Shown here piece by piece: positions 1-64,000 of a DNA stretch of 64,000 nt. This DNA comes from Syntrophorhabdaceae bacterium (GTDB lineage Bacteria > Desulfobacterota > Syntrophorhabdia > Syntrophorhabdales > Syntrophorhabdaceae). The DNA lies in the NCBI GenBank assembly GCA_963665295.1, contig OY762209.1:1440001-1504000 (forward strand), given 5' to 3'. The translations under genes and the position numbers were made by a program. The number at the start of each line of letters is the position of its first letter. Position 1 is the first letter of the stretch. The notes beneath the pieces were generated by a model. It was given only the letters and a program-made list of their open reading frames with translations, was not told the DNA's origin and ran no database searches.

Positions 1-897
1 GGCGCATTTTCCGCAGCCCGTGCAGGTTTCACCAATGACCTCCGCAATGAAGTTCGAGGTTACGAGACAGCCGGAATAGCCGTACCTGTTCACCGCAAGG
101 AGGACGTTGCAGCAGCACTTGCAGCAATGACACACGAATTTCACGTTCTTCCGCACGTTATCCGCGGTCAATACCAACCCCATGCCCTTCGACCGCGCAA
201 AGTTGTCCTCCATTTCAGAACGGGAAACTTCCCGCGCCAGATTATGCCTGATCAGCATATCCGCTGCATAGCCGAACTGGGAACACGTCTCCAGGGGGAC
301 ATGGCACTGCTTCTCCCCCAGGTGCGCCTTTTCGTGACGGCAACTGCACAGGCCGATGGCGAACCTGTCCGACCCGGCGATAAGAGACGACGCCTTCTCG
401 TAATCCATTATCTCCACGTATTCGGCGGGCCTTACAGTCCCTTCGTGGGGAAGGGCCCGCATGATGGGGAACCGCATCTCTTCTCCCCAGTTGGCCGCCC
501 GGAACGAATCGTCCATGTATTCATGAAGGAGCTTTGCCCATTCCCGGGTGTTCAGGTCCGGTCCCATCCTCATCATGGTAAACTCAAAGATGCCGACTAC
601 CATGGGGGAAGGCGCGTAGTGGTATGTCTCCTGCAACCACAGGTCGAGGACCAGCCCTTTGGCGGTCAAGCCATCGAGGATGGGGCGGAGCGCCTTCGAC
701 TCGTAACCCGTCACCTTCGCGAGCCGCTCCAGGGTGGAGAGTCCGTAGGGCATCTTGACGACCACCTCCGCCTCCTCGGCGGAATAAAGCTCCTTGAGAA
801 GGGCGTGGAGCTTCCCGTTCCAGGGCGTCCTGCTCCCCAGTCCGTCGATCTTCCTCCCGAGCCTTCTGAAGATGTCTTTTCCCACGAGATGACCCAA
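1..897 (-). CDS. Cys-rich 4Fe-4S ferredoxin-domain protein (3' end outside window)
   Basis: Hand translation from TTG at 897 (GGAGG RBS): MGHLVGKDIFRRLG...IGLCSCRHE...FVCHCCKCCCNVL...TCTGCGKCA; not in the ORF track because it runs off the window. Confidence 0.85.
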   Translation of the reverse strand, partial: MGHLVGKDIFRRLGRKIDGLGSRTPWNGKLHALLKELYSAEEAEVVVKMPYGLSTLERLAKVTGYESKALRPILDGLTAKGLVLDLWLQETYHYAPSPMVVGIFEFTMMRMGPDLNTREWAKLLHEYMDDSFRAANWGEEMRFPIMRALPHEGTVRPAEYVEIMDYEKASSLIAGSDRFAIGLCSCRHEKAHLGEKQCHVPLETCSQFGYAADMLIRHNLAREVSRSEMEDNFARSKGMGLVLTADNVRKNVKFVCHCCKCCCNVLLAVNRYGYSGCLVTSNFIAEVIGETCTGCGKCA

Positions 898-1136
898 GGT
901 GAACCTCCCTTTCCGCTTAGCTTGTACACACCGAAAGAAAATGTCAATAAGTTTTGACGGCAGCCCTGCAATGTCCGGAGATGGCTGTTCGCACACGAAA
1001 CCCGGCGCGCCCGTGACGGACGGCATTCTGTATACAAGGACAAAGGGCACGCCGGGCTCTTCTTTTTCATTGCCTTGTCTTCCTAAAAGTGAGAGAATGG
1101 AACCACTTTCTTATTTAATATCGGGAGGAGTGTTAC

Positions 1137-3137
1137 GTGGACGCGCAGGGAATAGACGCTGATTTTTGTTTTTCCATGCTGGAAAAGGCCCCCTATGGAG
1201 TGATGGCGATTGACCGCGAGGGAAACTTCGCATATCTGAACCGGGAATTTACGAACATCACCGGTTATGCCCTTACCGACGTCCCCACGGGAAAGGACTG
1301 GTTCAACGCGGCCTATCCCGACCCCGAATACCGCGCAAAGGTGATCGAGTGCTGGAAAGGCGATGTGGACGAGGTAGGCGTGGACCGGGAATTCCGCATA
1401 GTTTGCAAAGACGGGAGCACGAAATATATCGATTTCCGGTCCTTTCTCCTGGAAGGCGAGAGGGCGGTGGCCATCCTGTCCGACATCACGGAGAAGAAGG
1501 CGGCGGAAGAGGCGCTCAAGGAGAGCGAGAAGAAGTTCCGGGCCTTTTTCGAGGATTCGCGGGATGCGATCTTCATGACCAATCTGGAAGGGAGGTTTCT
1601 CGATGTAAACAAGGCGTACCTAGACCTCTTCGGCTACACGAGGGAGGAGCTGGCGGACATCACCTCGGGGAACACCTATTTCAACCCCTCGGAGCGCAAC
1701 AGATTCCGGGCCAAGATCGAAGAGGCGGGCTCCCTCACCGATTTCGAGGTCATGTTGCGGAAGAAGGACGGCACCGTAATGACGTGCCTCATGACCGTGG
1801 CGGTAACACGCGGACAGAATGGGAGCGTGACGGGGTATCAGGGGAGTATTCGCGACATATCGGCTCAGAGGCGGATGGAAGATGCCATCAGACAATCGGA
1901 AACCATGTACAGGAGCATCTTCGAAACAACGGGTTCGGCTACCATCATCATCGAAGACAATTTCATCATCTCCATGGCGAACAGGGAATTCGAGACCCTG
2001 TCGGGGTTCAGGAAGGAGGAGATAGAGGGGAGAAAGAGCTTCGCCGAATTCGTGGACAGGAAGGATACGGAGAAACTGAATGAATACCGTGAGATCCGGA
2101 GGATGACGGAAGACGCGGCGCCGAGGAGCTACGATCTCCGGTTTGTCGATCGGCTCATGAACGTGAAAAACGTGTACATGACCGTGGCCATGATCCCGGG
2201 TACGAGACGAAGCGTGGGGTCCCTTCTCGATATTACCGAACAGAAACACTATCAGGAAAGTCTTTCAAAGTCCTATAAGACGATGCGGGACATTATCAAA
2301 CACGCCCCCATAGGCATTTTTATCGCAAACAAGTGGGGCGAGGTCGAATTTGTAAACCCCGAGATGCTCCAGATATCGGGGGATACGAGGGAGCAGTTCC
2401 TTAGCCTCAGCCTCTTCAGGCTCCTCGCGTACCAGAGGATAGGGCTCGTGGAGATGATGAAGCGGGGCCTGGAGGGAGAATTCTTCCGCCTCGACGGGGT
2501 TGAATACACCTCACACTTCGGAAAGAGAACGACTATCAGGAATTTCATCGGTACGCCCTTCGACGAGGGGGGAGAGAGGAAGCTGCTCATGTTCGTGGAA
2601 GACATTACGAAGCAGAAATTCAACGAGTTGCAGTTGGCTCACCTGGCCACCCATGACATGCTGACGGGCCTGCCGAACCGGGTGCTCTTCCTCGACCGGC
2701 TCAAGGTCGCCCTTGCAAACGCGCAACGCTTCAGCCAGACCTTCGCGGTGATGCTCTTCGACCTCGACAAATTCAAGGATGTCAATGACGAGCTGGGTCA
2801 CAAGATGGGGGACCAGTTGCTCGCGCTGGTGGGGGAGCGCGTTATCGGCGTTCTCCGTCAGTCCGATTCCCTGGCCCGCATGGGCGGCGACGAGTTCCTC
2901 GTGCTCCTTACGAACATGGTCCATCCGGGTGACGCGGACATCGTAGCGAGAAAGATACTCGATGTGCTCCGGGAGCCTTTCAGTATCGAAAACCATCTGC
3001 TCCACATTACCACGAGCATCGGCGTCGCCATTTATCCCGAAGACGGCGTGGACGGGGATACCCTCATCAAACGCGCCGACATCGCCATGTACGACGCCAA
3101 GCAGAGCGGGAGAAACGCCTACAGGCGATTCAGGTAA
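1137..3137 (+). CDS. Multi-PAS diguanylate cyclase
   Basis: About four PAS/PAC repeats, then HDMLTGLPNR, DLDKFK and RMGGDEF; GTG start after GGAG. Confidence 0.95.
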   Translation: MDAQGIDADFCFSMLEKAPYGVMAIDREGNFAYLNREFTNITGYALTDVPTGKDWFNAAYPDPEYRAKVIECWKGDVDEVGVDREFRIVCKDGSTKYIDFRSFLLEGERAVAILSDITEKKAAEEALKESEKKFRAFFEDSRDAIFMTNLEGRFLDVNKAYLDLFGYTREELADITSGNTYFNPSERNRFRAKIEEAGSLTDFEVMLRKKDGTVMTCLMTVAVTRGQNGSVTGYQGSIRDISAQRRMEDAIRQSETMYRSIFETTGSATIIIEDNFIISMANREFETLSGFRKEEIEGRKSFAEFVDRKDTEKLNEYREIRRMTEDAAPRSYDLRFVDRLMNVKNVYMTVAMIPGTRRSVGSLLDITEQKHYQESLSKSYKTMRDIIKHAPIGIFIANKWGEVEFVNPEMLQISGDTREQFLSLSLFRLLAYQRIGLVEMMKRGLEGEFFRLDGVEYTSHFGKRTTIRNFIGTPFDEGGERKLLMFVEDITKQKFNELQLAHLATHDMLTGLPNRVLFLDRLKVALANAQRFSQTFAVMLFDLDKFKDVNDELGHKMGDQLLALVGERVIGVLRQSDSLARMGGDEFLVLLTNMVHPGDADIVARKILDVLREPFSIENHLLHITTSIGVAIYPEDGVDGDTLIKRADIAMYDAKQSGRNAYRRFR

Positions 3138-3161
3138 CCCCCTTCGCCCTCGCGGGCAGGG

Positions 3162-4133
3162 CTATGGCTTCCCGTAAAGGTGCGCGAGCTGTTTCCGCGA
3201 GGCCGCCACGTGGGCTTTCGCCGCCTCCTGGAACTTGTACCAGTTTGATTCGAAGAAACCTTCTTTTGCCCAGTATTTGTCGAAGATATCCAGCTCCAGG
3301 TCCCTTTTTTCCAGGGCGTCATGGCGCCATTTTTTCTCGTCGTACTCCGGGATATGGCGGACGATCTTTTCGTACGCGGCGATCCGCTCCTTCTGATCGG
3401 AGTCGGGAAGGGGGCCGGGAAGGCCGCCCGCGTTCATTGCATAGCCCAGTTGTCCCTTCAGTTCTTCCCATTCGGCGGCGATGGACTGCTCTCCCTTCTC
3501 CGGCCGCCTGTGTTTCGAGAAGGCCATGAATATCCGTTCCGCCGCCCGGAGGAACCGGTCGTTGTTGTCAACCCTTTCGTTTGTCTCGACAAGGCGGTTG
3601 TCCGTCCACCGATGATCGACCTTATCCGGGTTGGTATGGGCGTCCGCGTGGCCGATGTTGGGGGTGAATTTACCCATCAGGTCGGGGGTGGCATTGAAGT
3701 CGTGCTCGAGGCCGAGAAAATTCTGGTGCGCCCACGTGTCGGCATAGACGTGAGCGGCAATACCGATGCGGAAGAGGTTGCCGCTCTCAAGGGCATCACG
3801 GAATACGATCTTCACATTCCCGCTGTCGGGGGTCGTGTTGAAGGGGTGTGTTCTGCCGTCTGTTCTCTCTGCCGTAGGGCTCGCGGGATCACCGGGAAAG
3901 AAATGAAAGTACGGGTATATCCTCTGCTGCTTCCACGACGGTTTTGTGATGTCCATGGTCTGGGACACCTTCGAAAGGTACCCTTCATCGCTGTCCTTGA
4001 AATTGACGTAATACTGGCAGGAATTGTCGTCCGTGTGCTGGCACGCGTAGGCGATGACGGCGGACTCGTCCTTGGCGAAGCCGGCCTTCTCCGCGAGGAC
4101 GTAAGTGATGTAGTAGTGAAATTCGATATCCAT
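3162..4133 (-). CDS. DUF6765-like protein, probable Zn-dependent phospholipase C/P1-nuclease fold
   Basis: Starts MDIEFHYY (ATG 4133, GGAGG RBS); HVYADTWAH (HxxxDxxxH) and GHAD motifs. Confidence 0.65.
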   Translation of the reverse strand: MDIEFHYYITYVLAEKAGFAKDESAVIAYACQHTDDNSCQYYVNFKDSDEGYLSKVSQTMDITKPSWKQQRIYPYFHFFPGDPASPTAERTDGRTHPFNTTPDSGNVKIVFRDALESGNLFRIGIAAHVYADTWAHQNFLGLEHDFNATPDLMGKFTPNIGHADAHTNPDKVDHRWTDNRLVETNERVDNNDRFLRAAERIFMAFSKHRRPEKGEQSIAAEWEELKGQLGYAMNAGGLPGPLPDSDQKERIAAYEKIVRHIPEYDEKKWRHDALEKRDLELDIFDKYWAKEGFFESNWYKFQEAAKAHVAASRKQLAHLYGKP

Positions 4134-4161
4134 GTTCCCCTCCCTTGTTCGATTCAACTCC

Positions 4162-5070
4162 TCAGGACCGGGCCCGGAAAAACGTCCCGGCAAAGGTCCT
4201 CCTCGATCTGTCCTCCGTCTTTCCGTTCCACCGGATGCTTTTCAGCGCCGCCGGCACGTCCTTTCCCAGGGTAAGCCTCTTTGCGATCCCGCCTGAATTA
4301 TAGGGCAGTAACTCATATCGTGACGCGCCGTTTCTTCTGAGAAATTCCGCGATTCGTCGCAGATTTTCCGTGGTTGCCGTTATGCCCGGAACAAGGGGTA
4401 TCCGCGGAATGACGGGTATCCCGCCGCTGCCTGACAGCTCGACAAAGTTGTCCATGATCCGCCGGTTGCTCCTTCCCGTCCATGTCTCGTGTTTCCGGGG
4501 TTCAAGTATCTTGATGTCATAGTATATGAGGTCCACATGGGGCAACAGCTTTTCCCTGAATTCGCGGAAATCGAAGATCCCTGCGGTCTGGAGGGCCACG
4601 TGTATCCCCTTCTCCTTAAGCTGTTTCGCCACCTCCGCCGCAAAGTCCATGGAGAGGGTCGGTTCTCCGCCCGAAAGGGTCACGCCGCCCCCGGAGGTCT
4701 CGTAGAAGACGCGATCCTTCAGAAGTATCTCCACAAGGCCGGCGGAGGTGTAGGCTATACCCACGACCTTCAGGGCCGTGGCCGGGCAGGCCTCGGCGCA
4801 TGCGCCGCACCCGTCGCAAAGGTCCCTTGCGATCCTCTCGCCGGAGTCCATCCGGATCGCCCCCCGGCTGCAGGCCCTCCCGCATTCTCCGCATCCTATG
4901 CAGAGTCCGGCGCGAAAGGATATTTCCCTGCCGGGGTCCATGGACTCGGGGTTGTGGCACCATGCGCACGAAAGGGGACAGCCCTTAAAGAATACGGTGC
5001 TCCTGATGCCGGGACCGTCGTCGAGAGCGAAATGACGGATACCGCATACCAGTGGAACCTTCTCCCCCAC
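4162..5070 (-). CDS. Glycyl-radical enzyme activating enzyme (radical SAM with ferredoxin insert)
   Basis: DGPGIRSTVFFKGCPLSCAWCHNPE, two CxxCxxCxxxC motifs, SGGEP. Confidence 0.95.
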   Translation of the reverse strand: MGEKVPLVCGIRHFALDDGPGIRSTVFFKGCPLSCAWCHNPESMDPGREISFRAGLCIGCGECGRACSRGAIRMDSGERIARDLCDGCGACAEACPATALKVVGIAYTSAGLVEILLKDRVFYETSGGGVTLSGGEPTLSMDFAAEVAKQLKEKGIHVALQTAGIFDFREFREKLLPHVDLIYYDIKILEPRKHETWTGRSNRRIMDNFVELSGSGGIPVIPRIPLVPGITATTENLRRIAEFLRRNGASRYELLPYNSGGIAKRLTLGKDVPAALKSIRWNGKTEDRSRRTFAGTFFRARS

Positions 5071-5072
5071 AA

Positions 5073-5537
5073 TCAGACTTTTCCCGCAGCCATGAGCTGG
5101 AGGCGTTTCGCCATATATGCGAACTTATAGAGATAGTTCAGGTTCCCCACCAGGGTCACGTCCTGCCTGAGCATGGCGCCCAGGATGTCGGGCTTCGGCG
5201 AGAGGATGAAATTCATGAGAGCCTTTCCGTTCCTGAAGGTCACGGCTATGTCCGGCCGGTCTATCTTACCCTCCTCGACTGTCATGACGCCATTGTCGAA
5301 TATGGCCGAAACAGTAATCGAATCATCGCTGCTCCTGAAGAGGTACCGTCCGCTGAAACCCTCGATGTTCCGCCTGAAGCCGTTCGGGTTGAGGATGAAT
5401 ACGAGCTTCATCAACTTGAGGAGGATCTCCAGGAATTGCTCGGACGACTCGGATTCGATGGACCCGAGAAGCCGCTCCATGGCGCTCTTGATTCCCGGGT
5501 TGTGAACCAATAGGGAATCGACCATTTTATTGCCCAT
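5073..5537 (-). CDS. SCP2 (sterol-carrier-like) domain protein
   Basis: C-terminal pattern F..G.MTVEEG.IDRPDIAV...DILGAML.QDV.LVGNL..L.KF resembles the SCP2 fold; lies between GRE and activase. Confidence 0.7.
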   Translation of the reverse strand: MGNKMVDSLLVHNPGIKSAMERLLGSIESESSEQFLEILLKLMKLVFILNPNGFRRNIEGFSGRYLFRSSDDSITVSAIFDNGVMTVEEGKIDRPDIAVTFRNGKALMNFILSPKPDILGAMLRQDVTLVGNLNYLYKFAYMAKRLQLMAAGKV

Positions 5538-5585
5538 GTGTACCTCCTTGGCGGACCGTCATTTTGCGGCCTCCCGAATCCCCGC

Positions 5586-8048
5586 TCATTTCCCGGGCTC
5601 CGTGTAAGGGACCGCTTTTCCTTCCCTGAGGTCGTATTCGGTGCGGGTAATAATCTCCTCTTTCATGGCGTCGTTGAGGTCTTTGAAATAGGCCGAGTAC
5701 CCTGAGACCCTCACGAGAAGGTCCGGGTACTTCTCAGGGTTGTTTTTCGCGTCGAGAAGCAGGTCGTAGGACATGATGTTGAACTGGATGTGCATGCCCC
5801 CGCTTCTGAAGTAGGCCTCTATGGCCTGGGCGAATTTCACCATGTCCTCGTCGTCCTTCACTGAGGAGAATTTCAGATTGAGCGCTTCCCCCATAGGGAT
5901 GCACAGGCTGTCAAGCTCCCCCACCGCTCTCAGGCACTGGGCGAGGTCGGACGCGGCCTGGGACACGGGCGTAATGCCGCCGGCGAAGACCTTGTTCGCC
6001 TTCCTCCCGTTGGGAAGGGCGCCGGAAAGCTTCCCCTGCCCCGCGTGGTTCGTCATGCTCCAGTACGCGGGCTTGTATTTCCCTCCCCGGTAGTTCGTAT
6101 GGGACTGATAGAGCTTATAGAGAAACCGGACAAGGTTCCGGGCGTTTTTTCTCGCAATGGGATCATCCGTGCCGTACTTGGGCGTCTTGCGCGTAAGGTA
6201 TGCGTGGAGCTTCTCGTATCCTTGAAAATCCGCGCGGAGGGCCTGGAGCAGTTCCGCGAAGGAACACTTCTTGTCCACGAAGACCGCCTTTTCTATGGCG
6301 TTCAGGGAATCCACCGTGTCGGCGAACCCGATGTGGGTCGCCCCCGACGAATTATAGAGGGCCCCGCCGAAGATGAGATCCTCTCCCTTATCCATGGGAC
6401 CTTCGAAAAATGAGGAGAGGAGAGGGGTCGGGAGCAGTTCCTGGTGGGCGCGGCCGAAGTATTCGTTCAGTTCTATCGCGTTTCCGATGAGCCAGCGGAG
6501 CTGGGCCTTCAGGGCCTCCCAGAACTCCTCGAAGCTCCGGAACGCGGAGGGGTCCCCGGTCTCTATGGTCATGAGGTCATCCCCCGTTATGGGCCTGCGG
6601 CCGTTATAGAGGGTAACCTCAAGGGCCGAAACGAGATTGAACATGATCGAGCTCGACGCGTCGTAGCTTCTGCCGGGAACCCCCGGTTCGACACACCCGA
6701 TGATGGCGTAATCGCGGGCATGCTCCGTTTTTACGCCCTGGTTCTCAAGGGTCCTGATATCGGCGACGTCATTGTGGAAAGCGGGGACGGCCTTTGTGGC
6801 CACCACTACCTCGGCCACCCTGTTTCTGTACTCTGCGCTGTTCTTTTCATAGTTGTACCGGGCGTTGAGGCTCGGGTCTCTCATCCTCAGGAGTTCGGTC
6901 ACCTTGAGCATAAGGTACGTGAGATCATTGACGCAATCCTCGCCGTCACCATCGACGCCCCCCACCGTGACGGCGGGGACCGTCCCGGCGCCCCCGAAGA
7001 GCTCCTCGGCGGTCTCGGGCACGAGGTTCGTGTTGTCGTTGAGCTTGAGCCACAGGCAGGAGAGTATCTCCATCGCCTCCCGCACGGTAAGGGCCCCCCG
7101 GTCCGTATCGGCCCGGTAGTATGGATAGAGTATCTGGTCAAGCCTCCCGGGGCTCATGGCCATGTTGATGTTCTCCCCATGGATTGCGACCTGAACGATC
7201 CAGAGGCTGTTCACCGCCTCCCGGAAGGTGCTCGCAGGCTTGGCAGGGACCTTTTTCAATATTTCCGACATGGTCCGGAAGTTTTCCTTTCGAAAGGGGT
7301 CCGTGGCCGACCCGGCCAGCTCGGCCGCCTTGTCGCTCAGGTTATGCGCGTAGGCAATAATGCCTTGCATGGCGATCTGGACGGCCTGGTAAAAATCGGC
7401 CTTCCGCCGCCGCTCATCCGACAGGCTGCCTTCCGCCCGGATCGCGGCCTCCCTGGAAGCTGCATCGACGATAACGTATTCCAGACCCTTGCCGAGGGCT
7501 ACCGTGTAATCGGGTATGGTATGGGAAATGGCGCCCGCCTTGCTTGCGATGAAAAAGACCAGTTTCTCCAGGAGGTTCATGCACCGCGGGTTGTAGTGCT
7601 TCTTCCTCGTGTATTCCAGAATGTTCCGGTCCATCCAGTAGGGGAAGATATCGAAATTGAGCTCCTCCCCGTCGGCGGCCGAAAGGACGAGAGGGTTCTT
7701 CTCCCTCGTACTGATGGTGTCCAGTTCCGGCCATATAGTCATACCCGTCAGTTCGGGGTAGACCGGGGCCCCGAAGGGTTTTGAGGTCGTGGTCCCCGCG
7801 AGAAGGTTGTCGTCGAAAAAGAGAGGTTCCTTGTGGGCGAGGAAGAAATTGACCGCCCTCGCGTAACGGACCTCCATGGGTTCGCCGTCGGCGGACATAT
7901 CTTTCAGGTAGCGCGTAACATACCGCGCCCTTTCGATGCACACCTCAGGCCTCAGGGCCATCTGATTGTTTCTGAGTTTTTCCACAAGACCGAGGGCGGG
8001 CAGGGTATATTCCTGAAGCCGGATATCTTTGAGACCTATGGTTGCCAT
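5586..8048 (-). CDS. Glycyl-radical enzyme (PFL2/eliminase-like, substrate unknown)
   Basis: 820 aa; thiyl loop IGCVEP; glycyl loop LVRVSGYSAYF; adjacent activase. Confidence 0.95.
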   Translation of the reverse strand: MATIGLKDIRLQEYTLPALGLVEKLRNNQMALRPEVCIERARYVTRYLKDMSADGEPMEVRYARAVNFFLAHKEPLFFDDNLLAGTTTSKPFGAPVYPELTGMTIWPELDTISTREKNPLVLSAADGEELNFDIFPYWMDRNILEYTRKKHYNPRCMNLLEKLVFFIASKAGAISHTIPDYTVALGKGLEYVIVDAASREAAIRAEGSLSDERRRKADFYQAVQIAMQGIIAYAHNLSDKAAELAGSATDPFRKENFRTMSEILKKVPAKPASTFREAVNSLWIVQVAIHGENINMAMSPGRLDQILYPYYRADTDRGALTVREAMEILSCLWLKLNDNTNLVPETAEELFGGAGTVPAVTVGGVDGDGEDCVNDLTYLMLKVTELLRMRDPSLNARYNYEKNSAEYRNRVAEVVVATKAVPAFHNDVADIRTLENQGVKTEHARDYAIIGCVEPGVPGRSYDASSSIMFNLVSALEVTLYNGRRPITGDDLMTIETGDPSAFRSFEEFWEALKAQLRWLIGNAIELNEYFGRAHQELLPTPLLSSFFEGPMDKGEDLIFGGALYNSSGATHIGFADTVDSLNAIEKAVFVDKKCSFAELLQALRADFQGYEKLHAYLTRKTPKYGTDDPIARKNARNLVRFLYKLYQSHTNYRGGKYKPAYWSMTNHAGQGKLSGALPNGRKANKVFAGGITPVSQAASDLAQCLRAVGELDSLCIPMGEALNLKFSSVKDDEDMVKFAQAIEAYFRSGGMHIQFNIMSYDLLLDAKNNPEKYPDLLVRVSGYSAYFKDLNDAMKEEIITRTEYDLREGKAVPYTEPGK

Positions 8049-8275
8049 CTATGCCTCCGTTCTAAGTCATCCGGGGTAGTGCTGAAGGATAAGAGTATCC
8101 CCGGAAATGTGGTTCGACGCGGTTTTATCAGAGTCGGATCAAACTGCCGACAGGAAAGCCCCTCATTGTCGTGGTCACCGCTTCTCCATTTTCCTGCAAT
8201 CGCGACGGTCTGTCAAGTGATATTGGACACCCTCCCCATGACACGACCCGGGTGGACCGGGGGCGCCCGCGCCCT

Positions 8276-8749
8276 TTATCCGCCTGTGTCCCGCCTCCAA
8301 TGCCGCCGGGCCCGGAGCGCCTTCAGGATCAGCGCCGTGCCTATTCCCCACGCACCGTTGATCACGAAAGCCGTGACGAGCAACCGGGCGTGCCAACCGC
8401 CGCCCATGGGCAGACCCTTCGCGGGGAACACGACCACGAGGGCCACCGCGGAAGGCAGGACCGCCCCGAAGAGGAACGCCGCGACCCAGTAGCCTGCTCC
8501 CCGGGGAAAGCGGGTCATGAGCGATACATAGGCCATGCCCCACACGCCTCCCCAGAAGGCGAGGGAGAATACTGCAGGCACTCCGAAGGGATGAGTGGCC
8601 GTGAGCGGGAAAGGCCTGAAAGGCGCGAAACCCGCGCCCCAAAGGGCAGCCAGCGCCAGTTGGTGGAAGATCAGGGTGGCGAAGAACCCCGCGATAAAAC
8701 CCCGGGTTAACTCCGCGCCGCGGCCCGTGTGTTCCGTGTCTTCGGTCAT
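8276..8749 (-). CDS. Small integral membrane protein (about 4 TM helices)
   Basis: Four hydrophobic segments; GGAGG RBS before ATG. Confidence 0.75.
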   Translation of the reverse strand: MTEDTEHTGRGAELTRGFIAGFFATLIFHQLALAALWGAGFAPFRPFPLTATHPFGVPAVFSLAFWGGVWGMAYVSLMTRFPRGAGYWVAAFLFGAVLPSAVALVVVFPAKGLPMGGGWHARLLVTAFVINGAWGIGTALILKALRARRHWRRDTGG

Positions 8750-8994
8750 ATGTCCTCCCGTGGGAACATGGTGTAAAAGCCTCTATGATGAAGCGTAATG
8801 GCGGAGGCGGGCTATTGCAAGGGTCAGGGCGGGGGCGGTGGCCCGGACAAAGGCCTCCCGGGACAGGGCGAACATTTTGTATTGAATTAGGGACTTCATT
8901 GTGAGAATACTATTAAAACGAATTCCCGCCGGAAATGCGGGGAAGGTGACGCAAAAGTGAGTAACGACTTTGCGGGGCAAGGGAGGGCCAGAGC

Positions 8995-10239
8995 ATGTCT
9001 TCGGGGGCAAAAACTAAGGCGGGAGTGGGGTTTTGCGACAGCAGCGACGCGCTCTTCGCAGGCACCCATGCGGCGCGGGAGGCCCTTCGATCAGGGGCCG
9101 TGACGCGGCCTGATTTCGTCTACGCCTTCTGTCACGGAAAACTGGACCACGAGGGGTTTTACGCAGGAGTGAGGCAGGTCGTCGGCCGGGACGCGCCCAT
9201 CGTGGGCGGCTCCGCGGTGGGTGTGGTGACCAATGACCGGCTTTGCTACGAGGGATTCCCTTCAGGGGTCGCCGTCATCGAGAGCGACCGGATCCTTCAC
9301 CGGGTCGCCGCTGCGGGGGACCTGGATAAGGGGGAGGAAGCATCGGGACTCAGTCTCGCCCGATCCCTTGCCGCAGGCCCGGGCGACCGGATGGCCCTTC
9401 TTTTTTTCGACTGGGTCCGGAGCGCCGCTACAGGCGACACGCCCCCGGTCCTCAATGCCTCGGCCCCTTTTCTTGCCGGTGTGGCGCAGGGGATGGACCC
9501 CGGAGTGCCGGTGGTCGGGGCAGGGCTCGTGGGGACCTACCAGATCGACAGGGGAAAACAGTTCTGCGGTTCCTACGTGGGTTCCCAGCAGGCGGTAGGC
9601 GTTGCCCTTTCGGGTGACTGCGCCGTTTACTCCAGAATCATGCACGGCTGTAGCCCCCTGGACGGGATTTACCGTACCATCACGAGGATGGAGGGCTCCT
9701 TTATCTATGAACTCGACGGCAGGCCGATCGTCGGCATCATGGACGACCTCTTCGGCAACAAGGAGTGGCGGTCCCGAAAGCCCGTCAATTACCTCACCCT
9801 GGGTGTCAATTACGGCGACAGGTACGGCGAACCCCGGGAGGCCAATTATGTGAACCGTCTCATGATCGGCGTGCTCCCTGATTCGAGCGGGGTGAGCCTG
9901 TTTGAGCCGGACTTTCATGAGGGCGTGGAGATTCAGTTCATGCTCCGGGACACGAAAAAGATGGTGGAGTCGGCGAGGGCCAACTCGCGGGAATTGATGG
10001 AGATCATAAGGGAAAGAGGGCAGAGGCCCGTCTTTGCCCTCTATATAGACTGCGCGGGCAGGACCATGGAATATTCGAGCTCCACCGAAGAGGAATCGGC
10101 TGAAGTGCAGCGCGTGTGCAACCGGTACGGCGTCCCCCTTCTGGGGTTCTATACAGGCGTCGAGATAGCCCCTCTGCTCGGCAGGAGCAGGGGACTCGAC
10201 TGGACGGGGGTGCTCGCGGTGGTGGCAGAGGATATGTAA
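8995..10239 (+). CDS. FIST N/C-domain sensor protein (NosP-like)
   Basis: IVGGSAVG, HGCSP, IYELDGRP, DCAGR, LGFYTGVEI motifs of FIST proteins. Confidence 0.9.
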   Translation: MSSGAKTKAGVGFCDSSDALFAGTHAAREALRSGAVTRPDFVYAFCHGKLDHEGFYAGVRQVVGRDAPIVGGSAVGVVTNDRLCYEGFPSGVAVIESDRILHRVAAAGDLDKGEEASGLSLARSLAAGPGDRMALLFFDWVRSAATGDTPPVLNASAPFLAGVAQGMDPGVPVVGAGLVGTYQIDRGKQFCGSYVGSQQAVGVALSGDCAVYSRIMHGCSPLDGIYRTITRMEGSFIYELDGRPIVGIMDDLFGNKEWRSRKPVNYLTLGVNYGDRYGEPREANYVNRLMIGVLPDSSGVSLFEPDFHEGVEIQFMLRDTKKMVESARANSRELMEIIRERGQRPVFALYIDCAGRTMEYSSSTEEESAEVQRVCNRYGVPLLGFYTGVEIAPLLGRSRGLDWTGVLAVVAEDM

Positions 10240-10240
10240 T

Positions 10241-11935
10241 ATGGGTGATCCGGCCATGGAACAGCAGGAGAAGATCGCCCTGCTGGAGAGGCTTCTCGAA
10301 GAGGAACGGTCCAAAAGTGCGTATTACAGGGCCATGTCGGAAGAGAGGGGAAAAACGGCCTTCCGCGAGATCGCCGACCTGTCGGAGGCCCTCCAGAAGT
10401 ACAGGCAGACCGAAAGGGCCCTGAGGGAATCGGAGGAGCGCTACCGCGTGGCCATCGAGGATTGCCACGATGGTGTGGCCATCATCAGGGACGGCCTCCA
10501 TGTCTATGTAAACCGGCGGCTCGTGGAGATGTTCGGGTATGAGGGCGCCGAAGACATTATCGGGAGTCCGTCCACGATCCTGGTCCATCCCGACGACAAG
10601 GACAAGGTTTTCAACTATATCGTGATGCGCCTGAGAGGTGAGGCCACGCCTTCGCGGTACGAGTTCAAAGGCGTCCGGCGGGACAACGCCGCGGTGTATG
10701 TCGAAGCGGCGGTGACCACCATAACGTACAAGGACGACATCGCGGTCCTTGTGTACCTCCGGGATATCGCGGACAGGAGGAGGCTGGAGGAGGAACTCCT
10801 GAAGGCGAGCAAGCTGGAGTCCCTGGGCACCCTCGCGGGCGGCATCGCCCATGATTTCAACAACATCATGACTGCCATCATGGGTAACATCTCCCTGGCG
10901 AAGATGAGCACCAAACCTGACAACCCGTCATACAGGCGCCTCGTGGGGGCCGAGCAGGCGGTGCACAGGGCGAAGGACCTGACCCAGCAGTTGCTTACCT
11001 TCTCAAAAGGCGGTACTCCCATAAAGAAGACCACGGGCATTACCCATATCCTTGAAGATTCCACCAACTTCACCCTTACGGGCTCGAATGTGCGGTGCTT
11101 CTTTTCCCTTCCCCGCGACCTTTGGAATGCAGACGTGGACGAGGGGCAGATGAGCCAGGTAGTCCAGAACCTGGTGATCAACGCGAAAGAGGCCATGCCC
11201 ATGGGAGGCACTATCGAAGTAAAGGCCGAAAATGTGACCATAGAGGATGAAGAAGGGTTCGCCGCCCTTGTCCCCGGGAGGGGCGCGTACCTGAAGGTAT
11301 CCATAAAGGACCATGGGATCGGGATACCGGAGGAATATATCGACAAGATCTTCGATCCTTTCTTCACGACCAAGAACAGGGGGAGCGGGCTGGGGCTTGC
11401 GACCTCCTATTCCATAATCAGGAAGCACGGGGGGTTCATCCAGGCAAAATCCCATCTCGGCATAGGGACCACCTTCACCGTCTACCTTCCGGCCACGCGA
11501 AAGAAGGTCTTTGTCGCGGGAGGGGACAAGCCGGGGGTGACCTCGGGTAAAGGAAAGATCCTCCTCATGGACGACGAGGAGATCGTGCGCGACACCATAG
11601 GCGAAATGCTTTCATACCTGGGCTACCGGACGGAATTTGCGAAAGACGGCGTGGAGGCCATCGACCTCTACGTGCATGCCCGGAAGAACAACGACCCCTT
11701 TGACATGGTGATCCTCGACCTGACCGTCCCGGGGGGCATGGGAGGGCAGGAGGCCATGGAGGAATTCCTTGTGTTGGACCCTCACATCAAGGCCATAGTG
11801 TCGAGCGGATACGCGAATAATCGGATCATGTCCGAGTTCGGGCGCTATGGTTTTGTCGATGTCATTTCAAAACCTTACAAACTCGAAGAATTGAGCGAAA
11901 CGGTTTCGAGGGTTATGGAAAAAATATCCCGGTAA
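10241..11935 (+). CDS. PAS hybrid histidine kinase with receiver domain
   Basis: GIAHDFNN H-box, N/G1/F/G2 boxes, C-terminal receiver (MDDE...LDLTVP...KP). Confidence 0.95.
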   Translation: MGDPAMEQQEKIALLERLLEEERSKSAYYRAMSEERGKTAFREIADLSEALQKYRQTERALRESEERYRVAIEDCHDGVAIIRDGLHVYVNRRLVEMFGYEGAEDIIGSPSTILVHPDDKDKVFNYIVMRLRGEATPSRYEFKGVRRDNAAVYVEAAVTTITYKDDIAVLVYLRDIADRRRLEEELLKASKLESLGTLAGGIAHDFNNIMTAIMGNISLAKMSTKPDNPSYRRLVGAEQAVHRAKDLTQQLLTFSKGGTPIKKTTGITHILEDSTNFTLTGSNVRCFFSLPRDLWNADVDEGQMSQVVQNLVINAKEAMPMGGTIEVKAENVTIEDEEGFAALVPGRGAYLKVSIKDHGIGIPEEYIDKIFDPFFTTKNRGSGLGLATSYSIIRKHGGFIQAKSHLGIGTTFTVYLPATRKKVFVAGGDKPGVTSGKGKILLMDDEEIVRDTIGEMLSYLGYRTEFAKDGVEAIDLYVHARKNNDPFDMVILDLTVPGGMGGQEAMEEFLVLDPHIKAIVSSGYANNRIMSEFGRYGFVDVISKPYKLEELSETVSRVMEKISR

Positions 11936-11944
11936 AATTTCTGC

Positions 11945-11973
11945 TTGACATAGTTGGAAGCCATATATAGTAT
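11945..11973 (+). promoter_or_regulatory. sigma70 promoter of the nrdD operon
   Basis: TTGACA (11945-11950), 17-bp spacer, TAGTAT (11968-11973). Confidence 0.8.
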
Positions 11974-12004
11974 ACATGTCAGGTAACATCACTAAATATA
12001 GGGG
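11958..12004. promoter_or_regulatory. Tandem NrdR boxes
   Basis: aagCcATATATAGtat (11958-11973) and tcaCTAaATATAGggg (11989-12004) match acaCwAtATaTwGtgt, start 31 bp apart and lie directly upstream of nrdD. Confidence 0.85.
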
Positions 12005-12010
12005 GCATTG

Positions 12011-14095
12011 ATGGAGACTACTGACTTAAACCTTTTTGTCCGGACGTCGGAAGAGTCCATTTCGGATTGGGATAGAACCAAGATAGTGGACGCCCTCATC
12101 AGGGAGACACTGATCGACCACGACACTGCGAACGAAATAAGTAAAGATGTGGAGCGGATGGTCAGAAAATCGGGCATAAAGGTGGTAACTGCGCCCCTCA
12201 TCAGGGAAATCGTGAACGCCAAGCTCATTGAGAAAGGGCTTGAAGCCCCACGTAAGATGCATACAAGGCTCGGTATGCCGGTATATGACGTGGACAACCT
12301 CATCCTCCATCCCAACAAGGAGAATGCAAACGTGCCCCACGGTCCCGAGGCGACCAACCTGACCCTTGCGGAGAGGATAAAGAAGGAGTACGCCCTTCTT
12401 TCCGTGTTTTCTCCGGATGTGGCGGATGCCCACATGAACGGGGACATCCACCTCCACGACCTCGGCTTCATCGACAGGCCCTATTGCAGCGGCCAGTCCC
12501 TGGAGTATATCAAGAAGTTCGGACTCGACCTTCCCCATTCGCTCTCCATGGCGAAGCCGGCGAAACAGCCTGAAGTGCTTCTTGCCCACCTCATCAAGTT
12601 CGCCGCCGCCCTGCAGAGCAACTTCGCGGGTGCCATAGGATGGGATGCGGTCAACATATTTTTCGCCCCCTACATCGAGGGGATGGCCGACGAAGACGTG
12701 AAACAGCTTGCCCAGATGCTCATATTCGAGTTTTCCCAGCAGGCGGTTGCGAGGGGCGGTCAGGCGATATTCTCCGATATCAATATCTACTGGGAAGTAC
12801 CCAAACACTTCGTGGATGTCCCGGCCATCGGCCCCGGCGGCAAGTTCACCGGCAAGACCTACGGTGAGTACGAGAAAGAGGGGCAGAGATTTGCGTGGAA
12901 GCTCTTCGAGGTTTTCAAGGAAGGCGACGGCGCGGGAAGGCCTTTTTTCTTCCCCAAACCGATCGTGCATATTACGGAGAAGTTTTTCCGCACGCCGGAC
13001 CACATGGATTTTCTCTACCACATCTGTGATGTGGCAGCGGACAAGGGGAACACCTATTACGTATTCGACAGGGGCGACACGGCCAAGATATCGGAGTGCT
13101 GCCGCCTGAGTTTCAAGCTTGAGGAACATGACCTTCTCGATGCAAAGGAACCGTGGAGGATGCGGTATTGCGCCCTCCAGAACGTGTCGGTGAACCTTCC
13201 GAGAATTGCGTACCTGGCGCAGAATGACGATACCAAGCTGTTCAATCTCCTCACGGAGCGGTTCGTCCTTGCTGTCCGGGCCCACAAGGAAAAGAGGGTC
13301 TTCCTGGAAAGGCTCCTCTCTCTCGGCGAAGACGGCCCCCTTTCCCTGCTCACCATGAACAGGGACGGCGCGCCTTACCTCAGGTTCAACCTCGCCTCAC
13401 ACCTCATCGGCATGGTGGGCCTCAACGAGATGGTCCAGGTCCACACGGGCGAGGAACTTCATGAGTCCAAGAAAGCCCTGAAATTCGGGCTCAAGGTAAT
13501 AGCCCACATGAACCTCCTCGCCGATAAGATGAAAAGGCAGGAAGGCATGAGGATCCTCCTCGAACAGACCCCGGCGGAGAGCACGAGCTACAGGTTTGCG
13601 CGGCTCGACCTCAGGTACTTTTCTCCTGCCTCGGGAAGGGTGGTAAAAGGCGATATCGCGACAGGCGAGGTTTACTACACCAACTCCACCCATGTAAACG
13701 TGAAGGTCCCCATGAACCCCATAGAGAGGGTCACGAGCGAAGGCATATTCCATCCCCTCATAGAGGCAGGGTCTATTTCCCACGTGTGGCTGGGCGAATC
13801 ACAGCCGTCGAAGGAGGCCATAGCCGACTTTGTCATAAAGACTTTTAAATTTACCACCAATGATCAGATCGCTTTCTCCCCGGAGTTTACTACATGCAAC
13901 AAATGCCACAGGACGGGAAGGGGCCTTCAGGACACATGCTCCTACTGCGGTTCCACCGATGTTGACGGCATAACGAGGATTACAGGGTATTTTACGAAGG
14001 TGTCGAGTTGGAACAAAGGGAAGCTCGGCGAGTTGAAGGACAGGCACCGGAATGTCGAGTTCTTCTCAGGCGACGTGGCAGCAGTAAACGAGTAG
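12011..14095 (+). CDS. nrdD: Anaerobic (class III) ribonucleoside-triphosphate reductase with ATP-cone
   Basis: N-terminal ATP-cone, GDIHLHDL, SECCRL finger loop, TPAES, YYTNS, Zn ribbon CNKC/CSYC, RITGY glycyl motif. Confidence 0.97.
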   Translation: METTDLNLFVRTSEESISDWDRTKIVDALIRETLIDHDTANEISKDVERMVRKSGIKVVTAPLIREIVNAKLIEKGLEAPRKMHTRLGMPVYDVDNLILHPNKENANVPHGPEATNLTLAERIKKEYALLSVFSPDVADAHMNGDIHLHDLGFIDRPYCSGQSLEYIKKFGLDLPHSLSMAKPAKQPEVLLAHLIKFAAALQSNFAGAIGWDAVNIFFAPYIEGMADEDVKQLAQMLIFEFSQQAVARGGQAIFSDINIYWEVPKHFVDVPAIGPGGKFTGKTYGEYEKEGQRFAWKLFEVFKEGDGAGRPFFFPKPIVHITEKFFRTPDHMDFLYHICDVAADKGNTYYVFDRGDTAKISECCRLSFKLEEHDLLDAKEPWRMRYCALQNVSVNLPRIAYLAQNDDTKLFNLLTERFVLAVRAHKEKRVFLERLLSLGEDGPLSLLTMNRDGAPYLRFNLASHLIGMVGLNEMVQVHTGEELHESKKALKFGLKVIAHMNLLADKMKRQEGMRILLEQTPAESTSYRFARLDLRYFSPASGRVVKGDIATGEVYYTNSTHVNVKVPMNPIERVTSEGIFHPLIEAGSISHVWLGESQPSKEAIADFVIKTFKFTTNDQIAFSPEFTTCNKCHRTGRGLQDTCSYCGSTDVDGITRITGYFTKVSSWNKGKLGELKDRHRNVEFFSGDVAAVNE

Positions 14096-14138
14096 GGAAG
14101 CAGTTCATAATTTACTCAAGAGAGGAGGATTACACGAT

Positions 14139-14399
14139 ATGAGCGTAGTGAAGATATTTTATAAAGACGATTGCCCCATGTGTCCTATGGCGAAGCAGCT
14201 TGGAGAAACCCTCAAGGAAAAGAATATCGGTGTTGTCTCATATAATACGGGAACCGCGGAAGGGCTGGCGGAGGCCACATATTACCGCGTCATGGCCCTC
14301 CCCACCGTGGTGGTGGAGGACGAAATGGAGAACGAAATCGGCGAGTGGAGAGGGAAAGTGCCGAAGCTGGAGGAGGTTTTGAACACGTTCCATGGTTGA
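14139..14399 (+). CDS. Small thioredoxin/glutaredoxin-like redoxin (NrdH-like)
   Basis: 86 aa, CPMC active site, LPT cis-Pro motif, lies between nrdD and nrdG. Confidence 0.85.
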   Translation: MSVVKIFYKDDCPMCPMAKQLGETLKEKNIGVVSYNTGTAEGLAEATYYRVMALPTVVVEDEMENEIGEWRGKVPKLEEVLNTFHG

Positions 14400-15117
14400 T
14401 GCCCCTCCCATCAAAGGTTTCATCGAAACCAGTTTCATTGACTGGAAAGGGAAGCTCTCGTCGGTGATTTTTACCGGGGGGTGCAATTTCAGGTGCCCCT
14501 ACTGTCATAACAGCGGTCTTGTCCTGGACCCGGGGCAGTTCCCGGACGTACCCATGGACCACCTGTTCCTCACCCTGAAGAAGTACAGGAACTGGGTGGA
14601 CAGGATCGTGATCACCGGTGGAGAACCCACCATCCATAGCGGGCTTCTTCCTTTCGTGCGCCGGCTGAAGGACGCGGGCATGGAGATCAAGCTCGATACC
14701 AACGGCTCGAACCCGTCTGCGGTGAGAGATATCGTAAAGGAGGGGCTCGTCGATTACATCGCCATGGACATGAAGGGCCCCGTGGGAGAGTACAGGAGAT
14801 GGTGCGGCGTGGAAGTGAGCGCCGCCGACATAGAGGAAAGCATCGATTTCATCCTGGAGGGGAACGTGGACTACGAGTTCAGGATGACGGTGGTCCCCTT
14901 CCTTCACAGGGAGGAAGACGTGTATCGCGCGGCGGAAAGGGTGAGGGCCGCGAAGAGGTTTTTCATCCAGGAGTTCAAGCCCACCGGGACGCTTAATCCC
15001 GCGTTCTCCCAGATAAAGCCGTTTTCCCCGGGCAAGACTGCCCGGATAAAGGAAAATGTCGCCCAAATCCTGCGGTCGGCAGGCCCCGCACCGGAGCTTG
15101 AGAACTCAAAAGGGTAG
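14392..15117 (+). CDS. nrdG: Class III RNR activating enzyme (radical SAM)
   Basis: GCNFRCPYCHN, TGGEPT, KLDTNG; in the nrdD operon. Confidence 0.93.
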   Translation: MVDAPPIKGFIETSFIDWKGKLSSVIFTGGCNFRCPYCHNSGLVLDPGQFPDVPMDHLFLTLKKYRNWVDRIVITGGEPTIHSGLLPFVRRLKDAGMEIKLDTNGSNPSAVRDIVKEGLVDYIAMDMKGPVGEYRRWCGVEVSAADIEESIDFILEGNVDYEFRMTVVPFLHREEDVYRAAERVRAAKRFFIQEFKPTGTLNPAFSQIKPFSPGKTARIKENVAQILRSAGPAPELENSKG

Positions 15118-15148
15118 GCAAGAGGCGTTGCCCCGGAGGCCGAAGGGC

Positions 15149-15586
15149 CTATTTTCTGCCGATCTGCTCGTGGAGTTGAGCGATCTCGGTCCCCTGTTCC
15201 TTGATAATGGCTTTGACCACATCCCCGATGGAGACGAGACCCACCAGCTTACCCTTGTCAAAGACCGGCAGGTGCCTGAAACGTTTTTCCGTCATGAGTG
15301 AAATGCATTCATCGACCGTTGTGGAGGGGAATACGACGTAGAGGTCCTTTACCATGATGTCCCCGGGGAAGGTTTCCTTTGAGGACCGCCCTTTGAGTAT
15401 TACCTTCCGCGCGTAATCCCGTTCCGATATGATCCCTGCCACGCCGCCTTCTTCGTCCAGGACGACCACCGCTCCTATGCCCTTTTCATGCATCAACCGG
15501 AGTGCGTCGTACATGGAGGTATCATATGAAACGGCCCAGACCTCGTTCCCTTTGAGCTGCAAGATTTCGCCTACCGTGGTCTTCAT
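15149..15586 (-). CDS. Tandem CBS-domain protein
   Basis: GIISERDYARKV and RHLPV...GLVSIGDVVK CBS pair. Confidence 0.93.
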   Translation of the reverse strand: MKTTVGEILQLKGNEVWAVSYDTSMYDALRLMHEKGIGAVVVLDEEGGVAGIISERDYARKVILKGRSSKETFPGDIMVKDLYVVFPSTTVDECISLMTEKRFRHLPVFDKGKLVGLVSIGDVVKAIIKEQGTEIAQLHEQIGRK

Positions 15587-15706
15587 AGCTGCCTCCTCGG
15601 GTGGGACTATATATAAACAGTATAGCAGATAATATCCCCTGCGAGGCCGGGGCGTGGATGGGGCGGAGGATGGGCATCCGTTTCTGGGGTGAGGGCGGGG
15701 AAAGGC

Positions 15707-17218
15707 CTATTCGAGAAAGCTCTCCAGCCTTTTTCTCCGTGAGGGGTGTTTCAGTTTTCTCAAGGCCTTGGCTTCTATCTGCCTGATCCTTTCCCTTGTG
15801 AGGCCGAAGACTTCTCCCACCTCCTCCAGGGTGTAGTCCGTTTTTTCTCCTATGCCGAGCCTCATCCTGATGACCTTCTCTTCCCTCGGGGTGAGGGTCG
15901 AGAGGACCTTGTAAATCTCTTCCTTGAGGGAGATGCCCACCAGTTCGGTAAAGGGGGAGGGTGACTTCGGGTCCGCGATGAAATCGCCCAGTTTCGACTC
16001 ATCGTCGCCTATAGGCGTTTCAATGGAGATAGGTTCGTTGGAGACCTTCATGATCTTCCGCACCTTTTCGAGGGGCAATCCCGCCTTCGAGGATATTTCC
16101 TCGAGGTTGGGCTCTCTCCCCAGTTCCTGGAAGAGGGAGATGGTGACCTTGGTAATCTTGTTCATGGTTTCGAGGACGTGGACGGGCACCCTGATGGTAC
16201 GGGCGTAGTCCGCAATGGCCCTGGTGATGGCTTGGCGTATCCACCACGTGGAATAGGTGGAAAATTTGTAGCCCTTCTGGTAATCGTACTTTTCCGCCGC
16301 CTTCATGAGGCCCATGTTTCCTTCCTGGATCAGGTCGAGGAAGGACAATCCCCTGTTCAGGTACTTCTTCGCGATATTGATGACGAGCCTGAGGTTTGCC
16401 TGGATAAGGCGGTTTTTCACCACTTTCAGGCTGTTTTCTATCTCGCTTATCTCTGCGAAGGTCTTTCGCACGGAGTTTCCCTCACGTTCGTCCATAAACT
16501 TGAGCTGCTTGGCAGTCTTCCGGACGATCTCCTCGAGGACTTTCTTGTTGAGGCTGAGGTTGGCGAGGGATTCCTCTATCTTGGTGTCAATGGCTTTTAC
16601 CTTCTTCTCCGACTGCCTCTTTGCCAGTTCGTCCATCCCCGGCAGAAGGGAGAAGAGCTCTTCTTTCTTATCGAATTGAGACTTTATGGTACTTATGAGA
16701 AAGAGGGTCCTTTTCTTGTATTTCTCCTCATCCTTTTTCGTGTAGTTCATCTCGTCGATATTCTTGATTACATCGACAATCGCCACGGTCTCTTTCTTGA
16801 GGAGGGAGGACAGTTCCTGGAGTTCGCGGATAGCCTGGGGGAGGCCGAAGAGGAGGTTCCTTATCTTCCTCTCACCTTCCTCTATCTTCTTCGCTATGAG
16901 GTATTCTTCCTCGGACGTGAGGAGAGAAACGCGACCGATGTCCTTCAGATAAGCCCAGATGATGTTATCCGTTCTCTCGGAGGGGAACCGCTCGATCTCG
17001 CCCCATTCCGGAGTCTCCTCGGGGGTTTCTATCTTTTCCTTTATGGTTTCGACTATGTCGATATTCGATTCCGTAAGATAGTCGAATATGTCTTCAATGT
17101 CTTCAGGTGAAAAGATGTTCTGAGGAAGGTAATCATTTATTTCATCAGGAGTAAGGTAGCCCTTCTCCATGCCCATATCTACAAGATGTTTAATTTCAGT
17201 ATAATTTTTTATACTCAT
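15707..17218 (-). CDS. rpoD: RNA polymerase sigma factor RpoD (sigma70, group 1-like)
   Basis: Region 1.1 (KGYLT), [55 protein letters not shown]. Confidence 0.93.
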
Positions 17219-17504
17219 TCTTTCATCTCCAAAATATAGAAATGCCCTCTGTAACTCGCAGTGAGAGCAGGACTCATAATTATGTTATCCTAAATCTTGA
17301 GTGATTGTAATACCTTCCTTTTGCCGCGTCAATAGCCCTCAGCCGCTTTCTTGAAGATTTTCCTGCGGTCGGTGAAGAAAAAACCATATATATTATAGTT
17401 TAACCAGACTTGACGTACAAAGTCAACACCCCACCCCGGTCCCGTTTCCGCCATCAAAGCAGGATTCGCGGGTTTGGTTGGTAACTCCCCGAAATGGAAT
17501 ACAG

Positions 17505-17533
17505 TTGACTCGCGTGAGAATAACATATATAAA
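17505..17533 (+). promoter_or_regulatory. Putative sigma70 promoter for the usp gene
   Basis: TTGACT-N17-TATAAA, followed by an AGGAGG RBS. Confidence 0.55.
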
Positions 17534-17563
17534 CAATCAAAGCCATAAAAAAGGAGGGAGCCT

Positions 17564-18019
17564 ATGTTCAAAAAGATACTTTACCCCGTAGATTTTTCCG
17601 ATTATGCGGAAGAGATTCTCGATTACGCCGTGGCGATCGCGACCCGGTTCGAAGCCGAACTCCACCTGATCCACGTAATCCCGAACCTCAACTACTTCAC
17701 CCCCTACGAATCCTTCCTTACCCCTGAGAACATGGTGGCCATTGAGCGTAACATCGAAGGCGAGGTGGAGAGGGACTTCGACAAACTGACGAAGAAGCTC
17801 GCCATGCCCGTGGTAAAGGTGGTGAAAACCGGGGTTACCTTTGTGGAGATAATCGACTATATCAAAGAAGCGGGCATTGACCTTGTGGTCATGGGAACCC
17901 ACGGAAGAAGCGGCATCGAGCACATTCTTATAGGAAGCGTCGCTGAAAAAGTCGTGCGAAAGGCCCCTTGCCCCGTACTCACCGTAAGGCCGAAAAGCCA
18001 CAAGTTTTCCATGCCCTGA
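17564..18019 (+). CDS. Universal stress protein (UspA family)
   Basis: KKILYPVDFS...DLVVMGTHGRSG...GSVAEKVVRKAPCPVLTV. Confidence 0.95.
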   Translation: MFKKILYPVDFSDYAEEILDYAVAIATRFEAELHLIHVIPNLNYFTPYESFLTPENMVAIERNIEGEVERDFDKLTKKLAMPVVKVVKTGVTFVEIIDYIKEAGIDLVVMGTHGRSGIEHILIGSVAEKVVRKAPCPVLTVRPKSHKFSMP

Positions 18020-18052
18020 GCGATAATCACCGGGAACCCGGGGAGGGAGGGA

Positions 18053-18508
18053 TTATATCCCTACTCCCTTTTCCCGCGCCTCTTCACATATATCGTTGAG
18101 GGTGACCGAATTGAAATAATCCATAAGCCTCTTTGAGGCTTCACCCCACACATCCGAAAATACGCACTTTCCATACCGGTCGCACGCCTTCTTGGCGGTT
18201 CGCCTGTCTCCTGAACAGAACACGAGCTGAATACTCTTCCCGTCCACTGCCCTTATGACGTCCCCCACAGTGATCTCTTCAGGCCTTCTCGTGAGGTAGT
18301 ATCCTCCTGTGGGTCCGCGTATGCTCCGTATGATCCCCGCCTTCTTCAGTTTCTGGAATATCTGTTCGATATACCTGGGCGACAGGCCCTGCCTTTCCGA
18401 GATGCACCTCACCTGGGCCGGGCTTCCTGCCGAGTTATACGCGATATCACAAAGCGACCTTAGCCCGTACTGAATTTGCGTGGAAATCTTCACATTACGC
18501 CTCTTCAC
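18053..18508 (-). CDS. Rrf2-family regulator with three Cys (likely Fe-S binding)
   Basis: YIEQIFQKLKKAGII.SIRGPTGGYYL; C-terminal C...C...C; start could be the GTG at 18493. Confidence 0.92.
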   Translation of the reverse strand: MKRRNVKISTQIQYGLRSLCDIAYNSAGSPAQVRCISERQGLSPRYIEQIFQKLKKAGIIRSIRGPTGGYYLTRRPEEITVGDVIRAVDGKSIQLVFCSGDRRTAKKACDRYGKCVFSDVWGEASKRLMDYFNSVTLNDICEEAREKGVGI

Positions 18509-18935
18509 TAAGAATTTTGCTTACCCACGCGTCCCTGAAACAATTTAGGGCAGCGACCAAGAAAAAGACCAATTACGCTTAATCGTTCGCCGGGGACCCA
18601 TGGCGGCGCCCTTGTTCCGGCAACCTGCCTTTACCCCTGTCATGTTTTTACCGATGATGCCGGTGTAATACCACCTGTCCCAATGCCCCTTATCGGCCTT
18701 CCGGTGAAAGGGCTTTAGATCCAGACCCTGACAACCCCCGGCCTTCCGCGCCTTGCCGATGCCGTCACTATGACTGATCAGATTTATAACATAAATTGTC
18801 AAGTTCAAAAACAATTTTTTTTAAAAAGCCCACCCGATCGCGGCCATGGCCTGCCGGAAACGGCATTTTAATTTCCGGGATGACGAGTTCTATTGAAAAA
18901 CGACCCACATATATATTAACATGAGGTGGTATTGT

Positions 18936-19979
18936 ATGAAACTGTTTTTCACCATCTTTTTTCTCATTCTCGCCACCGTGGCTTCGGGGGCCGACCTCAT
19001 TATCGGGGGCGAAACCAGGTATACGGTCCAGAAGGGCGACCGGTTTGAAATCATCGGGGCCAGGCTCGGCGTTTTCTGGAAAAACATTGCAAAAGAGAAC
19101 GGACTCGATCCCCTGGGGCCCGTCACTCCGGGGCAGGAGATCCGGGTCACTACCAGGAAGATCGTCCCGAAGGTGGTGGATGACGGCATTGTGATCAACA
19201 TAGCGGACAGGACCCTTTACCTTTTCAAGAAGGGGAAACTGACCTCCTATCCCGTGGGCGTGGGCCAGCCCTCGGAAACGGACTTCGGCGACTGGCGGAC
19301 GCCCACGGGAAGGTTCACCATTGTGGCCAAGAAGAAGAACCCCACCTGGTACGTTCCCGACTCCATCCAGATGGAGATGGCGGCCAAGGGGAAGACCGTG
19401 GAAGAAACGGTCGCTCCGGGTCCCAAGAACCCCCTCGGAAGGTATGCCCTCATCACCTCCATACCGGGGGTGCTGATCCACGAAACCATATGGCCGGCGA
19501 GCGTATACCGCTTTCAGAGCCACGGGTGTGTGAGGATGCTTCCCGAGAGCATGGAAAAACTGTTCCCGGAAGTGGAGCGGGGCACCAAAGGGGAGATCAT
19601 CTACGAGCCGGTCAAGGTCGCGGTGGCGGAAAACGGGGCGGTATACCTGGAAGTCCGCACGGACACGTATAAGAGGGTCGCTTCCATGAAAGACCACGCG
19701 TGGAAGGTGATAGAGGAGCGGAAGCTTGGCGGCAAGGTCGACCGGGTCAGGGTCGAACAGGTCATCAAGGAGAAGTCGGGAATTGCGGAAAACGTCACGG
19801 CCCGACCGAAAGAGGCGGAGGTAGCCAAAGAGAAGGTGTTTTTTCAGAAATTCTTCGATTTTTTCAAGCCGGGGTCGGCCAAGAAGGGTAAGACCCCCCG
19901 TCCTCAGGGGACGGCTTTTCTGGGCGGTTGGGCCCAGAATGGGGCATCAAGGGTAAATCTTCGTATCTCATCCGTGTGA
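18936..19979 (+). CDS. L,D-transpeptidase with LysM domain
   Basis: Signal peptide, YTVQKGD LysM, GPKNPLG, IHET...SHGCVRM. Confidence 0.92.
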   Translation: MKLFFTIFFLILATVASGADLIIGGETRYTVQKGDRFEIIGARLGVFWKNIAKENGLDPLGPVTPGQEIRVTTRKIVPKVVDDGIVINIADRTLYLFKKGKLTSYPVGVGQPSETDFGDWRTPTGRFTIVAKKKNPTWYVPDSIQMEMAAKGKTVEETVAPGPKNPLGRYALITSIPGVLIHETIWPASVYRFQSHGCVRMLPESMEKLFPEVERGTKGEIIYEPVKVAVAENGAVYLEVRTDTYKRVASMKDHAWKVIEERKLGGKVDRVRVEQVIKEKSGIAENVTARPKEAEVAKEKVFFQKFFDFFKPGSAKKGKTPRPQGTAFLGGWAQNGASRVNLRISSV

Positions 19980-20803
19980 CCCGGTTTGACGATTTTCACA
20001 TAAAGCTCCGGAAATCCTTCCCGGGGCAGGAAGGCGACCCACGTCGCCAGGGTGCACACCTTTTTTGAATCACCGCATGCCTGCCGGATGCTGTCGTTCC
20101 CCGTGCCCGATTTATCCTCCGTAAGAAGTATGAACTGTTCGAAGCCGAGAGGCAGGCGGGAGCCGGCCAGGAGGCCGTTGATGCGATCGAGCCTCTTCCT
20201 GCTGCCCGGGGTGGGTCGCTCGTTCGACCCCGAGAATTTCCTGTCCAGATAGTGGTTGGTGTGGGTAAGAATTCCGTCCGCAGTACTTCTCAACGAAATC
20301 TTCCCTCCCGGCGCCACCTCGACGACGGCGATCTTCGCCGTGTCGGCGAGGATGTAAAAGGCGGGGTGACTGGCCGCGAACATGGCTTCTTCGTGAAGGA
20401 CCCCGTCCACCGAGGAAAAGGTCGTGAGGATCCTGTCGGTGAGGTCCTCCGTGGCGACGTTCCGTTTCTCGTCGGGGAGGCTCGTGGCCGAGGCGTTCAC
20501 CACGGTGAGACCCTTTTCGTTGATTCCCGATACCACGTATCCGTCGGCCTCCGGATCGAAAAGGCCGAGAAAGCGAAAGCCCTTCTCCGGGGCGACAAAC
20601 CTGAGTTCGGTGACGAGATTCTTCGAGTTATCACGGTTCTTGGCGATGAGGACGCCCCTGTCGCCCACCATCGAGCCTTTTGCCGTGAAAAGGGTGCAGG
20701 CCCCGGAAGGCGGGGGGCATATAGCAAAGAGGAAGAACAGGATGCCGGCCCATAAGGTTGCCATCAGGCTCCGAGGGAATGAAATATTCTCTAAAGCGGC
20801 CAT
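19904..20803 (-). CDS. Secreted Ntn-hydrolase (peptidase C45 / acyltransferase-like)
   Basis: Signal-like segment, then ACT nucleophile, IAKNRD, GINEKGL, THTNHY. Confidence 0.8.
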   Translation of the reverse strand: MAALENISFPRSLMATLWAGILFFLFAICPPPSGACTLFTAKGSMVGDRGVLIAKNRDNSKNLVTELRFVAPEKGFRFLGLFDPEADGYVVSGINEKGLTVVNASATSLPDEKRNVATEDLTDRILTTFSSVDGVLHEEAMFAASHPAFYILADTAKIAVVEVAPGGKISLRSTADGILTHTNHYLDRKFSGSNERPTPGSRKRLDRINGLLAGSRLPLGFEQFILLTEDKSGTGNDSIRQACGDSKKVCTLATWVAFLPREGFPELYVKIVKPGHTDEIRRFTLDAPFWAQPPRKAVP

Positions 20804-20810
20804 GGGACGC

Positions 20811-21290
20811 TCAGTTGTTGCCCGGTGTGGAGGGGAAGCCCTTTTTCGATACCTCGAGCCATTCGAGCATGTGGGAGAGCATCTCGATCTGGGCGTCTTC
20901 GAGGATGGAGTCGAACCTCTCCTTCGCGGCCCCGATGAGCATGGCATTGGCCGTGTCGGTGGTGTCGCTTGAAACGAGGATGACGGGAAGGTTCATGCAG
21001 CAGGCGTAGCCGGCCTCGAAGGCGGTGCCCGTGTCGTTGTCGTCCGTCAGGGCCATGAGGGCGTCGCAGTCTTCGAGCAGGTCGAGGCAGGACTTCTTTA
21101 TGGCCTTGCTCATGGTGAGCTTGGTCTCCATGTCGCCCTCCACGTTGGGGGAATAAAGGAAGGGGTCCACGATGGTGATGTTCCTCCCGTGTTCGAGTCG
21201 GGCCAGGCTGCCCGTCAGTTTCTGAAGAAATTCTCTCTTCACGCGTTCCTGCTCACTGGTAAAGCATGGATGTGCAAAATACACGAGCAT
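20811..21290 (-). CDS. Nucleoside 2-deoxyribosyltransferase-like protein
   Basis: VYFAHPCF, DTGTAFEAGYA, NAML motifs. Confidence 0.85.
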   Translation of the reverse strand: MLVYFAHPCFTSEQERVKREFLQKLTGSLARLEHGRNITIVDPFLYSPNVEGDMETKLTMSKAIKKSCLDLLEDCDALMALTDDNDTGTAFEAGYACCMNLPVILVSSDTTDTANAMLIGAAKERFDSILEDAQIEMLSHMLEWLEVSKKGFPSTPGNN

Positions 21291-21522
21291 ACGACCCTCC
21301 AACAGTAGTATGGGACATTATAACCCATTTCCGCGAACTTGTCGCCGGTCGGCGTGAAGGTCGGCGTGAAGGTCGGGATTGTGCTTGTGAGTCTTGCGTA
21401 CACTTGGACGGATCGCCGCACGGAACGAAAACGCTATATAGGCCGCTCTGCAAAGGGAGGCGTGCTCTGGCGTATGAATATACGCCGACGCCCAGCCTCC
21501 CTTCACAGCCCAACCTATCTAG

Positions 21523-22655
21523 TGTACTGTCTCACTAATAGCTTTCCAATTACCCTTGGCTATGCTATCATAGTGCATGTGGAATCCAGCCAGTACGCTA
21601 GACATGACGGAAGAGCAGAGAAAGACATTGGAAACATGGGTCAAAGCAAAGAAGACTCCCCAAAGGGTGGTTCTACGCTCCCGCATCTGCCTGCTCGCGG
21701 CAGAAGGGATGTCCCATAACGCCATAGCGAAGAGGCTCAATACCTCCCGCCCTACGGTGATATTGTGGGTAGGCCGCTTCAGAGAACAGGGCCCCTCCGG
21801 TTTGTCGGAGGACGCACCCCATGGGCCGAGTTCAAGGCGCCTTAACCCGGAGATAGTGCGCACCATCGTGGAAGCCACGCTCCATACAACTCCCAAAGAT
21901 GCTACTCAGTGGTCCACCCGCACCATGGCAAAGGAGAAGGGCGTGAGCCATGCCACCGTGCAGCGCATCTGGGATGCCCATGGACTACAGCCCCATCGGG
22001 TAGAAACTTTCAAGCTGTCCAGAGACAAGAAGTTCGTGGAGAAACTGACCGATGTGGTGGGCGTCTATCTCAATCCTCCCGACAAAGCGGTGGTACTCTG
22101 TGTGGATGAGAAAAGCCAGGTGCAGGCCCTGGACCGGACCCAGCCGGGATTACCGATGAAGAAGGGGCGCTGCGGCACGATGACCCACGACTACAAAAGG
22201 AACGGCACTACCTGTCTTTTTGCCGCCCTCAATGTTCTGGAAGGAAAAGTCATAGGCTCCTGCTATCCCCGCCACAGAAATACCGAATTTCTTAAGTTCC
22301 TGCGTACCATAGACCGTCAGGTGCCAAAGGGCCTCGATGTCCATATGATTCTCGACAACTACGGAACTCATACCCACCCCAATGTGAAAGCATGGCTCGA
22401 AAAACACCCCCGTTTCGTTCCCCACTTTACACCCACAAGCTCGTCGTGGCTTAACCTGGTGGAGCGCTGGTTCGGGGAGATCACACGAAAGAGAATTCGT
22501 CGCGGCATCTTCAAAAGCGTTCAGGAACTGGTGACCGCCATCGAAGAATATATTCGCTGCAACAACGAAGACCCCAAACCCTTCGTATGGACCAGGAAGG
22601 CCGAGGAGATACTTGAAAAAGTGAATCGCTGTAAAGGCGTTACTGAGACACTACA
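21523..22655 (+). mobile_element. IS630-family insertion sequence
   Basis: Terminal IRs TGTACTGTCTCACTAA / TTACTGAGACACTACA (14/16); CTAG on both sides (21519-21522, 22656-22659). Confidence 0.93.
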
Positions 22656-22659
22656 CTAG
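21577..22659 (+). CDS. IS630 transposase
   Basis: N-terminal HTH, VDEKSQ, HDYKRNGT, ILDNYGTH, SWLNLVERWF; stop codon lies in the CTAG target. Confidence 0.96.
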   Translation: MWNPASTLDMTEEQRKTLETWVKAKKTPQRVVLRSRICLLAAEGMSHNAIAKRLNTSRPTVILWVGRFREQGPSGLSEDAPHGPSSRRLNPEIVRTIVEATLHTTPKDATQWSTRTMAKEKGVSHATVQRIWDAHGLQPHRVETFKLSRDKKFVEKLTDVVGVYLNPPDKAVVLCVDEKSQVQALDRTQPGLPMKKGRCGTMTHDYKRNGTTCLFAALNVLEGKVIGSCYPRHRNTEFLKFLRTIDRQVPKGLDVHMILDNYGTHTHPNVKAWLEKHPRFVPHFTPTSSSWLNLVERWFGEITRKRIRRGIFKSVQELVTAIEEYIRCNNEDPKPFVWTRKAEEILEKVNRCKGVTETLH

Positions 22660-22982
22660 CGTCTCCGCCCCGTGCGACGATCCACTCGACCCGGCAGCAA
22701 TTAATCAAAAGAGCTAATGATGCCGGGAGATTTGCCCCAGGGGAGAGGCAGGCCTACCGGCGTAGGAACAGAGTGTACAAAGGCCCGGCCCAAAAATAGA
22801 ACGCCCCGGGCGCAGGGGAGTACCTCCCCCCCAACAGGCAGGCTGATATCCCCGCTCCAAAGATATGGAAAGGCATATATAGATTACCCCGCCGCAGGCA
22901 GCGGGGCACGAAACCCCGGGGACACCACCATGGGGCCCGCGGCTTGGGTGCAACCCTTCGCTGATCCAACTGGTCGTTATTT

Positions 22983-23165
22983 CCGGCATCGATTGATTAA
23001 AATAAATAAGATGTGCCGGGTGGAGTAGGTGGGGGCATGGAGGGGAAGTTTCAGATGGGCTGCTCTGTGAAGGGGTGTGGCCTGGAGCCGTACTTAATGT
23101 ACGGAGGAAGGCTCGCCCCTTTGCAGAGGGGTCCATATGGAGCTTTCCCTTTATGCCCCCACCTA
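22983..23165 (+). repeat. Hairpin-family copy B
   Basis: CCGGCATC-(AT-rich)-GATGTGCCGG, then arms AGGTGGGGGCATGGAGGGGAAGTTTCA / TGGAGCTTTCCCTTTATGCCCCCACCT around CCGTAC-TTAAT-GTACGG. Confidence 0.85.
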
Positions 23166-23243
23166 TCCACTAAAACAGCCTTGCACGCCCCACGCAGCAA
23201 TACCAGGTGCTCGCGCTGCCCGGGGAATATCGGGGGGGGGATA

Positions 23244-24537
23244 GGCAATGTACAATCTCTTGTGTCAAGAAAGAAGATGGGGTACCATTCGATCTTTGCC
23301 GTTTGCACCGCCAAGCACATAGACAAGGAGGAGGTACCCCGAATGAATCAGCATGTAATGGTAAACAATCTATCACAGGCAATGAAAATGGTAAAGGAAA
23401 TGGATGGTTTTTCAGAAGAGCGGTGGACCGATGACTACCGGGAGGTCGGACGCAACGCCATAGGGAATTTCCTCCGGGACCGTATGAAGGAGTCCATAAG
23501 CGATTATCTTGGTCGTGTACCCGAAGGAGCAGACAGAAGGAACGGAAGTTACCCCAGGCACGTGCTGACCGAGATAGGAGATATAGCCCTCTCTATACCC
23601 CGGACGCGGACCTATAACCCGATTCACGTGATTGAAGCCTATGCGAGGAGAAGCAAGGAAGTAGACCGGCTCATCCTCTCCTGCTTCTTGTTGGGTCTCT
23701 CCACCAGGAAGGTAGGAGCAACGCTCCTTACCATTCTCGGGGAGAAGGTGAGCCCCGGTACGGTGAGCAGGGTGGTAAAGACACTCGACGCGGATGTGGC
23801 CGCATTCCACAGGAGACATCTCTCCAATATCTACAAGGCGCTCATCTTGGATGGGGTGGTCCTCTCCAGGAAGACCGGCATGGGGGCCGCAAAGAGACCT
23901 GTCCTCGTAGTCCTGGGCATACGCGAGGACGGCAGGAAAGAGGTCATCGACTTCCGCCTTGCCTCCTCCGAGAGCAGCGCAGAATGGGATGTCTTCCTTC
24001 GTGATCTCTCTGCAAGAGGGCTCACCGGGAAGAATGTGGAGGTAGTCTCGGTAGACGGGGGAAAGGGACTCCTTTCCGTTCTCCGTCATTATTATACCTC
24101 CATCCCCATCCAGCGCTGCTGGGCTCATAAGATACGTAACATCACCGATAAGGTAAAGAGGAAGGATCAGGACGCGGTAAGGGAAGGACTACGAGATATC
24201 TATAATGCCGCCCATATCCGTGAGGCGAGGAAATATGCGGGGCTATGGAAAGAGAAATGGAAAGACACGTACCCTGATGCGGTGACGTGCCTCTTTGCCG
24301 ATATTGATGATCTCTTTACCTGTTTCATGTTTAAGGACCTTGCCTTCCGGAAGAGCATACGCACTACCAACCTCATAGAAAGGAGATTCAAAGAGGTGAA
24401 GAGGAGGACGAGACCTATGGGGGTGTTCAGTGATAAAACGAGCATGGACAGGATTCTCTATGCCATCTTCATGTATGAGAACAGATCGAAGGGGACGTCC
24501 CCCATTTTCTCGCTGACACATAAGTCTTGACATTGCC
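23244..24537 (+). mobile_element. IS256-family insertion sequence
   Basis: Imperfect 24-bp IRs GGCAATGTACAATCTCTTGTGTCA / TGACACATAAGTCTTGACATTGCC; 9-bp direct repeat GGGGGGATA (23235-23243, 24538-24546). Confidence 0.92.
23343..24530 (+). CDS. IS256 (Mutator-type) transposase
   Basis: RRNGSYPR, GLSTRK, ILDG, VDGGKGL, QRCWAHK, RTTNLIER; GGAGG RBS before ATG 23343. Confidence 0.95.
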   Translation: MNQHVMVNNLSQAMKMVKEMDGFSEERWTDDYREVGRNAIGNFLRDRMKESISDYLGRVPEGADRRNGSYPRHVLTEIGDIALSIPRTRTYNPIHVIEAYARRSKEVDRLILSCFLLGLSTRKVGATLLTILGEKVSPGTVSRVVKTLDADVAAFHRRHLSNIYKALILDGVVLSRKTGMGAAKRPVLVVLGIREDGRKEVIDFRLASSESSAEWDVFLRDLSARGLTGKNVEVVSVDGGKGLLSVLRHYYTSIPIQRCWAHKIRNITDKVKRKDQDAVREGLRDIYNAAHIREARKYAGLWKEKWKDTYPDAVTCLFADIDDLFTCFMFKDLAFRKSIRTTNLIERRFKEVKRRTRPMGVFSDKTSMDRILYAIFMYENRSKGTSPIFSLTHKS

Positions 24538-24610
24538 GGGGGGATATCGGGTTTGACACGGGAGGGGAATTACGGGTAATTTGTTGTACGAAGGTGTTCA
24601 GGGAGAGAGA

Positions 24611-26167
24611 ATGAGCGAGAGACTTGTCAATGTAGGTGACTGGATACGGCAGTGGAGCGCGATCAGGCCGAATGCCACGGCGATCATCGCGAATGACGTA
24701 CCGTGTTCCTACCGGGAACTGGACCGCCGAATCAACAAGCTGTGCCATGCCCTTATCGGGCTCGGGATTTCAAAGGGCGACCGGGTGGCGGTGTTGCTTC
24801 ACAACTGCCGGGAATACATCGAGATATTCTTCTCCCTTGCCAAACTGGGGGCAATCATGGTTCCCATGAACTGGCGACTCGCCGCGCCGGAGATACGCTT
24901 CATTCTCCGCGACAGCGGCACCAAAGTGGTGATCTTTGAGGGAGAATTCACGGAGGCCGTGAACTCGGTGCGGTCAGGGGAAGCCATCGAATGCTGCATT
25001 CACCTCTCTCCCCACGGTGGGGAAGACGCGGCGCCCTCGTGGGCCAACGGCTACGAGTCCCTCCTTGCGCCCATGAGCGACCATGAGCCGGAACCGGAAG
25101 AGCGGGCCGGGGACACCGACCCTCACATCATCATGTATACTTCCGGGACTACCGGGGTGCCCAAGGGCGCGGTCCTGTCCCACAGGAAGACCTTCTTCAA
25201 CGTGCTCAATTCCGACATGTTCTTCGACCTCACCACCAGGGACCGGATGATCGTGACGCGGCCCATGTTCCATTCGGGAGGACTGATCGTCGATTCCGCG
25301 CCTGTCCTCTACAAAGGAGGGACCATCATCGTGAAACGGCGGTTCCGGCCCATCGAGATCCTGGAGACGGCCCAAAGATACCAGGTCACGCTCATGGAAC
25401 TCCCCGCCACGGTCTATCAATTTATCCTCAACGAGTGCAATCTCGACGAATACGACCTGAGTTCGGTCCGCTGCTGCTTCACGGGCGGCGAACGGGTCCC
25501 GGTTCACCTGCTCCGGTCTCTCGCCGACAAGGGCCTCGTAGTCTCCCAGATTTACGGATTGACCGAGGCCTCCACGATCTTCTGGCTGCCGAGCGAAGAG
25601 GCCCGGGAGAAGATAGGCTCCGTGGGCCATCCTATCTTTCACGGCAGGGTGAAGATCGTGGACGAGGAAGGCGTGCCCGTGAAGCCGGGCGAGAGCGGCG
25701 AGGTGGTGGTCAAGGGCCCCATCGTCATGAGCGGTTACTGGCAGCGACAGGACCTGACGGACGAGGTCGTCAAAGACGGATGGCTCCATACAGGGGACAT
25801 TGCGCGCATGGACGAGGACGGGTTCGTCTACATCATGGACAGGAAGAAGGACATGTACATAAGCGGCGGGGAAAACGTCTATCCTGCGGAGATCGAAAAG
25901 CTTCTCCTCGCCCATCCGAAAGTGATGGACGCCGCGGTGGTGGGTGTGGCGGACGAGAAGTGGGGGGAAGTCGGAAAGGCCTTCGTCGTGTTGAGAGACA
26001 ATGAGGAGGCAAGGGCCGAGGAGATCCTCGCATTTCTCAAGGACAAACTTGCCAGGTATAAGATGCCCAAATATGTGGAATTCACCGACGCCCTCCCCAG
26101 GACCGCATCGGAGAAGATACGAAAGTACCTGTTGAAGAACGGGGCTGACGGCGTGGTTTCTACTTAG
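24611..26167 (+). CDS. Acyl-CoA synthetase (long-chain/aryl, AMP-forming)
   Basis: YTSGTTGVPKG, YGLTE, LHTGD, DRKKDMYISGGENVYPAEIE, C-terminal catalytic Lys region PRTASEK. Confidence 0.93.
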   Translation: MSERLVNVGDWIRQWSAIRPNATAIIANDVPCSYRELDRRINKLCHALIGLGISKGDRVAVLLHNCREYIEIFFSLAKLGAIMVPMNWRLAAPEIRFILRDSGTKVVIFEGEFTEAVNSVRSGEAIECCIHLSPHGGEDAAPSWANGYESLLAPMSDHEPEPEERAGDTDPHIIMYTSGTTGVPKGAVLSHRKTFFNVLNSDMFFDLTTRDRMIVTRPMFHSGGLIVDSAPVLYKGGTIIVKRRFRPIEILETAQRYQVTLMELPATVYQFILNECNLDEYDLSSVRCCFTGGERVPVHLLRSLADKGLVVSQIYGLTEASTIFWLPSEEAREKIGSVGHPIFHGRVKIVDEEGVPVKPGESGEVVVKGPIVMSGYWQRQDLTDEVVKDGWLHTGDIARMDEDGFVYIMDRKKDMYISGGENVYPAEIEKLLLAHPKVMDAAVVGVADEKWGEVGKAFVVLRDNEEARAEEILAFLKDKLARYKMPKYVEFTDALPRTASEKIRKYLLKNGADGVVST

Positions 26168-27104
26168 AGAGCAGGCGATCGAGAAAAGCCGCGCCCTTCC
26201 GGTAGTCGTCGATATTGGCGACGCCCGCGAGATACCGGCCTGACTGGCGTATAACCAATCCTTTGTAAAGGGGGTCCCTGGCCGTCAGGGTGACCGTGCG
26301 CGCGGTCCTTGTTACCCCGGGCTCCACCTCTGACTTGGCGAGATACGCCGTATACTGCTCGAGGGTCCGGACTGCGGCGTTGGCGGACGGATCGAGGATG
26401 AGAAAGACCTTCACCTTCTTGCCGTCGATAGTCCCCTCCGCAGTCAGCCCCTTCTTGAAAAACTCATAACCCAGGACGCTCACGGCAACATACTTTTCCG
26501 TGCGGGGGGTGATTCCGGGGGCCCCGAGAACCTCCGTTTCCCGAGGACGGGTAGGCGGCCCCGGCAGCTTTGCGGCAATGGCCCTGGCGCAGGCAACGAG
26601 GGAGCGTGCTTCGGGCTCTCCTTCTCCCGACGAGGATACCTGTACGAAATAACGGTCCTGATAGAACATAAGCTGGGAACCGGTGGAGAAACCCTCCGCC
26701 CCTATGAGGACAGGTTCCGCATCGGGGTCCCTGTAATTCGAATATATGCCGAAGGCGTCGAGGAGAGAGCCCATCCGGTAGATATCGACGGCGATGGCGG
26801 TCTTCGGACTGCCTGCCCTCGCGTAGACTGCGGAGGCAAGGGCGGCGAAACCGTAAGGGAGGTAAAGCTCCGCTTCCCCGTTGATGTGCTGGTAGAGATT
26901 TTCCGGAGTAAAGGTCTCCGGTTTGCCTTGCATGACCCACGTGACACCGAATCCGGGCAACGGCAGAAGACGGGCTATGGACGCGTCGGGACTTGTCCCG
27001 GAGGGTCCGGCGGCCGACAGGGGGAGGGAAAAGGCGACAAGGGCAGCCGCGAGAAGGGCGCCCATAAGAAACATCTCCGTGAAAACAGCCGATTTCGGTC
27101 TCAT
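26160..27104 (-). CDS. Exported DUF6599-like protein
   Basis: Signal peptide, NLYQHINGEAELYLPYGF, AFGIYS; follows the Tat oxidoreductase gene. Confidence 0.65.
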   Translation of the reverse strand: MRPKSAVFTEMFLMGALLAAALVAFSLPLSAAGPSGTSPDASIARLLPLPGFGVTWVMQGKPETFTPENLYQHINGEAELYLPYGFAALASAVYARAGSPKTAIAVDIYRMGSLLDAFGIYSNYRDPDAEPVLIGAEGFSTGSQLMFYQDRYFVQVSSSGEGEPEARSLVACARAIAAKLPGPPTRPRETEVLGAPGITPRTEKYVAVSVLGYEFFKKGLTAEGTIDGKKVKVFLILDPSANAAVRTLEQYTAYLAKSEVEPGVTRTARTVTLTARDPLYKGLVIRQSGRYLAGVANIDDYRKGAAFLDRLLSK

Positions 27105-27115
27105 TCTCACCTCTT

Positions 27116-28252
27116 TCAGACGAATAAAGTCCTGGCCCGTTCCATCTTCGAGGGAATGTCGAGGCCGTTGACGCATTGGGCCACGCATTCGTCGCAGTTG
27201 AGACAGGCGGATGCCGACGCGGCGTTCCCGACCTCTTCGTAGGTTGCGCGGGCAAGCTCCATGCTCCCGTAGCTTTCGAGGTACATAAGGGAACGGTTGA
27301 CGGTGCTGATGGCCACCTTCCTGGGGCAGGTGGGTTCGCAGGTCGCGCAGAGGCGGCAGTAAACACCGCCTACGGCCCGGGCATAGCGTTCGAGAATCCG
27401 AGCGTCGGCGGCGGTGAACTTCATGCCCATGACGGACATGTCTTCCTGAAGCATGCGCATGTCTTTCATGCCGGGGATGGCGGCAGTCACGTTCGTGTCG
27501 AGGAGCGCCCACTTGAGGGCGGCCTGATGGGGGCTGAGAGGTCCCAGGGCCTCGGTCTTGTACCCGCCCGCCTGGGTCTTCATGGCGATTATCCCCATGC
27601 CCGTCTTTGCCGCCCGGGCGATGGCCTCCTTGACCGCAGGAGGGCTCGTGAAATTGTATCCCACCAGGGCCGTATCGAAAAACCTCTCGGGGTCCGCCAT
27701 GAGGGCGTTTAATACCTCGGCCTGGCCCGTGTGGCTGGTAACGCCGAAGAACCTCACCTTCCCCTGCTTTCTGAGTTCCGCGAGGGCCTCCCGGGTTTCC
27801 GGGTTGGAGATACGGTCCGTGTTCCCGTGGGTCAGGTTATGAAGCTGGATTACGTCGATGTGGTCCGTACGGAGCTTCGTCAGGCTTGTCTCTACATCGG
27901 CGAAGATATCCTTTTTCGAAACCGAGTCCGGCCTGGTCTTTGTGGCGACATACACTTTGTCCCTTCGTCCCTTGAGTGCCCTCCCCACGATCTCCTCGTT
28001 CCTGCCGTTCATATACCTGCGTGCAGTGTCAACATAGTTGACGCCCATATCGAAGGCGACCTCCATGACTTCGTGCTCAGGCGTAAGCATGGCGCCGAAA
28101 CCGACCATAGTAACCTTGAGGCCGGTTCTGCCCAGGACCCGGTAAACAGGACCCGGGGCCGCGCCTCTCGATGGGCCGGCGAGACCGGCGAGACCGGTTG
28201 CCGCAGACGCGGCCCCCACGATGCCAAGTTTCAGGAAATCTCTTCGTTTCAT
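27116..28252 (-). CDS. Tat-signal aldo/keto reductase with C-terminal 4Fe-4S motifs
   Basis: MKRRDFLK; RVLGRTG, DTARRY, ATK, LHN; CRLCATCEPTCP and CLNCDECVAQC. Confidence 0.9.
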   Translation of the reverse strand: MKRRDFLKLGIVGAASAATGLAGLAGPSRGAAPGPVYRVLGRTGLKVTMVGFGAMLTPEHEVMEVAFDMGVNYVDTARRYMNGRNEEIVGRALKGRRDKVYVATKTRPDSVSKKDIFADVETSLTKLRTDHIDVIQLHNLTHGNTDRISNPETREALAELRKQGKVRFFGVTSHTGQAEVLNALMADPERFFDTALVGYNFTSPPAVKEAIARAAKTGMGIIAMKTQAGGYKTEALGPLSPHQAALKWALLDTNVTAAIPGMKDMRMLQEDMSVMGMKFTAADARILERYARAVGGVYCRLCATCEPTCPRKVAISTVNRSLMYLESYGSMELARATYEEVGNAASASACLNCDECVAQCVNGLDIPSKMERARTLFV

Positions 28253-28417
28253 GGGTTTGCAACCTCCCGAAGGACTATTTTGAACCTCTTAAAGGCAGGT
28301 CCAAGGACCTTTTCGTAGTATACTCCAAACAGTTTGCAATTAGTAGGGGCCTTCCGGCCGCGAGGGCCGGGCAAGGTCCCGAACGACAGAGGGGCATGAC
28401 ATCCCGCCCGTCCCGGT

Positions 28418-28813
28418 TCACGGACCCGGATCGCGGGCCGCGTCGGAGCCTTTTGCGTACTCCGCCATTCCCTGGAAATCCACGAGCACCACGGGTTCGT
28501 CGCCCACCACCCACGCGTCATGTCCCATGGGCAGCAGGGACACGTCGCCGGGCCTGCACTCCATTTCCGTCCCGTCGTCCATGAGGACCTTCAAAACGCC
28601 CGCCACGTGATACTGGAGATGAGGGGCTTCGCAGCTTTTCGTCCCGGCCGAGGGCTTGACGGATATGGACCATTGCCATCCCGGCTCCAGGGTGGCCCGC
28701 CCTACCACCACGCCGCCTATAATGATGATCTCGAGTTTCCCTTTCGGGAAGAACCTTATTTCATCCGACTCGCTGAAGCTCCTGAGTTCCGGTTTCCCGG
28801 GTGCCTTTTCCAT
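28418..28813 (-). CDS. Cupin-domain protein
   Basis: LEPGWQWS...SCEAPH...GHDAWVVGDEP. Confidence 0.85.
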   Translation of the reverse strand: MEKAPGKPELRSFSESDEIRFFPKGKLEIIIIGGVVVGRATLEPGWQWSISVKPSAGTKSCEAPHLQYHVAGVLKVLMDDGTEMECRPGDVSLLPMGHDAWVVGDEPVVLVDFQGMAEYAKGSDAARDPGP

Positions 28814-28964
28814 GAGGCGCCCTCCTTGTGACTGAGATGAACAGGCCTCCAAACCCCTTGTGCCGGAGGCCGGGCCGTTTTGAGGGAATATAAGGCCGGG
28901 ATGGGAAGCCGGGAAGTACTGTGACGCAATTTTTTTGGGAAAAGGAAAATGCGGGGCGGGACCG

Positions 28965-29702
28965 CTACCACAACCTGTCGCTCACGATCCTCAGGCCCAT
29001 GCCGAAGAAGGTGGGCATCTGTTCACTTCCGAAGAACCCCCCGCCTATGGTCATGTCTATCTGGAGGTTGTCGGTCACGATCTGACGGAAGCCCGCCTGG
29101 TACGCACCGCCGGTCTTGCCCGCATAGGGGTCGTTGTAAAACATTTCAAGCACCCCGTGGAGCCCGCCTATAAGGCGGATCTGCGTTCCCAGGCCCCAGG
29201 TCCCTACCGCGGCGGGGTTCGTGGTGGAGACGCCGATATTCGCGTGGACCAGGACCGCCTCCTTGTCGAAGAGGGATTCGGTGAAGGCGAGATAGACGAA
29301 CTCGCTCCACGTCTGCTGCTTGAAATCGCCCTTGCCCCATGGAGGCAAGGCCCCCACGGCAACCGCCATGCCGGGGTAGGCGTTCGGTTTGGCGTCCCAG
29401 AAGAGGTACTTGAACTGCATGAGGGGGCCGACTATGGAATAGCTCCTGTTCGACTCCATTTCGAGGGGGAAACCATGGGAAAAGCCGAGGGTGACCTCGG
29501 AATTCTCCGTGGGACCGAAGGCAACGAGGTTGAGGTTCGTAAACTCGTCCTTATCGTAGCGCACCGACGTTTCGAGTTGCATAAGATGGTATCCCACCAC
29601 GCGGGCGTCATCGGTGACAAAGGGACGGACCGCGAAGGCGGGACCGGAAAAAACCAGGCACGCCATGAGGCACGCCATTGCGGAGACTATGAAGCGGCTC
29701 AT
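28965..29702 (-). CDS. Putative outer-membrane beta-barrel protein
   Basis: Signal peptide (AFA), RPFVTDDARVV, amphipathic beta pattern, C-terminal Trp. Confidence 0.6.
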   Translation of the reverse strand: MSRFIVSAMACLMACLVFSGPAFAVRPFVTDDARVVGYHLMQLETSVRYDKDEFTNLNLVAFGPTENSEVTLGFSHGFPLEMESNRSYSIVGPLMQFKYLFWDAKPNAYPGMAVAVGALPPWGKGDFKQQTWSEFVYLAFTESLFDKEAVLVHANIGVSTTNPAAVGTWGLGTQIRLIGGLHGVLEMFYNDPYAGKTGGAYQAGFRQIVTDNLQIDMTIGGGFFGSEQMPTFFGMGLRIVSDRLW

Positions 29703-29775
29703 GGCGTGCCCCCAGAGGGCGGCGGCGGTCACCCGCGGTCGTAATAGGACGGTAGATTTAGTCGGCACCGGCGCG

Positions 29776-30906
29776 TCACCTTCCTTTGATCACCACGTGC
29801 CCGAAGCCTCCGGAGCCCTCGTTCCGGGCCCATGTGGCGGGGTCGGAATCGATCACCGTGTATCTCCCGGCAGGGAGCGTGAGGTTGCCCCGCACTTCCC
29901 AGTATACCCCGTTGTTTACCGCTACGGACCAGGGACCGTAAAGGACGCCGTTCTCGGAACGAATGGCGATGGTTCCTCCCGGTGCGCCCCTGCCGTGGTT
30001 CCAATGGTAGGTCATAATATAGGTGATAGTGGTTGGCTGATTAAGGGTGAAACCGGGTGAAACGCCGCCGTTGGAAACGCCGTTATCGTTTACGGTAGAG
30101 AATATGATCCGCTCGGGAGTTGTTGGGGCTGTGTTATACGGAGTCCCACCGGTTGCGACTCCCCCGGCCCCTCCGGCCGTGGCGCGAGGGGTCCCGGTAG
30201 CTGCGGCCCCTCCGGGCCCGCCGGTTGTGGTGTAAGGAGCCCCACCGGTTGGCGCTCCCCCGGTCGCACCGGTTGCGGCCCCGGTCCGGCCCGCCTGTTG
30301 AGGCGCGTTTCCCGGTACCCAAACATAAGGTATACTCACGGCAAAACCGCCGCTGTAGTTCGTGGGAAACCCGATGCGTAAAGTTGCGGCTCCCCCGCTG
30401 TTATCCGTTGCAGGGGCCTTCGCCCGGGACGAAGTGTTGGTCAATGTCCTCGATTCCCCTGCCCTTGTTGCCGTTATGTCTTCTCCTTTAATGACATACG
30501 CGGGCCCTCCGACACCATTCCACATGCACGTGGGGGTTTCGAACTTGCTGGGCCATTGCGTCCGTTCATAACCGACGTGGGTAACCGCGCTTTTCACGGT
30601 GAGGTTGATGATCTCGCCGGGAAGTACCTGTGCGGGAGGTCCCCAGTCGGAGCGGAAGGTCATGGTGTTAAATCCCCCGCCCACCATGCCGGACTTGGTT
30701 ATCACCACATGTCTGGAATCGTATTCGACGATCTCGATATTCGTGCCTTGAGCATTCCATGTTCGCGACCCGTCATTGTTGCCGAAAGTAACCGTGGGTT
30801 CCCCCTGTATCTTCCAGTATCCGGCCTGCGCCGGTGAGGCAACGAGCAATGCGGAAACCAAAAAGACAGTGAGGAACAGAACCGCTCCTGCGTAGCGTCT
30901 TGCCAT
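29776..30906 (-). CDS. Secreted two-domain protein with Gly/Ala/Thr linker
   Basis: Signal peptide ending AQA; low-complexity linker; beta-rich C-terminal domain (TYHWN...DSDPATW). Confidence 0.75.
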   Translation of the reverse strand: MARRYAGAVLFLTVFLVSALLVASPAQAGYWKIQGEPTVTFGNNDGSRTWNAQGTNIEIVEYDSRHVVITKSGMVGGGFNTMTFRSDWGPPAQVLPGEIINLTVKSAVTHVGYERTQWPSKFETPTCMWNGVGGPAYVIKGEDITATRAGESRTLTNTSSRAKAPATDNSGGAATLRIGFPTNYSGGFAVSIPYVWVPGNAPQQAGRTGAATGATGGAPTGGAPYTTTGGPGGAAATGTPRATAGGAGGVATGGTPYNTAPTTPERIIFSTVNDNGVSNGGVSPGFTLNQPTTITYIMTYHWNHGRGAPGGTIAIRSENGVLYGPWSVAVNNGVYWEVRGNLTLPAGRYTVIDSDPATWARNEGSGGFGHVVIKGR

Positions 30907-31152
30907 CTTGCGCCCTCCGAACCTTTTCTTGATTGAAACATGCTTTCCGGAACAGGGACATATGACCCATATCCACCCGCGAGTATAGCACGCAAAATCG
31001 TTACCGGTCAATGAAAGGAACCTTCGAGGCGCATGGGGCGGGGTCCGGGGGATTGACCTTTCTCCATGGCGGGATTAGATTAGTGAAGGCCGGGTGCGGC
31101 TTTATAAGGGTAAGACTTTCACGGTCCCCGACAAACGAAAGGAGATGTGGGA

Positions 31153-31458
31153 ATGAAGGATGTTATAGGAATTGCCTGGTTCAAGGATGAGCTTACGTAT
31201 GGGAAAGCGCTTGCCATGTTTATGGATTCCAAGGATATGCCCGCCTCGTATGACGCATGGCGAGCCATTGTCGGAAGGCAATGTGCGGAGATCAAGGCCG
31301 CGGGCAATATCGCACTTCGCGTGGACATCGAGCCGGAAGCGTTTGCCGATTGGTGCAGGGTGCAGGGATTCAAACCCGATGCCGTGGCAAGGACGTCTTT
31401 CGTCAACCATGTCGAGATCGAGTACCAGAAGACCGGCAAAGGAACCATCATCGAATAG
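31153..31458 (+). CDS. Small hypothetical protein
   Basis: AAGGAG RBS; globular-looking sequence GIAWFKDE...PASYDAW...FADWC. Confidence 0.7.
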   Translation: MKDVIGIAWFKDELTYGKALAMFMDSKDMPASYDAWRAIVGRQCAEIKAAGNIALRVDIEPEAFADWCRVQGFKPDAVARTSFVNHVEIEYQKTGKGTIIE

Positions 31459-31585
31459 GCCGGGACGGGACTCCCGCCAATGAAAGAGGGCCTGGAGCGT
31501 AAGTCTGCGGGATCAGGCCCGTGAACCCCGTGCTTTCAGGGCATAAGGTCTCCTTGCCGATGGCTGGGAGTCCTTCCGATCTTCC

Positions 31586-34231
31586 CTACTTCTTAAACTT
31601 CACCGTCACGTTCCGGGCCTTGTTCATGGTGACGCTGCAGGTGGTCCCGGTACAATCGGAGACGGACCAGCTCAAGACGGATGATCCACTGTCCGGTGTC
31701 GCGGTGAGAGTCACCTGGGTGCCGTAGGGTATGGAGGAGGCCTTGCAGTGCCCTTTGGAGCCGGGGGCGCAGTCTATGCCCCACGTGCTGTTCGTCACCG
31801 TGCCCGTGCCCTTGTTCACCGATGAGTTCGTCACCTTGAGGGTCTCGGGGCCTATGAACGTTGCTTTCACCGTCTGGTTCGCAGTTATGGCGACGGTGCA
31901 GGTAGTCCCGGCGCATGACGGTATGGACCAGCCGTTAAAATAGGAAAGAGCACCCGGATTCGCGGTGAGGGTCACGGATGAGCCCTTCGCATATGAGCGG
32001 GAACAGTTGGCGCCGCAGTCTATGGAACCGTCCGAACTTACAATCTCCCCATCCCCGTTATTCTGTTTCGTCTTGCTCACGGTGAGCTTCACCGGGTTCT
32101 GGAGGGCAAAGGTAGCGGCCACCGTCTTCGTCTTGTCCATGGTTACGTTACAGGTGTCGGCAGACGTGGAAGCGCACCCGGACCAGGATTTTAAGATGGA
32201 GCCGGAGGAGGGGGCCGCGGTGAGCGTGACGGTTGTGCTCTGTGCAAACGGGGCGGAGCAGGCATGCCCGCAGTCGATGCCGTCGAGGTCGCTCAAGACC
32301 GTTCCCGTGCCGTTACCGGTTTTGGACACGGCGAGGGCGAACGTCCTCGGCTCCACAATGGATTGACGAATGCCTCCACTTCCTCCCACCGCCACAAAGG
32401 ATCCGGCGCCGTACCCGACGCCTGCGCCGAGAGACGCCGATTTTCTCAGAGTCCACCTCGTTCCGTCGGCGGAGCTAAGGGTTGTGTAGTTACCCACCGC
32501 CACAAAGGTGTTGCCGCCGAAGGCGACACCGCTGTAATATCCTGATGCGGTATAAGTCCAGGTCACCCCGTCCGGAGAACTGAAGACGCCGGAAAAACCG
32601 ACGGCTACGAATAAGCCGTTGCCGTACGTGATTGCAGAGGGCTGGAATAGTCCTGCAACGTTGCTCACTGTCCAGTTCAGCCCATCGGGAGAAGTGAAAG
32701 TTTGACCGGCTCCTATAACCACGAACATGTCATTGCCATAGGCGACCCCCAAGAGCATCGTTGTTGCCCTGGAGTTTCCGACAGTCCATTGTATCCCGTC
32801 AGGAGAGGTAATCAGCGTGCCCTGGGGGCTCACTGCCACAAACCTGTTTTTGCCCCACGCAACCCCCCGTAGCGAACCCGATAACCCTGACGTTCTTCTT
32901 GTCCACCTTGTCTTGTCAGTGGATGTAAAGATTAAGGCATGTTCGTCACTTTCCGACACGCATTCAGAACCCACGGCTACAAAAATGCCGGCGCCGAAAG
33001 CGATGTCCTGGAAGGAAAAATGTCGTCCCAAATCCTTCGTGGTCCAGGTTACCCAATCTGTAGAAGTGACAATTGCTCCCTCTTCGCCTACGGCCACGAA
33101 CATATCGTTGCCGTAGGCGACTCGGGAAAGGTTCTTGCGTGTCCCCGAGGTCCTTCGACGCCACTGTTTTCCATTGGAAGAGGTCAGGATACCGCCACTG
33201 TCGGCCCATATCTCTCCCACCGCTACGAACGTGCCGTTCCCGTAACCTGTGCCGTAGACGTTGCCAAGCATGCTTCCAACGTTGTCCGAAACGTCCGTCC
33301 ATTCTACCCCGTCAGGGGAGGAGGAGGCAATATAGTTCCCAACGGCCACAAAAGTGCCGTTGCCGTAAGTGACCGCATAAAAAGGGTTATGATTATTCGA
33401 ATATGTGAGGGTCCAATCGGAGCCGTCGGGCGAGGCAAAAACAAGACGATTTGTAACGACCAGAAAAATACCGTTGCCGTAGACCACCCCCGCGGCGCAA
33501 TACCCATCGGGGCAATTAACGGTTCCTAAGTCTTCCTGGGTCCATGTCAGACCATCCGAGGAAGTGAAAACCTTGCAGGAGCCGGCATTCGTTCCCGCCG
33601 CAACAAAGGTGTTCCCGCCGTAAGCAATACTCGAAAGGTGGTACCACGGACGCTCCCTTGCCGTCCATGTTATCCCGTCGGGAGAGGTAGCGTACTTATT
33701 CGCAAAAGCTGTAAATCCCACTGCCACGAAGAGTCCGCTGCCGTAGGCAACCCCGGTAAGCCAATCGGATAGACCGGATTCCCTTGGCGTCCATGTCACC
33801 GCGTCCGGGGAAGTTACAATAGTGCCGTCCTCTCCCACCGCCACGAAAGCGCCGTTTCCGTAAGCGACGGCATGCAGGTCCGCAACCATCCCCGAAGTCC
33901 TCTGGGTCCAGGCCACTCCGTCCGGGGAGGTGAGGATGGCGCCGTCCTCTCCCACCGCCACGAAGGTGCTATTGCCATAAGCGACCGCCAAAAGCTTGCC
34001 TCCTGTGGGTAAAGGATTTCTCCACACCCAATTATCGAGAGGATCGAGAGAGGCCGTGCCGTCATCATGGTCATACCGAATTTGGGTTTTTCCCGGCTCG
34101 GTGCTGCTATCGTCGGGTCGCTCGACACTCTTGCCGGCATAGTCCGCCGAATGAGCAACGATACCCGTTGTCATGGAAAACAGGAACAGGGCGAAAAAGA
34201 GTTGCAGGGAGACCTTCATACACGTCGACAT
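31586..34231 (-). CDS. Secreted surface protein: beta-propeller-like repeats plus three Cys-containing InlB-B-like repeats
   Basis: About a dozen VAYGNGxFVAVG...SxDGxxWT repeats; C-terminal GTGTV..GIDCG..C..VTLTA.P...W..C....C.VTM repeats. Confidence 0.88.
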   Translation of the reverse strand: MSTCMKVSLQLFFALFLFSMTTGIVAHSADYAGKSVERPDDSSTEPGKTQIRYDHDDGTASLDPLDNWVWRNPLPTGGKLLAVAYGNSTFVAVGEDGAILTSPDGVAWTQRTSGMVADLHAVAYGNGAFVAVGEDGTIVTSPDAVTWTPRESGLSDWLTGVAYGSGLFVAVGFTAFANKYATSPDGITWTARERPWYHLSSIAYGGNTFVAAGTNAGSCKVFTSSDGLTWTQEDLGTVNCPDGYCAAGVVYGNGIFLVVTNRLVFASPDGSDWTLTYSNNHNPFYAVTYGNGTFVAVGNYIASSSPDGVEWTDVSDNVGSMLGNVYGTGYGNGTFVAVGEIWADSGGILTSSNGKQWRRRTSGTRKNLSRVAYGNDMFVAVGEEGAIVTSTDWVTWTTKDLGRHFSFQDIAFGAGIFVAVGSECVSESDEHALIFTSTDKTRWTRRTSGLSGSLRGVAWGKNRFVAVSPQGTLITSPDGIQWTVGNSRATTMLLGVAYGNDMFVVIGAGQTFTSPDGLNWTVSNVAGLFQPSAITYGNGLFVAVGFSGVFSSPDGVTWTYTASGYYSGVAFGGNTFVAVGNYTTLSSADGTRWTLRKSASLGAGVGYGAGSFVAVGGSGGIRQSIVEPRTFALAVSKTGNGTGTVLSDLDGIDCGHACSAPFAQSTTVTLTAAPSSGSILKSWSGCASTSADTCNVTMDKTKTVAATFALQNPVKLTVSKTKQNNGDGEIVSSDGSIDCGANCSRSYAKGSSVTLTANPGALSYFNGWSIPSCAGTTCTVAITANQTVKATFIGPETLKVTNSSVNKGTGTVTNSTWGIDCAPGSKGHCKASSIPYGTQVTLTATPDSGSSVLSWSVSDCTGTTCSVTMNKARNVTVKFKK

Positions 34232-34470
34232 GACCCCTCCTTCCATTTATTGTGATCTTCGATAGTCTGCATCCGACCGTAATCCGGGGTTGTGCTTCTC
34301 CTCCTCGTGACACGAGTCCCGAGTGGCTTGGGGCTTGTGACGTTGGCATGCAATATCCGACTAACATATCGAACCTCGTAAGTCAATATCTTTGGCCGGT
34401 TTCGCTCTATTTGCCCATGGCTTTGCTGCTGTGATATACCTATTGAAACAAGAAGAGGAGGCGGATATCA

Positions 34471-35229
34471 GTGGATTTTACATTCTATGGTGATTTGCTG
34501 GGCATCTCCGGCTATTACAGACTCAACCCTCATGTGGCAAAGGATAAATTGAACCTCTTTTACGACATTACCTTTGAAAGCCTGTCGGGATATTGCCGGC
34601 AAAACGATCATGCCACGGTCACCATGTTCAGCGACAGCCTGTTGTTCCATGGCGACGATATCTACGCTGCCCTGGAACAGTTGCATTCCGTCTATATAAG
34701 GCTGATCCACAAGGGACTGCTCTTGAGGGGCGCCATCGTAAAGGGAAAGCTTCAGTATGAACCCCGCCTCACCCTCGACAACTATGAAAAGAGGCTGCCC
34801 CAGGACGATACTCTCGCAAGGGTAATGGGCCTGGAAAGCACGACAAAGGGCGCGAGACTGTTGATCGAGAACCAACTCGCCGCCGAACTGCTTGATCAAT
34901 ACCCGGAATGGCTCACCCAGGAAGGTTACGTCATGAGTTTCAACAATACACACTATGCGAGCGTCCCGGACAGCAGCATACTGCGGAAGATATCACCAAC
35001 CCCGGGACAGGACACATATGAGTATCTGTATTTCTGGATTGACCGGGATCACAGGGCTTACCTGGGTTTGGACCGTGAAGTCAGGAGCAGGGATTTGGAG
35101 ATACTGAGGTCTATGACAAGCGAGTCCATCAGTGTTCACTATAAGGAAACAATAGAACTCCTGAAACGATGCAAAATCCGTCAAAAAGTCACTGAGGAAC
35201 GGTTGAACTGCAAATCCTCGCTCCAGTAA
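34471..35229 (+). CDS. Divergent class III nucleotide-cyclase-like protein
   Basis: GAGGAGG RBS with GTG start; YGDLLG, FSDS, LLRGAIVKG, DTLARVMGLES..KGARLLI follow the class III cyclase motif order. Confidence 0.55.
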   Translation: MDFTFYGDLLGISGYYRLNPHVAKDKLNLFYDITFESLSGYCRQNDHATVTMFSDSLLFHGDDIYAALEQLHSVYIRLIHKGLLLRGAIVKGKLQYEPRLTLDNYEKRLPQDDTLARVMGLESTTKGARLLIENQLAAELLDQYPEWLTQEGYVMSFNNTHYASVPDSSILRKISPTPGQDTYEYLYFWIDRDHRAYLGLDREVRSRDLEILRSMTSESISVHYKETIELLKRCKIRQKVTEERLNCKSSLQ

Positions 35230-35308
35230 TAACAAAGGACCCTCCTGCTTCCCCGCGGCGCCCGTCCTTTTGCGGGGACAGGCCGCCGTGAAAAAGCCGG
35301 CAGGCCCT

Positions 35309-36121
35309 TTACGGGTTCACCGGCACCCAGGCTTTGTGACCGGGCACCCATATTCCCCTTACCCATTGGCCGGGCACCTGCACCCATTCGCCGGGAGGTG
35401 CCTCCTGACCGGGGTCGGGCACGGAACTGTCCGAAACGGCCGGACTGTCGGAGACAGCGGGACCCGTTGTCGCGGACGGGTCAGGGTAAGCGAGGGGAGG
35501 AGAGGCCCCTGAGTCGACGAGAGAATCTCCCGGGGTGACGACCGCCGCCGCCCCCCAGTCACCGTAATAGCCATAGGGCACGGTATAGGGGTAATACGCG
35601 GGCCCCCACCAGTAGGCGCTCGACCAGAATGGATAATAAGGCCACCAGGAGTAGTAGGGCCACCAGGGATAAGAACGCCAGAACGGGCGGTACGGCCTCC
35701 AGTATGATCCATATCCGCGCCAGTACGGCCTGTATCCTGAGTAATACGGCCGATAGCCCTGATTGTACGGCCGATAGCCTGAGTAACCCGGCCGGTAGCC
35801 GGGCCGATAGGAGTTGTACCCGGGATTGTGAGGCCGGTACCCCGAATAGCCGGGGCGATAACCTGAATAGCCGGGGCGAAAGCTTCCGGACCCGCCATGC
35901 ATGCCGCCATAGCCCGAATAGCCTCCGTGGTAGCCTCCGGTATGACCGCCGTGGTAACCGCCTCCACCGCTGTAACCGCCGCCGCCCCTTGACCCACCGC
36001 CGTGACCGCCTCCTCCGCCATGACCTCCCCCTCCTCCGCCGCCACGGGCGTAGCTCGCGGAAGGCAGGATGAGGAATGCCGAGAGGGCGATGACCATACC
36101 GATAAACATATACTTCTTCAT
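35309..36121 (-). CDS. Secreted Gly/Tyr/Arg-rich low-complexity protein
   Basis: Signal peptide, poly-Gly, repeated YRPxY units, C-terminal WVxVPGxW / WVPGH. Confidence 0.8.
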   Translation of the reverse strand: MKKYMFIGMVIALSAFLILPSASYARGGGGGGGHGGGGGHGGGSRGGGGYSGGGGYHGGHTGGYHGGYSGYGGMHGGSGSFRPGYSGYRPGYSGYRPHNPGYNSYRPGYRPGYSGYRPYNQGYRPYYSGYRPYWRGYGSYWRPYRPFWRSYPWWPYYSWWPYYPFWSSAYWWGPAYYPYTVPYGYYGDWGAAAVVTPGDSLVDSGASPPLAYPDPSATTGPAVSDSPAVSDSSVPDPGQEAPPGEWVQVPGQWVRGIWVPGHKAWVPVNP

Positions 36122-36370
36122 ATCAATGTCCTTGAAGGATAGTTATTATTCCCCTTCACCGTCTTCTATTCTAGCAAAATCCGTGCCTTCCGGTCAAATA
36201 TCGCAAGTTTGCGGAATATGGGAAAATTAGCCGCCACGACAGGGACCGGGAGGGGAGTTCCAGGCAATGAATGTCGAAACAGGGAGTTTCCTACGACAAA
36301 ATTGTCATGTCGCCTTCACGGGACTCGAAGGATGGCGGCGAGACGACCGGAATCTTCGGGGAGCGTGAAT

Positions 36371-36925
36371 CTAGTTTTGACCCGGGATGGCCTCTTCCAC
36401 CCTTCTTACGAACTCATCGAGGGAAGAATTGAGCAATGCCTGCCAGCGGGTCGCGGGGAGACCCGCGAACCCGACGGTCCGGTAAGACTGGATATGGTGA
36501 CGGACAGGGCCTACTTCCGCGTAACCCACGGTGGTGAGCATTTCATCGGACCCGACAAACCCGTATTTCGCGACCCTCAAATCCGTAATTACCACATTGA
36601 GGGTGTTCCTCGCCACATATGTGCGTATTACCGTATTCCGGCATAACCTGGACCTCAGTACCTCGCTCACAGGGGGGGATATGTTGTAGTTGGTGTCGCT
36701 CCCCGTGATGAGGCCCGGGTCGGCCCTCTGGTCGGTGACCGTTACGGGGCAATCGACGGGCACCGGCGCATAATAGGGACTCATGTCCACATTGACGCTG
36801 GTGCAGCCGAAAAAGAGGAGGACCAGCGAAGCCGCCGCGAGATTCCTGAGAGGGGCGTACCTTTTCGGGACAACCGTTTCCGGTGTGTCGCTGCTGGAAT
36901 GGCGGGAATATGGCATAATATACAA
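36371..36925 (-). CDS. Putative lipoprotein
   Basis: Lipobox-like LFFGC after a hydrophobic stretch; true start probably downstream of the ORF-track start. Confidence 0.6.
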   Translation of the reverse strand: MYIMPYSRHSSSDTPETVVPKRYAPLRNLAAASLVLLFFGCTSVNVDMSPYYAPVPVDCPVTVTDQRADPGLITGSDTNYNISPPVSEVLRSRLCRNTVIRTYVARNTLNVVITDLRVAKYGFVGSDEMLTTVGYAEVGPVRHHIQSYRTVGFAGLPATRWQALLNSSLDEFVRRVEEAIPGQN

Positions 36926-37232
36926 ACCTTTTTATCACAATGCAGCTGTCGAGGGCAAGAGTTTCTTCGCGGAAACCGCATGTCTCCCGGCACGGGCCGG
37001 CGACCCCCGCGTGTCCCCCGGGGGTCGGATTCGCAGGAAGAGGAAAAATAGGTTGACAATTTTTATCCTTCAGTTATTATTTTCTCCGGGATACGGGTTG
37101 AGACCCTTAATTTTCCGCCCCTTTTGACCGATAATAGAAGGGGGAATCAGTTTCTACAGCTTTCCCTTGCGTATGGCTTCGGGTACAATGCAGGGAAATA
37201 GCGTCTTCTTCAGATCCGAAGGGAGGGTCGTC

Positions 37233-40200
37233 ATGAGAAAAAAGATAGTCTTGAGCCTCGCCTGTTATATGTTCGCCATTCTTCTTGCCTGTGCCTCTTT
37301 TGCAGGCGCCACCATCCTCGTGGTCTCGCCCCACCCGGATGACGACCTGCTTGCCGCCTCGGGTGTGACCCGCCAGGCAGTGGAAAAGGGGGAGCGGGTA
37401 ATCGTGGTTTACGTGACCAACGGCGACATAAATGGTGCTCAGACCGGCTACCAGAGGCAGGCGGAAGCGGTGCAGGGGCAGGCATTCCTGTCGAACGCTG
37501 AGGACAACCTCATTTTTCTCGGGTATCCGGACGCGTATCTTGCGACCCTGTATTCGAACTATCCGGGAAAGAAAGACCAGTTCAAGACACCCCTCGGACA
37601 GTCGGTCACTTACGGCAGCCGGGGTTTGGGCCGTTCGGACTATCACTTTTACAAGTTCGGTTCCCGGGCCGCTTACAACCTGTACAACATGGTCATGGAC
37701 CTGACCCGGATCATCACGGATTACACACCCGACCACATAATCGCACCGAGCCAATTCGATCAGCATGCGGACCATTCCACCACCGCCGCGTTGGTGGGGC
37801 TCGCGGTGACGGCCGCACGGGGGAAGTTGAAGTCTTACTCCCCCACGGTGCACAAGTATGGGATTCACTGGGACAACTGGCCGGAGCCGATGGACCCCGC
37901 GCGCTACTTTACCGAACCCCCGGGACTTGTGAATACCCCGCTCCTCTGGAGCGCGAGGGAGAGTATCGATGTTCCTTCCGCCATGCAGTCCCTCAACCCC
38001 CAGGAAAACTCCAAGTACGTCGCAATCTCCGCCCATGCGACCCAGGGCGGGGCTTCGGGGTGGCTCGGCCGCTTCGTGCACAAGGATGAGGTCTTCTGGA
38101 TCGACACCACCCTGGGAGGCACGAATCATGCGCCCGTAGTGAATGCGGGCCCGGACCAGACAGTGAAACAGGGGGTCCAGGTCACCCTTGACGGCTCGGG
38201 AAGCAAGGACCCCGAAGGTAATACGGTCAAATTTATGTGGACTCAGATTGCGGGCGCCACGGTGAACCTATCGGACCCGACTGCGGCAAAACCCGTATTT
38301 TCCACCCCTACCGGCCTTGTGGCGGGCGATCGGCTGGTCTTCCAATTGGTCGCGAGCGACGGTCAGGCCCAGAGCCTCCGTGATCTCGTGACCGTGGTGG
38401 TGCAGCCCCCCGCGTGTAACAATATCGCCCCCAAAGCCACGGTCATGGCGTCATCGGAAACCCCGGGGACCGGCCAGACCGCGGTGAAAGCCGTGGACGG
38501 CGTGATAGACGGGTATCCCGGAGACTATACCCGGGAGTGGGCTACGGCAGGCCAGCGGAGCGGCGCATGGATCAACCTTACATGGGACGGCCCGTACACG
38601 GTGAACCGGGTAATCCTTTATGACAGGCCGGGTTTGAACGACCAGATTATCGCAGGGACCCTTACCTTCAGCGACGGCACCACCCTCGCGGTGGGGCCTC
38701 TCAACAACGCGGGGTCGGCAACGGATTACATATTCTCCGCAAAGACGATTACGAGTCTCACCCTCACCGTCAATCAGGTGGGAGGCTACACTCTCAACAC
38801 GGGTCTCGCGGAGATAGAGGTATGCGGCCTTGCCCCCGTCATATCAGGGGGGACGGCGTCCAACCGCGCCCCTCAGACGAATGCGGGGTCGGACCAGACA
38901 GTGAGCCAGGGCGCCATAGTCACCCTCGACGGTTCGGGGAGCAAGGACCCCGACGGCAACCCCATCACCTTCGCATGGAAGCAGATCTCGGGCACCACAG
39001 TGCAGCTGTCGAACCCCGCAGCGGTGAACCCCACGTTTACCGCCCCCGCCGGTTCCTCCCTGGACGAGAAACTGGTCTTCGAACTCGTGGCGGACGACGG
39101 GCAGCTCAGGAGCGCCGTGGATTCGGTAACGGTCACTGTGCAGCCTCCGGCAGCGGAATGTTCGAACATCGCAGGCCTTGCAAAGATAATCGCCTCCTCC
39201 GAGTCCCCCGAAGCAGGCCAGGTAGCGCCCAAGGTGGCGGACGGGGTGGTTGACGGGTGGCCCGGAGACTATACCCGCGAGTGGGCCAGTTACGGCCAGG
39301 GGAACGGCGCATGGCTCAACCTGACGTGGAGCGGTGTGTACGCGGTGAACCGGGTGATCCTCTATGACAGGCCGAACCTCGACGACCAGATCCTGGCGGG
39401 CACCATGAGTTTCAGCGACGGCACCAGCGTGGCCGTGGGCCCCCTCAACAACGCAGGGTCTGCCGTGGAATACCGCTTTTCCGATAAATACATTACGAGC
39501 CTTACCCTTGCGGTGAGTCAGGTGAGCGCCGCTACGTTAAACATAGGCCTTGCGGAGATAGAGGTCTGCGGGGTTCAGAATACAGGCGTCGATTATCCTC
39601 CCACGGCGAATGCGGGCTCGGACCAGTCAGTGAAACAGGGGACCCTCGTCACCCTCGACGCCTCGGGGAGCAGGGATCCTGAAGGCAAAGCCCTTTCCTA
39701 CGCCTGGACCCAGACCGGGGGCGCCGCGGTCCAATTGTCGAACCCTACCGCAATGAACCCCACTTTTACCGCTCCTTCGGACCTTCCCCAGGGCGACCGC
39801 CTCACCTTTCAACTGGTGGTGAACGACGGACAACTTCAGAGCGCCGCAGATTCGGCGACGGTGACCGTGGAGGCGACACCGACATGCTCGAACATCACCC
39901 CCCTTGCCATGGTGATGGCCTCCTCGGAAACGCCCGAGTACGGCCAGACCGCGGTCAAAGCGATCGACCTCGTCGTGGACGGCAGCCCGTACGATTATAC
40001 CCGCGAGTGGGTTACGGCGGGACAGGGCGCGGGCGCATGGATCTTCCTGATGTGGAACAAACCCTATAAGGTGAGCCGGGTGACCCTCTATGACAGGCTC
40101 AACACGAACGACCAGATCCTTGGAGGGGTGATAAACTTCAGCGACGGCACGAGCATCCAGGTCGGCCCCCTGAACAACAACGGGGAAGCGACGGAGTACG

Positions 40201-40307
40201 CCTTTCCCGAAAAAAGCATTACCAACATGGCCCTCATCGTAACCCAGGTGAGCGCCACCACCTATAACACGGGGCTCGCCGAAATAGGGGTGTGCGGCAC
40301 ACCCTGA
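37233..40307 (+). CDS. Secreted PIG-L/LmbE-family deacetylase with three (PKD-like + discoidin/CBM-like) repeats
   Basis: SPHPDDD, VTNGD, LGYPD, HADH; three NAGxDQ..VTLDGSGS PKD-like modules alternating with ASSE...DYTREW...LYDR...LAEIEVCG modules. Confidence 0.9.
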   Translation: MRKKIVLSLACYMFAILLACASFAGATILVVSPHPDDDLLAASGVTRQAVEKGERVIVVYVTNGDINGAQTGYQRQAEAVQGQAFLSNAEDNLIFLGYPDAYLATLYSNYPGKKDQFKTPLGQSVTYGSRGLGRSDYHFYKFGSRAAYNLYNMVMDLTRIITDYTPDHIIAPSQFDQHADHSTTAALVGLAVTAARGKLKSYSPTVHKYGIHWDNWPEPMDPARYFTEPPGLVNTPLLWSARESIDVPSAMQSLNPQENSKYVAISAHATQGGASGWLGRFVHKDEVFWIDTTLGGTNHAPVVNAGPDQTVKQGVQVTLDGSGSKDPEGNTVKFMWTQIAGATVNLSDPTAAKPVFSTPTGLVAGDRLVFQLVASDGQAQSLRDLVTVVVQPPACNNIAPKATVMASSETPGTGQTAVKAVDGVIDGYPGDYTREWATAGQRSGAWINLTWDGPYTVNRVILYDRPGLNDQIIAGTLTFSDGTTLAVGPLNNAGSATDYIFSAKTITSLTLTVNQVGGYTLNTGLAEIEVCGLAPVISGGTASNRAPQTNAGSDQTVSQGAIVTLDGSGSKDPDGNPITFAWKQISGTTVQLSNPAAVNPTFTAPAGSSLDEKLVFELVADDGQLRSAVDSVTVTVQPPAAECSNIAGLAKIIASSESPEAGQVAPKVADGVVDGWPGDYTREWASYGQGNGAWLNLTWSGVYAVNRVILYDRPNLDDQILAGTMSFSDGTSVAVGPLNNAGSAVEYRFSDKYITSLTLAVSQVSAATLNIGLAEIEVCGVQNTGVDYPPTANAGSDQSVKQGTLVTLDASGSRDPEGKALSYAWTQTGGAAVQLSNPTAMNPTFTAPSDLPQGDRLTFQLVVNDGQLQSAADSATVTVEATPTCSNITPLAMVMASSETPEYGQTAVKAIDLVVDGSPYDYTREWVTAGQGAGAWIFLMWNKPYKVSRVTLYDRLNTNDQILGGVINFSDGTSIQVGPLNNNGEATEYAFPEKSITNMALIVTQVSATTYNTGLAEIGVCGTP

Positions 40308-40324
40308 TCGCGAATATCTTTCCC

Positions 40325-40351
40325 ACGCCCCGGGGAACGTCCCGGGGCGTC
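40325..40351. terminator. GC-rich hairpin between convergent genes
   Basis: ACGCCCCGGGGA-acg-TCCCCGGGGCGT perfect 12-bp stem; no clear U-tract. Confidence 0.45.
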
Positions 40352-40370
40352 TCCATATCATCGCCGTCAT

Positions 40371-43300
40371 TCAGGACGGCCTTCTTCCGTCGCCGTTTTT
40401 CCTTCCGAACCTCACATAGAGCGAGGGCACCACGATCATGTTGAGGGCGGTGGAACTCAGGAGCCCCCCGAGGATCACAATAGCGAGGGGAGAAAGTATT
40501 TCATTGCCCGGTTTGTGCGAGCCCAGGGCAAAAGGGACGAGGGCGAGACCGGCGGCCAGTGCCGTCATGACCACGGGCCGGAGCCGTTCCATGGACCCCT
40601 TGCATACCGCCTCTTTGATGTCCAGGCGCTCCTCTTCGAGAAGATGAAGATAATGGGACACGAGAAGAATCCCGTTTCTCGTGGCGATGCCGAAGAGGGT
40701 GATGAAACCGACGATAGAGGCGATGCTGATGACCCTGTCGGTAAAGAGGATGATAACGATCCCCCCTATGAGGGCGAGGGGCAGGTTCACCATTACGAGC
40801 ACCGATGTCCTCAAGGACCTGAACTCCATGTAAAGAATGAGGAATATGGCGAGGAGGGAGACGATGCTCAAAAGCCCTATGGTCTTCGACGCCTCCGCCT
40901 CGCTCTGGAACTGTCCCCCGTACTCGATGAAGTACCCGGGAGGGAGGACGAGATTAGCGGTGATGCGGGATTTCACGTCATCGAAGACACCCCTCAAATC
41001 TCTGCCGGAGACGTTTGCCTGGACCACCATCTTTCTCTGCACATTTTCCCTGCTTATGCTGTTGGGGCCCTTGGCGGAATAGATGTCGGCAAGGGCCGAG
41101 AGGGGCACTTTTGCCCCGCCGGGGACATCAATGAGGGTGGAGCGTACGCTCTCCACGTCCTTTTTCGCGCTGTCATCGAACTTCACGATAATATCGAAGC
41201 CCCTGTCCCCTTCCAGTGTCCTGGAGACCACCTTTCCGAACATGGCCGCCTCTACGGCCTCGGCCACCTGCACCACGGACAGGCCGTATCTGGCAAGTTC
41301 CGACCTCTTCGGCACGACGCGCAGTTGGGGGATGTCCACCTGCTGCTCCACCGACAGGTCCGCCACACCCCCGACCCGGCTCATCTCGTACCGCACGTCC
41401 TCGGCGATGGCCCTCAGCCTGAAGAGTTCCCTGCCGAATATCTTCACCGCAATGTTCCCCGTTGATCCTGAGAGCATGTGGTCGATCCTGTGACTGATGG
41501 GCTGGCCGAAGGCTATGACCGTGCCGGGGATGGAGGCCACGGATTTTCGCAGTTCCGTGAGCACGTCCTGGAGCCGCCTTCCTTTCATGTCGAGTCTCAC
41601 CTCGATCTCCGAGGCGTTGGCGGGTTTTCCGTGTTCATCGAGTTCGCCTCTGCCCGTCTTCCGGAGCGTCTGTTTTACGTTGGGATGCCGTTTCAGGGCG
41701 AGTTCTATGAGGGTGCCTATTTCAGACGACTTTTCGAGGGACGTTCCGGGCGCGGTGGCGACCAGCACGGTCAGGGACCCTTCGTTGAAGGCGGGCAGGA
41801 ACGACCTCCCTATAAAAAGAAGGGGTATGAGAGAGGCCGCAAAGACCAGGGCCGCAGAGAGGATGACGAGGTTCGGTTTCCTTACAGCGAAGTCAAGGAC
41901 CGGCCGGTACAGCGCCTTGAGGCCCGTAACGAGCCTCCCTTCACCCCCCGCATCGAGGAACCTGCCCTTGTGGAGCAGATAGGAGCACATGGCGGGCGTG
42001 ACCGTGAGGGCGACCACGAGGGAAGCGGCGATGGAGACCATGTAGGATGTGCCGAGGGGTCTCAAGAGCCGCCCTTCTATACCGCTCAGGAAGAAGAGAG
42101 GCACAAACACGACGATGATGATCAAAGTGGCGTTGATGATGGGTCCCCTGATTTCGGAGGAAGCCTCGAAGATCACCTCTCCCGTGGGAAATCTCTCATG
42201 CCCGGCTTTGAGATGGTTCTCCTTCATCCGCCTGAATACGTTTTCCACGTAGATGATGGCGTCATCCACGATTACCCCCACGGCTATGGCCATGCCTCCC
42301 AGGGTCATGGTGTTGATGGTCACATCAAAATACTTCAGCACGAGGAGGGCGAATATGAGGGAGAGGGGCATGGCGGTCATGGAGATGACCGTCGCCCTCA
42401 GGTTTCCGAGAAAGAGGAGGATTATGGCGATCACGAGGACGCCGCCCTCCACCACCACCCGGAGCACGTTGGATATGGACCTCTCTATGAAGTCCGCCTG
42501 CCTGAAGACGTCCGTATCCATCACCATTCCCCTGGGGAGCGTCTTCTCCATCTCTTTCAAGGTGGTCTGAAGCCTTTTGGTCAGTTCCACCGTATTCGTG
42601 TCGGGGTGCTTCAGTATGGCAAGGGTGACGGCGGGCTTGCCGTCCACCGAAGAATCGCCGAACCTGAATGCAGGGGCGGCCTTGACCGCGGCGAGGTCCC
42701 TTACGAGCACGGGGATGCCGTCCCGGGTCGCCACTACCGAGGCCTCTAAGTCCCCAACGGACTTCACCCTTCCAATGCCCCTTATGAGGTAGTCCCGGCT
42801 GCCCGATTTCATGACACCGGCGGAAAAGTTTTCGTTCGATCCCTTTACCGCGGTGAGGACGTCGTTCAGGGCCAGGTTAAAGGCCGCAAGCCCGCGGGGG
42901 TCGACGAGGACCTGGTACTGCTTTGTCTCGCCGCCCACATTCACCACCTGAGACACGCCGGGTATGGAGAGAAGCCTCCTTCGCACCACGAAATCGGCCG
43001 TCTCCTTTACCTCCATGAGGGGATGGCGCTCGCTTCTCAGGCCGATGTACATGATCTCGCCCATGATGGAGGAAATGGGAGCAAGGACGGGCATGGTGCC
43101 TGCGGGAAGCGCGCCTGCAACGAGTTGCAGCTTCTCGTTCACCACCTGGCGGGCCCGGTAGATATCGGTGCCCCAGGCAAACTCGACGTATATGGTGGAC
43201 ATGCCCACCGCGGAGGTGGAACGGACCCGGCGCACCCCCGTGGCCCCGTTCATGGCGCTCTCTATGGGGAAGGTGACTACCGTCTCCACCTCTTCCGGCG

Positions 43301-43469
43301 CCATCCCGTGGGCGTCCGTCATGATGGTGACTGTGGGGGCGGTGAGGTCGGGAAAGACGTCGACCTTCATGTTCATGGCCGCATACCCTCCCGCCACAAG
43401 GAGGGCGAGGGATGCCGCCACGATTATCAGCCTGTTTCTTATGCAGAACTTTGTGAGGTTATCGAGCAT
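40371..43469 (-). CDS. Heavy-metal efflux RND permease (CzcA/CusA family)
   Basis: VDVFPDL, APEEVE, NTMTLGGMAIAVGVIVDDAII.VEN, ERLRPVVMTA. Confidence 0.95.
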   Translation of the reverse strand: MLDNLTKFCIRNRLIIVAASLALLVAGGYAAMNMKVDVFPDLTAPTVTIMTDAHGMAPEEVETVVTFPIESAMNGATGVRRVRSTSAVGMSTIYVEFAWGTDIYRARQVVNEKLQLVAGALPAGTMPVLAPISSIMGEIMYIGLRSERHPLMEVKETADFVVRRRLLSIPGVSQVVNVGGETKQYQVLVDPRGLAAFNLALNDVLTAVKGSNENFSAGVMKSGSRDYLIRGIGRVKSVGDLEASVVATRDGIPVLVRDLAAVKAAPAFRFGDSSVDGKPAVTLAILKHPDTNTVELTKRLQTTLKEMEKTLPRGMVMDTDVFRQADFIERSISNVLRVVVEGGVLVIAIILLFLGNLRATVISMTAMPLSLIFALLVLKYFDVTINTMTLGGMAIAVGVIVDDAIIYVENVFRRMKENHLKAGHERFPTGEVIFEASSEIRGPIINATLIIIVVFVPLFFLSGIEGRLLRPLGTSYMVSIAASLVVALTVTPAMCSYLLHKGRFLDAGGEGRLVTGLKALYRPVLDFAVRKPNLVILSAALVFAASLIPLLFIGRSFLPAFNEGSLTVLVATAPGTSLEKSSEIGTLIELALKRHPNVKQTLRKTGRGELDEHGKPANASEIEVRLDMKGRRLQDVLTELRKSVASIPGTVIAFGQPISHRIDHMLSGSTGNIAVKIFGRELFRLRAIAEDVRYEMSRVGGVADLSVEQQVDIPQLRVVPKRSELARYGLSVVQVAEAVEAAMFGKVVSRTLEGDRGFDIIVKFDDSAKKDVESVRSTLIDVPGGAKVPLSALADIYSAKGPNSISRENVQRKMVVQANVSGRDLRGVFDDVKSRITANLVLPPGYFIEYGGQFQSEAEASKTIGLLSIVSLLAIFLILYMEFRSLRTSVLVMVNLPLALIGGIVIILFTDRVISIASIVGFITLFGIATRNGILLVSHYLHLLEEERLDIKEAVCKGSMERLRPVVMTALAAGLALVPFALGSHKPGNEILSPLAIVILGGLLSSTALNMIVVPSLYVRFGRKNGDGRRPS

Positions 43470-43485
43470 AGGGGGTCTCCTGGTA

Positions 43486-44997
43486 TCAGTGTCCGTGCCC
43501 GTCGCCCTGGGGCGCCTTCGACGACTGAGATGCAAGCCTTACGTAATAAGCGCCTTTTGTCACGACCCGCTCGCCTTCTTTCAACCCTTCCGTGACTTCA
43601 ACGAGGCCTCCGCCCCTGATGCCTGTCTTTATCTCTCTCCTCTCGAAAGAAACGCCCTCCGTCTGGACAAAGACGAAGAACTTGCCTTCGTCCTCGAGCA
43701 CGGCCTCTTCGGGGAGGGTCAATCCCTCCTTCTCGCTGCCCGTCTTTATGGACACGTCGGCGAACATGCCCGCTTTGAGGAGCCCTTTTCTGTTGTCCAC
43801 ATCGAAGATGGCCGCCACGGTCCTCGTTTTCGCGTCCACTATATCATTTATCGCTACGAGCCTGACAGGCTTGAAGGAGCCGTCCATACCGGCCACGGTA
43901 AAGGTAGCCTCACGGAGTTTCCCGAGCCTCCCCGTTTCCGTGGCGGGTATATTGGCCTTGAGCCGGAGGGTCGAGGTGTTGATGATCTTCACGAGCGCCT
44001 GTCCGACCTCCACAGCCTTCCCGTTTGAGGCAAATACCTCGACCACCGTGCCGCTCAAGGGCGATTTCACGGTTATTCCCCGGTCGGAGGTTTTGCCCTT
44101 CATGGTGTTCATTGCCTGTTCCAGGGGATCGAGGGCGGCTTTCGCGCTGTCGAGGGCGAGGTCCGCCTCGTCAACCCTCCTTTTAGCCACGGCCTTTGCC
44201 TCGTAAAGCCTCTTTGCCCGCTCCGATTCCTTTAAAGCCAGGCTGTGCCTGTTCTTCGCCTCCGCATAGGCCGAGGTCAACTGGCCTATGCCTCCCTGCT
44301 GATACACGGGCGGGTCGATCACGGCGACCACATCGCCTGCGGCCACCTTTTTCCCCACGTGAGGAAGGCTTCTCGAAACGGAGAGTATGCCCGCGAGGGG
44401 CGCCGACAGGGTAACCTCGCGGTCGGACACGGTCACAAGCTCTCCCGGTGATATAAAGGACGACGAAAGAGGCCTCCTTGCAGGAGATTCGGTCCGGAAA
44501 TCGACCATCCACTGCTGTTCCTTGGAGAAGGCGATGGCGGCCTTCGCACTGTGACCGTGATGTTCCTCCTCTTCCTTCCCCGTGTCGCCCATGACGGAGA
44601 TGTTGTCTATGCGTATCTCATCGGAGAAGGCCTGCCCCGCATAGGCGACCTTCAGTGTGTACTTGCCCTGTTTCCTGAAGGGCACTTCGGTCACGAACAT
44701 GCCCGGTCTCACGGGGGCGTCCAATTTTATCGTCAATGGTTCGCCCCCATCGGGCGTAAAGGTCAGGGTGAGGACACCCGCCTCCGGGGGCTTGAAATCC
44801 TTTAGAGCCGTGATATAGACCATAAAATCCGTCTTGCGGCCCTTCCTGGGCTCATCGTACTCGACAAGGAACTCAGCCTTTCCTGTCCAGACCGTCTGCT
44901 TCTCCGTTTCGCCCTTGTGGATATCCGCTTCCCCCGCCTTGTGGGAACATGCGCCGAGGAGCATGAGGAGCACTACCGGCAACACGAGATATTTCAT
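43486..44997 (-). CDS. RND periplasmic adaptor lipoprotein (CzcB/CusB-like)
   Basis: Lipobox LLGAC, HHGHS linker, lipoyl/alpha-hairpin core, C-terminal GHGH. Confidence 0.92.
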   Translation of the reverse strand: MKYLVLPVVLLMLLGACSHKAGEADIHKGETEKQTVWTGKAEFLVEYDEPRKGRKTDFMVYITALKDFKPPEAGVLTLTFTPDGGEPLTIKLDAPVRPGMFVTEVPFRKQGKYTLKVAYAGQAFSDEIRIDNISVMGDTGKEEEEHHGHSAKAAIAFSKEQQWMVDFRTESPARRPLSSSFISPGELVTVSDREVTLSAPLAGILSVSRSLPHVGKKVAAGDVVAVIDPPVYQQGGIGQLTSAYAEAKNRHSLALKESERAKRLYEAKAVAKRRVDEADLALDSAKAALDPLEQAMNTMKGKTSDRGITVKSPLSGTVVEVFASNGKAVEVGQALVKIINTSTLRLKANIPATETGRLGKLREATFTVAGMDGSFKPVRLVAINDIVDAKTRTVAAIFDVDNRKGLLKAGMFADVSIKTGSEKEGLTLPEEAVLEDEGKFFVFVQTEGVSFERREIKTGIRGGGLVEVTEGLKEGERVVTKGAYYVRLASQSSKAPQGDGHGH

Positions 44998-46217
44998 CTT
45001 TCACCTTCCCTCGTCAGTTTGATGCCGACGGCCCTTTCCGTCTCGAAAAGGGTTGCCCAGTATTCATAGAGGGTATTGTTGTATTCCATGAGCAGTTCCT
45101 TCTCCGAGCGGACCGTGTCGAGGAGATCGATGAGGCCCATCTCCCCTTCTTCGTAAGCAATGCGTGCAATCTTTGTGATCTCCCTGGTGGAGTCGAGCTG
45201 CCCCCTCACTTCCCCAAGCCGCGTCTGGAGGTAGGACATCCTCTCCTGGAGGATGGCGATCTCGCTTGCCGCCTGTTTTTTGAGGAACTCGTAATTGAGC
45301 TTCTGCTTATCCCGTTCCGCCGTGGCAAAAGCTATCTTCCCCTGGTTCCTGTCGAATACGGGCAGAGGGACGGCAAGGCCGAATACGAACCCGTCGAACC
45401 CGCCCGCCCACCTCTTGTAGCCCGCCTCGACCCCTATAAGCGGGAAGGCCTCACGCCGGGAGAGGGACAGGGACGCATCCGCCGCATTGACGAGGGTAGA
45501 CTGACCCTTGATATCGGCCCTCCTGTCGATCGCTTTCTCCGCGGCTTCCCTGAGTTCCGGTGGAGGGGGCCTGTATTCGAAAGCGCCGTGCAACACGAAC
45601 TCGCTGTCCGGCAGGTTCAGCATGAGGGCGAGTTTTTTCCTTTCGCCCTTCAGGTCCGTCCTGAACCCGGCCAGGGCCCTGGTGAATTTCCTCTTCTCCG
45701 AAGAGAGCCTCAGGAGTTCTCCTTCCGAAGCGTCCCCTGCCTTGACCCGGGCGGAGGTCCTCCGCTCCGATTCTTCCGCCATTTCTATGATGCCTTCCAG
45801 GGCCTTCATGTTTTCCATGATGAGGAGGTTCCTGTAATAGAGCTGCTTCATTTGAGAGACCATGCCCACCGCGCCGTACTCGAAGAAGAGGGTCTGGGCC
45901 TCTTTTCGTTTCTCGGCGGTTTCGATCCTCTTTGCCCTTTTACCGGCGAAGTCTACGGGTTGTATCACCGTATAGGTGACCTCTTTGTCGTTCTGACCGC
46001 TCGACACGCTTTCGTAGACATACCTCGCTTCAGGGTTGGGCAGGAGCCGCGAACCTACGACCTCCGCCTCGGCCTGGGTCAGGTCCTTTCTTCTCATGCG
46101 GATCTCCATGTTGTTCTCGAGCAGCATCTTTTCGGCCTCCTCCACAGTGAGGGCGAAGCCCGGGCAGGGGAGCTCGATCGCCGTAAGCAGGAGAAGAAGA
46201 ATGAATATAATGCGCAT
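44994..46217 (-). CDS. Outer-membrane efflux channel (TolC/CzcC family)
   Basis: LPNP, PLPVFDRNQG, AYEEGE motifs; first gene of the CBA operon. Confidence 0.92.
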   Translation of the reverse strand: MRIIFILLLLLTAIELPCPGFALTVEEAEKMLLENNMEIRMRRKDLTQAEAEVVGSRLLPNPEARYVYESVSSGQNDKEVTYTVIQPVDFAGKRAKRIETAEKRKEAQTLFFEYGAVGMVSQMKQLYYRNLLIMENMKALEGIIEMAEESERRTSARVKAGDASEGELLRLSSEKRKFTRALAGFRTDLKGERKKLALMLNLPDSEFVLHGAFEYRPPPPELREAAEKAIDRRADIKGQSTLVNAADASLSLSRREAFPLIGVEAGYKRWAGGFDGFVFGLAVPLPVFDRNQGKIAFATAERDKQKLNYEFLKKQAASEIAILQERMSYLQTRLGEVRGQLDSTREITKIARIAYEEGEMGLIDLLDTVRSEKELLMEYNNTLYEYWATLFETERAVGIKLTREGER

Positions 46218-46300
46218 GCGCCTTCCTCCTTGGTTGAATCGGGACAGTCGGAGCCGGTCTTTTTACAGACGCCCCGCTGTTGTGGGACTATGACGCGCTT

Positions 46301-46720
46301 CTAGGATAGAGGAGGAGAAAGGCCGGAATGGCGTAAAGAAAAGAACCCGTGAGGCTTCAGGGGAGATTCCCCGGAAACGGGAAAGACTGTTGCTGCGGTG
46401 TCGGGCATCCCCTCGTCCCCCGGGGTGATCGCGTAACAGGGGAGGGTCGGCAGCAGGTTCACATATGATTTATGGACCGCATTGTCTTCGTCTATAAGGA
46501 ATCGGACATCGTGAAGGTGATACGGCCTGCCGCTTCCTTCGAGAACCTCTTCACGCGGGTCCTCCCGGAAAAGGGCGGCTCGGCCCGCAGGCTCTGCCCC
46601 ATCACAGGGGCCTCTTCCCGCTGCCCCCGCCTCCGTGTGGCAGTGAAGGAAAGGCAGCAGCCCCGCGATCAGGAGGTAGAGGAGAAAGGGGACCACGTAT
46701 TTGCGACGATTAATACACAT
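46301..46720 (-). CDS. Small membrane-targeted His-containing leader protein (CzcI/DUF2946-like)
   Basis: N-terminal hydrophobic helix, LHCH and HLH, C-terminal HSGLSPPLS; TTGCCT-N17-TATAAT promoter ends 8 nt before the ATG. Confidence 0.6.
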   Translation of the reverse strand: MCINRRKYVVPFLLYLLIAGLLPFLHCHTEAGAAGRGPCDGAEPAGRAALFREDPREEVLEGSGRPYHLHDVRFLIDEDNAVHKSYVNLLPTLPCYAITPGDEGMPDTAATVFPVSGESPLKPHGFFSLRHSGLSPPLS

Positions 46721-46825
46721 GGTAGATGATTATAATGCGGAATCTCCGCAAAGGCAACCATACCCTGCTGCCCCGGACTTCCCCCGCTTCCTTCCGAAAG
46801 AGGAAAGGATAAAAGGGAATGCGGT

Positions 46826-47809
46826 CTAGGGGGTATTCCGGGCCTCAAAGAGGTTAAGCTTTGCCGACAGCAACTCGTCACATGCGGAATAGGGGTCCTT
46901 GGCGCCTGCGATGATGAGGTCCACGCATCTTTTGAATTCGGGACTGCCTGTTATGTGGTGCAATGCCTCCTCGATGAGCCTGCTTTTGATCATGTCCGCC
47001 AGTTCAAGGCGGGCCGCTGCTTTCTTATGACGGATCATGGTCTCGTAAGGCAAGGCCTTCCTGTTCGTGCGGTGTTTCTCGATCTCATTCAGCAGCCCGG
47101 CGGTGCCTTTGTCGGTCGCCGCCTCGGTCATAAGCACAGGCGGCTCCCAATCCTGACCGGCGGACCTCTTCCTTGCGATATGGAACATTGCCTTCAGATC
47201 GTTCAGGGTTCTTTGGGCATCGGGACGGTCTGATTTGTTGATAACGAAGATGTCCCCCGCTTCGAGGATTCCGGCCTTGATGGCCTGGATATGGTCACCC
47301 ATGCCCGGCACTACGACAACCACCGTGACATGGGCGCTTTTGACGATATCGACTTCATCCTGGCCTACCCCTACCGTCTCGACAATGATGTAGTCCTTTC
47401 CCATGGCATCCATTACATCGATCGCCGAGTGCGTGGATTGAGTGAGCCCTCCGAACTGGCCCCGCGTCGCGAGGGAACGGACAAACACGCCTTGGTCCAG
47501 GCTATGGCGCTGCATGCGGATACGGTCCCCCAATATCGCCCCTCCGCTGAAGGGGCTGGTGGGATCAACCGCGAGGACGCCCGCTGTTTTCCCGCTCTCC
47601 CTCAAATTTTGGATCATCCGGTCCACCAACGTGCTCTTGCCGACGCCGGGGGCGCCCGTGATCCCGATTACATAAGCTTTACCCGTATGCCTGTGCAGGG
47701 CCTTGAGGATTTCCCTTGTGCCCGGAGCCCCGTCGTCGATGTCACGGATCAACCTCGCCGCAGCTCTCACGTCGCCATCGACGATTCTTTCAACGATACC
47801 GTCGATCAT
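46826..47809 (-). CDS. meaB: Mutase-associated GTPase chaperone MeaB
   Basis: GITGAPGVGKST, AVDPTSPFSGGAILGDRIRM, ETVGVGQDE, NKSD. Confidence 0.95.
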   Translation of the reverse strand: MIDGIVERIVDGDVRAAARLIRDIDDGAPGTREILKALHRHTGKAYVIGITGAPGVGKSTLVDRMIQNLRESGKTAGVLAVDPTSPFSGGAILGDRIRMQRHSLDQGVFVRSLATRGQFGGLTQSTHSAIDVMDAMGKDYIIVETVGVGQDEVDIVKSAHVTVVVVVPGMGDHIQAIKAGILEAGDIFVINKSDRPDAQRTLNDLKAMFHIARKRSAGQDWEPPVLMTEAATDKGTAGLLNEIEKHRTNRKALPYETMIRHKKAAARLELADMIKSRLIEEALHHITGSPEFKRCVDLIIAGAKDPYSACDELLSAKLNLFEARNTP

Positions 47810-47812
47810 GCC

Positions 47813-48211
47813 CTATCTCTTCACGGACGAAACTATGTAGTCTACGATCGATTCCGAAGTGCTCTGAGGGGGAAAAATCCTCGATACGCCCCTTTCCCGC
47901 AAGGCCTCGGCATATTGCCTGGGGATGGCCCCCCCGCAAATCACGGGAACATCATCCAGGTCATTTTTCTTCATCAGGTCCAGCAGGATGCCTATCTGTT
48001 CGTAGTTGGAGGCGTGGCTGCTTATGCCGATCACGTCCACGCTCTCCTGGATAGCCGCGCTGACGATCATCTCGGGCGTCTGATAGATGCCGAGATATAC
48101 CACTTCCATCCCGGCGTCCATGAGAAACCTCGACACGATTTCCGCGCCCGTGAAGTGTCCGTCAAGGCCGATAACCGAGATGAGAACCTTAATTCGTTGC
48201 CTGTTGCTCAT
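47813..48211 (-). CDS. Acyl-CoA mutase small (B12-binding) subunit
   Basis: GLDGHFTGA (DxHxxG), GISS, GGAIP. Confidence 0.93.
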   Translation of the reverse strand: MSNRQRIKVLISVIGLDGHFTGAEIVSRFLMDAGMEVVYLGIYQTPEMIVSAAIQESVDVIGISSHASNYEQIGILLDLMKKNDLDDVPVICGGAIPRQYAEALRERGVSRIFPPQSTSESIVDYIVSSVKR

Positions 48212-48262
48212 GGTGATATTCCTCCTGTCTCAAGAAATGCTCTCCCTTCCCCCTTTGCGCCC

Positions 48263-49879
48263 TTACAGATCGAAAGGGCAATCGATCATCTCCAGCGGGT
48301 CATAATGAAACCCGTGGGCCTTCCGGATGACACCCATTATCTCTCCGGCGGTGCCATAAGCCTTGACCGCCTCTATAATGGACGGCATGAGGTTGCAGCT
48401 CCCGTCCCTTGTTGCATCGGCATGAAGCCGTGCAATCTTCTCTTTCAACAAGGGCATATCTCTTGTCTTCTTCCAATCCTCCATCCGTTTCGCTATCTCT
48501 TCGCAATCGGATGTCTCCACGGACTGAATGGGGATATCGTCATCTTCCTCGGGAGGGATTACCAGTTCGTTCACCCCCACGATCAGACGCTCTCCCGATT
48601 CTATCTCCTTTTGCCGCTTCCGGGCCGACTCTTCCATCATATTGTGGATATAGCCTTTTTTCACCGCCGCGATCATGCCGCCCTGATCTTCTATCTCTTT
48701 GAGGATCTTGTATGCTTCCGCTTCGATATTGTTGGTGAGATACTCCACGTAATAGGAGCCTGCGAGAGGGTCCGTCACATCCGTCACTCCTGTTTCGTCG
48801 GAGACGATGTGCTGGGTGTTCAGGGACATCCTCGCCGCGAAAGGGGACGGCTCCGCGTGGGCATTGTCCAGGCACGCGTTGTCAATCGCGGTGCACCCCG
48901 CAATAGCTCCCGCCAGGGTTTGTATGGCGCATCGCGCGATGTTGTTGAGAGGCTGCTGATAGGTCATGGTCCGTCCCGACGTATGGACGGATATGAGAAG
49001 CTGGCATGCCTTTTCGGTTTTGGCCTTGAATACCTCTTTCGCCATCTTCGCATACATCCTCCGGAGGGCGCGGACTTTGGCTATTTCTTCGAAGAACCGG
49101 GAGCCCACGCTTACGAGTTCGTAGGGGAGAAGGCCCACGTCATCGAAATCAAGGCCCCGCTCATTGACCAGCAGTCCGAGCAGTTCTTTGAGCTGAGCCA
49201 TCTCCACGGCCAGCGCCTGTGCGTTATTTCCGCCCGACTCCTGAAAGTGCTGGCTGAGAATGCCGCAGCGCATATGTATTCTATTCCTTATGATGTATTC
49301 CGAGGAATCCATCCAGAGTTTGATATTGAGGTCCAAAGGGAGATTGTCCCCCTGCCCGAAGGTGTGGCAGAAAGGATATTCCGTCACGCTGCCGTGCACT
49401 TCCTCTAAGTCAATACCTCGCTTTTCCGCCAGGGCAACAACATAGGCCAGCCGTATGGCGGACATGGCAGCGGAACCGAGAAGGGTAATAGACTGTCCGG
49501 TCAGGGGAATGCCGTCCATGAGCTCCTCGAATTCCAGGAGCGACGCTCCATGCCAACCCAGAACCCCCGCCTCTCTTCTGCCCACGGGATGATCGGCGTC
49601 TATGGGCATCGCATTGGGCCTGTCGCAGATGACGAGCATCCCCTGTGTCTGACCCATTGCCCGGTACTGTTTAAGGGCTTCGTTGGTTCTTTTGGAAGAC
49701 CCGAGCCCGGCGGTCATTCTCCTTGTCCACACGCGGCTGCGGTAGCCTTCCGGATGATAACCCCGGACATAGGGATAGAATCCGGGGTCCCCCACATCCT
49801 TCGCATAATCCAAACCTGCAATGTCTTCGGGGGTGTATACGGGCCGAATCTCGTATCCGTAATCTGTTTCTCTTTTCAT
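48263..49879 (-). CDS. B12-dependent acyl-CoA mutase large subunit (divergent)
   Basis: IRPVYTPED, PGFYPYVRG, FFEEIAKVRALRR, HTSG...QQPLNNIAR, DPLAGSYYVE, IVGVN; GGAGG RBS before ATG 49879. Confidence 0.92.
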   Translation of the reverse strand: MKRETDYGYEIRPVYTPEDIAGLDYAKDVGDPGFYPYVRGYHPEGYRSRVWTRRMTAGLGSSKRTNEALKQYRAMGQTQGMLVICDRPNAMPIDADHPVGRREAGVLGWHGASLLEFEELMDGIPLTGQSITLLGSAAMSAIRLAYVVALAEKRGIDLEEVHGSVTEYPFCHTFGQGDNLPLDLNIKLWMDSSEYIIRNRIHMRCGILSQHFQESGGNNAQALAVEMAQLKELLGLLVNERGLDFDDVGLLPYELVSVGSRFFEEIAKVRALRRMYAKMAKEVFKAKTEKACQLLISVHTSGRTMTYQQPLNNIARCAIQTLAGAIAGCTAIDNACLDNAHAEPSPFAARMSLNTQHIVSDETGVTDVTDPLAGSYYVEYLTNNIEAEAYKILKEIEDQGGMIAAVKKGYIHNMMEESARKRQKEIESGERLIVGVNELVIPPEEDDDIPIQSVETSDCEEIAKRMEDWKKTRDMPLLKEKIARLHADATRDGSCNLMPSIIEAVKAYGTAGEIMGVIRKAHGFHYDPLEMIDCPFDL

Positions 49880-50079
49880 TTTGCCTCCATAACCTGAAAA
49901 AGTCTTAAATAGACCGGATCGGACATCCCGAGCATGGTTAAGGCGGCACCCATCAAGGCATGCGCCCGGTTTGCGCCCGACACGCACACAGGGCCGGCGA
50001 CAACCGCACGAGTCTCTTTGCCTGATTCCCATGACGATTCGAGTAAATATTCCGGTTTCATCCCGTCTCAATGATAAAG

Positions 50080-50142
50080 CCAACCGGTTGGGTTAATCCG
50101 ACCGGTTGGATTACTGTAGCACCATGAATATCATCGTGTCAA
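50080..50142 (-). promoter_or_regulatory. Mutase-operon sigma70 promoter with two palindromic operators
   Basis: Minus-strand TTGACA (50137-50142), 18-bp spacer, TGcTACAGT; palindromes CCAACCGGTTGG (50080-50091) and TCCGACCGGTTGGA (50097-50110). Confidence 0.65.
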
Positions 50143-50335
50143 GGAAAAAGAACGTAGAAGATTGTCCCCATAATCCAAGGTATAGGCCGGAAAAGGACGA
50201 ACTCCCGATACCGTGGCTTCCTGCTCCGCAGGGAGGAACACCCTTGTCCCCGGAGTTTGTTTTCGAGGGGGCATTTTGCTCTGAAAAGGTCTGACGGAGC
50301 TGGAAAGGCGGGCAGGGAAACGTTGCTTCATAGAA

Positions 50336-50469
50336 CTGTCATATGTGGCAGCAATGGAACATTCTGTCGTATGTATCAGCCTATAGCTGACGGATATTAC
50401 AGTTAGTGCTCTGGCTGTTATGCAACACCTTGATATTAAAGAATGACCATGGCTGGCACGTTCCTTGCT
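50336..50469 (+). promoter_or_regulatory. sigma54 promoter with IHF site and upstream activator sites
   Basis: TGGCACG-ttcc-TTGCT (50454-50469); IHF-type TATCAAggtgTTG on minus strand (50423-50435); repeat CTGTC(A/G)TATGT at 50336 and 50364. Confidence 0.8.
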
Positions 50470-50611
50470 TCACTAATTGACGAAACAAGAGATTTGGCCG
50501 GCAAGGTGTCAATGCCGACAGAAGTACGGTCTTAAAGAGTGTGCTGGGCAAGAAGTCCTGTAGAGTGTCTCCGGCGTGCTCTAAAAGAAGACTGCGCCGA
50601 GGGAGGGCAAC

Positions 50612-50914
50612 ATGGGAAGAATGTGGGGGTTGGAAAGCGGAGGTGTTGTAGGCGGCAAGGCCATGGAGGATATGCTCATAGAGGTATTCGGCTGCGTTTC
50701 CCTGAACAGCAGGGTAATAAGGCTCGAGCCGGGCAGGGACAAGCTATGGTTCAGAACCGACGCCGCGGTCAGTGAACACGTTATGGAGGATATGCTCATA
50801 GAGGTATTCGGCTGCGTTTCGCTGAACAACAGGGTAATAAGGCTCGAATCAGGCAGGGACAAGCTGCGGCGCCCGAGCGGACTCAGGGCGGACGCGGTAG
50901 CCTGTACCGCATGA
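50612..50914 (+). CDS. Small protein with a 40-aa-period internal repeat
   Basis: GGGAGG RBS; MEDMLIEVFGCVSLNxRVIRLExGRDKL twice; downstream of the sigma54 promoter. Confidence 0.6.
   Translation: MGRMWGLESGGVVGGKAMEDMLIEVFGCVSLNSRVIRLEPGRDKLWFRTDAAVSEHVMEDMLIEVFGCVSLNNRVIRLESGRDKLRRPSGLRADAVACTA
50663..50865 (+). repeat. 83-bp direct repeat with 120-bp period
   Basis: 50663-50745 vs 50783-50865, five mismatches by hand count. Confidence 0.9.
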
Positions 50915-51421
50915 GACGGTTTGGGTGAAGCAAAGAGATAATAGAGTTATCCGGTGCCTTCCCGGCGCCCGCCAAATGTTGCTTCGTGTAAAAGGTTTCA
51001 TTTGGGCCGGAAAGGACATCTTAAAGTAAGCGCGGGCGGGAACTTGCCCGGGTTGCTTCCCGCGCAGTTATTGAAGAACCCCTCCCCAGGGGAAAGTATC
51101 GAAGCAGGCCCGGAGATTGCGTGACCTCCTTAAGGCTGCACACGCATCCCCGGGCCGAACTTTATTCTGCAGGAAATCCCTTTCAGGAAGAGCGCGAATT
51201 CACGTCACCGGCCGCAGGCCACCGAGTCCGTTCGCGCACCATTCGCTGTGCCGGCAGGGGGCGCGACCCGTGGCACGGAGGGGTATATATCCTTAAGAAA
51301 AACAGGTACTCACGAATTGATCTGCAATATTTGACAGAACTAGTTGTATAGGCCGGCAAAATTCGGTAGACTGTCTGTAAACTGACAAGTATGACAGCGT
51401 ACGGTTGCAGAAGAGGGGCCC

Positions 51422-52978
51422 GTGAAGGTAGATGAGAACCGGTTTTTCAGAGAGATCACCCTGCGCATATGCGGGAGCCTCGAAATCGAAAAAGCCCTCT
51501 GGCATTGTTTTCTCTACACCCGCGACATTATCCCCGCCGACGAGTTGATCCTCACCGTCTACGACCCTGATGCGGGAACTCTCGACGTGGTGGCAACCGC
51601 GGGCGACCAGGGCGGCAACGCAAAGACCGACAAGATTTCCATGCCCCCCGCGCTTCAGCGGCAGTTGGCGGACCCCGTGAAGTTTCCCCGTGTAAGAGCT
51701 TCCGGCGACGTGTATGAGGACGAGATACTGGGCCCTGTCGCAAAGAAGTACGACTGGCCCGATTCCTCCATCATCGTGGGACGACTCATAATTGAAGACA
51801 AGTTTGTGGGGTCCCTCATTGTTCGCGCCGGCGGGAAGAACCGGTACACCAGGGAGGAGGCCCGGCTATGGTCCCTCATCAACGAACCGGCCGCGGTGGC
51901 CCTTGCAAACAGCAGGCGCTACCTGGAACTGATAAAGCTGAAGGAAATGCTCGCCGACGACAGCAAGTACTTCCAGAATGAACTGCGCCGGGGTTTCAGC
52001 GAGGAGATCGTAGGCGCCGAATTTGGACTGAAGGGCGTGATGGAACAGGTTCTGAAGGTCGCCCCCCAGCCTTCCCCGGTGGTGCTTTACGGGGAGACGG
52101 GGACCGGCAAGGAGCTTGTGGCCAACGCGATCCATAATTTTTCCCCCCGCCACAACGGCCCGCTCATCAAGGTGAACTGCGGGGCCATACCTGATTCCCT
52201 CATCGACAGTGAGCTTTTCGGCCATGAAAAGGGCGCTTTTACCGGCGCTGTCTCCCAGCAGAGGGGCAGGTTCGAGCGTGCTCACGGGGGCACGATCTTC
52301 CTGGACGAGGTGAGCGAGCTTCCTTCCAACGCGCAGGTGCGGCTCCTCAGGGTGCTCCAGGAAAAGGAAATAGAGCGCGTGGGCGGCACCCAGTCCGTAA
52401 AGGTCGATATCCGCATTGTTTCCGCCACCAACAAGGATCTCCGGAAGCTGGTCGCACAGAACCTGTTCAGGGACGACCTTTACTACCGCCTGTCCGTTTT
52501 TCCCATCCATATCCCTCCCCTCAGGGAGCGCAAGATGGACATCCCCGCCCTTGCCGAGTATTTCATGCGAAAGAAGGCAAAGGAGATAGGACTTCATTTC
52601 ATGCCCGGCTTTGCTCCGGGGACCGTGGAAAGACTGGTGGAATACGACTGGCCGGGCAACGTGAGGGAACTGAGCAACGCGGTGGAGCGGGCCATCATCA
52701 CCCATGAAGGCAAGCCCCTCACTTTTGAAGACATAGTGGGTGTTCAGCCGGACCAGGAAGAACACAGGGGGTATACGCCGGAAGAAGGGAACCTGACCCT
52801 CAACGGCATGGAGGCCATCCACATCCGGCGGGCCATGGAAATGGCGGGTGGAAAGGTCGAGGGGGGCAACGGCGCCGCTGCCATTCTCGGGATGAACCCC
52901 GGCACCTTGCGCCACAGGATGAGAAAACTCGGCATCCCCTTCGGCAAGACCGCGAAAACAGGATACGGGAAGCTGTAA
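51422..52978 (+). CDS. sigma54-dependent activator (GAF-like + AAA+ + Fis HTH)
   Basis: GETGTGKE, ELFGHEKGAFTGA, FLDEV, WPGNVREL, C-terminal HTH. Confidence 0.96.
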   Translation: MKVDENRFFREITLRICGSLEIEKALWHCFLYTRDIIPADELILTVYDPDAGTLDVVATAGDQGGNAKTDKISMPPALQRQLADPVKFPRVRASGDVYEDEILGPVAKKYDWPDSSIIVGRLIIEDKFVGSLIVRAGGKNRYTREEARLWSLINEPAAVALANSRRYLELIKLKEMLADDSKYFQNELRRGFSEEIVGAEFGLKGVMEQVLKVAPQPSPVVLYGETGTGKELVANAIHNFSPRHNGPLIKVNCGAIPDSLIDSELFGHEKGAFTGAVSQQRGRFERAHGGTIFLDEVSELPSNAQVRLLRVLQEKEIERVGGTQSVKVDIRIVSATNKDLRKLVAQNLFRDDLYYRLSVFPIHIPPLRERKMDIPALAEYFMRKKAKEIGLHFMPGFAPGTVERLVEYDWPGNVRELSNAVERAIITHEGKPLTFEDIVGVQPDQEEHRGYTPEEGNLTLNGMEAIHIRRAMEMAGGKVEGGNGAAAILGMNPGTLRHRMRKLGIPFGKTAKTGYGKL

Positions 52979-53046
52979 CAGGACTTTGTCGCGGGCCGGG
53001 TCCTTCCGGGGCGCCCGTGACGGGCTCTCACACGCGGGGGTTTGGA

Positions 53047-55239
53047 ATGAACGGAAAAGACAGAACAAAAGAGGAACTCCTTGAAGAGATAGCCCGAATG
53101 GGCCGACGCATCGAGGACCTGGAGAGATCGGAAACGGAGCAGCGGTACCGGCGCATTGTCGATACGGCGGAGGAGGGCATCTGGGTTCTCGACATGGAGT
53201 ACCTGACCCTGTTCGTCAACAGCCGGATGGCGGGAATGCTCGGCTACGAGCCTGAGGAGATGGTCGGGAAAAAGCACGAATTCTTCCTTTTCGAGGAGGA
53301 CTCCCAGGACATCAAAGAGAAGGTTTTGACCCGGAGCCGGGGTGTATCCGGACGATATGAGCGGAGGCTCCGCAGGAAAGACGGCAGCACCTTGTGGGCC
53401 CTCGTGTCGGCAACGCCCATCCTGGGCAAAGACGGACTGTTCCAGGGCTCCTTTGCCATGTTTACCGACATTACCGAGCGGAAAGAGACGGAAAAAGCCC
53501 TTGTCGAGAGCGAGGAGAAGTTCAGGAGCATCTTCGAGAACGCGGTGGAGGGCATCTTCCAGAGCACGCCCGGGGGACGGCTGATGGCGGTCAATCCTGC
53601 CATGGCCAGGATGTACCGGTATGCTTCTCCCGAGGACATGATCTCGGAGGTTACCCATATCGGGCATCAGATCTATGCCGACTTCGACGACCGGCGCAGG
53701 TTCAAGAGGCTCCTTGAAACCCACGGGACAGTGGAGGGATTCGAGGCGCAGTTCCTGAGGAAGGACGGCACCATGCTGTGGGGCTCCCTCAATGTCCGGG
53801 CAGTGAAGAACACACAGGGAAAAGTAGCCTACTATGAAGGCACCATGGAGGATATTACCGCCCGCAAGAGGGCGGAAGAGGCGCTCAGGGAGAGCGAATC
53901 GAAATACAGGACCCTCTTCAACACCGCCACGGACGCCATATACCTTCATGAGATTACCGATGAAGGCGTGCCGGGACGGTTCGTGGAAGTCAATGATGTG
54001 ATGTGTTCCCGCCTCGGCTATTCGAGGGACGAGATGCTGTCCATGACGCCCACCCGCATAAACGCGAAGGAAATGGCCGCCGAGATTCCGCTGATAATGA
54101 AAGACCTCCTCAAAAAGGGCTCGGCCCGTTTCGAAATGACCCACGTGAAGAGGTCCGGGACGAAATTTCCCGTGGAGATCAGTTCCCGCCTCCTCGCCGT
54201 CAAGGACCAGTCCATGATCCTTTCCATTGCCCGGGATATTTCCGAGCGCAAGAGGGCGGAAGAAGAGCTGCGAAGATCGGAGGAGAAGTACCGCAACATC
54301 TTCGAGAACGCGGTGGAAGGCATATATCAGGTGACCCCGGACGGAAGATACCTCAGCGTGAACCCCGCTCTCGCACGGATCCACGGGTTCAGCTCCCCGG
54401 AGGAGATGGTCGCCTCCGTGACCGATATCGCCCACCAGCTCTACGTCGATCCAAGCCGCAGGGCGCGGCTCAAATGTCTCGTGGAACAGGACGGGTTCGT
54501 GAAGAGCTTCGAGATCATGATGAGGAGGAAGGACGGGAGTCTCCACTGGGTCGCCAATACGGCCCACGCGGTCCGCGACGCAGGCGGAACCATCGTCTAT
54601 TACGAAGGCACGGTGGAGGACATCACGAGCCGCAAGTTTGCGGAGGAAGAACTCCGGCAGCTCAAGACCACCCTGGAGGCGACCCTTCTCGCCATGTCGT
54701 CCACGGTGGACGCGAGAGATCCCGGCACGGCGGGTCATCAGAAAAGGGTCTCGAACCTTGCGAAGACCATAGCCCGGGAGATGGGCTTTTCCGATGACAT
54801 GACGGAAAACATCAGGACCGCGGGCATTATCCACGATATCGGCAAGGTGGCGGTCCCCGGCGAAATCCTGAACAAACCCGTCCCACTCACGGATGCGGAA
54901 TACGGGCTTGTCAAAAGTCACTCAAAAGCAGGGTTCGACATCGTGAAAGACGCTGAACTGCCCTATCCCATCGCCGAAATGGTGCTCCAGCACCATGAGA
55001 GGCTGAACGGCTCGGGTTACCCCCAGGGACTCCGGGGGAACGAGATACTTCTCGAAGCCCGGATACTCGCGGTGGCTGACGTGGTGGAAGCGATCGCCTC
55101 GGGCCGCCCTTACCGGCCACGGAAAGGGATAGAAGGGGCACTCCAGGAAATAAGGAAGAACCAGGGGATTCTTTACGACGCCGACGTGGTGGACGTCTGC
55201 CTCCGGCTCTTCAAGGAAAAGGGATTTCACCTCGGATAG
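53047..55239 (+). CDS. Multi-PAS HD-GYP c-di-GMP phosphodiesterase
   Basis: Four PAS/PAC repeats; HDIGK, HHERLNGSGYPQG, RPYR. Confidence 0.95.
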   Translation: MNGKDRTKEELLEEIARMGRRIEDLERSETEQRYRRIVDTAEEGIWVLDMEYLTLFVNSRMAGMLGYEPEEMVGKKHEFFLFEEDSQDIKEKVLTRSRGVSGRYERRLRRKDGSTLWALVSATPILGKDGLFQGSFAMFTDITERKETEKALVESEEKFRSIFENAVEGIFQSTPGGRLMAVNPAMARMYRYASPEDMISEVTHIGHQIYADFDDRRRFKRLLETHGTVEGFEAQFLRKDGTMLWGSLNVRAVKNTQGKVAYYEGTMEDITARKRAEEALRESESKYRTLFNTATDAIYLHEITDEGVPGRFVEVNDVMCSRLGYSRDEMLSMTPTRINAKEMAAEIPLIMKDLLKKGSARFEMTHVKRSGTKFPVEISSRLLAVKDQSMILSIARDISERKRAEEELRRSEEKYRNIFENAVEGIYQVTPDGRYLSVNPALARIHGFSSPEEMVASVTDIAHQLYVDPSRRARLKCLVEQDGFVKSFEIMMRRKDGSLHWVANTAHAVRDAGGTIVYYEGTVEDITSRKFAEEELRQLKTTLEATLLAMSSTVDARDPGTAGHQKRVSNLAKTIAREMGFSDDMTENIRTAGIIHDIGKVAVPGEILNKPVPLTDAEYGLVKSHSKAGFDIVKDAELPYPIAEMVLQHHERLNGSGYPQGLRGNEILLEARILAVADVVEAIASGRPYRPRKGIEGALQEIRKNQGILYDADVVDVCLRLFKEKGFHLG

Positions 55240-55265
55240 GAAAGGCCCGTCCGACGGCCCGAGCT

Positions 55266-56465
55266 CTAATGCGGGGGCGTTTCCCGCAGGCGCGGAAGGC
55301 GGAATGTGAAGGTGGTGCCCGACTCCGGCTCTGAGTTGAAGGTTACCTCTCCTTTCAGATATTGCTCCCCGAAGAGTTTCATCGAATAGGTCCCCAGCCC
55401 TCTTCCCGTCTTCGCCTTGGTGCTGTAATGCCTTTGGAATATCCTGTCCCGGACATGGGAGGGGATATGTCCCGCGTTCCATGTTTCCCAGACCACGTGA
55501 TCGGGGCCGACGGTTGCTCTCAGGGATATGGTTCCCCCGGCGGGGGTGGCTTCAAGGGCGTTGAGAAGCATATTGAACAGCACCCTCGCGACCAGCATGG
55601 AATCGGTGTATATCAACACGTCTTCATGGGGCCAATCAGAGACTATGGTCTTATCCCTTGATGCGGGGTGCCCCGACAGGGCGCCGTCCACTTCTCTTTG
55701 GATATCACGGAGAGAGACATCTTTTCGTGTCGTGAGACGGAGGGCGTCTTTCCGATAGGAAAGCTCCCTTTGTATGGCGACTTCATTGCACAGCCTCGCA
55801 ACGGCGAAACGCAATTGTTGCACCTCCTCACGATCGGGCATTTTCATGTGAAGCAGCTCGGTGTTGCCCAGTATGGCGGCGAGTATATTGTTGACGTCGT
55901 GGAAGAATACGTGCTCCAGGCCTGCCCAGAACTGCTGCTGCGTAATATCCCGGGCAAATATCATTATCAACCGCTCGCCGTCGACAACCAGAGGTTGGGC
56001 CCGCACCTTGAGGCTGGTATTAAGAACAGCCCCTCCCTTCTTGACGGTAAGGGCGCACACCTGCTCTTCCGCCCTGTCTTCGGTCAAGGCGGCCATCATG
56101 GCTATTACTGCGCCGCACGTACGGCAATGAGGTGTAGTGCCGCACCCGTTGGGCGGTTCGTCGGCGTGGATGCAGCGGAGACTTTCCCCCAGTCTGAGAC
56201 CAAGCGTTTCCATGGAATCCCGCACCCCCAGCTCATGGAGGAACGCGTCGTTGAGAGCCACTATCTGCCTGTCTTCGTTCAGCACCACCAGCAGACCGCC
56301 GATCGATTTCAAGAGGGTGCTCATCAGGGGGCTGTGGCCGATGGTTTCAATCTGGTTCCTGAACCTTTCCATGTCGGTCCTCGCCGCGGGAGCGAAGAAG
56401 GTATCGGGGCTTTGAGGATTGGGTCCGGAGGTGCGCGGCCCTCTGCTATCGACGGTTGTCTTCAT
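55266..56465 (-). CDS. Sensor histidine kinase with Cys-rich PAS-like domain
   Basis: FFHDVNN, NALEA, GRGLGTY; CIHA...GCGTTPHCRTC. Confidence 0.9.
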   Translation of the reverse strand: MKTTVDSRGPRTSGPNPQSPDTFFAPAARTDMERFRNQIETIGHSPLMSTLLKSIGGLLVVLNEDRQIVALNDAFLHELGVRDSMETLGLRLGESLRCIHADEPPNGCGTTPHCRTCGAVIAMMAALTEDRAEEQVCALTVKKGGAVLNTSLKVRAQPLVVDGERLIMIFARDITQQQFWAGLEHVFFHDVNNILAAILGNTELLHMKMPDREEVQQLRFAVARLCNEVAIQRELSYRKDALRLTTRKDVSLRDIQREVDGALSGHPASRDKTIVSDWPHEDVLIYTDSMLVARVLFNMLLNALEATPAGGTISLRATVGPDHVVWETWNAGHIPSHVRDRIFQRHYSTKAKTGRGLGTYSMKLFGEQYLKGEVTFNSEPESGTTFTFRLPRLRETPPH

Positions 56466-56689
56466 GTGCGTACCCCCCCCGGGAAATAGACGGGTAATCC
56501 GACCGGGGCGGGACTTGCGCCCATGGTCATCTCCCGAACATGGTTATCGCCGATTCCTGTTCAGGCTTAAGGGACGGCGACCCGGGAAGGCGATGCGGGA
56601 ATGGGGCCGTCCGCGGATCATGGCTTGCGCGGGAGACCGCTTTTCTGTTATCCTGTACCCATCAAACGCGGAGACAGGTAAAAAAGAAG

Positions 56690-57718
56690 ATGCAGAGTTT
56701 CTATGACTTTACGCTGCCCGACCTTGAAAAGGTGATCGGCGCCCTGGGTAATGAGAAGTTCAGGGCCAGGCAACTTTACAAGTGGGTCTACAACAAGGGC
56801 GTCCTCGACTTTCCGGAGATGACCAATATCTCCAAGAGCCTGAGGGCGGTCTTCGGGACCATGTTTTCCACTGCCCTTCCCGCGGTAAAGGACGCCGTCG
56901 TATCGGACGACGGGTCGATAAAATTCGGGCTCTCCATGGAGGACGGCAACGTGGTGGAGAGTGTGTTCATGCCCGACGGGGAACGGAACACCCTGTGCGT
57001 GTCGAGCCAGATAGGGTGCAGGATGGGTTGCAGGTTCTGCGTCACGGGGAAGATAGGGTTCAAACGGAACCTCACGGTTTCCGAAATCGTGGGCCAGATC
57101 ATGGCGGTGCGGCGATACCTTCCCGAGAAGCGCATCTCGAACGTGGTCTTCATGGGCATGGGCGAGCCTATCGACAACCTCGACAACGTGCTCGCGGCCC
57201 TTGACATAATGAAGAACTCCCTGGGACTCGATTTTTCTCACCGGAAGGTAACCCTTTCGTCCGTGGGTCTCATCGACGGGCTCAATATGATACACTCCAA
57301 GGTGGCGAGCCTCGCCATATCGCTCAACGCCGCGGATGACAAGAAAAGAACATACCTCATGCCCATAAACAGGCTTTACCCTATACGGGATATCGTCAAC
57401 TTCGTCAAAGGGTTCAAGGCGAGCCGCAGGGTGAGGATCACCTTCGAGTACGTGCTCCTCAAGGGCGTCAACGATTCCATGGAGGATGCGAAGCAGCTCG
57501 CGGAACTGCTTGCAGGCGTAAAATGCAAGATAAACCTGATCCCCTGCAACGAGTCCCCCTATACTGAATTCAAGTCCCCTTCTCCCGAAACGGTGGAACG
57601 GTTCCAGGCGTACCTTCACGACAAGCGCTTTATCACCATCATAAGGGATTCGCGGGGAAAGGACGTCTCGGGCGCGTGCGGTCAACTGGGCATGAAATAC
57701 CTTGAGGGGTCACAATGA
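56690..57718 (+). CDS. rlmN: 23S rRNA/tRNA m2A methyltransferase RlmN
   Basis: TLCVSSQIGCRMGCRFC, FMGMGEP, SLNA, FEY, NLIP, ACGQL. Confidence 0.96.
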   Translation: MQSFYDFTLPDLEKVIGALGNEKFRARQLYKWVYNKGVLDFPEMTNISKSLRAVFGTMFSTALPAVKDAVVSDDGSIKFGLSMEDGNVVESVFMPDGERNTLCVSSQIGCRMGCRFCVTGKIGFKRNLTVSEIVGQIMAVRRYLPEKRISNVVFMGMGEPIDNLDNVLAALDIMKNSLGLDFSHRKVTLSSVGLIDGLNMIHSKVASLAISLNAADDKKRTYLMPINRLYPIRDIVNFVKGFKASRRVRITFEYVLLKGVNDSMEDAKQLAELLAGVKCKINLIPCNESPYTEFKSPSPETVERFQAYLHDKRFITIIRDSRGKDVSGACGQLGMKYLEGSQ

Positions 57719-57719
57719 T

Positions 57720-58223
57720 ATGAAAGGCAGACTGCCGGTATACAGGGATTCTTTCTTTTGCGGAACGGAACGGCCCGACGGGCTTCAGCTCACCATGACT
57801 TACGAGGACCACCTCGTGCTGTGCGACCTCTTCGTGGACAACAGGTTCGAAGGGTACACGAACGTGGCCCACGGCGGCCTCATCTTCGGGATTCTCGATG
57901 TGATGATCTGGTACGTAATCTTTATGGAGACGAAGAAGATATGCATGACCCGGAAGACGGTGTCGGAGTTCCTGAAACCCGTCATGTGCAATAGCCATTA
58001 CAGGGCCAAGGCGCAGTTCCTCTGCATTGACGACAGGGACGTGCTTTCCGCCGCGTGGGTCGAAGACGAAAACGGGGCGGTCTGCACTAAAGTGGACGCC
58101 GTCTTCAGGGAGGCGAAAGACCTGCCTGTCGAGTCCTTTATCAACCGGTTCGACTTCAGCATTACCACGCCGGAGATCAAGGCCTTTTTCCTCTCCCTCC
58201 TTGAAGGCGAGCAGCGATCATAG
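57720..58223 (+). CDS. PaaI-family (hotdog-fold) thioesterase
   Basis: FEGYTNVAHGGLIFGILD, FLKPV. Confidence 0.85.
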   Translation: MKGRLPVYRDSFFCGTERPDGLQLTMTYEDHLVLCDLFVDNRFEGYTNVAHGGLIFGILDVMIWYVIFMETKKICMTRKTVSEFLKPVMCNSHYRAKAQFLCIDDRDVLSAAWVEDENGAVCTKVDAVFREAKDLPVESFINRFDFSITTPEIKAFFLSLLEGEQRS

Positions 58224-58298
58224 ACCTGTTGAAGCAGCGATAGAAAACGGTTGGCGGGAGAGCTTAAGTTGGTTGGAGCGGGCGATAGTTGGTAAAGT

Positions 58299-58476
58299 GG
58301 CCGGCCGCATGAACGAAAACTCGATATGCACCGCTCTGCAAAGGGGCGTGGGCTCTGCCGTACCTGAGTACGGCGACGCCCATCACCCCTTCACAGCCCG
58401 GCACATCTCGAGCTTCCGCCCATGCCGCCGTCCGTTCCACCGGCATCAATTGAATTTTGAAAACCAGGGATGCCGG
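58299..58476 (-). repeat. Hairpin-family copy C
   Basis: Perfect CCGGCATC-N21-GATGCCGG (58440-58476); minus-strand hairpin around GCCGTAC-TCAG-GTACGGC. Confidence 0.88.
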
Positions 58477-58598
58477 AAAATTGGGCCCCGTGATTCACGA
58501 TTACACCGCACCTTCCGGTTTTCCTCATTCCAATCCATGTCAATAGTTGTCTGTATCTTCGTCGTATTGCCGCACGGTTGCTACCCGGTCTTATTTTC

Positions 58599-58776
58599 CC
58601 GGCATCCTTAATCAATAATTGAATTACGCCGGGTGGAACAGGTGGCGGCACGGGGCGGATGCTTCAGGTTCGCTGGGCTGTGAAGGGGTGATGGGCGTCG
58701 CCGTACTTGCGTACGGCAGAGCCCACGCCCCTTTGCAGAGCGGCGGAGATGGAGCATTCGTTCTGTGCCGCCACCT
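58599..58776 (+). repeat. Hairpin-family copy D
   Basis: CCGGCATC-(AT-rich)-ACGCCGG, then arms AGGTGGCGGCACGGGGCGGATGCTTCA / TGGAGCATTCGTTCTGTGCCGCCACCT around GCCGTAC-TTGC-GTACGGC. Confidence 0.88.
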
Positions 58777-58842
58777 ACATACAGTATCGTCGATCACTCC
58801 CCCACTTTCCGAACCGCCTATCTTCGCTGCGCGCCCTTGCCA

Positions 58843-58871
58843 TTGACAGACGGGCTCCAACTTGTTACATT
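58843..58871 (+). promoter_or_regulatory. sigma70 promoter, probably giving a leaderless mRNA
   Basis: TTGACA-N17-TACATT with extended TG; ATG begins 7 nt after the -10 box; no SD. Confidence 0.65.
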
Positions 58872-58877
58872 TGGGCC

Positions 58878-59528
58878 ATGCCCGTCCATCACCATTTGCC
58901 CAAAGAAGGGATGATATACCAGAGGGAGCAGTACGCCAAGGGCGGCGCGGGAAGGCGCTACTGGGACTACAGGGACAACATTGTATTCTCCTACATTCTC
59001 CCCCGCCACAAGAGCATCGTGGACATAGGGTGCGGAGAGGGCATCGCCCTTGAAAAACTGACCGGGTTATTTCCCGGGAACGAGGTGGTGGGTGTGGACC
59101 TCGAACTGGAGAATATCGAGATCTGCCGGGAGCACGGGCTGACCGCCGTTTATTCGAATGTCTACGAACTTGCCCTGCCCACGGCTCGCTTTGACGTGGC
59201 CATCTGCATCGACGTCCTCGAGCACCTCACAAGACCCGAAGACGGGGTGAAGGAGCTTTACAGGATTTTGAGGCCCGGCGGCCGCCTCATAATCGTCATA
59301 CCCAACGACAGGAACTTCTTTCTGTCCCGTCTCGCCCTGGGGATGATAAAAGAGGCTTTCTACGACGCGGGTCACGAGAGACAGTGGAGACCCCGGGAAG
59401 TGGCGGGCCTGCTGGAAAGAACGGGGTTCGGGATCGCGGCGGGAAGGAGCATCCCCTTCCTTTTGTGGCATACGAGCCTTCACCACGTGATCGTGGCGGA
59501 AAAAAGGTCCGGAGGGGAGAAAGGATGA
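58878..59528 (+). CDS. Class I SAM-dependent methyltransferase
   Basis: VDIGCGEG, FDV..CIDVLEHL, RILRPGG. Confidence 0.92.
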   Translation: MPVHHHLPKEGMIYQREQYAKGGAGRRYWDYRDNIVFSYILPRHKSIVDIGCGEGIALEKLTGLFPGNEVVGVDLELENIEICREHGLTAVYSNVYELALPTARFDVAICIDVLEHLTRPEDGVKELYRILRPGGRLIIVIPNDRNFFLSRLALGMIKEAFYDAGHERQWRPREVAGLLERTGFGIAAGRSIPFLLWHTSLHHVIVAEKRSGGEKG

Positions 59529-60271
59529 AGCGCCGCCTCAACTGGCAGGTTACCTTCGCGTGCATCCTCATCGTCCTTTCCATCATTCTCTATGTGTGCC
59601 ATTATCTCATCTTCAAGGACGGTCACCGGATTTTCCTCGACCTTCTCGAATATATCGCCTTCATCCCGGTCCAGGTGCTCCTGGTCACCCTCGTGATAGA
59701 CAAGCTGCTCAGGGTGAGGGAGAAACGAACCCTCCTCAAAAAGCTGAACATGGTGATAGGCGTGTTTTTCAGCGAGGTGGGGATGGACCTGGTAAGGCGT
59801 TTCCTTGCCTTTGAATCCAACCGGGAGCGCCTGTCGGAGAATCTGATCCTCTCGCCGGAATGGACGGGCAAGCAATTTCTCCAGGCCCGGAAGGCGATAA
59901 AGGATTTCGGGCATGAACTGGACCTGAGCGGCGGCGGCCTCGTGGAACTCGGGACCTTCCTTGAGGGGAAGAAATATTTCCTCCTCCGTCTCCTCGAAAA
60001 CCCCAACCTGCTGGAACACGAGAGCTTCACCAACCTTTTGTGGGCCGTCACCCACCTGGCGGAGGAACTCTCATTCAGAGAGGGGCTTACCGGCCTTCCC
60101 CAGGAGGACCTCGGCCATCTTTCGGGGGACATAAAGCGTGTCTATACGCTTCTGATCTCGGAATGGCTCGTCTACATGAGCCATCTCCACGGCGCGTACC
60201 CTTACCTCTATTCCCTGGCGGTAAGGACCAACCCCTTTAATCCGAATGCAAAGGCCGGGTTCGGGGGATAG
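59525..60271 (+). CDS. Hypothetical membrane protein (two N-terminal TM helices)
   Basis: ATGA overlap with upstream gene; KLNMVIGVFFSEVG, ENPNLLEHESFT, YPYLYSLAVRTNPF. Confidence 0.8.
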   Translation: MKRRLNWQVTFACILIVLSIILYVCHYLIFKDGHRIFLDLLEYIAFIPVQVLLVTLVIDKLLRVREKRTLLKKLNMVIGVFFSEVGMDLVRRFLAFESNRERLSENLILSPEWTGKQFLQARKAIKDFGHELDLSGGGLVELGTFLEGKKYFLLRLLENPNLLEHESFTNLLWAVTHLAEELSFREGLTGLPQEDLGHLSGDIKRVYTLLISEWLVYMSHLHGAYPYLYSLAVRTNPFNPNAKAGFGG

Positions 60272-60291
60272 ATGCGGACAATGGTGAGACC

Positions 60292-61443
60292 ATGAAGATA
60301 GCGAAGAGGGCGGAGGCGATCACCCCCTTTTATGTAATGGAACTTCTCGAAAAGGCCAAAGCCATGGAGGCCCGGGGGGAAGACATAGTCCACATGGAGG
60401 TGGGAGAACCCGACTTCCCGAGCCCCCTTTCCGTGAAGGAAGAGGCGGTAAGGGCGATTATGGAGAACAGGACCTTTTATACCCACAGCCTCGGGCTTCC
60501 GGAACTGAGGGAGAAGGTCGCGGAATTCTACCTCAAATCGCACCATGTGCATGTATCGCCCGAGAGGGTAGTGATTACGAACGGGACCTCGGGCGCATTT
60601 TTGCTGCTCGCGGCCACCCTCCTCGACGGAGGGGACGTGCTCGCCCTATCCGACCCCGGATACCCCTGTTACAGGAACTTCGGTGTTTTCGTGGACGCCG
60701 CGGTCCTGCCCCTGCCCGTGTCGGAGGAGACGGGATATGCCCTCACCACCGGCCATTTCCGCAGTGTGAAGGATAAACCCCGCGTCGTGGTAATCTCCAA
60801 TCCCTCCAATCCCACGGGCGCCGTGTACAGGCAGGAGGCACTCTCGGACCTTTATGAATTCCTGGCGGCCCGGGACATAACGGTGGTGATGGACGAGATA
60901 TACTCGGGCCTTTGCTACGGCCGTGAAATGAGAACGGCTCTGGCCATATCGGACGACATCATCGTGGTGAACGGTTTTTCGAAGACCTATGCCATGACCG
61001 GCTGGAGGCTCGGCTGGATGGTGGTGCCCGAGGCCCTGGTGAGGCCGGTTCAGAAGGTCGCCCAGAACGTGTTCATATCGCCGCCCTCCATCTCGCAATA
61101 CGCCGCGCTCCAGGCCTTTGACGTGGCCGACGAACTTGCGAACATGAAGAGGACCTATGAGGAGCGGCGCGATTTCATGCTCGCGAGACTCAGGGGTCTC
61201 GGATTCCGTATACCTCTCGATCCGGAAGGGGCGTTCTACATTTACGGGGGCATTGAGCGGTGGGGCATCGACAGCATGGTGTTTGTCGAGAGGGCCCTGA
61301 GGGAAGCGAAAACGGCCATTACCCCGGGATACGACTTCGGCGCCTTCAGGGCGGGGTCCCACGTGCGTTTCTCCTATGCCAACAGCATGGAGCGGCTCAA
61401 AGAGGGCTGTGACCGGCTGGAGACGTGGCTTACGGGCCTGTGA
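60292..61443 (+). CDS. PLP-dependent aminotransferase class I/II
   Basis: GEPDF, PSNPTG, DEIY, FSKTYAMTGWRLGW, RFSYA. Confidence 0.95.
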   Translation: MKIAKRAEAITPFYVMELLEKAKAMEARGEDIVHMEVGEPDFPSPLSVKEEAVRAIMENRTFYTHSLGLPELREKVAEFYLKSHHVHVSPERVVITNGTSGAFLLLAATLLDGGDVLALSDPGYPCYRNFGVFVDAAVLPLPVSEETGYALTTGHFRSVKDKPRVVVISNPSNPTGAVYRQEALSDLYEFLAARDITVVMDEIYSGLCYGREMRTALAISDDIIVVNGFSKTYAMTGWRLGWMVVPEALVRPVQKVAQNVFISPPSISQYAALQAFDVADELANMKRTYEERRDFMLARLRGLGFRIPLDPEGAFYIYGGIERWGIDSMVFVERALREAKTAITPGYDFGAFRAGSHVRFSYANSMERLKEGCDRLETWLTGL

Positions 61444-61699
61444 CAATCCTGTACCTGTACCTCCATGGGAGCAACTTTTTCCTGACCCCATTTTTGTTTG
61501 ACAAAAACCCGTAAGGAAGGATAGCATTTGACGAATTACAGCCCTCACCGGGCCTCAGGCAGGCGGAGTGTCCAATGAAGAAGGGTTCAGTTTTCTTGCC
61601 TCGCCCCACCTTGTGTTGCCGGTATTCCGCCCGCGACAGGGGAAAATTGGTCCGGTGACATTCGCGTGAATTTGTGAACTTTCGAACCGGTGATGGGCA

Positions 61700-62776
61700 A
61701 TGAGAAGCGGCGTCAGTCTGAAATTCTGGATCGGGGGATTTTTTCTGTCCCTTCTGATCATCACGGGTATTTCGTTTCTTTTTGGAGACTCGGTACTTGT
61801 CTACACGTGGTCTTCCGACCTCGGGACGTGGATCAGGCCGCCCGGAACCGTTTACAGGCACCGGAGCGAGGGTTGGGGGACGGCACACTTCGGGCAGCTT
61901 GATGTTATCGGTGTTCGTGATATATCGAAGACCGGGGTTCCTGCCATAGCCATATGGGGTGATTCCCACGTCGAAGCATTTCAGGTCGAGCAGTGGGAAA
62001 AAATGCAGGAGCAACTGGTGGATATATGGAAGTCCCATGGAAGGACCGGCCTTACCGCCTTCGGGATAGGCAAGTCTGAGGCGTCGGTGGCGGATTACTA
62101 TTTTCAGATACCTCATTACGAAAAGAAGTGCCCCTCCATTCTTGCCCATGTCATAATTATTTCCGGCATGGATGATGTTTTGCCGGACCAGCCGTCCGCG
62201 GTACACGGGGCCTTTGAATCAAAACCGGAATACCGGCTTGTCGAGCATAACAGGGCTCCCGCCCACGTCCGGGTCAGGGCAGCTTTGAGAAAGTGGGGAT
62301 TGGACTTCGTATGGTTGTCGGCAGTGCCGCTCATAAAGGATACAAAGCTGCGGTTTTCACCGGGGCCCGCCGGGACAGGCCGGGAGAGGGTCGAAATTGT
62401 TCGCGAGCCGAACCCCGGCAAAGCATTTTCCTTCCTCCTGAGCGCGTTGAGGCGTCAGACCGCCAAGCCTGTCACCTTTGTTTATTGTCCGGAAGCGCCC
62501 ACGATTAAGGGCGGCAAAGTGGACTTCGCAGACCGCGATGCGGGCATTGTCCCCATATTTGCAGAGGAATGCCGGCGTAATGGCATCGGGTTCATTGATA
62601 TGACGCGGGATTTCCGGAATTACTATGAGGAAGAAGGGGCCTTTCCCCGCGGGTTTTCCAATTCCAGGCCTTCACAGGGGCATTTCAACAGCGGCGGCCA
62701 TCGTCTGGTGGCAAAGGCAATATACCGGGCGTACCGGTCCATGAACGGGATATCCGATGCTCTTCACACACATTGA
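61700..62776 (+). CDS. SGNH-hydrolase-like (AlgJ/AlgX-like) protein
   Basis: N-terminal TM, WGDSH block I, GHFNSGGH block V; overlaps start of the MBOAT gene. Confidence 0.75.
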   Translation: MRSGVSLKFWIGGFFLSLLIITGISFLFGDSVLVYTWSSDLGTWIRPPGTVYRHRSEGWGTAHFGQLDVIGVRDISKTGVPAIAIWGDSHVEAFQVEQWEKMQEQLVDIWKSHGRTGLTAFGIGKSEASVADYYFQIPHYEKKCPSILAHVIIISGMDDVLPDQPSAVHGAFESKPEYRLVEHNRAPAHVRVRAALRKWGLDFVWLSAVPLIKDTKLRFSPGPAGTGRERVEIVREPNPGKAFSFLLSALRRQTAKPVTFVYCPEAPTIKGGKVDFADRDAGIVPIFAEECRRNGIGFIDMTRDFRNYYEEEGAFPRGFSNSRPSQGHFNSGGHRLVAKAIYRAYRSMNGISDALHTH

Positions 62777-64000
62777 GTTTCTGATCTTTTTCACGGCCCT
62801 TCTCGGTTGCCTGTGGGCAGTCCGGGAAAACAGGGTTCGCAAGGTCCTTATGCTGGCGGGGTGTTACTATTTCTACGCATACTGGGACTGGCGGTTTCTC
62901 GGCCTGCTGGCGATCCCCACTGTTTCGGACTACCTGATCGGGAAATACCTGTCAAGGTCAATCTCTCCCACACGACGGGGTCTGCTGGTTGCGGCGAGTC
63001 TGACCATCAACCTCGGTATCCTCGCAGCCTTCAAGTATTTCAAGTTCTTTGTTTCATCCCTGCAACACCTCTTCATTCCCCTCGGGCTTCAGACGGACAG
63101 CCTGTCCATCATCCTGCCCCTGGGCATATCTTTCTATACCCTGAGAACCTTGAGCTACACCATCGATGTGTACCGGGGCAAGCTCGAACCTTGCACGAGC
63201 CTGCTCGACTATGCGGTCTTTGTCGGTTTCTTTCCCACCATGGTTGCCGGGCCCATTGTAAGGGCCTCCGAGCTTCTTCCTCAATTGGTGCGCCCTGTGG
63301 TCATGGACTTTCAGAATATCCTGTCCGGGTTCAGATTATTCGTCATAGGGTTGTTCCTGAAGGTTTTCGTGGCGGACAGAATCGCCATGTTTACGAACTA
63401 CGTTTTCGGGAATGTGGGCGTCTTTGATTCCCTCACCGTCTGGCTGGCGGTAACGGGCTACTCGGTGCAGCTCTACTGTGATTTTGCCGGATACTCCGAA
63501 ATGGCCATAGGCGTGGCAAGAGCGATGGGGTACCAGGTCCCGGACAACTTCAATTTTCCTTATCTGTCGAGGAACATAGCCGATTTCTGGAGGCGCTGGC
63601 ACATCACCCTGTCGAACTGGATCAGGGACTACGTTTACATAAGCCTGGGGGGCAATCGAAAGGGCGAGGTTCGAACCTACCTCAACCTTATGGTTGCCAT
63701 GACCTTGTGCGGGCTGTGGCATGGCGCCGCCTGGACCTTCGTGTTCTGGGGCCTGTGGCATGGCGCGGCACTGGTTGCTCAGCGTCTTTGGGCGGCCAGG
63801 AGAGGTCGCGTGGGGACGGCCCATGACCCCGGTCCGTTCCCGGGGTTCGCGGGCCGGATCATTACGCTCCTCACCGTTGTTGTGGGATGGGTGTTCTTTC
63901 GGGCAGACGGTTTCGGTAATGCCCTGACCATACTCGGCAAGATGTTTTACCACGGCGGCGGCGTCTCATGGTACCATCCCTTTGTCCTGGGCATTCTTTT
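62757..64000 (+). CDS. MBOAT O-acyltransferase (AlgI/DltB-like), runs off window
   Basis: Hand translation: MLFTHIEF...FYAYWDW...LPLGISFYT...YCDFAGYSEMAIG...FWRRWHITLSNWIRDYVYISLGG...GLWHGA. Confidence 0.93.
   Translation, partial: MLFTHIEFLIFFTALLGCLWAVRENRVRKVLMLAGCYYFYAYWDWRFLGLLAIPTVSDYLIGKYLSRSISPTRRGLLVAASLTINLGILAAFKYFKFFVSSLQHLFIPLGLQTDSLSIILPLGISFYTLRTLSYTIDVYRGKLEPCTSLLDYAVFVGFFPTMVAGPIVRASELLPQLVRPVVMDFQNILSGFRLFVIGLFLKVFVADRIAMFTNYVFGNVGVFDSLTVWLAVTGYSVQLYCDFAGYSEMAIGVARAMGYQVPDNFNFPYLSRNIADFWRRWHITLSNWIRDYVYISLGGNRKGEVRTYLNLMVAMTLCGLWHGAAWTFVFWGLWHGAALVAQRLWAARRGRVGTAHDPGPFPGFAGRIITLLTVVVGWVFFRADGFGNALTILGKMFYHGGGVSWYHPFVLGIL

Follow-up and report, generated by a model that had tools for sequence, protein, structure and literature searches.

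The window analysed here is a stretch of 64,000 nucleotides from a Syntrophorhabdaceae bacterium (contig OY762209.1), in which two long hairpins lie back to back between a gene for a putative thioesterase and a methyltransferase gene. On the plus strand, the order of this doublet (C/D) is rod C, small inverted repeat, 121-bp spacer, small inverted repeat, and rod D. The features referred to below, including those of a sister doublet (A/B), are as follows:

57720 to 58223, plus strand: hotdog-fold thioesterase gene behind rlmN (weak TIGR00369 match)
58242 to 58291, minus strand: C/A-rich 3' tail of copy C (C+A = 66%)
58299 to 58433, minus strand: rod C, an imperfect hairpin of ∼140 nt with G-T/G-U pairs and tandem G·A loops, its base partly decayed
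58440 to 58476, minus strand: P1 of copy C, a small 5' hairpin whose loop is AT-rich
58477 to 58597, unstranded: spacer of 121 bp, containing both leaders
58598 to 58633, plus strand: small 5' hairpin (P1) of copy D
58640 to 58776, plus strand: rod D, a hairpin of ∼140 nt whose outer parts are 68-70% identical to those of C
58784 to 58833, plus strand: 3' tail of copy D (C+A = 56%, the weakest among 27 copies)
58843 to 58871, plus strand: sigma-70-type promoter of the methyltransferase gene, host sequence
58878 to 59528, plus strand: SAM methyltransferase gene
21402 to 23171: sister doublet A/B, spacer about 255 bp, rod A split by a gene
21604 to 22659: DDE_3 transposase gene inside rod A, which we take to be IS630-like

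The thioesterase assignment is weak (TIGR00369, 20 bits, below the cut-off). The layout that an earlier note had described for positions 58299 to 58776 is exact, and it recurs in A/B, whose spacer is unlike that of C/D except at the spacer ends. Both rods fold far beyond shuffled sequences, and each prefers one strand. Rod C reaches −104.2 kcal/mol on the minus strand (z −11.6) versus −72 on the opposite strand, and rod D reaches −113 kcal/mol on the plus strand (z −14.5) versus −79, a deficit of 32-34 kcal/mol for the opposite strands. None of 200 shuffled sequences folded as well as C or D on either strand, and the strand preference is kept under DNA parameters (C, −53.5 vs −37.8; D, −53.7 vs −42.3). 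Copy C is more decayed than D, with broken pairs at its base. When Rfam 15 was searched, C/D matched no family, giving only generic miRNA-hairpin matches far below threshold, and eight related loci were likewise without a family. Elsewhere in the window lie a direct repeat of 83 nt (50663-50865, 94% identity, spacing 120 bp), three repeated units of ∼740 bp each (38140-40190), and an array of ∼117-bp repeats (32385-33989) that is probably inside a repeat-protein gene.

The earlier note had pointed to the thioesterase-methyltransferase intergenic region of relatives as a place where an empty site might be found, and a genome of the same genus (G001) supplies one. The gene order is kept in G001, and the distance from the stop codon to the conserved promoter is 25 bp there versus 619 bp here. 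Because the promoter at 58843 to 58871 is conserved at this empty site, it lies outside the insert. The direction of change is likely to have been an insertion of C/D in the present lineage, at a junction whose mapping is prevented by divergence. No rod was found at the thioesterase loci of relatives in 13 fetched stretches, one of which ends with its contig 78 bp past the gene. Since the promoter sits behind D, we rejected a role of D in 5' regulation of the methyltransferase gene. The earlier note had seen no target-site duplication, and we also found none beyond chance at C/D. The doublet occurs once in the genome; contigs of four sequencing runs, which drop rare variants, contained no empty or rearranged form of it, and an exact-pattern scan of genomes of the species, with a pattern that was too strict, matched three contigs of one MAG only. 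Reciprocal sites were observed in one operon: a rod of genome G003 lies between the RACo and cooC genes (L035, 1438-1811), and the same gap in the present genome is 11 bp (L015, 2089-2100), with a doublet behind cooC instead.

The genome (G000) is one contig of 5.51 Mb, in which profile and covariance searches identified 27 copies of the family, each ∼195 nt long, intergenic, and non-coding. The unit consists of a leader, the small hairpin P1, a rod of fixed length, and an unstructured tail; most aligned full-length rods are 145-149 nt, and the stretch 5' of the rod is 24 to 50 nt. A structure alignment of 28 copies (25 from G000 and 3 from G003, omitting the split copy A and an insertion-bearing copy at 4985 kb) has 97.1% paired cells, compared with 83.1% when shuffled and 40-49% when slid, the slid control being lenient since the consensus structure was derived from the same alignment. 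In this alignment, 33 of 60 pairs have changed on both sides, and G-T pairs number 218 versus 13 for A-C. Shape rather than sequence is conserved in the rods, and the one-strand fold of the unit is under selection.

The C/A-rich 3' tail is present at all 27 copies (70% C+A versus 51% for the intergenic background), each of them exceeding 50% C+A, in both replichore orientations. In other genomes, the tails are A-rich (G007 and its kin) or without such skew (type 1 of G040). Ten further loci are rod-less scars that keep P1, among them those at 5229338, 5187967, 1621383, 5420413, 275330, 4918199, 4897160, 4892871, and 1245212 of the G000 chromosome; at 5229338, the deletion joint lies at a short shared word.

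Several other arrangements were observed at individual copies. Three identical 170-bp tandem units, each ending just past the small hairpin, precede a full copy at 617073-617789 (L004, 3074-3790), as read from the genome assembly only. At 970055 and 972155 (L006), ∼85 bp of leader plus P1 are directly repeated around an XhoI-type restriction-modification pair; no excised form of this cassette was found in the contigs of the four runs, in which rare variants are dropped. By raw count, about 9 of the 17 singlets have defence or mobile genes on their P1 side. Insertions of 60-80 nt occur at or near the rod apex in several copies (L069, 2798-3068; G000, 4985853-4986120; L033, 341-550), and a CRISPR spacer near 1162364 shares about 16 nt with the start of P1 (E 0.7, chance being probable).

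The copies are oriented with respect to replication. By GC skew, G000 replicates from an origin near 1.089 Mb to a terminus near 3.906 Mb, with dnaA at 1.073 Mb, and 16 of 17 singlets have their well-folding strand as the template for leading-strand synthesis (p 2.7e-4). The same polarity is found in 8 of 10 scars (p 0.11), and none of the 22 loci is more than 1.81 Mb away from the origin (post hoc p 1e-4). In G298, a genome of another family, 31 of 37 copies on four contigs have the same polarity (p 4e-5, leaving out 8 copies on unsampled contigs and with the strand inferred from 20 windows), and it flips where the skew flips. Polarity was not significant in G040 (16/29), G189 (9/24), G251 (9/18), G185 (7/10), or Geobacter metallireducens (15/24, counted from an origin position that we assumed); in three of these five genomes, the origin was taken from dnaA alone.

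These features bear on the possibility that the rods are structured non-coding RNAs or mRNA elements with a host function, C and D being two RNAs that run outward from the spacer. G-U pairs are numerous, the loops include tandem G·A, the length is fixed, and the C/A-rich 3' tail is unstructured, all of which resembles RNA design; relatives in G. metallireducens were named predicted short RNAs (PMC2700814, in the accessible part of that paper), and ERIC-type repeats influence mRNA decay (PMC3184786, likewise in part). We nevertheless regard an RNA function as unlikely. The earlier note's suggestion of divergently transcribed RNAs finds no support in the 121-bp spacer, in which no sigma-70 site or terminator was found; none was found around C/D either, and the methyltransferase gene has its own promoter. 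Orientation tracks replication rather than neighbouring genes (about 12 of the 17 singlets precede a gene on the same strand and 5 face a gene end), distant relatives lie inside operons both sense and antisense, the C/D site is empty in the congener, and an Rfam family is absent.

Ten of the 27 copies form five divergent pairs (near 308 kb, A/B, C/D, 1802 kb, and 4930 kb). The other 17 are singlets, whose rods fold as well as the paired ones. All five close pairs are divergent. When 27 copies are placed in 1500 intergenic slots, the chance of at least three divergent pairs is P 1.5e-5, where three is the number of independent pair types and placement is assumed to be uniform; hot spots would raise this value. 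Pairing in G000 is non-random.

The A/B doublet occurs at three loci with 93-99% identity, unrelated flanks, and differing spacer middles. The similarity breaks off no more than about 10 nt from the 3' end of each rod, apart from two left ends that match for a further 33 nt, and subfamily boundaries of singlets fade across 10-80 nt. The whole of A/B was copied as a unit. What is now a singlet at 2251 kb is the decayed form of an A/B doublet, and it is one of three singlets with reverse P1 remnants in front of them.

C and D are 95% identical over 62 columns of the inner stem and 67-70% elsewhere (outer stems and small hairpins), and each is the other's best match overall (77%); taken by region, the mutual best match is seen in the inner stem only. 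The inner stems at 4930 kb likewise pick each other as best match (88%), unlike those of A and B (61%; A and B are 58% identical overall). Local gene conversion between the inner stems of partners would be the simplest reading of this pattern. The likeness of C and D could also be taken to mean that pairs arise by local inverted duplication, or by chance double insertion in a junk hot spot, and are meaningless in themselves. C paired with D is much more stable than the two rods folded separately (DNA, −171 versus −114 to −121 kcal/mol), and IS elements accumulate at these intergenic spots. This account seems highly improbable to us: the outer stems and small hairpins of C and D differ and yet each still pairs with itself, the A/B partners are only 58% alike, pairs in G040 join two subfamilies, and the close pairs in G000 are all divergent (chance about 1e-5 under uniform placement, higher with hot spots). 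Tail similarity between C and D, which would have pointed to an inverted duplication, was matched by 57 of 1000 shuffles and was set aside.

Relatives of the family were found well beyond G000. Model R1 matches 42 of 96 genomes of the order, patchily, and the rod-only model R2 matches 36 of 151 genomes of the phylum. Model R3, built solely from distant R2 matches, matches 66 of 151 phylum genomes, with G007, G020, and G005 at E 1e-11 to 1e-14. R3 scores B, C, and D in register and on the correct strands, weakly (E 1e-4, 0.06, and 0.22), and its genome-wide run missed G000; the link of the G000 rods to the distant rods is transitive. Distant copies lie between co-transcribed genes in either orientation.

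Divergent pairs are also found elsewhere. Of 10 type-2 rods within a 400-kb portion of G040, 5 are followed directly by a type-1 copy, or by what is left of one, in reverse orientation. One pair at L033 is 130 bp apart, another at L083 is split by an IS110 gene, and R1012/R1013 of G. metallireducens have the same divergent geometry with unlike copies (PMC2700814 Fig. S1). Among the matches listed for 15 other genomes (G029, G073, G089, G090, G001, G003, G007, G020, G091, G170, G231, G185, G189, G251, and G298; for G001, G003, G007, G020, and G091, 150 of 291 matches were listed), no divergent pair closer than 500 bp was present. Pairs are undercounted in other genomes because most of the assemblies are fragmented and short-read contigs are interrupted at C/D. 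Singlets predominate nearly everywhere, and the basic unit is likely to be the single rod.

These data partly support the earlier note's proposal that the back-to-back pair may be the functional or mobile unit. Non-random pairing, the A/B copies at three loci, the empty site, and pairs in other genomes favour a unit that can move as a pair; the pair as the unit of the family is not borne out, with 17 of 27 copies being singlets that fold equally well and no divergent pair closer than 500 bp being among the matches listed for the 15 other genomes. The same note had held that the pairing would be coincidental if copies elsewhere were randomly oriented singlets. Singlets are indeed the majority, and they are oriented by replication, not randomly.

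The ends of the units were compared with those of miniature inverted-repeat elements (MITEs). At all 22 units in G000, no terminal inverted repeat and no target-site duplication was found beyond chance (best p 8/200 among 44 tests), and the lack of both counts against a MITE reading. In G298, a related core is bounded by terminal repeats, and these elements are young MITEs; of 11 copies shown, 3 have YTAR at both ends and 2 have identical 4-bp repeats. Coreless elements in G298, about 97 and 340 bp long, have the same ends as the rod-bearing MITEs (L212, L221, and L230). Other terminal repeats surround P1 plus rod in G007 (4/14), G073 (1/1), and G003 (2/3). No transposase was found between G298 ends, where one 1.8-kb interval that was read fully carried a different gene and five regions were mapped for ends only. 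The G298 end motif is nearly absent from G000. Relics of it in G000 tails were considered and rejected (two motifs in 4/27 and 9/27 copies versus backgrounds of 5% and 11%, and a third in 1/27), the motifs having been chosen after inspection and hence discounted. The description "MITE-like" in the earlier note holds for a short, non-coding, multicopy repeat with an empty site, and it does not extend to terminal repeats or target duplication in G000. A plain MITE needs no covarying interior, fixed length, or C/A tail, which implies that something reads the fold.

In a search for the mobiliser, no recurrent neighbour protein family was seen among 87, 94, and 38 scanned proteins, and no match to a Y2 transposase (PF04986; IS91/ISCR) was found in G000, this family being present in 14 of 96 genomes of the order. 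The IS elements that interrupt rods (DDE_3 here; in G040, DUF772-type and DDE_Tnp_1_assoc-type) inserted into the repeat and are not its parents. An integron origin was rejected, as copies are dispersed and the single adjacent intact recombinase scores 98.7 against a cut-off of 265. RAYT-like genes occur in 70 of the 96 order genomes. G000 has four such Y1 genes encoding about 320 aa (at 825764, 849040, 860537, and 1816850), three of which share nearly the same ∼390-bp upstream sequence.

An alternative reading is that the rods are REPIN-like ssDNA substrates of a Y1 (RAYT-like) HUH transposase, a gene-bracketing divergent pair being the autonomous form and C/D its emptied derivative. ssDNA chemistry fits one-strand folding and fork polarity. 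In G040 (L122, 9086-11822), a RAYT-like gene (85 bits, above the cut-off) and a HAD-like gene lie between two divergent rods, and this pair of rods is a candidate autonomous or cargo-carrying form. RAYT-like genes also adjoin rods in G029 (twice), G091, and G103, two broken Y1-type genes lie near G000 copies, and a clear rod is present at 2 of 20 fetched RAYT loci, one of which was picked for its known adjacency. Even so, we hold this route to be rather doubtful. The rod-adjacent RAYT-like genes bear their own terminal repeats and look like separate insertions. RAYT-like genes without an R1 match are found in 17 of 20 g7 and 7 of 7 g11 genomes, a distribution that does not track the rods; G020 has many rods and no RAYT-like gene at E 1e-12, and the four intact Y1 genes in G000 are not flanked by rods. 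In addition, ssDNA transposition is expected to use the lagging-strand template as the active strand (IS608; PMC3971601, from the accessible text), the opposite of what we observed. The term "REPIN-like doublet" used in the earlier note is apt for the inverted arrangement but not for the proportions, as 10 of 27 copies are paired and doublets do not outnumber singlets.

The reading that we prefer is a MITE-derived repeat based on the single rod, from which divergent doublets arise secondarily as composite elements whose ends point outward; we give it about an even chance of being right. A second copy would land head-to-head within the leader of a first, and the two rod 3' ends, now facing outward, would become the ends of a small composite element able to carry the intervening DNA. 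Partners would swap inner stems through gene conversion, and doublets would decay back into singlets and rod-less scars. Insertion or survival would be tied to the replication fork, such that the well-folding strand ends on the leading-strand template. Against fork-tied insertion is the little orientation bias of the IS5 and IS1182 families in Proteobacteria (PMC3971601, in its accessible part). The mobiliser would likely be a DDE transposase acting in trans. A broader version, which we consider very unlikely, would have the rod as a phylum-wide folded ssDNA handle, read by shape by a fork-associated host factor or an unrecognised transposase and giving its carriers fork-directed, strand-specific insertion; back-to-back handles would then be a miniature composite transposon that spreads defence genes, and ERIC/RPE-type repeats would be distant members.

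Intergenic repeats with long hairpins have gone for decades without a demonstrated mobiliser or a reason for their conserved interior fold. Several entry points for experiments come with the present family: its core is conserved while the ends are interchangeable, G298 has young copies with target duplications, one doublet was copied whole, the C/D site is empty in a congener, polarity is seen in two distant genomes, and a candidate Y1 gene lies within a pair. If doublets carry cargo, they would be a small route for defence-gene traffic in anaerobes; otherwise, there is nothing unusual about C/D as one insertion of a common repeat. The orientation of singlets by replication and the C/A-rich tail on all 27 copies are new. 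In the literature, of which few subscription papers were covered, we found nothing on doublets, polarity, or tail of these rods. Among the matches listed in a motif search of the literature, only the shortest motif was met, and no entry had two motifs.

The rod core itself was probably already known. Aklujkar et al. catalogued it in 2009 as Gmet_R1001-R1024, a 24-copy family of predicted short RNAs in G. metallireducens (PMC2700814; this and the other papers compared here are cited from their accessible portions). That family, too, is an intergenic, multicopy rod; its apical palindrome and flanking loop motifs match those of the present rods on the opposite strand, as compared by eye only, and it has one divergent pair of unlike copies, 40 bp apart (PMC2700814). 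It differs in that ∼113 nt are aligned, and in those portions of the paper no small 5' hairpin, tail, doublet, polarity, or mobility is described (PMC2700814). Chunjie, a MITE of Geobacter uraniireducens from the same broad bacterial group, is similar in size (178-235 bp), very stable fold, and insertion in an operon, a likeness by description only, and it differs in having its own 21-bp terminal repeats and 9-bp duplications. The accessible part of PMC3733652 names no Geobacter, Syntroph-, or Desulfo- organism.

REPINs share with the present family inverted doublets, G-T-tolerant single-strand folding, and decay from doublet to singlet (Bertels and Rainey 2011, PMC3116915). The halves here are whole 140-nt rods rather than short REP sequences, and singlets are the majority and equally intact. 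A GTAG-type unpaired 5' tag is lacking; a GTRG-like word starts many rods, but it is paired, and it is absent from D. In sedentary integrons, too, the leading-strand template carries the better-folding strand of attC (Loot et al. 2017, PMC5371416). The rods differ from attC sites in being dispersed and in having inverted pairs, and no integron integrase was found beside the copies.

The Escherichia coli aceF-lpd element, which we take to be an ERIC, was matched neither by R2 nor by the sequence profile, and R3 placed 10.4 bits at the right position (E 0.67); the whole K-12 chromosome gave 0 matches under strict filters. The rods may also resemble Rickettsia palindromic elements. ERIC/IRU, RPE, YPAL, and bcr1 are, like the rods, non-autonomous long stem-loops of 100-200 nt with compensatory changes, intergenic, present in tens per genome, and mostly without a demonstrated cognate transposase (PMC3184786, PMC10969869, PMC2229807). 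By comparison, the G000 rods are without TA ends or terminal repeats and have an extra 5' hairpin, a C/A tail, and doublets copied as units. The family is likely ERIC-like in kind, a non-autonomous mobile element descended from MITEs.
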